Part shown: piece by piece, positions 1-64,000 of the stretch
How positions within the stretch are numbered: the first letter of the stretch is position 1
Layout of the letters: the number at the start of each line of letters is the position of its first letter
Assembly (NCBI RefSeq): GCF_006345805.1
Contig: NW_021833024.1
Location: forward strand, 186,001-250,000
Direction of reading: 5' to 3'
DNA length: 64,000 nucleotides
Source: Octopus sinensis
Lineage: Eukaryota
The notes under the pieces: generated by a model
Told to the model about the DNA's origin: nothing
The model's input: the letters and a program-made list of their open reading frames with translations, nothing else
The model's database searches: none
Position numbers and translations under genes: made by a program

Positions 1-1348
1 CCTTTGCATGAGCAACTCCGGAAGGTTGTGTGAGCGTGAGCAATCTTTCGACAACAAACTGTTTGACGAAAGTCATTTTCCTACCGACGACATAGAAGAA
101 ACAATCGGAAAAGAACTTAGAGATCGCACAACCGTCAAAGTATACATTTTATTTTTACAATTGTACAGATCACTATCATCCGAACACAAGAACCACTAGC
201 AAGATTCACGTGGAATGAACTTGGCACTAAAATTCGGAGCATGTTTGGGATATTCAAAAGCTCTTCTATTGCCTTCCTTCGATTTGTTCAAGTGTTGATG
301 TCCTTTATTTTCGTGACAATGTATAAAGAAGCGGTCGACTACTACGTTGGTTACTTGACTGATATACAATTTGACAACAATTATATTACTCAGAAATTCA
401 GGAAAAAAGATGCTATCGTGTTTAAAAATGTATATTTACTGGGTTTATCTTTTAGAAAAAAGGAAGACAAATATTGCCGCTGAAAAGTGCTGAAAAAGAA
501 AAATACATTGACGTAAAGGCAGCAAAAATGACTTCATTCGAAAAAACCACATTGTTCACAAATATCATAAAAATAACATTTTTGTGGATCATTCCAGTCA
601 GTGTAATGATTCTGGCCGACTATTTACTATACTACATCATTATGGAATTTAGAGAGATTTTTGTTGGAGGAATAAAAACAACTACGGCATCCAACCTAAA
701 ATCTGAGGATGTCAAAATTAACCACGAGGGTGTAAAAAAGTACATCGGAAAATTCCTTGGCGTATTTTTATGTTATAAACATCTATAGCTTGTCAAAATT
801 CTTGAAAGTGAATCTTTTTCTTTTGAGAACACGGAGTGCATTCCCAATCCCGTGCAAACACCAATAATCATCATCAAACAAATTTATTTTTGTTTTTTTG
901 TGATTATTCTTTCCTGCTTTGCCGAATCATATTTTTTACGTTTTCGTAGAATTATTTGCAGGTAAAATCTATAATGGAAAATTAATCTAGTTATTTTTTC
1001 CCAGAACGTGAAAGTAAAAGAATTGATTATTTGTGGGAGTCAATTTCGAGTTACCGTGAATGGCTGCACACTCGCTACGAAAAAATATTTCAGATTAGAA
1101 AAAAGAAATTAGAAGACAATGATTTTCTCGATTTGTCGAAATTTTTAGAAAAAAATATTGAAGAAATCGAAACGAACTATCAGGAAACAAATTGTTCATT
1201 TTGTGGAGAAAAAATGGAACAAAATTCAATTAATTGTCCTGATGATACCTGCTTTGGATCTTATTGCGTTTTTTGTTGGATTCGTTTAAACGAAAAATGT
1301 CTTCATGAGAAATATAAACATGAACAGCTATATATTTTTAACGAATAA
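1..1348 (+). CDS. DCST1/DCST2: DC-STAMP domain protein with C-terminal C4C4 RING (DCST1/DCST2, sneaky/spe-42 family); 5' end lies outside the window; 4 mini-introns
   Basis: Spliced translation gives YYVGYLTDIQFDNNYITQKF..LPLKSAEKEKYID (DC-STAMP core), CIPNP, YFLRFRRIICSYFFPERESKRI and a terminal CSFC..CPDDTC..YCVFCW..C. GT-AG introns restore the frame at each break. Paralog not resolvable. Confidence 0.85.
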
Positions 1349-1389
1349 ATTTACTTTATTTGTTTTCTTGCTTAGCAAAACCTTTAAAC

Positions 1390-1530
1390 CAGGGGTGCGC
1401 AAGCTTTTTGGGTTTGCGGCCGCATAGTATTTTTTTTCCTTCTCTTCCACGGCCGCACATTTTCTGCATTATTTTTTCGATATTAATATAGTAATTTTTT
1501 TTAATTATTAAAAGTGACCGCATAAGTTGC
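1390..1530. mobile_element. Truncated hAT-like terminus
   Basis: CAGGGGTGCGCAAGC terminal motif preceded by CTTTAAAC (nnnTAnnn, Buster-type target). No matching other end found; the right boundary is approximate. Confidence 0.4.
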
Positions 1531-1683
1531 CCATTGTCATCGAGACCGAATGAGTTCTAGAGTCTAATGTAACTGAGGCCATAGATGAAGTTATAAATAT
1601 AAAGTAAATAATATAAATATATAATTATTAGACCAACCCCTGTTAATTCTTCATTGGACAGACTAAGACTTATTCGAACTGCA

Positions 1684-2820
1684 ATGTCTGTCAAACCTCT
1701 TGTTGATATTCTCGACCAAAACGTTATTAATACACATAAAAAGGAACCAGAAGCCACATATAACTCGAATCCATTGCTAAATGTACTGCCCCCTCCAAAA
1801 AACTCATTTCTGGACGAGACCACTGAAGTAATCGAGGATGCTGACTATTCCCCGCCACAAATGGAGGATCCCCAACCAGATATGGAGGAACCTTCACAAG
1901 AGACCGAAGATGTCAGTCTTCTATTCGGAAAAGGACAGGTCCCTAGTCAAGTCGATATAATTGATGTTTTGGGTGGTGGAGGGCACTATACGGGACTGTC
2001 AGAGAACTTTCCAAAAAAGATTTGGTACTTTTGTCGAAGTGGTCGCAGTTTTTTTTGAAGATAATTAAAATTAATTAATTTTTTAGTGAAAAATAGATTA
2101 TTTAATTTATAACCCTCTATCATAATTTAAATGGTTATTAAAATTATTTAAAAATTTATTTAACCAATTTAGTCATTTTAGTACGCGGCATCCAAATTCC
2201 AGGACTGTAGAAGGAATTTATGTCTTTTACAATCTGTGCAAAAGATTCCTTATAGTTCTGTATTTGTTTTCGCCACATAAATTCTGAAAAATAACTAACT
2301 AAAAAAACCGGTACTTTTGTCGAAGTGGTCGCAGTTTTTTTTAGGCCTTTTAAAAAATCTAATAATTTTTGAGGTGGAATATATTATATTTTATTTAAGT
2401 CCTCTATCAATATTTAAAATATTATTAATTTTTACTAATTTATTTTCTAATTTGTTTAATATTATGGCGAGCATGTACCTAATATTGATATAAACTGGCA
2501 CTATAGGTCACATGGAAAATTCTGTTGTGGACTTATGCAACATCAAATTCCGACAGCTCCCAATAAGTAAGGAGGATGCAGTGCATTTTCTGTATAATAT
2601 TTTAAATTATTGATAGAGCGACTTAAATAAAATATAATATATTCCACCTCAAAAATTCTCTAAGAAAAAACGAATGGAGGCTGCTGGGTTGTTTGACAAA
2701 ACTTTGACTGCCCGTGAAAGACACAAAAACCAACTGACTTATTTGGCCCAACAGGTCAGGTCTGATTATGAGGGTCGTAGGCTCTGGAAAGAGAGAATGA
2801 AGTGTGGACTGACAATATGA
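1684..2820 (+). CDS. PRCC: PRCC-like protein (proline-rich mitotic checkpoint control factor), interrupted by a MITE
   Basis: The N-part has LLNVLPPPKN and an acidic region. The C-part KFSKKKRM..ARERHKNQLTYLAQQV resembles the PRCC C-terminal FSKKK..RRKHQITYL motif. The splice path across the insertion is uncertain. Confidence 0.6.
2024..2657. mobile_element. Two tandem/nested non-autonomous elements with GGTAC ends (Merlin-like MITE)
   Basis: GGTACTTTTGTCGAAGTGGTCGCAG occurs at both 2024 and 2310. Positions 2364-2424 are inverted-repeated at 2595-2657. The GGTAC terminus fits the GGNRM Merlin consensus (inference). Confidence 0.6.
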
Positions 2821-3079
2821 ATGCCTGTATGTTGCGTAGAGAGAGCAAGTCACGATATTGATTCTAATTTTTGTTTTTAAATATTTGTAATTTCTTAATT
2901 TTGTGGTATATTCGTTGCGGTATTTTGTGTTGTAGGAATCATTAGTGTTAAATTATGTGTAAATAAATATACTAAGCTGCCTTCGGAAACAGAGGATGGG
3001 GCAGTTAAAATTGAAAATAAATTAGGAAATTGTCATATTTTGTTTTTTTTATTGTTAAAAAATGGCAATTTAACTATCT

Positions 3080-3400
3080 GGAAAAATAAGAGTTGTCGTC
3101 AATGGGGAAGAAATGCTGAAAGCAATATTTTTTTGGGAAATCAATAGACGGATGTACATATACAGAACTACGATGATAAAACTGAATTGGATTTGGAGTA
3201 GCAAAGATGTCTCCCAGTTTTTCTCTATGGCTGTGAATCTTAAAAATTGTCCAAAGCAGACAGCAATTGAAAGTAAACTACGACAAAATATTAAATGACA
3301 AAGTTCTTGTAAAACCATCATTATCGATAATTTGGAAAAGAAAATTCTGATATCTGCATTTACTGGAAAAGAAAAAAGGAAAAACAAAATTAATTTAGAC
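3080..3400 (+). mobile_element. Degenerate RTE-type reverse transcriptase fragment
   Basis: One frame reads RCLPVFLYGCES*, similar to the RTE LLYGCESW motif; many stops. Confidence 0.35.
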
Positions 3401-3407
3401 ATGGTTT

Positions 3408-3530
3408 TTTCTCCAGTTGATCTCCGTTGCTATCGTGAGAGGCAACGCAACGTCAATTATGTTGGCTGGGTCCACTTCGGATGGATGGCTTTGTTAACTT
3501 CCAGTAAATTACAATTATGTTCTATTTTTT
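3408..3530 (+). mobile_element. CRE-type retrotransposon extreme 3' end
   Basis: Near-identical to the 3' ends at 35067 and 40764 (QLISVAIVRGNATSIMLAGSTSDGW). Confidence 0.85.
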
Positions 3531-3544
3531 TTAAATCTTGAATT

Positions 3545-4178
3545 TTTTTTAATGGGAATTGTATTTCGTTAGTTTTGCATATTCGCCTCGGCCGACGAAC
3601 CGGGTCGACAAGCCGTGGAATTCAAAGCTCCCTTGGCAAAAGAGTCGGCACAGGTGACGTCCCAAACAAGCTGCTTGCCGGATTCAAAAGCAAAAAGTAT
3701 ACAGCCGTCTGGACGTTTTGCATCTTCAAGGACAAATCCCGTCGGTTCCAGAATTGAAGGAAAACCAGGTCTTTCCAGAGCTTTGTGAATTAGATTGTTA
3801 ATTATATTGTTAAATCGGCCGGCGCTCATTCGACAAGACAGAGGATGTAGCGTCAACTTTATCCCCACCACGACAGGGGTGAGGTCTGCAGACAGGGAGT
3901 CCAAGGAAGATACCCAAACGGAGTGAATCCCTATCGAGGACAGTGAAGGGAGTACATTCAGCCAGGAGTATGGCTGACAGGCGGAACGGAAACAAGCCAG
4001 TCTGTGTTGGTCGAGAGTGGTTCCAAGTCAGTTGAAGATCGGCGGCAAAGAATTTGATCCCAATCCCGCTGAGAAAAGACATCGGAAGGGACTTCAGAGA
4101 AATTGTGTTTCCAAAATGCGAGGGCCGAATCGATATCAGAGTCCAACGATGATTCAGTAGTTGTTCTAAATTGTTCAT
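3545..4178 (-). mobile_element. CRE-type non-LTR retrotransposon fragment (post-RT region, Zn knuckle, RLE)
   Basis: HPLSC..GRFNNIINNLIHKAL..SILEPTG..KRPDG..GKQLVWDVTCADS; frameshifted. Lies tail-to-tail with the + strand CRE tip. Confidence 0.9.
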
Positions 4179-4197
4179 CTTATTAATGAAATTTACT

Positions 4198-4479
4198 ATT
4201 TAGACATTAAAAATCATTAAAAAAACCGGACATCATTTTTTAGAGATTGTAGTGCTGATTAAAGACAGAATTCGTAAAAGAATTTAATCGCGTTTACTCA
4301 GAGAACGAATATAACTTTTCAACCTTATGGTTTTTTTATGTAAATTTTCTGGAAGATCACTCATAGCCAAGGTGTATTTCGATTATAATCATCTCCTAAT
4401 TAGTGTTGCTTACGTTCTTAATTGAGTGCAGTGATAATTAGGTGGCAGACATGTATAAATTAGGGTATTCAATCGACGG
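4198..4479. repeat. ~280-bp dispersed repeat, copy A
   Basis: Near-identical reverse complement at 8081-8360. Confidence 0.9.
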
Positions 4480-4810
4480 GTCAATAAAAACAGGAACTAA
4501 TACATATCACAGACTAAGAGATAAATTGTTATTTAAAGCATTCTAAACGTTTAATTATCTATAAATAACTTATTTTTATTATGAAATTAAATTGATTATT
4601 ATAAATTTAAATAAAATATGTTATTTCAAATTTGTCGACCGTATTTGTCGTTTACAACAAAGTGAGTTTATTCATTATTAGCTAGGACGACTTTATTGGG
4701 GACTGTCAAAAACGAACAGCTGTGTTTAATTAATTTAATTATTGTTGTTTATTATTTGTTTCTTTCGATTATTATTTTATTAATTTTAAATAAATATTTA
4801 AAATTGTTCA

Positions 4811-5199
4811 TGTTGACGTGTCGTGTGGTCAATTCTCAACTTAAGGGGTTATTTCAGTGCAGAAATGTCGCTAATTTTACTGCAAAGACCCTCGACGAAT
4901 CAGTCAGTGGAGGATCCAAGAACTCAAAGGACAAGAGCAAATAAAGCTTATTTCCCTCCAGATAACTTGCTTGAAATTATAAAGAAAATAACCACTCAAT
5001 TTGGCGGGAAAAATCGAGCTGATTTTCTCGAAATTGAGCTGCCTAATACTAGAGATAAATTCCAGGTATATTTGAATAAAAAATCCTCAATTCACTCTTC
5101 AAGGAACTGGGACACGTGATCCCCAACAACATGCTTTCGGGGATAACACGTGTACAACATATTTACGATTTTTATTCCCGCGCTGCTAAATATTATTAG
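4811..5199 (+). CDS. MRPL50: Mitochondrial ribosomal protein L50
   Basis: KAYFPPDNL..FLEIELPNTRDKFQ..ELGHVIPNNMLSGITRVQHIYDFY matches the mL50 pattern (AYxPP; KF; LGHxVPNxxL; V..FY). First intron and start codon are ambiguous. Confidence 0.8.
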
Positions 5200-5246
5200 G
5201 TCAGTCTGTAATTATTTTTTAATTAACATTGTGTGTTTAGGTCATT

Positions 5247-5640
5247 ATGAGGAAATTACTCAATGCATTGGCCACTTTGCTCACTCTACGAGGCTTTTGT
5301 GGAGGGGACTGATCCTTGACTGTAAATAAAACATGTTCCTCCGTGTTGCTCAGACAGGACTTTATCACCACTGAGGAAGAAGACCTACTGACCAAAGAGG
5401 TCCACTATCATCTAAAAAGAGCCAAATATCAAAACAACCATTTGGATGATGTAAGATACACCACATGAGGCCATTGTGGGCTTCAGAGAACTGGAGAGAC
5501 GGGACTGGTCTCCCCCATTTCCCCTATTACTCGTGCGAGATAGACTGTCTTCAAGGAGACGGCGAAATAATGCCCTCTTTCCACGTGCTGGATTTGAGCG
5601 AGGATGGGTACATTTAGCCGCATGTGGACAGTCCGAGGGT
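5247..5640 (+). pseudogene. ALKBH7: ALKBH7 pseudogene (mitochondrial 2OG-Fe(II) dioxygenase), 3'-truncated
   Basis: DFITTEEEDLLTKEV..KRAKYQNNHLDD|AIVGFRELERRDWS and HVLDLSEDGYI*PHVDS. In-frame TGA at 5310-5312, TAG at 5615-5617, and a frameshift near 5530. The C-terminal half was not found. Confidence 0.85.
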
Positions 5641-5739
5641 TAGAGAATAGTTGAGCGTTTTAATCACAGAATTACAAAATCACTTTCGAATTTGAAGTAT
5701 CCTAATAAAAATAAATGTGTCTCGATTTTTCAATCTACA

Positions 5740-5960
5740 TACAACAATACACTCATTATCAAATGATACCCCATTCAAGGGTTATCGAGGAATTTTGAGT
5801 CTTTACCACCCAATTGGAACAAATGTCGATCGAGCATGATGGAGGGTGTTTTAGCATCAACCATCTCATGTTCATAGACGACATTTAACTGTTCACTCTA
5901 CTAACACCGAATTCTTACTAAGGTGGAGTGGGTTAAGTGTATCCCAAAGGGGTCAAGTCA
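5740..5960 (+). mobile_element. Degenerate non-LTR RT fragment (R4/NeSL-like)
   Basis: INHLMFIDDI*LF, an RT catalytic motif; a similar motif occurs near 59000. Confidence 0.55.
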
Positions 5961-5999
5961 CACTTATAGATTATGAGATGTGTATGATGGCGTCACTCG

Positions 6000-6110
6000 T
6001 CAAACCCGAACGGAGCTTCCAGCACAGGCAGCCGCTGGGATTCGAACCCTTGAGTGATGGTATCGGTTGATTCTAATCCATGCATTGCGATGCATTTTTC
6101 AACACTGAAT
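6000..6110 (-). repeat. tRNA-derived remnant or SINE head
   Basis: B-box GGTTCGAATCC on the minus strand, but no cloverleaf or clear A-box. Confidence 0.25.
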
Positions 6111-6339
6111 TAAGTTGCTACTGATTCCTACTTGACTTTTGAGAAAAGAGCTAACATATATACTTTCCCTTTTTTGTCTTTTCTTTTGATTCAAAAAAAT
6201 TCTTTTTTATTGTTATCTTTATTTGTTTGTTCGCTTTTTTGGGAGCCAAAGTTAGTCAATTTTTTCAGATTTTAACAGTACACATATTGAACTTCATTTA
6301 CACAAAAAAGGCAATCTGATGAAATAAGGCAATTTATCA

Positions 6340-6560
6340 ATTATATCAACTCTGTTCCGTCGATATAGACATAGCTTTCGACTTAGCTTTAAGGAAGATT
6401 CTATTAAGGAAAATAATTTAAAACAAGTTTCTAGGGAAGCTCAAACTATGGATCACCAACTTTCTAAGTAGACGAAGGAGTAGGGTGTGCCTCACAGGAC
6501 TGAAATCTATGTTACGTTTTCTGCCTAGTAAGACACTGGTATTGACCAAAAATATGGATC
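6340..6560 (+). mobile_element. LINE RT fragment
   Basis: AFD..KLKLWITNFLSRRRSRVCLTGLKS; same family as 31650-32900. Confidence 0.65.
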
Positions 6561-7668
6561 CAAAACAATAGTAAGACATCATCCTGGCATCAATAAACAT
6601 CATTTGCGATTTAAAATTATAATTAAAGATGTCTCATTTTTAGTTAATTAACCAAGAATCGATGAAAGCGAATTTTACGTGACAACTGGCTAATTTTTTT
6701 CCTTACGACGACACCAACTATTTTTAATTTCGATGCCTGTTTTTTATGAGCCAGTATTCTTTTCCATTATCTACCCCATATTAACACGTTTTATGTACGC
6801 GGTCACATCGAGGATTATCAAAAATTCCTATAATTCTACACAATTATACCTCCTGAATACAAATAATTTGATATACAAATTTTAATCCAAATAGGACCAA
6901 TTTCCAGTAAAATTCTTAATGCCAAGGAATGATAGACATAATTTGTGAATACTACTGGATTGTTTTTATATCTGCATTCTTATTTCTATTATAAAGTGCA
7001 GTTTCATAAACCATTCCTAGATAAGGGTACTGTTCAGTTGTGCTGATTCCCCAATTTTGAATGATATATTCATAAGCGTAATACGGGTATCCGCTTTTAC
7101 ATCGACAATACTTACAGCAATCAAGCACGTTTTGTTCACTAAGACTAACTAACTTGCCATGCTTAAGCGCATATATACTTTCTATACTGGAAATCTGGAG
7201 AGTATTTATTTACAAACTGAGCTAAATATACAGCATGATCCACAATCAAGCTGATTTTTAACATTTGTGACTACATTTTTATCACATTTTAATATCCAAT
7301 TAACAGATTATAGTAAACCCCTGATTCTTCAGCTAATTACTACTAGGGCAATAGGCAGTTATAGAACATGTAAAAAAACGGCAATGGAACATGTCCTGCC
7401 TCGTTCTGTTGATGAAAGTTTAAGTCTCCTTTATCTGGGAACAAACTCAATATTAAACGCGTTGAAAGTAATTATCTTCTCTAGAGGCAAACAGGACAGC
7501 TTAATAACGATAAACCACCAATGGTAGTTGGTTAAACTGCAACCCCTGTAAGACAACTGAGAGGAACGAATCAGTGAGTATCGGAGTCTGCCTACGCTTA
7601 TTTTAAAGGGTTAGCATATAATTAATTCATAAAAACAGCAAATTAAATAATTTTAAAATTTTAAAAAA

Positions 7669-7740
7669 TGGAGATGCCGGGAATCGAACCCGGAACCTTC
7701 CGCATGCGAAGCAGACATCATACCACTAGACCACATCCCC
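7669..7740 (-). tRNA. trnA-CGC: tRNA-Ala (anticodon CGC)
   Basis: The reverse complement GGGGATGTGGTCTAGTGGTATGATGTCTGCTTCGCATGCGGAAGGTTCCGGGTTCGATTCCCGGCATCTCCA forms a full cloverleaf with A and B boxes. Confidence 0.97.
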
Positions 7741-7798
7741 ATTTTTAGGTATCAGGCTAAATTCTGTTTTCATCACATCTCCAACGATTCTTTTAGAC

Positions 7799-8080
7799 CA
7801 GGCGTGTCAAACTCATTTTTTCCGCGGGCCGGATTAAAGAATTTTTAGGCTCCGCGGGCCAGACTATTTATTTTTGATTTAACAAAATTCATACTATGAT
7901 TTTTAATTTATAATTTTAATTTAAAATCATTTAACAACACATTTATTAATTTTTATAATTAAAATATGTTTCAGCAACTTGACATCTTTTTTTTCTTCAT
8001 AATAGCGTCAATATCTGGAGTTAAATCCTGAGTTACAGTCAATCTTAGAATCTCATTAAAGAGAAAAGTTGTTCACATAT
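7799..8080 (-). mobile_element. hAT (SPIN/Buster-like) 3' end
   Basis: Terminus CAGGCGTGTCAAACTC after TTTTAGAC. The minus strand encodes NEILRLTVTQDLTPDIDAIMKKKRCQ, like a hAT transposase C-terminus. Confidence 0.7.
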
Positions 8081-8360
8081 CCGTCGATTGAATACCCTAA
8101 TTTATACATGTCTGCCACCTAATTATCACTGCACTCAATTAAGAACGTAAGCAACACTAATTAGGAGATGATTATAATCGAAATACACCTTGGCTATGAG
8201 TGATCTTCCAGAAAATTTACATAAAAAGGACCATAAGGTTGAAAAGTTATATTCGTTCTCTGAGTAAACGCGATTAAATTTTTTACGAATTCTGTCTTTA
8301 ATCAGCACTACAATCTCTAAAAAATGATGCCCGGTTTTTTAATGATTTTTAATGTCTAAA
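8081..8360. repeat. ~280-bp dispersed repeat, copy B (inverted relative to copy A)
   Basis: Reverse complement of 4198-4479 with a handful of differences. Confidence 0.9.
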
Positions 8361-8655
8361 ATTTAGACTATACTGCGATTTTGATCATAGGATCATTTTA
8401 AAATCTGTCATCCAGGAAATCAACCTCTCACCCTTCTCGATTTTTAGATTTTATTCCTTAAATGAATCCCTGAAGCGTCAATACCGGAATGAGACATATG
8501 AAGAAAATGAAAGAGTATCCCTGACTTGTCTGATAGTTTAATCAGCTCCATGAAATCAACATGAAACATACTTCATATTTTGTACATATTCATTTTTAAT
8601 AAATTAATAAAAATTTGACCCCAAGGATATTGTATTTAATAATAAATATTTTCAA

Positions 8656-11048
8656 ATGAGCGATGTGGAAGACCTCGTATCCTATCTAAATAATACAATC
8701 GGGGCTATCATTCCCGAACACGAGTCATTGAAAAGCCTCAGAAAATCTCTTGAAAATGATATTTCTGCAATAAATGTATTTTAACATATTCAACTAGACA
8801 GGCTAATTTTGAAGACTTACATTCACCAAAGGAATTAGCCAATTTAAAATCAGACTTGGCCGGTCTAAAAGAACAAATAAATTGCATAATAAACAAACGG
8901 GAGTCACTCAGAATTGACTACACTCAACTCAAGATTCCCCATACAATTGAGGAAATGGGAGAAAGTGTCTCGGAACAGAAGAAAGCGCTTTTAGCAGCTG
9001 CTTTTTTAAGTTTTGGGCAAAAAATAAGTAATTTGGTGTAAGATTTGTAATTGAGTGATTTTAAGTGGTTTGGTTTTAAAAAACATGACTTTTGAACATT
9101 TTACTGAAGCGGTCAAATATAGTGAGTCTATTTTTGATATTTCCCTTCAACTTGAAGCTACAAAATCCCAAAAAATGCTCGATTTTGTGGACAAATCACA
9201 AAAATATGTACAAAAAAATATACTTGAATTTCTTTCTCGGTAAGTTAATTTTTTATAAAACAGCGAATTGTGGAGTATTGTGAAAGACGATTTCCCAAAT
9301 CTCAAGACAGATCCTCCAGAAAGAGCAAAAAAACTGGATTCGGTCAAATTTCAAACTATTTTTGAGTATTTTCACTTTTTTGAGTATTTTCTGGCATTAA
9401 ACTTTAAAGAAAACAGTCAACTTATTTTTCAAAGTCGAATAAAACTGAATCGAAAAATATTCAAAATTGCCTGATTTCTAAAACTCTGGCTGAACCGTTT
9501 TTGAAAAGATTTCGCTACCATTTTACATCCAAATCTCAAACCAACTCTCTATCCAGACCAGAATGGTATCTCCAGAAAGTTTATTCCTGGATTTTGAACA
9601 ACGTGGAGTTTCTAACCCTCCAATTACAGCCATTAATTCTACCCAAATACTCCATCAATTTACAAGTATTAGATATATAATATTCGAGAACGAGTTTATA
9701 AATTTGCTTTTAAGTGCTGTTGTGAGTAAGATTGATGGTGATTTGGATGATTTGCTTGGAGATGATTATTTGTTGTCTCATTATATTGACGAATTGGTGC
9801 TTTTCCAAACTAGATTGGCCAAATTGACCAACGTTTCTTCCAGTTATGTCCTTATTGAGTATTTAACTGGAAATGAACGCTTTCGATCTGCTTGGATTCG
9901 GATTGAGGATGATTGTTGGGTCTAAATGTTTATTCTTGTAGGTATAAAAAGAAAAATGAGGAATATTTTGAAGCGAATTGATGACGGTTTTGAGGGAAGA
10001 ATTATTATGAATGAATTTTCTTGGCTAGTGGCCTCAATTCGAGGTTGATAATGAATTTTGTGCTGATTGTGGCAGAAAGAATTTCCATTGCTTGTGAAAT
10101 AAAGTTCAAATATGAATTATATGATATTCTCCTCAATGTAACGTGCGATTTGGTTAAGGAAGTCACAAAAAGAGCCAAACCTGCACTTTTGAGTGACAAA
10201 TTATACATTGGCCTTAATTTCCTCGGCGAGATTCGTCGCTTATTTTATGAATTGAATTTCCACATGGTTTAAATGTTTTAACCATTTCGAGGATTTTTGT
10301 TTTGCTTTTTCTTGTTCATTGTCGCCGGATTGTGATGATTTTTATACTCGGGGGCCCTTTGATGTAATAATTACACAACTTTGTGGATCGATTGATAAAT
10401 TCGTTGATGTTTTGGCTGGTAAAATTGTGGCTCAGTTGGATTTGATTGTTGGCATTTGGTTATCAGAAAAGTTCTATTAGTTTGTAAATTCTAGTTGGAT
10501 TTCGAGTAAGGGCTTGGATTCAGTTCTGGTTATGTCAGAGGGTGCACAGAAGGTGTATTTGAGCATTGAATCTGCCTTAGAAGATGCCAAATTGAGAGTT
10601 TCCGACTCAGTCTTTTGGACTTTGGTAAGAGTTATAGCTTGTAGGGTTGACAAATGGCTTTTTGATAATGTTAGTGTCTACATGTTTATAAAAAGATTAT
10701 TTGTCAAACCAGTTTTGGGGCATCTGGGGCGAGGAGGATAAGTTTTGAGATCAAAGATTGTTTGGTAGGAGAGTTATTTACGAAATATAAATGTTCTTAT
10801 TCAGACAACCTCGATGACTTTTTTGCACTGTAATTTATATTATTAAGTTTAGTTGTCAAGATGCGATTACTCTGTTACAGATTGATGTGGTGACTGCTAG
10901 ACTATTGGCCAAGTTGGTGGTTTTGTGCCAAAATACGTCAATGTCATCTGACTTTGAAGATTTGAATCTTTTATTGAGCCGATTGAATATTCGTGTGCTG
11001 GGGAATGCCGAAATTCATCATATTTTAAAAAAGCGTCCTGATATTTGA
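8656..11048 (+). CDS. RINT1: RAD50-interacting protein 1 (RINT1/TIP20), multi-exon
   Basis: EPFLKRFRYHFTSKSQTNSLSRPEWY, DDYLLSHYIDELVLF and RSAWIRIEDD are RINT1/TIP20 signatures; mini-introns join the exons. Confidence 0.88.
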
Positions 11049-11186
11049 TTTTTATAATTTATTTTTTTCTGCTACAAAAGTACCGAAAAGGTACTTTAGC
11101 CTAATAATTCCTTAAACTTGGAAAAATGAAATTTTTGAACAAGTTTCAAATAGGGTTTAAATTAAATTCAATGTTATTCACAAAAC

Positions 11187-11500
11187 TTATTGAATTTTTC
11201 GAATTTCGGCTTTTACTAAATATGCCAAATCTGGATTTTCAGATTCCCATTTTTCTGCTGAGTTGTCATTGAGCCAGTTTGTTGAATTGATTGTATTGCG
11301 TAGATTTGTGATTAATTTTTCTTTTAAATATAAAAATAAAAAATGTAAACCTATGCTATTCAACTCTGAATTCATCACAAATTCGTTAGCTACTATGATT
11401 TTATTAATAAAATTATTTTTATTATGACATAATTTGATATACAAAATAAACCTACAATAATATCCGACCTTCAATAGATTTACAAAAAACATTTGATTTT
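11187..11500 (-). CDS. Uncharacterised gene 3' exons (convergent with RINT1)
   Basis: An open frame with typical GTTT..TAG/AAG mini-introns ends ..INSTNWLNDNSAEKWESENPDLAYLVKAEIRKIQ*. No family recognised. Confidence 0.3.
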
Positions 11501-11599
11501 TAAAGTAGATAACTCTTCTGCTTCAACAGATTATTGTTTGATAATCTGTATGCTATACAAATTGATGACTAACGTGGTGGCTTATTATTATTAATAAGC

Positions 11600-14200
11600 A
11601 CATTGAAAAATAGCGTTAGTAAAGTTATCTTGCTTGTGCCACCCTCTCCTGGATGCGTTTTGTTAATCGCTTCCTAATCCCTCTGTTCCTCGATAGTTCC
11701 CTCAGGTGCTCAAGATCGTCTGCTGATTTCAACCCTTTTTCAATCAAAGTTAGGTCTTGATGCAGAAGGGTTGCTAGAGTAATTCGTGGTCTTCCTAGGA
11801 AGGTCGTTTCCGGATGAGGAGCGTACTGGTGTTTCATTGCGAGATTTGGGGAGTTTTCCTGTCCATTCTTAGAATAAGCCCCATCTATTAATTCTTATTT
11901 CTTCGTCCAACGGATGTACATTTTAATTGAAGTAAAGATGTTTGTTTGATATGCGTTTTGACCAAAAAATTCTTAGGATGTATTTCTGCTGCATTCTATG
12001 GAAGGAATTCAGATTTTCCATTTCCTGCACTATGAGTGCCCAAGAGGAGGAGTTGTACAATAAGACTGGTTTACAAAAATATTGTATAGTTTGATTTTAA
12101 AGACGCAGAAATTTGTTTATCTCTAACCATACGTTATTTTATCTGTTAAGCGCAAAAGTTGTTTCGAATACTCTGGATTTCTGACTTCCGAGCTGGATAA
12201 ATAGTTAAGCGGAGGATGCAATCTTCCTCGAGTAGTGGCGTTAATATTTGTATCATCTTAACTCTACTGATTGAGTCAAATGCTTTAGATAGGTTGATTC
12301 CCATTATGTGGTACTCCTCTTTATATTCTTGGCACGAAGCACACATCCATTTGTGGCTATAAACAGCATCAGAAGTTGATCTTCCAGAGACAAACCCATT
12401 TTGGCTAGGTCAGATAAATTCACGTAGTGGGCCTTTAATTCTCTCCAGAGCAATTAGTGATAAAATTTTACGCAGTGAGTTGAGTAGTATGATTGATCTT
12501 AAGCTGCTTAGCTTTCCTTTTTCCTTCCCGCGTTATGTAAGGGGATTAACTTTTCGATTACAATGTTAATTCTGGAGTGTTCTTCAAAAGTTTTGTTCAA
12601 AATGTAAGTAATAAGTTTTTGGAGCTCTTCAGGAGCATATTTCATGAGCTCTGCATTAAATTTATCTGACCTGGAGCTTTTGAGTTGTTTAGTCTGATCA
12701 CAGATTTTTTAACTTCAGTTAAAGTAATTTCTTGAGATAGTTTTCTGAGGGCTCCATCAAAAGGATAAAGCGTTTCTTCGTTTTCAAAATTGAAATATTT
12801 TTCAAAGTGGTCGGCTATAGTGTCTGTGCGTTTCTGGTTGTTGTAAATGGTTCTTCCGAGTTCATCATGAACTGTTAGATTTTCAGATTTCTTCTTTCGC
12901 GCTAGCATCTTTACAGATGCAAATATTTTCGCTTCGTTTTTGTACTTTCCCACTCATTTGCAAGGCTTTGTAGCTCTGTTTCGTAATTTTTCTGACATTT
13001 TTTCTTGATTTCTTGCATGATTGTGTTTTTTTGGATTTTGAACTCAGCTGCTTTCACTTGGTTGTGGGTGTTTATGTATTTGATACGTAGATTCTTTTTT
13101 AAATGAGAAAGGTAATCTATATGCGGGTCATGTATTCCTTTGAAGGATTTGGGAATTGTCCCAATCGTATGTTTAGTCACTGATTTTATTTTGTTTGCGA
13201 GTTTATTCCATATACTTCCAGCAGGTAAATTGAGATTGATCGATTCTATGGGTTGTGATATTTTAGCTGAGTAGTTATTTCTATAGACAGGATTGTTTCT
13301 CAAGAGTTCGACTGCAAATCTGGCTTCTCAGTGTCTGTTTTTGACTCTGTTAATCAAAAATCTTCCCGTTAGGAGAAGTTTGATTACCAATAGTTTATAA
13401 TCACTCAATGTTAGCGTTCCTACATATGTTCTGGCGTCATGAAGTAGAGCTTTCTATGATTGTCGGCACAGTATGTAGTCAATTCGGTTATATATTTTGA
13501 TTGAATGTCCATCTGAGTTTCTGCGCTCTCCAGTCCATGTCGTGATATGCCTTGCAGGGTGTTAGAATGCTGTGTTGCAAATAAATAATTGTTTATTAAT
13601 CACAAAGTTGGCCATAATTGCCCCAGAAATGTTCCTCAGACCTCTTCCATGGGTACCTATGAAGCTCAGTTCTTTAATTCCTTTTCCGATCTTCGCGTTC
13701 CAATCTCTACTTATGTAAAGTTGATAGCTCGTGTATATTTCCATAAGGGTCTTACATAGTGAACTGTAAAAGTCATCCAGTTCCGTTCGGTTTTTAGAGA
13801 CTTTTGGAGAAGTATGCGCATATACATTTATAATTGTAATTGTCGATTTAGATCCAGTTTCCAATTGAATTACGCAGATTCTGTCATTCACTTTCCATAT
13901 TCTTTTTATATATTCTCGAAGTCTCATAGTGGTGACAGTTGAGGGAAGCAAGATAAGCTCATGGTCAGCATTTTATTCGTTAAGTCCTTCTTTGACTTTG
14001 GTCTCTTGCAGGCAGAGATAGTGATGTTGTATCGTGTCAGATCCTGGCAGAGTGACCTCCTTTTGACCGATGCTAGCGTGAACAGAGAGTTTGAAAAGGG
14101 TGAAAAAGACATTAGTGCAATTTGAGATGCGTCATCAACCTCAACCGAAAAAAGGCATGTGGTGGCTTAGCAGCCTGAACAGCTCGCAAATTGACTTATC
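11600..14200 (-). mobile_element. Decayed near-full-length RTE LINE (APE + RT)
   Basis: APE motifs ITIINVYA, DWNAKIG, GRGLRN; RT motifs RPIILLNS, KAFDSISR; C-terminal GRPRITL. Many stops and frameshifts. Confidence 0.92.
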
Positions 14201-14919
14201 GTCGTCATCAACGTTACTGAAGTATTAAAATATCTTTTTTCCGATCAGAAAAATAATTGTTGTCCAGCACAACAAACCAGATTTTGTTGGCAAAGAATAG
14301 GCAGATAAAAATTTAGAGGTAAGTCGTTTGCAGACAGGGAAAGTGACCTTCTCGCAAACGCATGTGTGATGATTTCTATGTCTATTTAATTTATATTTTT
14401 TCAAACATATATTTTCTGACCCTTATTATATGTGACCGTCCCCTGGACGTTCCGACAACGTCTGATTAACTTTTTTATTATGATCAATCTCTCAATTTTA
14501 TAGTTACTGTACTTAAAGTCTAGATCGTCAGTGGTTTTATTTCTTTGCATGAAAAGATACTTTGTCACAAATTTGCCTTCCTTCTCATCTCTGTTTCAAA
14601 ATCTTTGTTCAGTTAGGTTTTTTCATAACATGCAGGCTCCGCAAATTGATTGGAAAAAGAGGCGGAAGAATTGAGTGTGAAAGAGCCGAAATAAGAATTT
14701 CTACTTATTCAAACTATTTAGCTATTCAAATATATTAACCTATTAACAAAGCAATAAAATTCCTCATAAAAACCAATAATATATCGCTAAAATAAAAACA
14801 CTCAATAAACTTGACAATAAAAATGGTTTCTATTTCAATGCAGTTGGCATAGAGAAAAACAAAAATTAAAACAACCGATTTATTAAGAAAAAAAGTCGAT
14901 ATCGATTAACGTAAAAGCA

Positions 14920-14974
14920 AAAGACAATTCGTGAAAATGACAATTTTTGTGTCAAAGTCAGTCAACAGGCCTTT
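14920..14974 (-). promoter_or_regulatory. Candidate SECIS element (atypical UUGA core)
   Basis: Minus strand AAAGGC-CUGU-UGAC-UGACUUUGACAC-AAAAA-UUGUCAUUUUCA-CGAA-UU-GUCUUU: helix I, UGA/GA core, 12-nt helix II and apical As, 17 nt after the selenoprotein stop. Folded by eye. Confidence 0.55.
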
Positions 14975-14991
14975 ATACTAATACGATGAAA

Positions 14992-15287
14992 CTAATTATT
15001 GCAAACTTCCCGAATGGACTCAACAATCTATTTATGATTAAGAAAAGTCTGATACCACGTTGAATTCGGGAAATTTACCGCTTGCTAGTTTTGAGTGTAT
15101 CAGTTTGCCGTCTATCAGCACCTCAAAAGAGCTTCGTTCTCCTTTTGAAATATCAATCTGGAGATCGGGAAATGCTCCTCTGAGTTGATCGGCCAACTTC
15201 TTGGCCTTAGAGAGGTACCCTCAGGAGGTACTAAATGTATGAAAGATATTATTCACACCAATAAAATATAGAAAGCTTATGACTCAT
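14992..15287 (-). CDS. SELENOW2/MIEN1: Rdx-family selenoprotein (SelW2/MIEN1-like), 78 aa, Sec at UGA 15221-15223
   Basis: Introns 15231-15258 and 15028-15058 give MSHKLSIFYCTSUGYLSKAKKLADQLRGAFPDLQIDISKGERSSFEVLIDGKLIHSKLASGKFPEFNIVESIREVCNN*, with CxxU-GY and FEV..G.LIHSKL..G.FP motifs. Confidence 0.9.
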
Positions 15288-15574
15288 TGACACAGAAAAA
15301 CAGCGTGATATTATTTTATTCATAATTTTTTAAAAAAATGTACAATTAATAGATAATTTATTGAAATAATGTTTTTATTTAAATCTAAAAATATTAAAAA
15401 AATATTAACAATCAATTTTGTTTTGTTTGATTAAAAATTATACTTATAAGAAACCTGTTTTTAAGAAACTTCTAAACCATAAATATAATTTTAAATATTA
15501 ATTAAATTATAGAAATAATTTTTAAATTAAATGCACTTAAATAAATATACTTTGTTTAGGTTATACCACTTGAA

Positions 15575-16150
15575 ATGGCTCCCTACAAGAAAAAACGACC
15601 AAAAAATAAATTGTATATACCTTAAATCTAAAAATATATATTTATACATACTTTCCCCAAATTTAAACTTTTTAGAGCCTTTAAAAATGACTCTAAATTT
15701 AATCAAAATTTCGGACACGTATCCAATGGCAATATCTCTAATGAAACAGCCAAAGTCCCCATTTGTGAAGAAAAAATAGAAAAGTTATTTTTAAAATTTA
15801 TTTCTAGCACTTCGGAGCCTGTATCAAGTGGGGAAAAACTCAATTTATACAAGTAGATTTGAAATTTTTAAATTTTTAGTGAAATTAAACAACTTGAGAC
15901 TAAATTTAACGAAATTTGCCTAAAAAACGACTCCCGCGGCTACACATGTCAAAAATGCCTTCATAAATTCTCCACCGCGGCTTTCCGCAGTCAGTCCGAC
16001 AGTCTACTTGAAACACGGAAAACTTTAAAAATCTCAGAACGGAGATTTGCCGTTGAAAACACGGAAGAAAACAGTCTTGGCTTCTATTCAGAAAACAGTA
16101 AAGAGCCTTCCCAAATGTATGATGTGGTTTTGATTATTTGTCGATTATGA
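15575..16150 (+). CDS. Spliced ORF upstream of SRPK (SRPK N-terminal extension or a separate gene)
   Basis: MAPYKKKRPKNK.. with 3 GT-AG introns. It either runs to TGA at 16150 or splices (donor 16117) in frame to the SRPK exon at 16286. Confidence 0.5.
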
Positions 16151-16235
16151 TTACGTAATATCGATTTAGTAAACTTTTAATTATTTATTAATTTAATTGG
16201 CGAATTTTATTAATTATTATTTAATAAAAATTTAT

Positions 16236-17955
<1,720 letters not shown>

Positions 17956-18580
17956 CATTTATTGACGACTTTATATTGGCTATAACTTGTTTATTCTTTG
18001 TTTGAATTTATGATAAGGTCGGTAGTAATTGCTTTTCTTGTATTTCATTAAGAGTAGGCATTTTTAGTTGTTTGAGATTTATGTGCCGTTATAAATGGCT
18101 ATAATATCATGTTGTATAATTTGTAAAAATAGATCCTTATGACTTATAAGCTCGGTTAAAAGATGTTTCTCTGAGATAAAGAGTTTTCTAAGATTCAACC
18201 AAAATTTTCTACCAGAAAATTATGTAATTTATATGTGTAACAGTGTTTTTATTGTTTTTATGTCAATAAAGTTATTTTTTAGGTTAAATTTTTTATTTTT
18301 TAGATTACAAAAATCATCAAAAAACCTCTGATCGAGTTACGTTTTTTAATGGGTGACTAAAAACTTGTCAAATAACTGTCATTGCGATCAGTTAATCTAT
18401 TCCCAAGATATGGACTTTTAATTCTAGTTTTATTCGAAGAGTTACTCCATGAAGCATTCTTGTCATAAAAATGACTTTTTAGTAACTCGTAGATTTTACT
18501 AAAACAATAAAAATACAATCGGCCCTAGTAATCTCGCCAACAATAACACAATTATATTAAATATCAAAATTGAGTAAATT

Positions 18581-19416
18581 TTAGTGTGTCATCCCTCTTA
18601 CTAGGCCTTCCAGAAAATCTCTGTCATGAGAATGAGGAAGTTGTTGTAGCGATTTTATAGCCTCGGTAACATGTTCTTCCAATTTCCCGACATCCCCACC
18701 GGAATAATAAATCTAAAATCCAAAATATCCCCAAACTTGATTAGCAAAAACAAAATTCCGTCCAAACTGACTACAAACCGGCCAAAAGTGACTATTCCCA
18801 GAAAGGAGAGTGAGTGCCCCACAAATAACCCCCAAAAACGAAGCCTCACTGTCAGAAGTGGTGGACCGAGAAAAGTACTCCTCAAAAGCACATTTCATCA
18901 TCTCCCCAATACTTTCCGATACAACCACAAGGATCTACAAATCATTAACGTAACCCACCTCAGAATGCTCTAATTCTGCAAGGAGAAGTGACACACGTGA
19001 CAAAAGGAAATCCCCGAGAAGAATAAGCCCATTGACACATTCTCCACTTTTTATACGTTGGTGGAGGGTTAAGGCAATGGGGACAATGTCACTGACTTGT
19101 GCCAACAATGCCCCTCTGAGGACTGAGAATTAAATTTACCTTTCTACCAGATTAGGTGGGGACTTGTCGTGGAGGAGTGTTTGGCACATAAGTCGAGTTA
19201 TTAAGGGGTATATTCTTGGGGATGACAGTTCGTGCTTTATTTGACTATAATTCACTTGGAGGGAGGTCACCCGATCTTAGGGTTGGATTTGAGTAACACC
19301 CTCCCAAGGACTTTGATTTGGTCGTCCTCCATATACTTGTAAGGAATATCACCTTTCAGATGTTTTAGAGCTTTTTTAATCATATTTTTGTAGGAGCAAT
19401 TAGATTTAACAAACAT
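18581..19416 (-). CDS. PDSS2: Decaprenyl diphosphate synthase subunit 2-like (non-catalytic prenyltransferase subunit)
   Basis: Spliced LLAQVSDIVPIALTLHQRI..NGLILLGDFLLSRVSLLLAELEHSEILVVVSESIGEMM matches the PDSS2 pattern and has no DDxxD. Four mini-introns; only fragments appear in the ORF track. Confidence 0.7.
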
Positions 19417-20399
19417 GTAACACCACACTGATTTTGAAATTTAAAAAATCAAGTCACGATAAAACAATTTATTCAATTATTTTTATTATAAATATTATTT
19501 TGGATTATTACACTTTTTCGTGATTTTTTCGTGTCTAATCTATGCCAAAACGAATTATAGAACGATAATCTCTAAAAAAATTTGTTTTTAAAACAAATTC
19601 AAAAATGTTATCTAATTTTAATTTTAAATCCTAAAAAGTCTTAATTGGCTTATTAAACAAATACTCCGTTAGTAAATCGAAACATCCAAATAGAAGGATC
19701 AGCAAGATATTTATCTACCAGTTTGTTTTTGTATTTTTAAAATAGAGTCTTTACTCTGCATATAATAGATCCCGTTATTTCCGATTCGTTTTTAACGTCA
19801 ATGAAATTGATTTAGTGTATTTCCTTCATTTTATAAATCAGATTACTGGATCCTGTGGTTTTCCGCAATGAGCGTAAAATCACTAATTAGTTTTAAATAC
19901 CTCTCTATATTGAACAAAATGTCCACGTCAAAACATCATGTTCACTAATGTCTATAGTGAACAAAAATAAAACAAGTAATTAAATTGAATTTCTTCAACT
20001 TTTCCGTAACCTTTTTCGTGATCTACATTATCTATGCTTGTCTTCAAATGATTTTATTATGCTGGCTACCATTATTGTTGACAGGGTGACCTACATAGTT
20101 TGACACTAATTACTGACTAAAGATTATTGTTAAAAATTTTAAAACAACTTCACATTTTTTAACTCTATTCATAGTAACTATCTTGATTTCATTTTGTAGT
20201 TTCAATCTAAATGTTAGGAAGAACAACTGACCATTAATCTGCAGAAACGAATTTTCTTTAGATGTAAATAATTGTTAATATCTAATTATACCTATCGTTA
20301 AAATCTTTATATCTTCTAACATCAATAAGATCCGCCTTTATTCAAAAATACTTTTAATGACCAAACAATACATCTTTTGCAACAAATGTATAGTCTGCA

Positions 20400-20995
20400 A
20401 ATCCTTAAAAAATTAATCTGCTTTTGGTAAAACTTAACATCTACTTTTAAAAGCTGGAAATAAATTTAAAAAAATTTTTCTCAAATTTTAAAAACTATTG
20501 GAATTCAAAAATCAACTGATGGATCTACTTTGCGAAGAAAATAAAATCACACATGTTTATGGAAGATCAAACAATCTCCATTCACAAGTTTATAAAATTT
20601 GAAATAAATCAAGGGTATTTCTGGAATTAACAGTGTGATTCATAAAATACCAGGTTATAATCGCATTTATAATTTAGAATCTAAATTATGAAAGTTTGGT
20701 TGCCATTTGCTACTTCATATTTATGCGAAACTGGATTTTCTGCACTAGCTGCAATTAAATCTAAATATCGAACTCGTTTAGTAGTGACTAATGAGCTAAG
20801 AGTAGCACTCTCTGCGATGACACCAGATTTGAAAAACTTTGCGCCAAGATGGAAAAAAATTATCTCATTAACTTTTTGTTTTAAAAATTGTTTTTGATAA
20901 AATAATAATTGTATTATATTATGGAATATAAAGGGAGGCGCAAGATTGTACTTTTCTCTAAGGGAGGCGCGTAAAAAAAAGCTTGGAAACCTCTG
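20400..20995 (+). mobile_element. hAT/Buster (ZBED5-like) transposon 3' end
   Basis: LPFATSYLCETGFSALAAIKSKYRTRL..ELRVALS; terminus GCTTGGAAACCTCTG followed by ATTTAGAT. Left boundary approximate. Confidence 0.85.
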
Positions 20996-21059
20996 ATTTA
21001 GATTATAATAATGAGGCCTCGTTTGTAGAAAATGAACTTGATCATAAATTTATTACGTA

Positions 21060-22156
21060 CAGTAAACCTCTCGAATCCGCCGATTTTGGGACCGACCAAA
21101 AAATCGGCGGATTCGAGAAATCGGCGGATTCGATAGGCAATTTAAATAATATTTTATAGTTGAAATATGAACTTACAATATAGATTAAGTATTTCTTTTT
21201 ATATACAAATGACTGAATACATAAAATTATTTATATTCAAAAAAATCAGAAATTTTATTTTTTAATTGATTTTCTTAACATTTCCCCAATTCGCATAATA
21301 TTTCATGATCATCTATATCTGCATTTACCTGAGAAGCATAAGTTTTAATAATCTCTAGAGCTCTGAAGGCTTCTGAGAGATCAACTTTTTTTTCATTTGA
21401 TTCCTCTTCAATAATTGTTTCCTAAGTATAATTATTAAATAAATCACTAACTGATTGAACTTTTTTTGACTGTAATGTACCAGCTTGTTCAGATTGTTTA
21501 AAAATTCGATTAGCTCTTCATTTTCAGTATATCCGTAATCAACAAATTCACTATAAGATATTGGATCGTCAATTTGAAATTTCTTTATTATTTCTTCATT
21601 TGAAATTTGATGAGATGGACATTGATCTATTACAAGTAGAATTTTTCTTTTTTTCTTTGCAAGTTCACAATCAAAATCACTGAGCCACTTGTTAAAAATT
21701 TCACGGTTCATCCATGCCTTATTGGAATGGGTGTAGTAAATATTTTTCCAATGTTGAAAATTTTAAAACCCCTTGGACTTTTGAATCTTCCTATCATCAC
21801 AGGCCTTCTTTTATCGGAACCAGAACAATTTGCGCATAAGAGTAACGAAAATCGATCCTTCGACAACTTTATTCCAGGCCGTGATTTGGTGCACACACTT
21901 TTGGAAGGAATCGCCTTGTAAAAAACACCAGTTTCATCTGCATTATAAAACATTGTCCAATCATATTGTTCAATTTTTAAACTCATTGTTCATTAAAATC
22001 AGTAATAGATTTTTCATCATGATTTACTGATCCACTGTCTCCGTGAAATTTTCTTAACTTGATACCATTTCGTAATTTAACTTTTCTAGCCACCCACGAC
22101 TTGCGGATTCGAGAAGCGGCGGATTCGAGAAGCAGCGGATTCGAGAGGTTTCACTG
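21060..22156 (-). mobile_element. Internally deleted Tigger/pogo element
   Basis: TIRs CAGTAAACCTCTCGAATCCGC, TA flanks, repeated GCGGATTCGAG; remnants YNADETG and LVIDQCPSH. Confidence 0.93.
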
Positions 22157-22439
22157 TATTTATTTTTAGAAACGAATAATAAAATTTTTGATTTTACTTC
22201 TAAGATGGGAGTACATGGGCCAAAATATGATTTTAAAATAAGGACTGAGATATAATTGAATAATAACAGTTTAGGTTCGAATTTTGAAAGATTGTGCGAC
22301 GAATCTGTCGTTGAAGGTACACATATTTGAATCCCCATATGAAGAAAAGGGTAAAGTAAAAAATATAATTTCTAATAACAGATTAATGGTTAGTTATCTT
22401 TCCTAGACTTTACTGGACCCTTTTATAATAAATTATTTT

Positions 22440-23400
22440 TGTTGTTAATTGAAGGTCAAACTATGTAGGTCACGCTGTCAACAACGAAGGTCGCTCGGTC
22501 GCCAGCGTGGTATAATCGCCAGAGTTGGGCAGGACATATTATTCTTTGATAAATGGGTTGTAACTTCTATTTGGAGAGAAAAAAAGAGTTTCATGTTACT
22601 GAACTCTAAATCATGTGAGTATACAGTAGCATTATCAAGTAGAATTAGACTTTGAAAAATCATTTTTTTGTTCAATTCTATAAGCCATTTTGAGAAATAA
22701 GCATATATGATCCTCGCTTTTTAATTTGATTTGTATTCCACTTGTAAATTATTAATTAAATTTCTTCTTCCTTTAAAGCAGGGCGGATTTTTAGCTTTTC
22801 CAATAAAAAATGGATCAAGTTTTTCTCCCATCATACTAACCCAAAACATAACAGTTGCTCGTTCTTTTATCGGTTTAATAGATAAATTCTTGCCCAAATC
22901 AACAACTAATGTTCTGATGTACAAAAGTTTAAAAAACAATCCAGTTTCGTGCAAATTAAGAAAATATTTTTTGAACAATATTGTTCCGATTTTCTATTGG
23001 GCTTTCTGTAAAATTTTCAATCACAGAGGTTGCAACAAATTGATTTTCCCCACATAAAGCACGAGAAGCAATGCAATATCGAGCTTTAAATTTCTCAAGC
23101 CATCCATTTGATGCCTGAAATCCTTGAATATTACAAACTTTCGCCATTTTTAGAGGCATGGACTTCAAAAGATATTCATTGATTGTAAATCCAAATGATC
23201 ATTTTTTAGCGAACCATTCAAATTGATCTCTGTCGAATGGCTGAGATTTGGGCAAGTAAATTTTCTTCTTTTTTTGCCCATCTTAAAAAGTAAATATTTA
23301 TTCAGAATTTTGTTTATGCAGCCCAGAGAAACATTAAAATTAAGGGATAAATCACGCTGTGTATAATGTCTATTTTTTATTATAAAATTCGATCATTTCC
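22440..23400 (-). mobile_element. Decayed Tigger/pogo transposase
   Basis: FQASNGWLEKFKARY, NLHETGLF, KERATV, LLDNA; TIRs not identified. Confidence 0.85.
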
Positions 23401-23757
23401 TTCTTTCAACAAATGACAGACGTTTTCAATTTTGGACCATGCTAACGACTTCAGGACGTGTAATTTATTTATTTTAAGAATTTTAATATACAGATGTACT
23501 GAATCTAAACAGTTCGTTGACATGAATCCGTCCATCCGTGCACTGAACGTGGGCAATAAGAGGTTGAGGTTGATCGAATAAAACACTAAAAAAACGAAAA
23601 CGGAAACTGAATAACTATTAATTATCCAGATTTACAAATATTAAATTTAATATTTTTATGTTTATAGTGAACACCAAAATATTTATATAAATGATATCAT
23701 GCATTTTTAAAAGTGGTATTCATTTTATAATTAATATATTAATGAGAATTACTAATA

Positions 23758-24914
23758 CAGTTTACCCTCTATTGCTCGCCAATTCTATTGCTCGCCATTT
23801 CTATAACTCGCCACTTTTTTGGAAAAAATGCCATTTTTACTAAGGAAATTCCATTGCTCGCCAAATTCTCTTACTCGCCACGTTTTATTAAAAAATTAAA
23901 ATTTATTATTAAAAAAAATAATTTTTTCAAATATTTATACCGCGTGTTTTTTTTGTAAGATGAGGAAGTGCTCAAGATTATCTTATGATCAAAAAAGAGA
24001 AATTATAAATTATTTTATTGATAATTCTTCTCTAAGTCTAAGGCAGTTTCAGAAATTTTTCGTCGCGTTTCAAAAATCAATTTCGAGACGTGCAATTAAC
24101 GATCTTAAATTGAACAAACAAAGATTCTTGGAATTAATCCAATTTATGGGAGAAGTTCTCGTTTTTCGAAACTTAGATATTCAGCAATTGATTCTGAAAT
24201 CATTGCCTGGATAGATTACATGGAATCTATTGGAGTTTGCCTCAATGATGAGATAATTTTGTCGAAAGCAACTGAAATTGCTGCGTTAAACGGTCTCTTC
24301 GAATTTAAAGCCAGTAAAGGATGGCTTGAAAAGTTCAAAAAAAGGCACAATGTAAAACTAAGAATTTTTCATGGTGAATTGGGATATACTGCGGATGAGT
24401 TCAAAGACCAAATCGAAGACTTAAAAAAAATTATCTCTTCTAAAATAAATGAATATGGTTCAGAAAATGTTTATAATGCCGACGAAACCGGCGTATTTTA
24501 CAAGACCATTCCATCAAAAAGTGAAAATGCAATTTTAGACAGTTCAATTACTGAAGATTGTGAAAGAAACAACTGTATTACACATCGAGATGCGATAAAA
24601 TGTATTTCGGACCTCAAAAAATATTTTTCACATGACGATAATTTTGACGTGAATATGCGAGAAAGTTTATTAAAAATGCAAAAAAATATAGAGAAAAGAT
24701 CATACAAAAAAACTATAAATGATTACTTTACTTAAAATTTTGGTTTTTTAAATAAATGTTTCGGCTATTTATTTAAATGTTTAGATAGTTAAAAATTATA
24801 GAAATTTTTTGTTGATAGAAAATAGGATACTGATTATTTCTCTTACTCGCCAAATTCTCTTAGTCGCCAATTTTGGCTTGGTCCCAAAAATGGCGAGCAA
24901 TAGAGGGAAGACTG
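23758..24914 (+). mobile_element. Internally deleted Tigger/pogo element (second family)
   Basis: TIR CAGTTTACCCTCTATTGCTCGCCA and its inverse, TA flanks, CTCGCCA subterminal repeats; FKASKGWLEKFKKRH, YNADETG. Confidence 0.93.
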
Positions 24915-25169
24915 TACTTGTATTGGAGATTGCATTAATATGTTCTGTTCACTATAAAGAGGGTTGACTATATTAAAATAATCCTTTAATCTCCACTGGA
25001 AAAAAATTTATTATTTTGCGGTAATAATCTCGTTTTTAAATCAGACAATGACTTAAATAGTTCAAAATGCCAAAATTAGTCAATTAGGTCACCCACTAAT
25101 AAAACATCAGTCAAAAGACAAGAAAATAAATATAACTTTACATCATAAAATAAATCATGACAGAATCAA

Positions 25170-26813
25170 TTAGAAATCAGACGATTCCGTCGTCTTTTCT
25201 TCGCAATACTACTCAATAAAGCAGAATAGACACTACCAATTGGCTCTCCCGGACTATTTTCTCCACGAATTCCAACTTTCGGTTATTTTGATCTTCATTT
25301 CTGACTAAATTAAAACAAAATAACTTTATTTCAGGATTAGACTGTTTCTGAACACATTCATTGAACACTTGCTCGTCAATTTTAATCAAAACATCAGAAA
25401 CAGAAGACGCCAACGAGACAATTCCTCTGAGAATTTATTTATGGAATTTAACAGATTCCAGTGGCTTTGGGCTGCCTGAATCGACTGAAAAATGCTGGGA
25501 ATTGCAATATTTGAATTCTCAGAAATAAATTTGACAAAACAATTGTTGTTGAAAAACAGCAATGCCCTTTCCGCGATCTTTCCATTAAAAATAACACAAA
25601 ACCTGAAAATGCTGACTTGAGAACAAAACACTCAATTTCTTAAGCAGAGGGTCCATCACCACGGAAATCTCCTGGGTATTTGAATGCTCCAACACATCGT
25701 CCAATTCCCCCAAAAAGAGCAACTAAAGCCTCAAATCGACACTAAACCTCCTTAGCGCTGTTTCCCTTGGGCCAATATTTAAAAAGAGCAGAAATCACCT
25801 GAAAGAAAATGACGGAAAAAACAAACCATAGACACAAGTCGGCTATCCTTTCGTACAAACTGAACAACACAGTACGTCAACTGAGAAAAAAAGACAAACA
25901 CGCCAACAGTTCGATGAAGGGGCAAGATCTGCTGTTCCAAGTAGTTTTTGTGAGATTCCTTGAGAGGAAGAGCAAATCCATTGATTATACTAAAAGTCAA
26001 GGAATCTGCCCCTAAACCTGCCCAGGACTATCAAAAGTTCTTCAATTCCATAAAAATTCTCATTTGAGTACGCAAAACTAGGAAAAAATAAACCAAAAAA
26101 TGAATTAAACCTGGTAAAAATATGCCCGACTTTCTTACGTACAAATAAACGAATTTTGACAAATTTTCCGTAAATTTTATGAAGCAAAAGTCTCAGATAT
26201 TCCCTTTCCCGCCCATCCTCATTATTAAACGCCATCAAAATCTACAAAAATGTCAAAATTCAGAAACAACCTTAGAAATGAGCTTTTCGGTCACCAAACC
26301 GTTCAAATCCGAAATATTTGAATATTCAATAATACGCAAAAATAACTCATAGACAGGCTATAGTCTTAAAAAACTCTCCAAACCTGTAAATAACACCAAA
26401 CAGGGTCCAAAAATTGGTCCTCAATGTCCTCAATGTCGATACTTGTTTGATAAAACTTACGGAGTGGAATTTTTCTCGAAATATTGGATTCAAACTAAAA
26501 GAATTGAGAGAGAATTACCATTGAAAATAAATTTGGATAGCAGGAAATGGGGATTTGACTTCCTTCCTGGACGTAGGACAGCAAATCTACGACACACGTA
26601 TGATATTCCATAAGGGTTGATGGAATTGGGTCATCGACCTCATTTAAGTGGTGGAGAGAGTTGATATCGTTGAGGGGGACTGTGCTAAGGATGGAGAACT
26701 TGATGTTTAGTATTCGGGTCAGTTGAGATTTGGGGACTTCTAAAGATTTTGTTTAAAACAGGCCTGCCATTGAGAGGGGTAAAAAATTCCTGACTAGTGA
26801 TATTGTTTGACAT
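25170..26813 (-). CDS. PPP2R5: PP2A regulatory subunit B56 (B')
   Basis: EDGREREYLRLLLHKIYGKF, GIEELLIVLGSIINGFALPLKESH, KYWPK.NSAKE, HFQIAERAL, SHWN; mini-introns. Start approximate. Confidence 0.93.
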
Positions 26814-26912
26814 GCAGACTTAACTAAAATAATAAATGTAACATTTGATAATTTTTAATATTTAAAATTATAGAAATATTTAATTATTTATAAAATAATT
26901 TAAGTGATAAGT
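26814..26912. promoter_or_regulatory. ~100-bp AT-rich head-to-head spacer (putative bidirectional promoter)
   Basis: Lies between the divergent ATGs of B56 and gamma-tubulin. Confidence 0.45.
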
Positions 26913-28585
26913 ATGCCGCGTGAAATCATTACTCTCCAACTTGGTCAATGTGGTAACCAAAGTACTTTTCCTTCTAATAAACAGTCGGCTTTGAATTTTG
27001 GAAACAGCTTTGTGCAGAACACGGAATTAGCCCAGGTTAATTAGCATTTCTAGTTAATATTCAAGACGGCATTCTCCAGGAACATGCAATCGATGGAAAT
27101 GACAGAAAAGATGTCTTTTTCTACCAGGCTGACGACGACCACTACATTCCACGTGTCGTTCTTGTGGATTTGGAGCCTCGAGTCATCAGTACCATCAGAA
27201 ATTCGAAATATGCTCATCTTTATAACCCAGAAAACATTTTTGTGTCCAAAGATGGAGGCGGGGCTGGCAATATTTGGGCTTCTGGATATGTCCACGTTTT
27301 TTTTATTTTGATATTGACAGGCCTCTAAGCTCTACGAGGAGATTTTTGATATCATAGATAGAGAGGCAGACGGTTCTGATAGTCTTGAGGTTAATTTATA
27401 ATTTATTTTATTATTAAATTTATATTTAATTAATTATATATATTATTTATTTTAATAAATAAATAAAATAAATTTAAAATTGTTGATGATGTGGTGATAG
27501 GGGTTTACAATATGTCATTCCATTGCTGGTGGGACAGGATCTGGAATGGGATCTTATATCTTAGAAAAACTAAATGATAGGCAATTATTCGATCAAATAT
27601 ATATATAGATATCCCAAAAAACTAGTACAGACATATTCTGTCTTTCCTAACCTCCAAGAAATGTCAGATGTCGTAGTACAGCCTTACAACTCAATCCTCA
27701 CTATGAAAAGACTAACAGAAAATGCAGATTCAGTAGTTGTATTGGACAATACTGCCCTACATCGAATTGCCTCTGAACGTTTACATGTAGAGAATCCCTC
27801 CTTCTCCCAAATAAACCAAATTGTACTCTCCTGATGACATTGAAGGTCTCAACTGTAATGTCAGTGTCGACCTCAACACTTCGTTATCCTGGCTTTATGA
27901 ATAATGATTTGGTCGGGCTTATAGCCTCGTTAGTGCCCACTCCTCGGCTTCATTTCCTTATGACGGGATACACTCCAATATCCACGGAATCTCAAGTTTA
28001 GTGTTTATTTATGTTAGATTTCCTCTGTGATGAAAACTTCGGTTTTGGATGTAATGAGACGACTGTTGCAGCCTAAAAATATGATGGTCAGTACTTCGCA
28101 GAGAAGGAACTCCCAACATTGTTATATTTCTATTCTCAATATAATCCAAGGGGAAGTTGAGCCTTCTCAGGTATGAGTGACCATTTGACATTGAAGGTGC
28201 ATAAAAGTCTGCAAAAAATCCGTGAACGAAAGTTGGCGAGATTTATTTCTTGGGGACCTGCGAGTATCCAAGTGACCCTTTCGAAGAAGTCTCCGTATGT
28301 TCAGAGCAGTAACAGAGTGTCTGGACTAATGTTGGCCAATCATACGAGCATTTCTACGGTAGTGGTGTAGGTTGATGATAGCTGTTTGAGACTACATTGA
28401 AGCAGTATGACAGACTTAAGAAGAGGGAGGCGTTTTTGGATCAGTACAAACGAGAGGAGATGTTCAGGGATAATCTCGACGAGTTTGATAGTTCCCGGCA
28501 AGTAGTGCAGGAGCTTATTGATGAATATGTTGCAGCTACTAGGCCAGATTATCCCGATTGGTGTTCTGGGAATGTACTTCAGTAG
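26913..28585 (+). CDS. TUBG1: Gamma-tubulin, 9 introns (23, 30, 25, 111, 28, 23, 22, 26, 23 nt)
   Basis: [57 protein letters not shown]; intron 27581-27608 is GC-AG. Confidence 0.99.
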
Positions 28586-29237
28586 TTGTTCATTAATTAA
28601 TAGTTGTTTTTTATTTTTTAAAAATAAATTAGTCGTTCAAATTTTGTTACCTGCCGATTTCATGCAATTTGATGGCAATTGAGACTCTTTTTTCCAATTT
28701 GAGACTTTTATTTTGTTAGTAATTGGCGAGGTTGGAAATTACGTTTTTAATTTGTGACTTTTTAAACTTAAACCAAAATCCAAAGATATGAAGTCGAATG
28801 GTTAAAATTACGTAAAAAGTTTAAGCACTTTTATATTTCAAATATTTTTGATCAAGTTTTTGTTCTTTTGTTATGACAATAAATATATTTCTAAATTGCG
28901 AGGATTGTAAAATATTTGAGCTTGTCTGTTTAGGATCTTAGCCTTAGATCGAAGAAACGGTAAACGAATCTACAAGATTACACTTATCTATTAAAAAGAT
29001 GGTTCCCATTGTTTTGAACTTTACCGCCTCGACCTGTAGTTTTATTTATCTATTTTATTACAACAAAGACTACGATAAAAACCGAACAAAAGTCACGTGA
29101 TCCCGATGCACTCAACCAGGAATCTCATCCTCGCTCGGTGATCTTTCCACAAGCCCACACAAGATCTCGACTACTCTTTCAGCTATCTACCCTAGCTTGC
29201 ATCTAACCTTATTCTCAAATGAATAACAATAAAGTTA

Positions 29238-30918
29238 CAGTAAAACCTCTCGAATCCGCCGAATTTTTTCAAGAATACAAAATTTCCTATGAGAAATTCC
29301 CGAATCCGTCAATTTCTCGAATCCGCCGCATTTTTAGAAATATATATTTTTTATTTTCTTAATTATTATTATTTTTTTTAAATTCAAAAACACTTTTACA
29401 CGAGACATTATCATTTAATTGTGTGTTTGGTCCTGTTAATTGTAATGAAACGTAATTGTACCAGATTGAAAAATTCCGAAAACAACAAATTATTAAATTT
29501 ATCGATCAAAATCCAGGGATTTCGCTTACAAGAGTGTCCGCTATCTTTTCCGAAAGATTCAGACGCGTTATTTCAAGACGATCCTTAAACGACCTTAGGA
29601 GCAGAAGGAATGTATCTGCCTTTCAATCCATATTTAAAGTTCAATGAAATTGATGAAGATACTATGTCATGGATTGAAATGATGGAAACCAGAGGAGCAA
29701 TTCTTAATGATTCGATTATTCTTACAAAGGCTGAAGACTTTGCGAAGAAACGTCAAATAACTGAGTTTAAAGCCAGTCGTGGATGGCTTGAAAAATTTAA
29801 AAAAGACATGGGTTTAAATTCAAGAAACTTTATGGAGAATCTTCTACAGAGAATTTCTCAAATTCTGAATTTAATGATTTTCTCATTAATATAAGAGCAA
29901 AAATAAAATTATATGGTCGCGAAAATGTCTATAATACAGATGAGACAGGATTATTTTATAAAGCTCTTCCATATAAAAACATTTGCAAGATCAAGAGATA
30001 TGGGCATAAATTATTGAAGGATCGAATATCGATAATGTTCTGTTCAAAACTAACACCATTCATAATTGGAAAATTCAAAAATCCTAGATGCTTTAAAAAT
30101 TTATCGAAGTTTTGTGACCTATCATAATTCAAAAAAAGCATGGATGGATTCTAAGTTATTCAATACATTTTTGTTCGAATGGGATATCAGATTGGCTAAA
30201 GAAAAACGCAAAATACTACTCGTAATTGACCAATGTCCATCTCACAAGATTTTTACAAATTTACAGCAAATTGAAATAATGTTTTTGCCGGCAAATGCTA
30301 CGTGTTTATTACAGCCGATGGACCAAGGAGTCATTAATATGCTTTAATTTATACCTATCAAGCATGGACAAAGTTAAATAGTACAACAATAATAAATTGT
30401 TTTCGACATGCTAAATGGACCGAAGATTTTATTGAAGAAATATATGACGAGTCTTTGCTTGAAACTTATCAGCAATTCGTGTCAAAACTACAAATAAATG
30501 ATCCAATTCCTGAGGAAGAGTATCTTCTATACGAGTATACAGAGAATGAAGAGATCCTGGACAATTTGGATGAAAATGATGATGAGGACATTGATTTTGG
30601 AGAAAAAAAGAATGAACAAGTCGTTTTAGACCACGATGCTTTGAATGCTCTCCATACATTGAGGAAGTACTTCAAACAAAAGGATGAAACTAATTTAAAT
30701 GTCTTCAATCACCTTAATGATGTTAGTAGAAACATCAAAATAAATATTAAAACTAAAATAACTGACTATATTTATAGAAATTAATGTCTTCATTTTTTAA
30801 TTAGTCTATAAAATTAAAAAAATGCATTTTATTAACAAATAAAAATATTCAAATTTGTCTCTCGAATCCGCCAAATTTGCGACCTGGGAAATTACGGCGG
30901 ATTCGAGAGGTTTTACTG
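29238..30918 (+). mobile_element. Tigger/pogo element with both TIRs, frameshifted transposase
   Basis: TIR CAGTAAAACCTCTCGAATCCGCC, TA flanks; FKASRGWLEKFKK, YNTDETG, LVIDQCPSH, LQPMDQG. Same family as 21060-22156. Confidence 0.95.
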
Positions 30919-31047
30919 TATTAATATTCTCAAATTATGTTGGTATTTATATCTTTGGCAAAATTAATAGTGTAGCAAATGCGTACCGAAACTGCACAAG
31001 CAAAAGACATTACGTCTATTTTTACTAATTAATAATTAAATCAGTTA

Positions 31048-31593
31048 CAGTCTAGCCTCTTTTTGGGGCACCTAGTGCCCCAAAAACAGGGGTTTCCCCA
31101 GATAGAGGGGTTTTCTAATATTAACGAAAAAAACTAACGTTTTGTTAATTTAAAACCAAAAGATGTTTATTCTTAATTTCATTTAACAATTTTAGTCTTT
31201 ACTTGTCGGGAAATGATCCGTTATTTTCGCTCCGAATTGGTACTTTTGAATTAATCGATCCATTGTCAAATTAATCGATCCAAAACGACCTTGTCGGGAA
31301 ATGAATGTTTATCACTATTATCGGGTTCTCTGAAGCCCTCAGAACCTTCACATCCATCAAAATTACATCCATCAAAACAACAGAAACAGGTTATTATTAG
31401 TTATTATAAAATAAAATGCAAAAATTATAACTAAAAAATATATAAAATATTAAATGCCCCATAACGGGGTTTATCTTATAAAGAATAAACAGAAAAACTC
31501 CTAATAGAAATTCAAATTGCCCCAAAACCCGAGGGTGCCCCAAAATCCGAGGGTGCCCCACGTCCGGGGTCGCCCCAATAAGGGGTTGCACTG
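31048..31593. mobile_element. Tc1/pogo-type MITE (546 bp)
   Basis: Imperfect TIRs CAGT..GGGGC, TA flanks, subterminal CCGAGGGTGCCCC tandem units; non-coding. Confidence 0.8.
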
Positions 31594-31649
31594 TATTAAG
31601 GATTAAAATAAAGTCTAATAGATCTTAATAAATTCATTTCTACGAGCTC

Positions 31650-32900
31650 ATCCTCGATCGGTGATCTTTTCAGATACCTGGTGGGAACTGTTTTTCCATA
31701 AACCGGATAGGCTTCTGAGCAAGTTCATTTTTTTCACATTTACGAAGAAGGTTTTCTGCGTGCAGAGAGAAGCAGAGGTGCATGTCGAGGGTTACCCCTA
31801 GAACTGTCTGACTTCTGTAGAAGTGCACGGACACATTGTCCAACTTCAAGTCGACCGAAGCCCTTCCCAATCTTTTGTCAGATGTGAAAATGGACGTAGG
31901 TCATAAAATTCTCGAGACATGTTGGCTATGACTAGGGCAACCACAAATATGACCTTAAAATGATTCAAATATGACCTTAGTCATAGCCTATGACTAAAGG
32001 AGATGAAAAGCTCTGGTTTGTCGTGAAATGGTATTTAATTATGTTTATTGCTTTTAGGGTGCACTCTTTTGAAATTGATTTAGTTCTAGCCTCCCAGGTC
32101 AAGGAAGGGCGGGAGATCTTCCAGGAAAAGTTGATAAAGGCCGAGGATACGGGGGATTCCTGGGGTATCCCGTTGGGCAGGAGTCAAGACGTAGATTTCA
32201 GGCCTCCGAGACATACTCCTCCCCTTCGTCCACCTAGGAAGTTGGTGATCCAAAGTTTGAGTTTCTGCGAAAATTTAATTTGGAATATCTTCCTTGAAAA
32301 GAGCTTTTTGAGACAGAGTCGAAGGCTTTGTAAATGTTTACGGAGCAAAGCATGGTCTTTTAGTGCTTTAATTTGCTTCCATACCACTACGAATGAATTC
32401 CGTCAATGACTGTAAATATGAAGATGTGGACTTTTCATTCTTGCACCCATGTTGAAAAGGCCTCGGGTAAAAACTCTTATATTCTTCCAAGAACCATCCT
32501 TTCCGGGATTTTTGAAATGGGCATAACAGGGAAACCGGTCGTCTTTTGGTCTTCCACGTTAGAGCCTGTTTTTATAGTGACGGAATCACATTATGATTGA
32601 TCGAGTTCTCGAAGATGACCGTTAGAAATGTGACTTCTTCGACACTAAGATTTTTTAATAGAATGACTGGGATTTTGTCCGGGCCATGAGAGTACTACGT
32701 TTTTGGAGTGCAATGTATCCTCCGCCTATTTTACTGAGAAGAGGAGAGGTTCCGTTTGTTTTTTTTAGGCTTCTGTTTAAGAGAAATGAATCCGATTTCC
32801 TGTGCTCATTGTGTGCTGTTTTCGCGTCAAATTTGATGAGGTTGTTCACGTCTTTTTGATTATATTTTTTAGTAGATTTAATATCGTTGCCCTTGTAGTT
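31650..32900 (-). mobile_element. Decayed LINE RT region
   Basis: GPDKIP, RPVSLL, KAFDSV, WITNFLGGR and PQGSP motifs across frames. Confidence 0.85.
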
Positions 32901-33076
32901 AGGATTCTAACCCAAAAATCTGAAAAATAGCATAAAATTAATCTTTTAGCTTAAAGAGCGTTTAACACAACCAGATTAGATAGCTTAAAAATATAAAATC
33001 TAAACAAAATTAGCTTTTTCTGATAGGTTATGAAAACACATATTCGGCAATATATTAAACAAATCAAAATATAATG

Positions 33077-34721
33077 TCACACATTACGACAAGTCCATTC
33101 AACGACCATTTTCAAAATCAACAGACATGCTTTCATCGATTTAGTCCATGTGGGATCTTTCGGTCCCCTAAACCTGAGAATTACAAGCCGCTCACAACCT
33201 TATCGGAAAAGTCGCATTTTCACACAAAATTGAATCTCCAGAAATTTCACAAGGAAATGAAAACGAAGAATCTCTTTCTTTTATGTAATTTATAAGCTAT
33301 AAAAACAAAACACACCCAACCAGTTCTAAACACCGCAACAGTCCAACCAAAGCTTTATTAAATCTAACAAATTAAAAACAACTAAAACGGAGAATTGTCA
33401 TCCTGGTTGGTTAGGGCGGTCAAATTACTGAAATCATTCAAAATTAACATACAAAGGATAAACGGAGTTTTTTACAATTCCAAAATGCTTGACGGAGGAA
33501 ACTGCTCCACAGTGAACCAATTCATAACTATTCGATAAAATAAGTCAAAAACTGAGAATGAAAAACTTGTAACCGACGTTGAAGCACATTTGTTAGAAAC
33601 AAGGTCTGTCCCAAAGCCCCGTTCAATTCCGTGAGCGGAATCTGGTAATCAAACCGAATTACCTGCGAGGAAGGAATACAAGCCAGTCTGAATCCGTTGA
33701 TGGTCCCCGAATGCACATCAAACGAGATCGGAAAGGCGAGATCGAGCGAGTTTGTTGAACTGAGGAACTTGATCTCCTCCTGGCAGTAAGAAATCCCATA
33801 AGCAAGATCCATACTTTCAATTTCCATGGAAAAAAGTTCCTCTTGCATATCTACCGCCTTTTTCTGATACCTTTGAATAACAGATATCACAAAACCGAGT
33901 TATTTCCTCGTTGCATTGCTCTATTTTGTTTGATGTCTCATTTATTTGTCCACATACTCGCACACGCTCTTCTTCCACCTGTGCCAACTCGTTTTCCAGT
34001 CGTGCTTCTTCTTCCAACAATTCAGAAAGCTCGTCGGGAGATGTCTTTTGGGCGATGAGGGTTCCAGAATCAAAGGTCTCCTGGATTAAGGAATTTAGTT
34101 TACTATAAAAGTAAAAAATAAACCAAAACTGATATTCTTCGTATTCTCGTTCAACTTTGATAGTCGTGGAGTCGAAATGTCGCATTATTTGGTCGCAACA
34201 ACTCTAAAATGGCACAAAAATTTAACCTGACAAAGAGGGTTGTCGACACCCGTTTCAGTGGTCAATTTATCGAACAAATCAGACAGGGCTTTGTCAGATG
34301 GATCGGATGTTTCGATATCTCTTTATATAAATAAGTTATTATTTTTTTAATTGTAAGGTAAAATTAATTTGAATTAATTATGTAATAAAATGTTACATGA
34401 GACATACTTTTCAATGTGTGCTGGGTAGTCAAATTTTAACAATTTTAGACGAGTCTCGAGATCTATCTTCTTTGAAATAAATATATTTAATCTACTGATA
34501 TAGTCGGAAGAGAGGATCTGAGTTTTTCAGATAAATGGCTAAACCTCGTTGATTTGCTTGTAATTGACGCGTAGCTAGTGATCATCCGTTTGCTCTCAGA
34601 TGACCAACTTTCGTCGATTTTCAGGGGCGACCCGCAGCCTTGACACGCAAAACAGACAGTGATAAGCTAATTTGAAAAAATAGGGAATCAAAAATAAAAG
34701 GCGAACTTGTTCAATGTCCAT
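33077..34721 (-). CDS. BECN1: Beclin-1 (Atg6)
   Basis: VCFACQGCGSPLKIDES, LFDKLT..VDNPLCQ, coiled coil, GTINGFRL, ELNGALGQ, WTKSMK; many mini-introns. Confidence 0.95.
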
Positions 34722-34989
34722 TATCACAATACTGCTAATTCCTATTAAAATATATTAGATTTTATTAGTATTCGAACATAATAATTTATAATAAATTAAA
34801 AAAATAGATATTTGAAAAAAATGTGTGCTGTCTCAAAAATCTTTCAGCCAAGCAAGGAGAATATCTCGGTATAGAAGTCAGTTAATGGAATTTTTACTGA
34901 CGTTTCTAAAACGAGGAAATATTTACTTCTCCGTAGATTAGCCTGAGGGGCTTTCTCTAGGCATTATATTAGTCTGAGTAAAAGTGTCT

Positions 34990-35465
34990 TTTTTTTAATT
35001 AATTTTTATTCAACAAATAATTTAGTTAGTATTTTTTAAGGACAAATATAAAAAGAAACTAATTAGCTAATAAAGCCATCCATCCGAAGTGGACCCCGCC
35101 AACATAATTGACGTTGCGTTGCCTCTCACGATAGCAACGGAGATCAACTGGAGAAGCCACCGGGTCTCACGTGTGTCGTGGCTTTTTAATGTGACTAAGC
35201 GTCCAAGCTTCTTTAGGAAGTGAAGCGATTTCCCACTTATTCCTCCAGTTGTCTCGACCACAATCGGACAGAACACGAATTGGTCTCGCAGCGCTTCATA
35301 TTTTCTCTTCTTTGCCCTCATCGTTGTTTCCGCGCCATACAGTGTGTCCACTGCGCTCCCGGCAATGTCGGACGGGTAGAGTGTGTCCACACAGGTTGCG
35401 TCCCAGACTAGGGGTTTCCCCTCTTCAAATAGGAAAATTGTGATCCCATCAGGACGTTTGCGTCC
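34990..35465 (-). mobile_element. 5'-truncated CRE-type retrotransposon with A-rich tail
   Basis: KRPDG, FCPIVVETTGG, WLLQLISVAIVRGN; 3' junction poly(A) abuts AGACACTT. Confidence 0.92.
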
Positions 35466-35791
35466 CTGTCTTGGCGTATTAAAACTTCATCTCCATGTTC
35501 AATTTCGTCGTACTTCAATCTTCAATTTTTTCGCCTGATTTCACAATATTTTCGAGGGCAATTCTTCGTTTTTCTTCCCCTTTCAAATTCTTTCAAAGCG
35601 AAGTAAAATAGCCTTCAAAATCTAATAGTGCTTGCAATTTTGTTTTTTCATATTTTTTTAGAAAGATCCAAATTAAAAAAAATTCCAATGGTCTTTGCCT
35701 TCTTGTATCGTGGATAGCATAGTTGTAATCACGAACAATGTCTCTTATCAAATGAATATAACATCAAAAATTGCCTCTCGATACATTAGAG

Positions 35792-36610
35792 CAGGCATTC
35801 TCAACCTTTTTTTGTTCATCGCCCCCTTAGATATTTTATCGCCCCCCTTTGAAATTTTATCGCCCCCTTGTCCACATACAATTTAAAAATTTTTGGGGAT
35901 TGTCCCTTAATTGGTTGTTTTTTGTATATAACTCGAAAATCAAAATATAAAATAATAAATCAAATGTAAAAAAATTGAATTTTTATTAAAAATTATTAGT
36001 GAGACCCTTGCTAAATATTCTATGTCGGGTTTAATTCTGCTCAACTTTAGGCGTATATCGCCTCTATAACAAACTTCCAGTCTATTTCTTTCACATTATG
36101 ATTGACAAAACTAAATCCACTTTCAACTAAATAAGTGGTAGGGAATGTCAATAGTACATTACTCATATCCTTCCATAAATTTGGAAATTTCATTTGTAGA
36201 TCTTTTGATTGCCAAAATTTAGAGATACCATCCTGTTGAAATCTGTGAATATATTCTTCATTATATTTCAATTCAATTATCTCTTCTTGGATTGTTTCGT
36301 TCATATCTTCAGGACTTTGAATAAACCCATATTTTAATTATTCGTTTTGATAATGACGACTTTTCTAATTTGAGCGAGAAGACATCTTAGATACCAAACA
36401 AGAATGTAAAAACAGCGTGCTATTTTAAATATAAAATTTAAGGATAAACACTATAGAAAAAATATTAATAAATCTGAAACATTATTAAATTAACATGTAT
36501 AAATACTTGTATTATATTAAAATTCGAATATTTTATTAAATATATTATCGCCCCCCTGTACAAAATTTTCGCCCCTAGGGGGGCGATTCGCCCCCGGTTG
36601 AGAACACCTG
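35792..36610 (-). mobile_element. Non-autonomous hAT/Buster element, 819 bp, perfect 8-bp TSD
   Basis: TIRs CAGGCATTCTCAACC / GGTTGAGAACACCTG; TSD CATTAGAG; remnant LLTFPTTYLVESGFS. Confidence 0.95.
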
Positions 36611-37012
36611 CATTAGAGGATAAGATCCATCGTTTTATTGACTGATTAAATCTATCTGAATGAACAAAAAATACCGTTCGACTTGTCTCCGTATTAAAAG
36701 ACAGTTTGTTTGTCGAATCGGAAATGAGTATTGGTTTGAAATTATGAATCACCAAGAACTACTAAATGGAGTTTTAAATAAAGAATTTTGTATCCACTTT
36801 ATATAGTTTAACTATAGTATTTTGTGTTTTACACTAATATGTTTAGTGCAAAGTTTATTAGCTATAAATAAACGTTGTTAAGAATATTTTTAAGAATAAA
36901 ACTCAGAAGTTTAAAAAAATTTGACACAATTTTGAGCAGTTTGGCGATCCGCCAGGCTGCTTCCTTTCGATTAATCGATATTAATTAATAACGAATCTTA
37001 TTAAATATATAG

Positions 37013-37608
37013 ATTTTTTTTTTTTTTTAAACCTATGAATTTAATGAAAATAATAACTGTAAACGAAAACAGAGAGAAAAGAGAGTTAACAAGAGGACTT
37101 CCCCGCCTCGTAGATGGAGAAACAGTTTCCACGTACAATGGCAAGGGAAATCCTCTGAAGGAGCCATCCACACTCACGCGTGTCGTTTCTCTTGCGAGAA
37201 ATCAGACGACCCAGCTTTTTGAGGAAAATGAGTGACCTGTCACCGATTACGCCAGAGGTCTCCACGGCGATCGGGGTAAACAGATAGCGTTCCGAGAGAT
37301 TGGTGTACTTTGAAATCTTTAATTCTTCTGCTCTGCGAGAAGCAGAGCCAGCTGCGACAGCTGAAGGAGGAAGATTTAGTTCAGAAAAGTATCTGAGCAA
37401 GTTGCATCCCATATCAGCGATTTTCCGAACTCGAATGGGAAGGTGGATAGACCGTCAGGCCTCTTTCCGTCTCCCCTAGCAAGCCCAACTGGTTCGAGAA
37501 TTGATGGGATTCCGGCAGCTTTGAGCTCCCTCAGGACGACGTCATTTAGGGCAGCGTGGCGTGGGGCACGCCCAGCACTGCGTCTGCAGGAAAGAGGGTG
37601 TAATTTTA
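37013..37608 (-). mobile_element. 5'-truncated CRE-type retrotransposon (Zn knuckle + RLE) with poly(A)
   Basis: [49 protein letters not shown]; long T-run at 37016-37029. Confidence 0.93.
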
Positions 37609-37816
37609 ACAAAATCGATAAAGAAATTCATTAAATTTTATTATTTGATATCAATTTTATTTATTTATTTTTTTTAAAAAAGAAATTAAAGATAGCTAAG
37701 TCAATTTTATTTGTTTTCAATCTAATTTGTTCAGACATTTCTTCCTAATGAAGCATTTTGGAAAACATTTACGAATTTGTAAAGGAGGAATAATAAACAC
37801 GGAAAGCATTTCAGTA

Positions 37817-37911
37817 TGCTCATAATCCTCACATGTGTAATAAAGTACAGCCAAATTGACAAATGCACGTTCGTTGTGTTGGGAAGCATCAATTGACTTG
37901 AAAAATGATTT
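37817..37911 (-). repeat. Inverted 95-bp copy of TTC37 coding sequence (39414-39508)
   Basis: 93 of 95 positions identical; flanked by direct repeats AAGGAGGAATAATAAACA at 37782-37799 and 37916-37933. Confidence 0.95.
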
Positions 37912-38252
37912 CAGTAAGGAGGAATAATAAACAATAGCCCCTAATTATTTTGCATCAAAGTATGCAATTCAGGGCTTCTCGTAGGTTTTCAGGTTGTCTG
38001 CTAATTATTAAAAACTCCTCTCAATGTAAATTCGGAAAAACAGATTCTTAAAATTTTTACAAAATTGTCAGATTTGTTAAAACAAGTAGTTTTTATGCCA
38101 AAATTTAATTTTTATTAATCAAAATATTGGAAAATCTATTTAATTATTTTTTTACATATTTATGATTATATTTTCATAACATATTATCCTAAATAAAATA
38201 AAATAAATAACGAAAGAACTTGTTGTTGTTTATATTTTTGCTGGCTACAAAT

Positions 38253-40634
38253 ATGGATTCTGAAACATTGAATTTAAAAAATGCCGAAATGTACATAACC
38301 CGTGCCTACTCACACTGCTACAAGGACACAACTGAAGGACTCTATTCTGCTTTTTCCTGTTTTTTAGAAGCAGTCAAATTAGTTCCAAAGAATGCTCAAA
38401 TCTTCTTAAAATTTGGAGATTTTTTCCAATATTTCATGAACGATTCAAACCGTGCTTATTCTTGCTATGAAAGAGCCTACATTCTCGATTCCTTAGTACC
38501 AGAAATTGCCATTGCTTACCACGGAAGTAGTTTCGGTCTACTAAACAAAGATTCAAGTCAAAAATACCTTCAAAATTTCATTCGAAGTGAGTTTACTCCT
38601 GCAATGATCCCCGCACTCCGCAGACTGGCAATATTTTACATGTGTAATGGCGAATACTCCCAGTCTCTGCGGATTTGTGACCTAGCAATCGACATTGACA
38701 AAGATTGCTTCATTTTTGTAATGTTGAGAACAGAACTGATTCGACTCAGTGGAATGAGTCTGACTTTTAACCACAAATCTTTTCTCGAAAAGTCTCAGGA
38801 CATTCCCCAATGGAGGCTTTTAGTAAAACTGATTATTACAATCTCTTCCCTTAAAAGCGGGGACTTTGAAGAGATCGCCTCAACCCTTGAAGAATTGCTG
38901 AATTCAACCAACGAAGAATCGGAAGATTTGACGATTTTTAAAGTCCTTTATGCTGAAATTATGTGCTATTTGGGAGATGATTTGTTATCAGAAAATCGTT
39001 TTTTGGAAGCTTTTGACATTTATACAATTGCTTTCGACAGTCTCCGTGGTTTTTTATCCCAGGAAAGCAGAGATCAGAAAATAGTTCTGTTTTTGTTTGG
39101 TTATTCTGCGTTTCGTCTTTGTCAGTTATGTTTCCATCCCGATTCTCCTCCTGGCCATGAAACCCTTCAGACATACGTCAAGTTGAGTATTTGGGCCTTT
39201 GGTCATTTGGCCATCATGACCAGGCTGTGTTCTGCGTTTTATAACTGTGCTTTGGCTGCCTCATTTCTTTGGAGAATTAATGGAAATGAGAGTGCCCGTG
39301 ATTTGTCCGTGGGTTGTGCAGTCTCCTCTGTTTGTGAGAGTGGTGGGAGTTCTGATTCGTGGCTTCTTTTGGGGACTGTTGCTTACTTTTTCAAAGATTA
39401 CGTTCTCGCAGAAAAATCATTTTTCAAATCAATTGATGCTTCTCAACACAACGAACGTGCATTTGTCAATTTGGCTGTACTTTATTACACATGTGAGGAT
39501 TATGAGCACTCCTTTCGTGTTATTGAAATGTCCAAGAATGTTTCATTTTCTCGGGATAGTGAAATTATGTTAAAAATTCTTCTAATGAAAGCGGGCACTT
39601 CAGATCATTGGGAAATTTTTGATGGAATTGACAAGCATTTGATGGTAGCTATTAATGGCTTCAATCCATCAATTTTTACCTATCGATTTTTTGCTGTGCA
39701 CGTGGCGACAAAATTGTGTTCGATATCCTGTTTTCAGAATGGAAAAAAATATATTCCGTCCTGTAATATCACTAAGGATTCATCTCCAGAGGATCAAGTC
39801 ACTAAGGCCATTGAAGGTCTTTTTTATTATTTGGAGGCTCGACCCAACGATGCAATGGCTCAGTCTCTACTTGGGTCGTTCATGAATTTATTGGATTTCA
39901 AAACATCAGATGATCGGCATAAAATTGCTTTACAGCTCATCTCAGAAAAGAACGACGTATTTTCTCTCCTCCCCGAACAACTATCCAGCCTTGATTGTGC
40001 GGTTATACTTAACGCAATGAGAAGCCTTGTTGATGTCAGAATGACTGGAGAATATATTTCTTCTTTGGTCTCATATCCGGGCACTAATCAATGCGAATTA
40101 TTAAACGGATTTATTGGCTTGTACAACATTGGGGAGTACACTTCTGCACTGAATATATTAAATTTACTTCACCGTGATCCTTTCAGTTTTCGACTGCAGG
40201 GAATTACTATTTTTAAATGTGGGAGACCAAATGATGCCCTTGACTATTTGCTGAAGGTCAAATGTCCAGAATTAGTTTATGATATTTTCTATTTGTCCTT
40301 TCTACTGAAAAATCAAGACTCTGCATATCAGGCATTCAAAATCATTTCTGCCAAAAAAAGTCTTGAAGCTCTGTTTGTGAAAAGTTTATGGAAGTTCATG
40401 TCAGGAGACAGGTCCCCCATTTGTAATCTGGGTAATATACAACTTCGTTCTTTTTATAAAATGGGGAAGAATGATTTTATTCAGTATTATCTGGCACTAT
40501 TATCCAATGAAGTGAGAATTGCAGACCTACCCATTTTTCGACGTATGGTTGGTCAGTGTGAAACTCCACCGATGTGTTTGCCTCCACAGCTCTTGCAAGC
40601 TTTTCAGAAACATTATTACTTGTCTCCGCCTTAG
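38253..40634 (+). CDS. TTC37: TPR protein TTC37/SKI3 (SKI complex), intronless, N-terminally short
   Basis: 2.4-kb ORF with TPRs. CFLEAVKLVP..FLKFGDFF..DSNRAYSCYERAYILD and HNERAFVNLAVLY resemble SKI3/TTC37 middle TPRs. Confidence 0.75.
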   Translation: MDSETLNLKNAEMYITRAYSHCYKDTTEGLYSAFSCFLEAVKLVPKNAQIFLKFGDFFQYFMNDSNRAYSCYERAYILDSLVPEIAIAYHGSSFGLLNKDSSQKYLQNFIRSEFTPAMIPALRRLAIFYMCNGEYSQSLRICDLAIDIDKDCFIFVMLRTELIRLSGMSLTFNHKSFLEKSQDIPQWRLLVKLIITISSLKSGDFEEIASTLEELLNSTNEESEDLTIFKVLYAEIMCYLGDDLLSENRFLEAFDIYTIAFDSLRGFLSQESRDQKIVLFLFGYSAFRLCQLCFHPDSPPGHETLQTYVKLSIWAFGHLAIMTRLCSAFYNCALAASFLWRINGNESARDLSVGCAVSSVCESGGSSDSWLLLGTVAYFFKDYVLAEKSFFKSIDASQHNERAFVNLAVLYYTCEDYEHSFRVIEMSKNVSFSRDSEIMLKILLMKAGTSDHWEIFDGIDKHLMVAINGFNPSIFTYRFFAVHVATKLCSISCFQNGKKYIPSCNITKDSSPEDQVTKAIEGLFYYLEARPNDAMAQSLLGSFMNLLDFKTSDDRHKIALQLISEKNDVFSLLPEQLSSLDCAVILNAMRSLVDVRMTGEYISSLVSYPGTNQCELLNGFIGLYNIGEYTSALNILNLLHRDPFSFRLQGITIFKCGRPNDALDYLLKVKCPELVYDIFYLSFLLKNQDSAYQAFKIISAKKSLEALFVKSLWKFMSGDRSPICNLGNIQLRSFYKMGKNDFIQYYLALLSNEVRIADLPIFRRMVGQCETPPMCLPPQLLQAFQKHYYLSPP

Positions 40635-40699
40635 TTCTTATTTTTACCGTTACTGAAATTTTTCTTTGTTTTATTATATGTGGCTTCTTTTTTAATAAA

Positions 40700-41022
40700 G
40701 GCGTATTTATTACGATAATAAATACGCAATACAATTAGCTAATTAATTGTAATTTACTAGAAGTTAATAAAGCCATCCATCCGAAGTGGACCCCGCCAAC
40801 ATAATTGACGTTGCGTTGCCTCTTACGATAGCAACGGAGATCAACTGGAGAAGCCACCGGGTCTCACGTGTGTCGTGGCTTTTTAATGTGGCTAAGCGTC
40901 CAAGCTTCTTTAGGAAGTGAAGCGATTTCCCACTTATTCCTCCAGTTGTCTCGACCACAATCGGACAGAACACGAATCGGTCTCGCAGCGCTTCATATTT
41001 TCTCTTCTTCGCCCTCATCGTT
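40700..41022 (-). mobile_element. 5'-truncated CRE-type retrotransposon
   Basis: Nearly identical to 35067-35320. Confidence 0.92.
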
Positions 41023-41087
41023 TTTTCTTTATTTAGTTAGTATTATGTTTCTGATATATATGTCTTTTAATATCGAAATAGAGTATT

Positions 41088-43279
41088 TATTTAACCCCAT
41101 TTCCACTTGAAATTGGAGGCACGAAGAAAACCGACAGACCTCTTAGGGTCACATCATAAGTTAAGGAAGGAGTTAATTTTATATGATCTTCTTATAACGG
41201 TAGGGTTTTTCCAATCCAGGACAATGTGCTGTGTGTCGTTCGTCATGGCAGATTGGACATGATGGATCAACGTCCTTATCTAGTTTGTTTTGATAGTCGA
41301 GGAGTAAAGGGTGATGCCCACAGCGAAATCTTGCTAGTTCGACCCGATCTTTGAGGCTGAGATTTTTTTCAGCTGAGTTTATTTTGGGGGGTGATTGTTG
41401 AGAATTTAGTTATTAGTTCTTTTATTTCCGATGGCTTTTTGTTGGAGAATTAGTTTAGGATACGGCAGTAGTGGAGTGTTGGTGTGTTTTTGATGTTTCT
41501 GTGAGATTGTGACTTGGGTGGTTTTTGATTATATTTGCGGAGACGAAGAATTGGGTTCCACAGATGTCGAAATGGTCTGCAAGTTTGATCATGTTAGTTT
41601 CCTGATGCATATGGTCGGTCGGAGTAGACTTCATACAGCCCTTAACGATTTTGAGTGTCTAGTTTTGGATTTATTGTAACTTCTGAAGGAGTGTATTTGA
41701 CAGCGGTCCAAATAACCATTCAGGGTATCAATGAATGGTTGAACTTGGCGACAGGTGCAGAGATACATTTTCGGGTGGTGTAGGAATGTCACTTAGGTAA
41801 GTGTTGAAAAGTATGGGGGATAGGACTGAGCCCTGAGGTACTCCATTGGGAGGATTCGTGTATTTGAGCGTTTTTTGTTGAGTTGGACATAACCTTGTCC
41901 TCCTGGACAGCCATTGTTTTTAGTTATCGATATTTGTGTTGATGATTTTGTTTATTAGTGGGAGACGCGGAATTGAGTCAAAAGCTTTGCTTAGGTCCAG
42001 AGTGATTAATATTGTCCGAAGGGGAAAGTTTTTTGTTGAATCCGTTTGATATTGTTTGTGTCATATTTGTGAGTAGTTGTCGTTGAATGATGTTGTCTGA
42101 AGCCATGTTGCGATTTGGCAATTGGAAGTTTATGAGATATTCTGTTTAAAATTAGACGTTCCATTATTTTTGAGGAGGTGCACAGAAGTGTGATTGGTCT
42201 GTATTATGGGTCGGCAGCGGGAATTCACGTGGGATGGTGTTTGATATTTTGATCTATGATAACCCAGACCTTTGAGATGGAAACTGTTAATGTTGTTGGG
42301 TCCAGTTGGATGGAATTGTTTGAGATTGGCAATTACGTTTTTTACTTCTTTTTGGGTGAATGGATTGGAATTGTGGTCAAGGGGGTATTTCTGTGCTCGT
42401 GGTTTGTGTGAGTGACAGTCTCGTTTTCGGTAGCTGATGTTCTTAAGTGTTTCACCAACAGATTGGCATCTTCTTTGTCAGTTAGTAAACCATTTTTGGA
42501 TTTTATAGACTTATGGGTTTCTCCATTGTTGAAGTTAACGATTCGGTTTATTGTTAGAAAAGTGTTTTTGTTTTTTATTTGAGGGTATTGGCGAACTGAC
42601 GCCAGTTTTCTTTTTTCCTTTCCTTGAGTTTGTTAGATATCTTCTTGTTTAGTTTCCTTAGTCAATATCCGTGATTCCTGACCGAGACGTATTGTGTTTA
42701 AGGTTTTCACGAGTTTTCATTAAATCTGGTATTTCCTTGGTGTAGTTCGGGTTGTATTTCCTTATGTTCCCCAACGGGATGTATCTTTTCGATGCCTTCG
42801 AGATAATATTGGTGAAAAGCTTGTTGGATTTATGTATATTTGACAGGCGTTTGTCCCCGGTAATTTCCAAGAAAAGTTTTCCGGTTTCGTTTTATAGAGG
42901 CTCCATTTGGCTCTTTTGTAGTTTATGAACGTGTTATTATTCGGAATGTTAATTAGGGCATGAGCTTGTATTATGATTGGTGTATTATCTAATGGTAGTT
43001 GATTGATTGTGTTCAATGTGGTATTTGATGTTAGATTTGGAAAGCAGAAGGAGATATCCGGAGAGGTGGTGTTGTGGTTTGATTGGTATGGTTGGTGGGT
43101 GTATTTTTTGGGGTTGTTGAGGATGAATAGATTGTTTAATTGTTACATATTAGGTTGCTGCGAAAGTTGTTAGAGTTTGATTTATACTAGGATGTGCTGT
43201 GTGCATTGAAGTCCTCAACGAGAAGAAGATTATTCATTTCGTTGAAAGTTTCAAAATGAGGATTGTATGAGCATGGAAG
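41088..43279 (-). mobile_element. 5'-truncated LINE (end of APE + RT + C-terminal Zn region) with 27-bp TSD
   Basis: GDISF NAH-like and RPITLL, DLSKAFDS, PQGSVLSP RT motifs (decayed); flanked by TGTCTTTTAATATCG[A/G]AATAGAGTATT at 41061-41087 and 43280-43306. Confidence 0.9.
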
Positions 43280-43639
43280 TGTCTTTTAATATCGGAATAG
43301 AGTATTAACTATTTGTAGTTTAAAAAAATGTTTTTAGATTGTGATAAATGTCGAATAATTATTTAAGTACTTGATATTCGAGTCTTAGTTATTTTTCTGA
43401 ATTTTTGTTCAGAGAATGATTTACAGCAAACAATTTAACTTAGATCGCAAAAATATTTAATATCCACGTACAAAAAAACATTTCAGAGCTCGAACAAAGC
43501 ATTCCGGACTGTCTGAAAATAAAAACAGATAAAAGACCATTAATCACTGACTTTTAGTAACAATTTAGAAAGTCAGAAACTGTGACTATATTTGTGGATT
43601 ATTTCCTGCAGCTATATTTAAGTTTAATCATTATGGTTT

Positions 43640-44402
43640 CGACAGTCTTTTTCACCACACTGATTGAATAAAAGTTTTTGTTAACTCCTAAATAGACAGT
43701 TTATAATCTTTACTTGATAATCTTCGATCTCAATTTGTGGAACTAATATATGCAGACGACATTGATTTTGTATCCGATGATGTGGAGATTCTAAGAGCTG
43801 TAGTAGACAGGGCTACAACAGATTTGAAGAGGTGATCCCTGTCGACTCAAAATGATGAGAAGTGGAGGTCTACTAAAAGGCTCTGGTTGCTTTTGGGCGA
43901 TGCTGAGGACATTGCCCGCAGAAAAATTTTAACTTCATGTGCACTAAAAAAGATTTGGAGTATCTGATCTTCGGACACGCTTGTATTATGCGTTCGTACA
44001 ACCAATCTTAGTATACAACTCGGGAACATGGGGAACATCGAAAATGGACTTTGACAAACTAGACGCTTTTCTAGACGCTTTTCATTGAGAAAAATCGCGG
44101 GTATAAAATGGCCGCAGACCATCAAAAAAGACATTCTCTACAAATTGTGTGAATGCAAGCCGATTATTAAGGAAGTAACTACTTCACGTTGGAGACTTTT
44201 CGGACATGTCTTGAGAATGGAAGGGATGATTACGCGAGAATTGGCGTCCGACTTAAAACTAGTGACGATCTTGAGGACATTCGCAAACGCGCGAGGAACA
44301 AGGCGGGATGGAAGAGAGAAGATAGTTGAGAGTACGGCATGAGCGAAACCTTAGCCGCTTACGTGATTATGGCAATACGGAAGTGCCATTAACTAACTAA
44401 CA
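43640..44402 (+). mobile_element. RTE LINE 3' fragment with (TAAC)n tail
   Basis: LIYADDIDF, RKIAGIKWP, RWRLFGHVLRM; ends TTAACTAACTAAC. Confidence 0.9.
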
Positions 44403-44945
44403 ACATCAACATGATTTAGGCGATAGTGGTAAGTTATTCCCATTTCATTTAAGGCTATCATATTTTAGTCTTGTTGTAACAAAAATGTCGAGTTTGTTAA
44501 ACTGACCTTTGTTTAAGTCAGAATAAACGTATCAACTCTAATTTTAACAATCTGTGTTGACAGTATTTACTTTCTTAATTTTAATGTCATTGTTGCGGCA
44601 CAGATAAAAATATTCTTGTAGTCTGAAAACAATTACAAGCTAATCTCGTAGTGATGACAGTCCGATGGGTATCGTTCCAGATCCTTGAAAAGTGACCTTC
44701 TTTTCCCCGAAGACTTTAAAGTTGAAGAAAGCCAGCATAAATCGAAAGTTTCAAAAAAGTGAAAATTTGAGACACGTCACCAACCTCAATCAAACAATAT
44801 ATTTTAATTCAAAGTAAAATTCCAAAATTAACGAGTTATCTGCCGGCGTTTATTCATCGCAAATTTATTTTATTATAGTTTCAAATAAAAAAATTAGTCG
44901 AATTTTTAAATCAATTGACAATTATCACATTCCTTGTTAGGAGTA

Positions 44946-46657
44946 ATGGATGAATGTTCATTCGACGACATTCAACAATTCCTCGCAGAAGATGAGACAA
45001 AAAAGTCGATGACAAACGAAGAATCAAAAAATGAAATCACAAGCCAATTATCATCTTTGACACCACAAAATGAAGAAAAAGATTTTTTTCCAGTTCTATC
45101 CGACGAAGACGGAGAAAAAGGTGATATTAACATATCCTTATATTTAGTCCCTTCGGAAACCGAGGATACCCTACTCAGCAAATTAGTAAAATTGAACATA
45201 AAGTAAATGTAATTTAAATCAATTAAAGAAATTCGAGAGTATCTCACAAACTATTAACTCAGTTATTTACTGGAAAACAAGCAATATTATTAAAAAATTT
45301 AAAAATGTCGACAAACCTGAGTGAGGATTGGATTGTGAGTGGAGTCCTCACATTCAAGTCAGCCCATAAAACTACCAGCACTGTAATTTTATTTCACTAT
45401 TTTAGGGGACACCTTACTCTATTTGGAAATTGAGCGATCTTGAACCTTCGGAGAGCAATATGACTTTATTTTTATGGTCTTTTACAAAAAAGCAACTCGG
45501 TCTACCTCTGGGGAGTGTCCTGGCTATTTTGAATCCAGAGGCTTTTAAGAAACACTCAGTTGTGGACGATTTTTATCCTAGGACGACCAAAATGCCACAT
45601 TTTCCATTAATAACTACAAAAAAGTGCTTTATATTGGAATGTCTTCTGACTATAGCAAGTGCAAGGGGACGACCTTAAATGGCGGAAATTGCCAAAACGC
45701 GGTCAACCGGTAATTTGACGTTGATTATGTTATCAGGTCACATGGACAGTACTGTGTTCATCACGTGCAAAAACAGTACAAACGAATGTCTTCTTCCCGA
45801 TCTGAATTACAATGTGTGTATGTTCTATGTATATTCTTCTCTAGAATGAGTGGTCGGATTGCTCGGGATCACAAAAAAGCTCAAAAAACGGTTTCCAGAG
45901 TTGAAAAACCTCCCAAAAGGCAGGCCGGACTTAGTTTGTATATTTGTTGTGTTCACTAAGTAAGTGAGAATGCGGTGAGCGGATATTCCGAGAATGTTTC
46001 CCAGCGGACTAACATGTTGATGTCTCCTTTTTTTACAAAAAATAAAGAAGTGGTGGACAAAGTTGAACCTGCGAAGGAAATTCCGTTATTAAATGGAGGA
46101 CGCACAGGAGGGCGGGTTGTTCTAGAAAAGAGTAGGACAGCGGCAGATGTATTTGGAGACGAGTGGAAGAACATGAAGGATGCCAAACCTTTGTCTAAAT
46201 CATCAACCCAGCGCGTTAGTTTTCAGAATTTGAGTTTAGTTTGAGAATATTCAATTGGATGCACTTTTCCGCGGATTGGGGGAACGTGAGCGTATGGAAG
46301 ATAAAATGTCTTCGATTAAAGAAAGGAAATTTAATGTAGTCTCCTGTTCTAAGGTGATTGTGTGTCTCGAACCCTCAGTGTGATTACACAGCAGTGAGTC
46401 AGTCTAATTTGTGTCGTAAATTGGGGCACACTGTCTCTCGTTCTGAGGCTTTAATGCGATATTTTTCGTGTAGGGGCTGTTCGAAAGGATATACTCAATG
46501 TTTTGGAAAGTATCCGAAGGAAGCCTGTCGGTATTTTTGAATATCATTTGAGAGAGTGTGTAAGTGTGTGAGTTGGAAAAGAGACTCGATGCTGTCTACG
46601 ATGAAGAAAAAATCTGAGGAGAATGGAGATGTTCTTCGTATCACATCTGAGCCTTAA
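44946..46657 (+). CDS. MCM10: MCM10 replication initiation factor
   Basis: EDWIVSGV (OB fold), GQYCVHHVQKQYKRMSSSRSELQ, and C-terminal Zn fingers C..CDYTA..C...GH..RYFSCRGC..P..AC.VC....WKR. Confidence 0.92.
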
Positions 46658-48118
46658 CATTTTTATTTTTTTAATTCAATTGTCTGTTTGAGATTTATAT
46701 TTTTCAATTTTTTGTCAGCTAGTCATTCATTTAATCAACAAATATTTTGAAATGATTAAAGGTTTATTCATTACTAATGAAATCTGAAAGTTTAAGAAGA
46801 CGATGAAAAACAATTCAATAAATAGATCTATCTTAAAATATATTGAAATTAAAAATACCTCATACGGATTCTGAATAAAATGTCAAAAACTTTCTAGCGT
46901 TTGATCAGCCGACCTATAATAAAAAACTTACAAGAAAGAGAAACTAATAGACGTCATGATTCCGAATTAATTAGAATAACTAACTTTCTAATTGATTCAC
47001 TTAAAAAAAAATAGACTAACTTTTTGCTCTTAAAAAACTGTTTAGCTGGCACAAGCAAAGCTTAGACACATACGTGCCTCTGTCGTATCAGAAGCTGCTA
47101 AAAAATACTTAATGCAAAAGGTACCGGTAAACGAACAGATTTTCTAAATTTTTTAAACTTTAACAAAAATTTTCGGCTTGGTGTATATAAAAATCAATAA
47201 TGCGCCCCGCATTGCCGTCGCTCGCTACATAATAGCAGACTAACTAAATATAATTATGAGGGGAAAGAAATTAAAGTTTAAAGAGATTTAAAACCAAGGT
47301 GCATCAGAATTATCCAAATAAAATATGCAGGGACCTGGCAATCAACTCCAATGTAACTCTTGTGGTGTATAATGTCAACTATGAATAATGTCAACTATGA
47401 ATTTTAATAATGAACGTATTAATTTGAAAATATTAAAAACCAACCATTTCATATAAAGGACTTATTCGATTCCTTATTTTTATACCTGTAGCATCTCCAA
47501 AACGTAAAAGTGTTAACGTTCTACGAAAGAGTTTCTGAAAAGGTAATTTTTCTTCGGCTTCATAAGACTGTTGTTGATCAAGTCGGAAATCCTCGTCGCG
47601 AGTGTCTTCGCCTACTACCTAGCCAGTTGTCCACGAGAGGTCCTGATTGACGAAATCATAAAAATCCGGGTTATACCTGGGCACACAATTTTAGATAAGT
47701 AATGATAGCCACTGTGTAGTCGAATGTTTGCTAATTTGATGGCTTACTTTTAATATTTGTTAAATACCTATGTCCTTTGTGGCGATGTCCTTTAATTTTT
47801 GCTATCCTCTCATGTATAAACTTTCGCACGTCATTTAATAATAATTTATGACTCATAAATTATCATTATAAACATGTAGAAGTTTTTTCCTCATGTGGGA
47901 AAGTCTGGTAGTTTTTTTGGCAAAAGTGTCGGAAAATAAATGTCCTGGTTATTTCTCGCTCCAGTTGATAACGTTGTCTGAAGGAGTCCTTTTTTGTCAA
48001 CAGTCACAGGGAGCCTGTTTTCGAAATTAAATTTATATTGTTAATAATTAATTTCTTTAATAATTTTAGGTGGCTAACCCTGAATTTATTTGACTGAAAA
48101 ATATGTTCCACGTCTCTA

Positions 48119-48997
48119 ATGTCAAGTCTGTTACTTTTTTTAGCATTATCTTTTCAAACTCTGTGCAACCAAGTTGATGATATGAAAACGTTATTGGGAA
48201 ACGTGGATCTAAGCGACGAAGAGTCGGTTGAAACAAGAATAGAGTATTGTCTTTGTGGTAAAGAATTAGCCGCATGATTGAGAATGCGGACATCAATTCA
48301 GACAGTCTAATTGATCACAAGGAACTTGTGGAGTGGCTCAACAAACTTTCTTTAAACGAAACTCTCGAATTTGTCGACTTGGACTTTGAAGAAATAAACC
48401 CTGCTCAAGAAGGAATAAGCGCGGCCGAGTATTTCCAATTTCGGGGACAGGAATTTGAGGAGGACTATTTACAAGAAGAATTCTCACTGGCGGACGTAGA
48501 CGGGGACGGATACCTCAGTCGGGAGGAATATTTAATCCTCCTCAACCCCCAGGAAACACGTGGACTGAAGGAGTTTTATATTAAAGTCTGTCGCACTAAT
48601 ATATCACTAGCAAATCATTAAACATTCGGACACGGACGGCGACGGAAAGATCAGTCTGGCGGAGAAGCTAGGTACTCCTCAGATGACCAATGTTTACAGG
48701 TGAGATCAGTAAAGGGACAGAAGAGGACATTAGTGAACAGAAACAATTGCTTATAAAGCAATTCGAGGAACAGATCGACCTCAATTCGGACGGATTTGCT
48801 GATGTGGGCGAATTGGCCGAGTACCTCTTCCCTGGGGCAGAGTTCCACAACGACAGAGCGCGGGAAATATTAGAATACATTGACGAAAATAAAGTTAATG
48901 TTGTCGGATTATTTTTTAGGATGGTTTCATCGATGTTCGGGAATTGAGACACAAATCTCGCCAGGCTGTCGAGAACGAGTACATGGACGAATTATAA
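48119..48997 (+). CDS. CREC-family secretory-pathway EF-hand protein (reticulocalbin/calumenin-like)
   Basis: Signal peptide MSSLLLFLALSF, about six EF-hand loops (DINSDSLID, DVDGDGYLS, DTDGDGKIS, DLNSDGFAD, DENKDGFID), C-terminal MDEL; 4 introns. Confidence 0.88.
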
Positions 48998-49903
48998 TAA
49001 TTTATTTAACGAGAGTTTGTTTGGTTTTTGAGGTAGTCAGTACTCAGCCCCTATTTAATTCCTGTTGAATAAAAATTATTTCAAAAATATCAAGCATTCC
49101 AGGACCCCATTGAGAAAATTAGAATCATATTTGACACATTTATAAAAACAGATGTAGTCTTGAACAAATTAAGCCTAATTTTTTGATGCATGAAAAGATA
49201 AGGAATCAAATTTTCTTAGGTATTGTTTATAAGGCATGTTGCCTCCGTGAATTTATTATATAGTCCTAGTCACAAAATTTTATACTCCCTTATGGTCGAT
49301 CTAACCTCGATTGATAAGACTACTTGATCCATAAAGCAAATGGAGAGGGGAGTATTTTTAGCCAGAAAAATGACAATTAAGAGGAGATAATTTAATATCT
49401 GTAATTTTTGTTTCACGGAGCTTGCCGGAATTTAAAAATTATCAGTTATTATTTATATTGGTGATTTCATATTAATATATTTTAGGTACTTAAACAGAAG
49501 ATTTCGTCTGATCAATAAACACACTTGACTGAACTGATCGAAGTTCACAATTTTTGTAGTAATCAATAATTTAAATTCAAGGTTTAATTTTTTAGTGTCT
49601 ATGTTGAATCTGTAGTCAACATTCTGTAAAGACTTGGCTATGATGATCTGTAAAATATACATAACTGAGTTTAATCGTAAGAAAAGAGTTTATAGTTTGC
49701 TTTTTCAACAAAATAAACTGCTCTCTCAACAAATAGAGAATATTCTGTACGAACGTGACTTTCCCCTATCGCTAGACCACTAGTATAATTTCATCAATTT
49801 AATCATAATAAAATCAGATTTTTAAGTATATTATTGGACGTTTTTTAGGGTAAACAAATTTTTTGACAATCATAACCACCTTGACTGCCGAAAAGACAAT
49901 TTA

Positions 49904-50770
49904 CAGTGGGGCAAATAAGTAATGGAACGCCCCTCTTTTTTTAAATTTGACGTGTTTTATAATGATAACTATTTTTGATAGCTTTTATAACTTAACCAAA
50001 ATGCACCATACCTACCATAAAGCACAGGAAGGAAGTATCATGCTATGGGGCTGTTTTTCATCAACAGGCGTCGGTGAATTATTTGTAATAGATGGAATAA
50101 TGAATTCGCTCAAATATTGCGAAATCCTGGAAGAATGTCTGTTTTGTTTATTATTATTATTATTTAAGCCAAACAAAATCACCGTCTTAACCATTAACTA
50201 ACACGTTCAGGTGATTCCGACACTTTCCAACAGTTCGGTCCCTAAATTAAATTTAACACAACAATGGACATTCCAGCATGACAACGACCCACTACATAGA
50301 TCAAAAATGGTTACTAAGAAACAAAATAAATGTTTTGGAATGGCCAAGTCAATCACCAGACCTCAATCCAATCGAACATTGATGGAAAATTTTAAAAATG
50401 AAAGTTGGTTTAAGGAAACTGAAAAACATTCACGAATTAAAAACAATTTGCTATAAAGAATGAGAATGTCAGAAGCTTATTTATCCTTCCCAAAAAAGAT
50501 TGGAAGTACTATTAGCAAAAGGGAATGGAACTAAATATTAATTTGATTTCGTTCCATGACTTTTTTCCTTCATTAAATTAACTTTTACAAAAAAATCGCT
50601 AATTATTGCAAAACAAATAACTCGAGTTAGTATAGTTTTTTGAATGATTAATCTAAAATGTCTTATATTTCTAATTTCTTTTTTAAACTACATTATTTAA
50701 TGTTATTTTCGAGGAGAATTATCAAATTAAGTAAAAACATGAAGCGTTCCATGACATTTTTGCTTCACTG
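49904..50770 (+). mobile_element. Internally deleted Tc1-like element
   Basis: TIRs CAGTGGGGCAAATAAGTAATGGAACGC / imperfect inverse, TA flanks; [30 protein letters not shown]. Confidence 0.92.
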
Positions 50771-51755
50771 TATTACCAACGTTGGCAAAAATGTTTGGTA
50801 GTATCCACTTCATAAGTTCATAACTTATTATCCACATCATAAGTGCTATGGATAATCAATTTTTTCGAAATTAAAAAAAGATTTTTGGCTAAATTGTAGA
50901 TTTTGAGTGAGGAGAATCTCAATTTAATAATAACTCCCCACAAAATAATCGCTGTCAACAAAATTTATAGCCTTCAAAATATTAATATTTTAAGGATTCG
51001 TTGAATTAAAGCCATCTACTGTCAGATATGTACTTAGTGAGTATCAATCTATCAGCGATTTTTTTGTAAATGTCTCAAAAAATCAAACATATTAACAGAG
51101 CAGAAAATAATAAATACGAGTTTACTTTGATGAGTTTTACTTTAACTTCCTGTTTATTCTATCATCACTTATATCATGGGAGACAGATATTTAGATAATC
51201 TCATGTTGACTGAAGAACTTAAAATATGTGCTATCAACGATAGTTTTATTTCATATAGACTTTAACTATATTTTTTAGAAATGATCCAACACCAATGCCT
51301 TCCCCATATTGACTATAGAAATGATGGTGACAATGGGCAAGGTCTCCAGTAAGCAGTACCAGCAGTTTCTCCTTGTTTTTTTAAAGTATGTTTGAATAAA
51401 AATAACGATGAAGTAGCTGAGCGTCAAAGATTGTACAAGATGAATTGATTTTGTGATTTTTGAGTTATAAAAAATGTTATTTGATTTTTTGGATTACCGA
51501 ATGACAACCTTGCCCTTCAAGCGTAAAAAGTCACTTTATGGCTTACTCACCTAACACCTACTTTCCTAAACTTTTAAGCAGTGACTCCGGGAATCAATGG
51601 GAGCCCAGATTTATAATGAAATCAAACTCTACAGAACATTCAAATTCTAAATTTTAAATGAACAATAGATTTTCTTTTTATTTTTAATTAGTTAGACAAC
51701 GAATTAAATATTGTGGAATTAATTGAATTATAGTTTCTAAGCAATAATAAAAGTC

Positions 51756-52902
51756 ATGTCGTCCCAAGAAACTTTGAATTTTGATAAAAAAGAACATGAA
51801 TTTAGACTACTAAACGACGAGATAGAAGAAAAAACGTCCAAACTGTTCGAAAAGGCGGACGAGCTTTTGGTTAGGTAAAAGTGTTTGATAAAATAAGAAA
51901 AAACAACAAAATTTATTAAATGAGCCACTCTACGAATCGGCAGACATGTATTGAGTTTAAAATTGTTTATTTTAGAAGCGAAGATGCTTTCTTGGTAAAC
52001 TAATAAAAATTTATCATCTTCAGGTTCCCTCCTTGTCAGATTATCGGACAGAAATGTATTAAAAATATTTATTTAGTCACAGTGACACAAATCAAGACCA
52101 GGATTTTACATTTGAAAAAATTCTCTCAAATATCGAGCAAGACACTCGTCAGCCTGAAAGTTCTCAAATTGACAGTTTAGTTAATAAATTCTGATTAGTC
52201 CAAAGATGCTCAAATTCGACTTCTCAAAGCCAAAGTTTGCGCCCTCCATGAAGAAATCGAAAAAATGGTCGGAGATATGGCCCACAAGGTCATCTCTTTT
52301 ATTGTTTAGTAACAGGAAGAAGAATCAAAAATAGCAATTAATCAAATCAAAAAACTGAACGATGAAAACGAGCGAATAAAAAAACAGTCGGCATGCTATC
52401 AACAACAACTTACAAAATACAAAAATTTAGCAGAACAGTCAAAGACAAATATCGAAAAACTCCAATCTCAGTTATCCACGACATCAAAAGAATGATTTTT
52501 GTAAATAAAAATAGGACTTGGAGACAAGTCAGCTGGATGGTCGTACTCAGAATTCCAACTTCAAGACCCTACAAATACGATTTAACAGAATGGCAGAAGA
52601 GTTAGAAAAGTGCAAGGAACAACTTGAGAAATCACGTTTTGCTTCCAAGGTTTAATATCTCTAAAACTGAAAAGGACTTATCAACTGAACATAAGCAACA
52701 TTTGGCCAATGTTGAGGCAGAAAATAAAATTTTAAAAAAACAGCAGAAGGAAATCCTACAGGCCTACACCAAGCAAATCAGTTTGATTGATAATTTAAAG
52801 AAACAAAAAGTAAATTATCCCTTAATATTGCAGGCCTTAGTGGAAGGGGTAAAATCAGTAAACTTTTTTGAGGATAAGCTGGCAAAACTTCTTGATAAAT
52901 AA
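51756..52902 (+). CDS. TEX9: TEX9 coiled-coil protein (cilium/centriole-associated)
   Basis: EFRLLNDEIEEKT, AQIRLLKAKVCALHEEIE and QQKEILQAYTKQISLIDNLKKQK match TEX9 motifs; mini-introns. Confidence 0.85.
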
Positions 52903-53141
52903 CATGTGTTTAATAGCCCATTTATTTGATTCCTTCATTTTTTCTCGTGTTGTATAGATTTTGCGTTTACTTTTATTTGGTACATTATTATTCACGTGAT
53001 TCATGTCTAGTATAAGTTTGGCTTGTTGATCTTATTTTTGAAAAGAAAACTCTAATTATGGATTTAAAAATTAAATTAGTGTATATTTATTTTTAAAAAT
53101 TCAAATCAATAAAATGCGTGTTTATAACTTTCTATTCTTGT

Positions 53142-53972
53142 ATGCCAATATATACCCCCACCAATCAAAAGCGCCTAACTAACGTTGCAGTAATTAAAAT
53201 AAAAAAATGTGGAAAAAGATTCGAAATTGCATGTTTTCCTAACAAAGTGAACGCTTGGAGAGACAAAATGTAATTTATAAAATAAAAATTATAGCGAGAA
53301 AGATATAAATAACGTTCTTCAAACAACAATGATATTTACAAACGTTTCGAAAGGAGAAGTTGCCAAAAAGGATGATTTGAAGAAGGCATTCGGGGACCTG
53401 AAGGAACTCGAAATATGCAAACAAGTACCACCTCCAACCAACCACAGATCCTCGCCTCCGGTGATTTCAACGACAACGAAAAGGAGAGACTCAACAAAAA
53501 TCAGTCAACCTTCCGTGCTGTGGCCACAGTGGTGAGCGAAAAGTGCTACAATCCCGAGACCCTCACCCCGTACCCCGTTTCCACGATCGAGAAGATAATG
53601 ACCTCGAAACTCCATTTTTCCGTCAATCCGAACATCACCGCCAAACAACAGGCAGTCCAAGTAATACGGAAAATAAAGGAAATGAATTTAATTCCTATTG
53701 AGAGGGTCGGAATGGTGATAAGAGTCGTTTGTCCAAATGGTAGTCTCTTTTTTTATTTGTAGATGATCAGCTCGTTCAGGCTGTATTGGGATATGCGAGT
53801 AGATTGGTGGATGATCATTTGAGGGAGACGGGGTTGAGGGACATTGTATGTGCTTTATTCATTTTTGCAGGAACTTGTAGTCGAGCCTGAAATGTATCGA
53901 AATATTGCTGGACTGATCGAAGTTACTGATAATGCTCATTTAGAAATTATTAATTCTAATTTTATTAAATAA
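53142..53972 (+). CDS. SBDS: Ribosome maturation protein SBDS
   Basis: [56 protein letters not shown]; 4 introns. Confidence 0.97.
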
Positions 53973-54040
53973 AATTCGATTGTAACTAGGCAATATTTTA
54001 GGACAACCGAGACTTTAAACTGATTTTATAACATCTAACT

Positions 54041-55697
54041 CAACGGTTCTCAACCGTGGTCCCCAGAAAATATATAAAATAACTTAAAAACATTAAAATT
54101 AACCTGATTTTCTTAGCGTGGTTTATCATTGGTTAAAAAGAATTTTTGTCTTTGGTCCGATTCCTATGTTCAATTTGGATTTACTAAATTCATTGCCTCA
54201 AATGATAAAATACAGGCATGATTTGTCATATAATTTTGGGAAACAATTCACTGAAACCTTCACAACTTAGGAGTCACAAAGAGTATGTACACCCAGAAAA
54301 TTGTTACTTACATGAATATTTTAAAGTCAAAAAACGAAATTTTAATCAATTTATTAGAAGGTATTTATATATCAATAGTGGAAGTTAATCAAATAATAAT
54401 GGCTTTTAAGAAAAAGTTGTTACTATTGATAATAAAATTAAAAAAAGAATAACATCAATGTTCCCAATGCTTGAATATCATCTCGGACACAATCCACCTG
54501 ATAATTTCCTTCAAAGTCTGATAATCCAAAAACTCCAAAGAATCCAAAACTCAGGCCTACGCACAATAACTGGCTGCCCTGCATCCACTCCCATCGATCA
54601 TCTTCATTGGGAATCTTGTATCCTTCCGGTCGAAGACCATTTAACGATGAGAGGACTCCAATTCCTACAGGAAATGCAAGACTTTTCTCATCCAAGTACC
54701 AAAATCTCTATTCCAGAAAACAAAAGACACATCATTTCTACTCTGGCCGATTAATGTAGATGTCTTTCAAAAATTCTCTCAACCAACAATGGGAAAACTG
54801 CGAATAAACTAATCCATGACTACATCTCCTCCCGTGCTATCAGAATGCTTAAAAACAACAAACTTCTCAACTCTCCCCCCCCCCGCCGGTCCACTCCTCA
54901 GAGAAATCACTCGGCAGATATCTCCGTGTCCAGCTTGCTCAGATTCGCTCGGGACATCATCCACTCATTTTCGAAACATGCCGCTCCTTCACCCCTGAAG
55001 ACCTCTTCCCCTGTCCTGGACCGCCTCACTTGTCTCCGCCTATTGGGATTCGAGATCTCTGGGAGCGCCCGATCTTCGCGTCTCGCTACCTGATTGCAGC
55101 CGGCTTCCTACGTGTTAGTGAAGCCGGGGTAACATAACTAACTAACTAAAGTCTGATAATCAAAAGTCTGGAAAATTTCAAGACAAAATATGATGATTAG
55201 TTTTTCGTTGAAGATCCAATTCAAACTTGACCTCATTTAAAGAATATCAGGAACTCAATTTTCAGCAGAGCTTGATTGAACTTCAATGTAATCAGTCTGT
55301 TCAGATTATTTTCAAATGTACTTCATTATTGGATTTTTGGTATTCTCATTAATAATTACTTCTTATTTGTAGGTTAAAAAATTATTCTGAACAAACAAGA
55401 TCAGAAATCTCACTGAATTACTGCTATTTTTTCTAACTATGTAAACAATTACTATCCATGTAAACAATTACTGCTAAATTTTTTTTATTAATGGAAATTG
55501 TTAAGGGAAAGACGGACTGCTAAATTGTCTGTTATTTTGATAATTTTCATGTTATTTTTATATAATAAATAGTCGAACATGTCTAAACCTGCATCTGACA
55601 AGGCCAAGTAACAAAAAATTATTTAATTTAAAGTGTTCCCCACAAAATTTTATAGTACAAAAGTGGTCCCTAATCTAAAAAAGATTCAGAACCGCTG
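54041..55697. mobile_element. Non-autonomous hAT element with 8-bp TSD, carrying a nested LINE
   Basis: Ends CAACGGTTCTCAA / TTCAGAACCGCTG; TSD ATCTAACT at 54033-54040 and 55698-55705. Confidence 0.9.
54450..55149 (+). mobile_element. LINE 3' fragment with terminal hairpin and (TAAC)n tail
   Basis: LQRIQNSGLRTITGCPASTPIDHLHWE, CPAC..H; stem CCGGCTTC/GAAGCCGG at 55100-55127, then TAACTAACTAACT. Confidence 0.85.
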
Positions 55698-55858
55698 ATC
55701 TAACTGGGCAATGTGAATACTTTTTTATAATATTTAAAGTATTAGAGTAAATAGCATATTGATCAGTGTAAAGTAATCGAACAAAAATTCGATTAGATCA
55801 ATAAAGAGAATGATTTGAAAAATTTAATTAATAAAACAGTGTTTTAAGAGTTAAATAA

Positions 55859-56453
55859 TTATTTTAATTCTGGTCTTCTCGTCTTAGGAAAGGACATCCC
55901 GACATGTGATTCCTCAGAGGGAGCGGGATGGAGAATAATGGCTGGGTGACCATTTCGGGCTGGATGGAGTTCGAATGTATCGACATTAGTGGCCTCAAGA
56001 AGTCGATCAATTACTAAATCGTAGTTTATTTCTGGGGGAGATTCGGATATGGACTGCCATTCGGGGGGAGGAGAACAAGGCGGAGATATGAGAAACAATT
56101 TCTCCATTGTTGGAACTGAGAGTTGAGTTTCGCAGTCTTTAAAGTCGGCAAAAATACATTTCAGTTTGTCTTTCCCAAACAATGCTCCTTCAAGGGAAAG
56201 ACGGACATAAACAGCCGCTTCCGGAAAGGTGAAAGAAACGAGAACTCTTTTCAAAAAAGGAAAATATTGGAATTTGACATTATTATCGATAAATACAAAT
56301 ACTCTTTCAAATTCGATCTACATGATCAAAAGCAAATAAGGAAACTCTTGTGGACTCATCCTCAAAGATTGATTGGGGCAGGTTGGTCACGTACACTGAT
56401 GAAGGAAAGTCCGCTAAATCAGATAATGTAATCGAATTTGAATTATCGCACAT
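55859..56453 (-). CDS. RCAN: Regulator of calcineurin (calcipressin)
   Basis: RRM (FQYFPFLKRVLVSF), FLISPPCSPP motif, PAIILHP; one 28-nt intron extends the ORF to ATG 56453. Confidence 0.95.
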
Positions 56454-56793
56454 CAAATAAAACAAAAATGTAATTTTATATACATAATTGGTATGTCAAT
56501 TAAAAATATTTCACTAACTGTATTAAATATAATTTATATTATATAAATAAAGTTGAAGAAACTATCTATTGAAGCAGGAATGAGGACATACACCCCTCGA
56601 CATAAATATTGGTGAATCTTCAACTTACTTCATTCATACAAAGAATGATTTAATTTTTTCTTCAGATATATTTTAAAATCTGATAAAATTGATAAAAATT
56701 AATTTAATTATTTAAATTTTGAAATTTTGTCTAAGAAATTTGGAAAAAACAACGACTTTCATTGGCATAAAATTTGGTTATTGTGAGATTAAT

Positions 56794-57910
56794 ATGTAGA
56801 ATAACCTCCTTTTGCCGAATAGATCTCCCAACACCTTTTTTTCATTGACTCAACTAATTTTTCAAGTGTTTTTGATGGAATAGAATTTCAAATATCTAAT
56901 AGATTTTCCTTCAGTGCCTGAATGTTCTCATTTTTTCTTTGCCTAATTTGAACCTTCATATAAGCCCACAAATGCTCTATCGGATTTAAATCCGGAGATT
57001 GCGAAGGCCATTTTAATTTTTTAATATTTTTTTCGCGAAAATATTGAATAATCATTTTTGATGTATGGCAGGGAGCGTTGTCTTGTTGAAAAATATAGTC
57101 AACAATCCCCATTTTTTGTACAGAAAATGGCAAATTATTGGTCAAAATAGATTGATATTTTGCAGAATTAAGCGTTTTGTCTATAAATACCAAATCGCCT
57201 ACCCCATGATAGGAAAAACAACCCCACACCATGACTTTCCCTAATTTTTTATTACATCATAATTTACCTTTTCCAAATTTGACAGTTGGAGTAATATTTT
57301 CGAATTTATTCATTTCAAATTTTTTTCTATACACAATTTTTCTTTTTTGGATCGGTAATAATTCAAAAATACATTCAGCAGAAAAGATTATTGATCTAAA
57401 ATCATGGTCTGAAATTTGAAGAAATTTTTGGAATCTGGAAACCATGTGTTTTTTGTTAGAAGTGGTTTTTTCTTTGCAATTCTTCCGAAAATTCCATTTT
57501 TATTTAAATTTCGTATTATGGTTCGAGACGAGACACGTGTTCCAGAAAACTTTTCTATTTCATTAGAGAGTTCAGAAGCAGTTAAAGATGAATTTTCCTC
57601 TGATGTGCGTACCAAATGATTAATTTGCACATTATTCAAAATTGATAGTCTTCCAAAACCATGTTGGCGGTCATATGATCCAGTTTTATTGTATTTCTTG
57701 ATAAAATTTACGACTGTTGAATATGGAACACCGGTTTCTTTAGAAATTTTAATATATGACATATTTAAGTCGTATAGCGCAATTATTTTCCCTTTCATAA
57801 ACGAATCGAGAGTATTATATCTAAAAATATTTTTTATTAAGATCAATCTCTAAATACTAGCATAATTTGACGGTTTAAATTTTATAACCAATTTTTGTCA
57901 CTAACCTAAT
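56794..57910 (-). mobile_element. Tc1-like transposon, frameshifted transposase
   Basis: HTH region, [44 protein letters not shown]; first catalytic D reads A (FSAE); TIRs degenerate. Confidence 0.92.
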
Positions 57911-57989
57911 TGCCGACATGCTTTAAATTTCTTGCAATATTAAAATTTAAATCTATTTTAATTATAAATACAAAATAAATATTATTTTA

Positions 57990-58340
57990 GAAGATCTAAA
58001 GGATCTTAAAGTATGAATTTATTCGTTTTTAAATGAAAAAAAGCAGGAAAGATTAAATAACCAAATTTTTTGTCGAGGGGTGTACATCCAATCCGTTGTA
58101 CTGAAAAGAACGCTCGAGAGTATGATGATCGAACACAAGCACGAAATGAAGGTATCTGGTGAAGAATACGCTTCTGCTTCCAACCGGTATGTGGAAATGG
58201 CATGCAAAAATGAAGACGACCCAATGAATGCTAATGAAGATGTAATGGTTAAATCAGATGTGGTAATGGAGAGTAAGAGGCAGCTGGAAGTAGGCTCTTC
58301 TTCCAAGAGAAGGAGAGTGGATATCAGCGAGCTGGAGTGA
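57990..58340 (+). CDS. Uncharacterised gene 3' exons
   Basis: Acceptor TTTTAG at 57990 and a 36-nt GT-AG intron link in frame to ..RGVYIQSVVLKRTLESMMIEH..SKRRRVDISELE*. Confidence 0.4.
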
Positions 58341-58489
58341 GATCTTCTTATTTTCTGATTAACTATTAATTTATTATTGTTTGACTTTTAGAATATATAA
58401 ATAAAGTTCATTTGATGAGTCTTATATTTACTTTCCAAAAACAATAACAATTCAATAAACCAAAAAATAATTAAATACGTTAAAAGCTG

Positions 58490-59200
58490 ATGTTTAACAA
58501 ACTGAATGCGTTTTTTATTGAGAAAAAATATGTCGCAAACACGGAAGGGATGGTAGTACAGGGCCAATTAAGAAAAGAGTTATCGTGGCAGAAGGCACAT
58601 TTGCAGACACTAGCAAAAAAAATCCTCGATGTGAACAAACAACCCCTAAACTGGAGAGTTAGTGAATGCAACGGGGTATTCAACTTTCTAAAAATAATAA
58701 CTTTAATTCATGACCACTTTGTGGAAGAAAGCTTTTGATTCATTCACCTTGATATCAGGACTTGAAAACTCTGGACTTCTTCACTAGATAAAACATTTTT
58801 GGAAGAACCTTGTCGCAAAATGGAGCTAATCCTGAACCAGGACGTGATAGGAGAGATCAAATAGAAAGATACATACCCCAGGACGATTCCTTGTTTGCAC
58901 TTATAATAGACCCCCTCAGTAGAATTCTGAACGCAAAATACCCAACAGTTATGATGTTAACCAAAATCATGATTTTATTAAATATACAACAACCATCTTC
59001 TCTTCATAGATGACAAAAATATTTTCCCATCAAGATACAATGATAATTCTAACTTTGGGTTGGGAGCTAATTTGCACTAGTATTGGGAAAGACCTTAGAG
59101 ACCATACAAGCCGACACAAGGACAAATTATCCCCTATAAAAATGAAGTTGATGTAACAAAATACTACAAATTACGAAAACAAAATTAAAAATAACTATGA
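58490..59200 (+). mobile_element. Degenerate R4/NeSL-like RT fragment
   Basis: KAFDS, YIPQDDSLFALIIDPLSRILN (GIxQGDSLSP-like), NHLLFIDD. Confidence 0.7.
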
Positions 59201-59701
59201 ATTTTTTACTCAATAAAAGTTTGTTTGAAAAGTTCTATGTTTACTTCCAAAACAATAACTCTGATTCTCTCATCATTGAGGTTGAGAATGAAGAACTCAA
59301 GAAAAAAGTTCTCTTGTTAATTTCGACAAAAATAATTTTGTATCAAAATGGAAATTTTAATATAAGTTCATTGGAGAATAAATATCGTCGTAAATAATAT
59401 GCATGAATAGGAAAAAGAACTATTCAGTCAATTTTCTCACATTGAAATTTTGAAATCGACTAAAAATGCCTATCACAATACAAATATATTAAATCGAATA
59501 CAATGGTCGCCAAAACAAATTTGACTCAAAAAACAACCAATTATGAAATCAACCACATTACAAAAACTGAAATCAAAAAGCTACAAAATTACAATTTTAT
59601 AAATGATATATTAAAAAAGTCATACATAGCCCAATCAAAATGTTATGTTCGAGCCTAATAGCCTAATTAGTCTACCAATACACTATAAAATGTATTAAAT
59701 A

Positions 59702-60918
59702 TCACAAAGATGGAAGCAGCAACCCAAACTCATGAAACGTGCCAGCCACCTTAGTAGAGCAGTTGGGACAAAAATAGCCCAATCCAGAGTCAGGCAGAGA
59801 TGTGATTCCCACACACTTCCAGTGATACCAGTCAGGACAACTATCACACCCAATCATCTCCATCTTTCCCTCAACTTTCGAACATTTAGGACATATCACC
59901 ATGCCTTCTGACTGAACAGGAGACTCCACAAGTCCCCTATTGTGACACAAATGTATTACGCAGGCACCCGAATAAGCAACGGAGTCTCCTCCAATTCACG
60001 ACTAAAACTGTCAGAGCCAAACACAACACACACTTTCTTAGGCAAAAAAGGAGCAACCTACAATTCAACCAACAACTAACTTGAGGTGAAATCTCCATTT
60101 GAGAAAGACTACTTAATTTAATTCTTACTTCACAAGGATTTTTTTTATTCGGCGTAGTGATGATGTCCTCGACTGCCCTCTTTGTCCCCCTCAGAGACTT
60201 GCGGGACTAAAAATAAAAGACATCGACAACCTTCGAGGGTTTGGAAGTGGGCTTGACAATATTTTGAGGGGACAAGAAGGCCTCAATGTCGAGAGGACAG
60301 TCCTTGATGGGTTCCTCCACCAACTCGTGTTTGAACTCGATTGGGTTATATACCGCGGGCACGTCAAATGAACGTAAATCCACCGTGAATTCAAATGGTT
60401 CAGTCAATCCGGTCACATGTTTAAATTTGTCACAATTTATATGTTTTTTGGCGGGAATATTAATTTGGGGAGGGTCGGGAATCACGTGGATGGGACATTC
60501 GGGGACTGGGGGTGATTTTTGTGTTTTGGTTGAGTTTTCTATTTTCATTTCTAAAAATATTTATTGTTATATTTTTGCCTTTAATTTTTAAATCGAGTTC
60601 AGTCTCGTGGCAATATTCAGTTCCCGCGCTTTTGAAAGGAAAATTTATCCTGTCGAGTGGTTTTGGGTTAACCACGTTAAAATCGTCTGACAGATTCAAG
60701 TCTGTGCCTTCAAAAAGTCGCTCTAAAAAGTCTGGATCTTCTGTTTTGGGGTCTGTTTGGACGAGATTGGTCCCAATCGTGTAGATGAAGGATTCCAGCA
60801 GGTCGGCCATGACATTGAGGGGGCGGGAATTTACGGACTTGAATCCACACGTTTCACATATTCTTAGAACCGACAACTTTAATATATCATAACAGTAATC
60901 ATATTCTTGAGAGGACAT
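59702..60918 (-). CDS. TAF3: TFIID subunit 3 (histone fold + C-terminal PHD finger)
   Basis: N-terminal LKLSVLRICETCGF..LNVMADLLESFIYTIG (Bromo-TP fold); PHD CPKC..MIGCDSCPDWYHWKCVGI..YFCPNC; first intron 60551-60578 is GC-AG. Confidence 0.9.
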
Positions 60919-60984
60919 ATCCTAACCACAAGACTAAACAATCAATTCAAATAAATAATTAAAAATTAATTAAATCAAAAACAA

Positions 60985-62600
60985 TTATTCAGTAAAATCA
61001 TGTAAAACAAACAATTTTTTAAATTCATCAGTGTCCACTTTTTCATCCTCCTCTGAGAGAATACAGCCCCTCCAATCTGCCCGTTCCCCACATTCCATCA
61101 CCTCACACACCACCTGCCTATCCACTCACCCAAAACAAACAACCTCCCAAAATTGACAGGAAAACTCTTACTGTTGGCCAGTGATATAAAATACCCTCCT
61201 CTCCCGTCCACTTCCATCCAGAAATACGTCTGTCCGACACCCACCATCTACATAACTAAAAAATGACCCCGACCTGATTCAGGGGGGTCTCCGAAGACAT
61301 TTTAGAGACCTTCAGACCCAGAGAACGGGCGTGGGCATACAAACAGTCCTCCACTTTGTCTGCACAGTCAATTGGAACACTCACAACCTAAAAATACAAA
61401 AAATAAATCAAACTTGCAGTTGGGCGTGCCGACTTTTGAAATTCCGTTCAAAAACAACATAAACACGAGAAAACTTCAAATAAATATCACGAAGAGCTTT
61501 TTTATAACTAGAAATGAAAAAATAAAGAAATACCACTCCATATCCTGTCTAACTGAGTCATCCAGACACACACAAGACTGCACGTGGTTTATTGGGATTA
61601 TAAGCACGTGCTGACTGTCGATCCCCCCCTTCGCCAATGCCAAATAAGACTACACGAATAAATAGACCGACTACATGTTCGGAAACACTAATAATCAGAC
61701 TTTTTTCCACATCTGAAGAGCCAAGACAAAACCAACATTCAGAACTTTCCGATTTGAATCGTTTTTGGTTATCGTAGACCATTTTTTGCTGTCTTTTCTC
61801 AGTTTTGTCAAAGAAGAACTGTGTTTCCTCCCTTTTGAAGGACTGATTGGATGTCTCAACGTAAGGGTTATCCACACATCTAATATTAGGTGCCTTCAAC
61901 TCCTCAAAAGTGCAGTATTTCGTGGGTTTTAGAGAAAAAGCATACAGCCACTGGAAATTAGACAGAAAACTACTTTATTGTCCACATTACCCACATTAGC
62001 GATAGAAATAAAACGAGAAACAATTTCTTTCCCATTTTTATTGGTCCATCTGAATGGGGATTGTTCGTAGAAGACTGGTTTGGAGGATGTGAAGTGATAT
62101 CTTGGTCTGACAAGGCTAGGAGTGGTCCCTGTCTTATCTGGCCAGTCAAGGGAGAGGAAAATGTCCACGTCGACTGAGGGGATGTCGACTGGGGACATTC
62201 CTTGGTAGGCCACCACCAATCCGTTGGGTAGTTCGAGTAACTCAGAGTCACCTGGGTTTGTGATTTGTGTATTTATACTGATAAATTTAATTTTGGGGTA
62301 ATTGTTGTGGTCAGTCGGTGTCTGGGGAGTGAAAATATATGTTGGGATGTTGACTGGATTATATAAATGGGAGTGATACTTTGGGAAGGATCAAATCCAC
62401 TCCAATTGTATTCTGTGGCAAAAAAGTCGCCCACGCAGAAAAGTAGCTATGATAAATTAGGCAAATAAAACGTCAAAATTGCCTGCCTTTTTTTGAATTG
62501 TTTCAATTCGGCTAAAAAGTCGTTCAAATAAACCGTCGACGTTTCCAGATATTAGACTGATTGGTAAGAGATTTTAAAACTACATTCGCAACGTCGACAT
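60985..62600 (-). CDS. CWF19L1: CWF19-like protein 1 (spliceosome disassembly/debranching-associated)
   Basis: IQKKAGNFDLLFCVGDFF, VRPRYHF, CWFCLGSSDVEKSLIISV, YLALAKGG, HVLIIPINH; many mini-introns. Confidence 0.95.
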
Positions 62601-62897
62601 GTTTAAACAATAAAATGTGCATCATTTACTATAGTTTAAATATTGTAAATAAAAGTCCATATTTATAGAAAAATTAGAATTGTATGTTTAAAAAAATTAA
62701 AATTGATGTAAAAATATGCAGTTTATCAGAGTACTACCGATTGCTTAACCAGAGATGAGATTTTGACTTTATTTTATCAGAAGGTTAAAAACCTGGAAAA
62801 TTTCCGCGACCTTGTAGTTAGTTGACCGTCCTTGTTAAACGGAAACCTTGAGATTAATTATTCCATTATTTAACAAGGTAAAATAATGTAAGTGTCT

Positions 62898-63315
62898 TTT
62901 TTTTTTCTTTTTTTTTTTTTTCAATCAAAAAATCTATAAATTGACAAATAGTTATTAACTAACTAAATTCCGGCATCGTAAATGGAAACACAGTTTCCAC
63001 GTACTATGGCCAAGGAAATCCTTTCGAAAAGCCACTTGGACTCGCGTGGGTCTCCCCGTTTATGGAGATCATGCGGCCAAGCTTTTTTAGAAAGGAAAGA
63101 GACTTTTCGCCGATGACGCCGGAAGTCTCGACGGCGATGGGAGTGAACAGATACCGTTCAGAGAGCTCCTTGTACTTTCCAATCTTCATCTTCTCGGTTT
63201 TGGCGAGAGACTGAGCCAGGCTCGACAGCTGAAGAAGGAAGGTTGAGCTCCGAGAAAGTGTCTGAACACGTCGCATCCCATAACAGAGACTTGCCGAACT
63301 CAAACGGGAAAGTCG
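62898..63315 (-). mobile_element. 5'-truncated CRE-type retrotransposon with poly(A) and 12-bp TSD
   Basis: KYKELSERYLFTPIAVETSG, RISLAIVRGN; TSD ATGTAAGTGTCT at 62886-62897 and 63316-63327. Confidence 0.93.
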
Positions 63316-63539
63316 ATGTAAGTGTCTGTCATAAAGGAATATATAACCCTTATTTTTGATTGTTTCTTTTTTTGTGGTTTCTTTGTAGTCGAAAGTTAAG
63401 TTTTTGAAAAAATTTTTCGACAGGCTTATTTAAATTAGGGCATGTTTATTCGCTTTTTCTCAAATAGATGTTCATGTCTAAACAATATTTTGATTATTTA
63501 TTAATTTGAATCAATAGATTATGTAATAATTATGTAATA

Positions 63540-64000
63540 AATGAAGTGTTGATATCAAATAAAGTATATCAAATAAATTCAGAGAAGAGATTGATTTGAG
63601 AAATCAATTGAGGAAGCCCGCTGCCTGTATGGAAAGCGAGTTCCCTCGGAGTATGGCTATTCCGATCCTTTGTCTTAGCCATACTCCTTCACGAGGATCA
63701 TTTTTCTTTGTGGCGAGCATTCTTCCGAGTTCGCGCAAGAACTCGGCAGTCGCTGGGCCAACAGCTCCTGATGACTCAGCCGCAACAGGGGTGAATCTGT
63801 AGCGGTCCCCGAGGAAGGAATATTTTTTGGTTTTAAGGTTTTCCGCGATTGAGGCAGCTGCTCCAGGTGTCTGAACCGATTTAAGGAGATTCGTGCTTGA
63901 GTAAGTATCGACGCAAGTTGCGTCCCAGACCAAAGATCGTCCGGAGTTGAAAGGGAAAAGAGTCATCCCGTCAGGTCTCTTTCCATCACCTCGATCGAGA
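63540..64000 (-). mobile_element. CRE-type retrotransposon RLE region (another subfamily), runs off the window
   Basis: [45 protein letters not shown]; this part is an intact frame. Confidence 0.92.

Follow-up and report, generated by a model that had tools for sequence, protein, structure and literature searches.

Sec-type members of the Rdx family, in which a UGA codon is decoded as selenocysteine (Sec), include SelW (also SELENOW or SelW1) and forms of SelW2 (Rdx12, or MIEN1). Planarians, schistosomes, Lottia, and Trichoplax have Sec-type SelW1 and SelW2 genes, and such genes are prone to loss in the most parasitic flatworms; invertebrates usually have the Sec form of SelW2, and flatworms, Lottia, and Trichoplax are among those that do (PMC3828610). 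A selenoprotein of the SelW2 type would be a known kind of gene, and one to be expected in a marine invertebrate.

The core of a type I SECIS element has the consensus UGAN/KGAW (PMC3753652). The base before this quartet is usually A but is G in nematodes, and the nematode trxr-1 element is a case of a lineage-specific change at this base in animals whose selenoproteome is reduced (PMC4114682). The loose filters of SECISearch allow at most 2 consecutive unpaired positions in helix II and require that the apical loop continue for 6-23 nt after the AA motif (PMC1802603).

Here we describe an unannotated gene on the minus strand of a 64-kb stretch of DNA (we call this whole stretch the window). 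It encodes a relative of MIEN1 and has a TGA codon within its reading frame. From the evidence below, it is probably a functional SelW2/Rdx12-type selenoprotein gene that is decoded through an atypical SECIS, the hairpin that follows its stop codon.

A three-exon gene with an in-frame TGA

The gene has three exons (Table 1), and its 240-nt coding sequence, by direct reading, is MSHKLSIFYCTS-TGA-GYLSKAKKLADQLRGAFPDLQIDISKGERSSFEVLIDGKLIHSKLASGKFPEFNVIVESIREVCNN. Once two 28-nt introns are spliced out, the predicted product has 79 amino acids, MSHKLSIFYCTS-U-GYLSK...SIREVCNN (where U is Sec). At the default length, the list of open reading frames has just two fragments at this locus, of 24 and 52 amino acids, so the gene is invisible to that list, as the original prediction had stated. 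That prediction also proposed introns of 28 and 31 nt and a protein of 78 amino acids. Intron 1 is indeed a 28-nt GT..AG intron, but for intron 2 a length of 28 nt is the better model; it gives 79 amino acids and retains the C-terminal helix.

In this AT-rich sequence, stop codons can always be removed by splicing. When we allowed GT..AG mini-introns freely and used dynamic programming to find the best spliced open reading frame, an open frame crossed the whole window, over tens of kb, and we rejected this approach. The gene model therefore rests on the gain in homology with each splice, which we measured against the Rdx family of Pfam (PF10262, with a cut-off of 22.6 bits). The unspliced frame scores 51.5 bits. 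Removing intron 1 raises this to 64.3 bits, and if intron 2 is then retained, there is a stop after 6 codons. Removing the 28-nt intron 2 as well gives 69.2 bits (E = 3.6e-19) and covers positions 2-74 of the 74 in the profile. With the 31-nt form of intron 2, the score is 63.8 bits, the match covers positions 2-66 of 74, and the C-terminal helix is lost. We prefer the 28-nt form because of its higher score and because the match reaches the end of the profile. The part of exon 2 after the TGA is also recognized by itself (41.1 bits, E = 2e-10), which is more than chance would give. The protein belongs to the Rdx family, as first proposed. Furthermore, the Cys of the CxxU motif is encoded by a split codon, TG|T, that is formed only once intron 1 is out. 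We expect that both 28-nt introns are spliced in vivo.

Splicing around the UGA was considered and rejected: the next acceptor (CCTGAG|), or a donor 2 nt downstream, leads to a frame shift and then to early stops or non-homologous sequence. There is an alternative start, an in-frame ATG 12 codons upstream (15321-15323, minus strand) with A at -3, which would add MNKIISRCFSVS. The downstream ATG (at 15287) places CxxU at residues 10-13, the very position that it has in mammalian SelW. The AATAAA sequence argues for a short 3' UTR, of about 130 nt if this putative signal is used. The locus is single copy within the window and lies outside any repeat; because it is single copy, we ruled out that the gene or the hairpin is a component of a repeat.

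The coding sequence also contains a stem-loop (GGCCAA GAAG UUGGCC, 15191-15206 on the minus strand) that begins 14 nt after the Sec UGA; its 6 bp pair perfectly around a loop of 4 nt. Sec-redefinition stem-loops of some vertebrate selenoprotein mRNAs have a similar placement. The stem-loop could be a coincidence of the codons for KAKKLA.

Table 1. Positions in the window of the parts of the predicted selenoprotein gene, of the SECIS-like hairpin, and of one gamma-tubulin intron
Feature	Position	Strand	Description
Exon 1, coding part (29 nt)	15259-15287	-	ATG...TATTG; MSHKLSIFY and the first two bases of the Cys codon
Intron 1	15231-15258	-	28 nt, GT..AG; within the 20-30-nt range of the gamma-tubulin gene
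Exon 2 (175 nt)	15056-15230	-	(C)TS-U-GYLSKAKKLADQLRGAFPDLQIDISKGERSSFEVLIDGKLIHSKLASGKFPEFNV
Predicted Sec codon, TGA, in frame	15221-15223	-	residue 13, CTSU
Intron 2	15028-15055	-	28 nt, GT..AG; alternative of 31 nt via donor GT at 15058
Exon 3, coding part (36 nt)	14992-15027	-	IVESIREVCNN and the stop codon TAG (14992-14994)
SECIS-like hairpin, type I shape, 55 nt	14920-14974	-	begins 17 nt after the TAG; folded with RNAfold
Hairpin helix I, 6 bp	within 14920-14974	-	AAAGGC/GUCUUU; internal loop CUGU / UU (4 nt / 2 nt)
Hairpin core		-	U-UGA-C / C-GA-A; putative non-Watson-Crick quartet
5' core UGA	14962-14964	-	preceded by U at 14965
3' core GA	14929-14930	-	C before, A after
Hairpin helix II	within 14920-14974	-	3 bp, CUU/UUU 3x3 loop, 5 bp
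Apical loop, 7 nt	14943-14949	-	CAAAAAU; AA motif 13 nt after the core
AATAAA polyadenylation signal (putative)	14879-14884	-	36 nt 3' of the hairpin
Gamma-tubulin GC-AG intron	27581-27608	+	28 nt

Similarity to MIEN1 and to SelW

Among proteins with solved structures, the best match is human MIEN1 (C17orf37; 2ljk; E = 5e-10, 42.8 bits), and the alignment is free of gaps from the first strand to the last helix. The CxxC or CxxU motif comes directly after the first beta strand in both proteins (LSIFY-C-T-S-U-GY opposite VVEY-C-E-P-C-GF), so that the TGA lies opposite the second Cys of CEPC, and exon 3 lies opposite the C-terminal helix of MIEN1 (LIEAIRRASN), again with no gap. The next matches are bacterial SelW-like proteins, followed by mouse SelW (2npb; E = 3.6e-4, 24.2 bits). 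These matches to solved Rdx structures (2ljk, 2obk, and 2npb) suggest that the protein has a thioredoxin-like fold.

With MIEN1/Rdx12, the protein shares the position of the CxxC/CxxU motif, a similar size, and the motif ...SKL.nG.FP..., but mammalian MIEN1 has Cys where this protein has the predicted Sec. This is unsurprising because invertebrates usually have the Sec type of SelW2. With SelW, the protein shares the fold family and the motif GKLIHSK, but the match to SelW1 covers only residues 5-61 and scores below the match to MIEN1, and the C-terminal part of the protein is MIEN1-like. Judging from these scores, the protein appears to be nearer to MIEN1/SelW2 than to SelW. The C-terminus had originally been described as nearer to SelW2/Rdx12 (MIEN1), and the alignments to SelW and MIEN1 support this.

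MIEN1 bears a C-terminal CaaX prenylation box. This protein does not: it ends with ...REVCNN-stop, while its relatives P0002, P0003, P0008, and P0012 end with CTML, CLLM, CSIM, and CSLM, respectively. The CaaX box, which several protist relatives also have, marks MIEN1 proper and not every SelW2 protein.

The same codon in database relatives

Word-indexed homologue searches gave no match for the spliced protein or for a neighbouring open reading frame of 804 codons, so that collection evidently lacks the proteins of this organism. We also scanned 1.84 billion representative proteins with the exon-2 peptide and found 19 relatives (E <= 1e-3), of which the best share about 50% identity with the peptide. 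The protein has about 40-54% identity to its nearest relatives in the databases. The residues that are invariant among these relatives are intact in this gene. Many of the 19 relatives are written with W at the Sec position or start just after it. We examined the DNA for five of the "W" relatives (P0002, P0003, P0004, P0008, and P0017), and in all five the codon is TGA. (W at the active site, as C-x-x-W-G-Y, is also found in P0009 and P0011.) Because the W codon is TGA, we consider the closest relatives to be CxxU selenoproteins that are mistranslated in public collections, and the W is the product of gene callers that use a code with TGA as Trp. Cys-type relatives also exist, as P0007 and P0018 carry CxxC.

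In the alignment, the TGA of the window is in the same column as the TGA of the homologues in six control loci (L001-L006). The original prediction had placed the UGA exactly where SelW has Sec, and both the second Cys of MIEN1's CEPC and the TGA codons of the relatives lie opposite it.

Mini-introns and the genetic code elsewhere in the window

A gamma-tubulin gene on the plus strand (26913 to about 28585) is complete, with 454 amino acids, and is 78-80% identical to animal orthologues. Its nine introns are 23, 30, 25, 111, 28 (GC-AG), 23, 22, 26, and 20 nt long, so eight of the nine are 20-30 nt. Because introns of 20-30 nt join the conserved exons of this gene, we accept mini-introns as real in this genome.

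Although the TGA triplet is common in the window, it does not occur in frame in the 454 codons of gamma-tubulin or in an open reading frame of 804 codons (38220-40634). This rules out UGA as a general sense codon. Several long open reading frames of the window terminate in TGA, and UGA elsewhere in the window is a stop codon. We also considered a ciliate-type code in which TAG is sense. This reading would extend the protein by 10 residues, up to the TGA inside the core of the hairpin. We ruled out such a code because gamma-tubulin and the 804-codon open reading frame both end in TAG and have no in-frame TAA or TAG, and because the relatives are animal.

The 804-codon open reading frame is on the plus strand and intronless, with weak matches to TPR. 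It has no relative at E <= 1e-5 in a collection of 5.8 billion proteins and looks lineage-specific and orphan-like. The window also contains many degraded mobile elements (12149-14166 on the minus strand, 21358-24735, 29589-30781 and 49923-50453 on the plus strand, and 56891-57849 on the minus strand). These include open reading frames for a LINE-like endonuclease and reverse transcriptase directly downstream of the selenoprotein gene, fragments of pogo/Tc5-type transposases, and Tc1/mariner copies. Another family of open reading frames has multiple copies, all on the minus strand (3572-4027, 35070-35486, 37089-37627, 40767-41036, 63007-63429, and 63607-63999), with the motifs ...GKRPDG...VWDATC.D... 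and ...RYLFTPIAVETSG...FLKKLGR.... This family is presumably part of a retroelement.

A SECIS-like hairpin after the stop codon

The original prediction described a SECIS-shaped hairpin 17 nt past the stop codon, in which U precedes the core and helix II is interrupted by a 3x3 pyrimidine loop; RNA folding gives the same structure. To see how rare such hairpins are, we used a descriptor that comprises NUGAN, an unpaired AA at a set distance, and NGAN, with a helix II of -4 kcal/mol or lower (in constrained folding) and a helix I of at least 5 bp. The thresholds of the descriptor were chosen with the candidate in view, so the chance probabilities that follow are indicative only. On both strands of the window (128 kb), the descriptor matches three sites, including this hairpin; dinucleotide shuffles have 1.7 matches per 128 kb. 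The corresponding chance rate per 130-nt stretch of shuffled sequence is 0.0017 and goes up to 0.007-0.017 if the settings are relaxed. Even at very relaxed settings, there are no other candidates in the 3' flank as far as 13900 (1.4 kb). The other matches at relaxed settings are in coding exons only: two are anchored on the Sec codon and one is at 15155 (core UUGA/AGAC).

As positive controls, the descriptor recovered the 3' UTR SECIS elements of three of the control loci (L001, L003, and L005) and the trxr-1 SECIS of C. elegans (using the sequence from PMC4114682). One or two SECIS elements, in the control loci L002 and L006, escaped the descriptor. The other two sites in the window are at 62450 and 41312, both on the plus strand. 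The site at 62450 has a fully canonical core (AUGAU...UGAA) and a 20-nt apical loop; it is probably a chance match because it lies opposite coding open reading frames of the minus strand (61561-62390).

Like a canonical type I SECIS, the hairpin lies in the (predicted) 3' UTR. The distance of 13 nt from the quartet to the AA and the 6-bp stem below the quartet are within loose criteria, which place the AA at 10-13 nt (PMC1802603). In other ways, the hairpin departs from the consensus. A canonical element has A or G before the UGA, while this one has U; and a canonical element has G or U (K) before the 3' GA, while this one has C. Helix II has three consecutive pyrimidine mismatches, and just 4-5 nt of the loop are left after the AA, so the hairpin fails both of the loose filters (PMC1802603). 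The energy of helix II is -4.2 kcal/mol, compared to -12.8 to -15.6 kcal/mol for the SECIS elements of the relatives, and the stability of the entire hairpin relative to shuffles is marginal (z = -1.6 to -1.8). Two of these departures, the C before the 3' GA and the apical loop of only 7 nt, go beyond those originally listed. Because of these additional departures and the failure of the loose filters, we refer to the hairpin as a candidate divergent SECIS.

Rfam, at permissive thresholds, gave no match to a SECIS family for either 801 nt or 111 nt around the hairpin. This negative result carries little weight, because Rfam did not find a SECIS in any of the six control loci with TGA-type relatives either.

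A parallel in structure is the trxr-1 SECIS of C. elegans. When folded in the same way, it has N-UGA-C followed by 4 bp and an internal loop of 3x3 pyrimidines, and its apical part contains AAA. As that element is validated, the 3x3 loop has a functional precedent. The nematode element differs at two bases: its quartet follows G instead of U, and its 3' GA follows U (a K base) instead of C. Also, the nematode element was validated experimentally, while this hairpin is a candidate.

Proposed decoding and alternative explanations

We propose that removal of the two 28-nt introns would yield an mRNA in which the ribosome decodes the UGA at codon 13 as selenocysteine. The protein would then have a thioredoxin-like fold with a CxxU redox motif where its first beta strand ends. 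The recoding would be directed by the hairpin at 14920-14974, within the short 3' UTR, and Sec insertion would presumably depend on SBP2 and eEFSec. The only tRNA gene in the 64-kb window is a tRNA-Ala(CGC) (7668-7741, minus strand); there is no tRNA-Sec in it.

Alternatively, this could be a dead or dying Rdx gene, formerly of the Cys or Sec type, whose UGA terminates translation after 12 residues, and the hairpin could be a chance stem-loop in AU-rich sequence. A dying gene would fit with a hairpin that misses several features of the consensus and the published filters (PMC3753652, PMC1802603), that is thermodynamically unremarkable, and that matches no SECIS family in Rfam. It would also fit with the tendency of parasitic lineages towards loss of SelW and smaller selenoproteomes (PMC3828610) and with the loss of Sec use altogether in some nematodes (PMC4114682). 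However, the start codon, both pairs of splice sites, the reading frame, the invariant residues, the stop codon, and the AATAAA are all intact. The sole defect would have fallen on exactly the codon that is TGA in the relatives, and a SECIS-shaped hairpin would be in the right place by chance only about 0.2-2% of the time. We therefore think that a dying gene is unlikely.

Two other explanations seem less plausible still. The gene might be a genuine selenoprotein gene whose SECIS is elsewhere, in a longer 3' UTR, in the coding region, or in a form that our descriptor cannot see. The descriptor did fail for one or two control loci, SECIS elements in coding regions can function (PMC1802603), and the GC-rich stem-loop shortly after the UGA might be considered. 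But the 3' flank down to 13900 has no other candidate, and the extra matches at relaxed settings are confined to coding exons; furthermore, the AATAAA favors a short UTR, and a LINE-like element lies downstream. This makes a SECIS at another location very unlikely. As for an error in sequencing or assembly, just one base separates TGA from TGT; the true codon could be TGT or TGC and the product an ordinary Cys-type MIEN1-like protein, made without recoding. Cys-type relatives are known (P0007, P0018, and mammalian MIEN1). Nevertheless, the error would have to strike precisely this one base, the TGA type prevails among the closest relatives, and the SECIS-shaped hairpin would become an unrelated coincidence. 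We consider such an error very improbable. A functional selenoprotein gene that uses the hairpin after its stop codon is the explanation that we favor.

The probable source of the sequence

The window has a G+C content of about 34%, is rich in fragments of LINE, pogo/Tc5, and Tc1/mariner elements, and has introns that are mostly 20-30 nt. The only animals for which introns of this size have been reported are dicyemids and myxobolid myxozoans (PMC6543705, PMC13644364). The median intron of dicyemids is 27 bp (PMC6543705); in D. japonicum, the GC content is 36.7% and repeats make up 49% of the genome (PMC6736024). The best named matches for the gamma-tubulin are from molluscs, a brachiopod, a nemertean, and annelids (78-79% identity), with cnidarians lower (75-76%), and there is no myxozoan among the best 120 matches. 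With lophotrochozoan gamma-tubulins on top and no myxozoan among those 120, a myxobolid host is less likely. The most likely source of the window, as its sequence suggests, is a dicyemid. In our literature search, we found no paper on the selenoproteins of dicyemids or myxozoans.

Implications

A practical consequence is that annotation pipelines miss this gene, as they routinely do with genes of its kind, and that the same codon in its relatives is rendered as Trp in public collections. If the gene is functional, then the few lineage-specific SECIS variants that are known gain another member, one whose core is unusual, which matters for tuning the tools that find SECIS elements and selenoproteins.

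We also considered whether the lineage, which is probably Dicyemida, might have a shifted SECIS consensus that is read by a co-evolved SBP2. The shifted consensus would have U before the quartet and C opposite its fourth position; helix II would contain a U-rich internal loop, and the apical loop would be minimal. This is a tentative suggestion, and we think it is rather doubtful. If true, it would be the second animal case, after nematodes, in which the SECIS of a genome-reduced parasite was remodelled throughout its lineage, and the failure of standard tools to see selenoproteins there would be explained. Regardless of whether the consensus has shifted, a functional gene would imply that Sec decoding has been retained in an animal whose genome ranks among the most reduced, with about 5,000 genes if the source is Dicyema.
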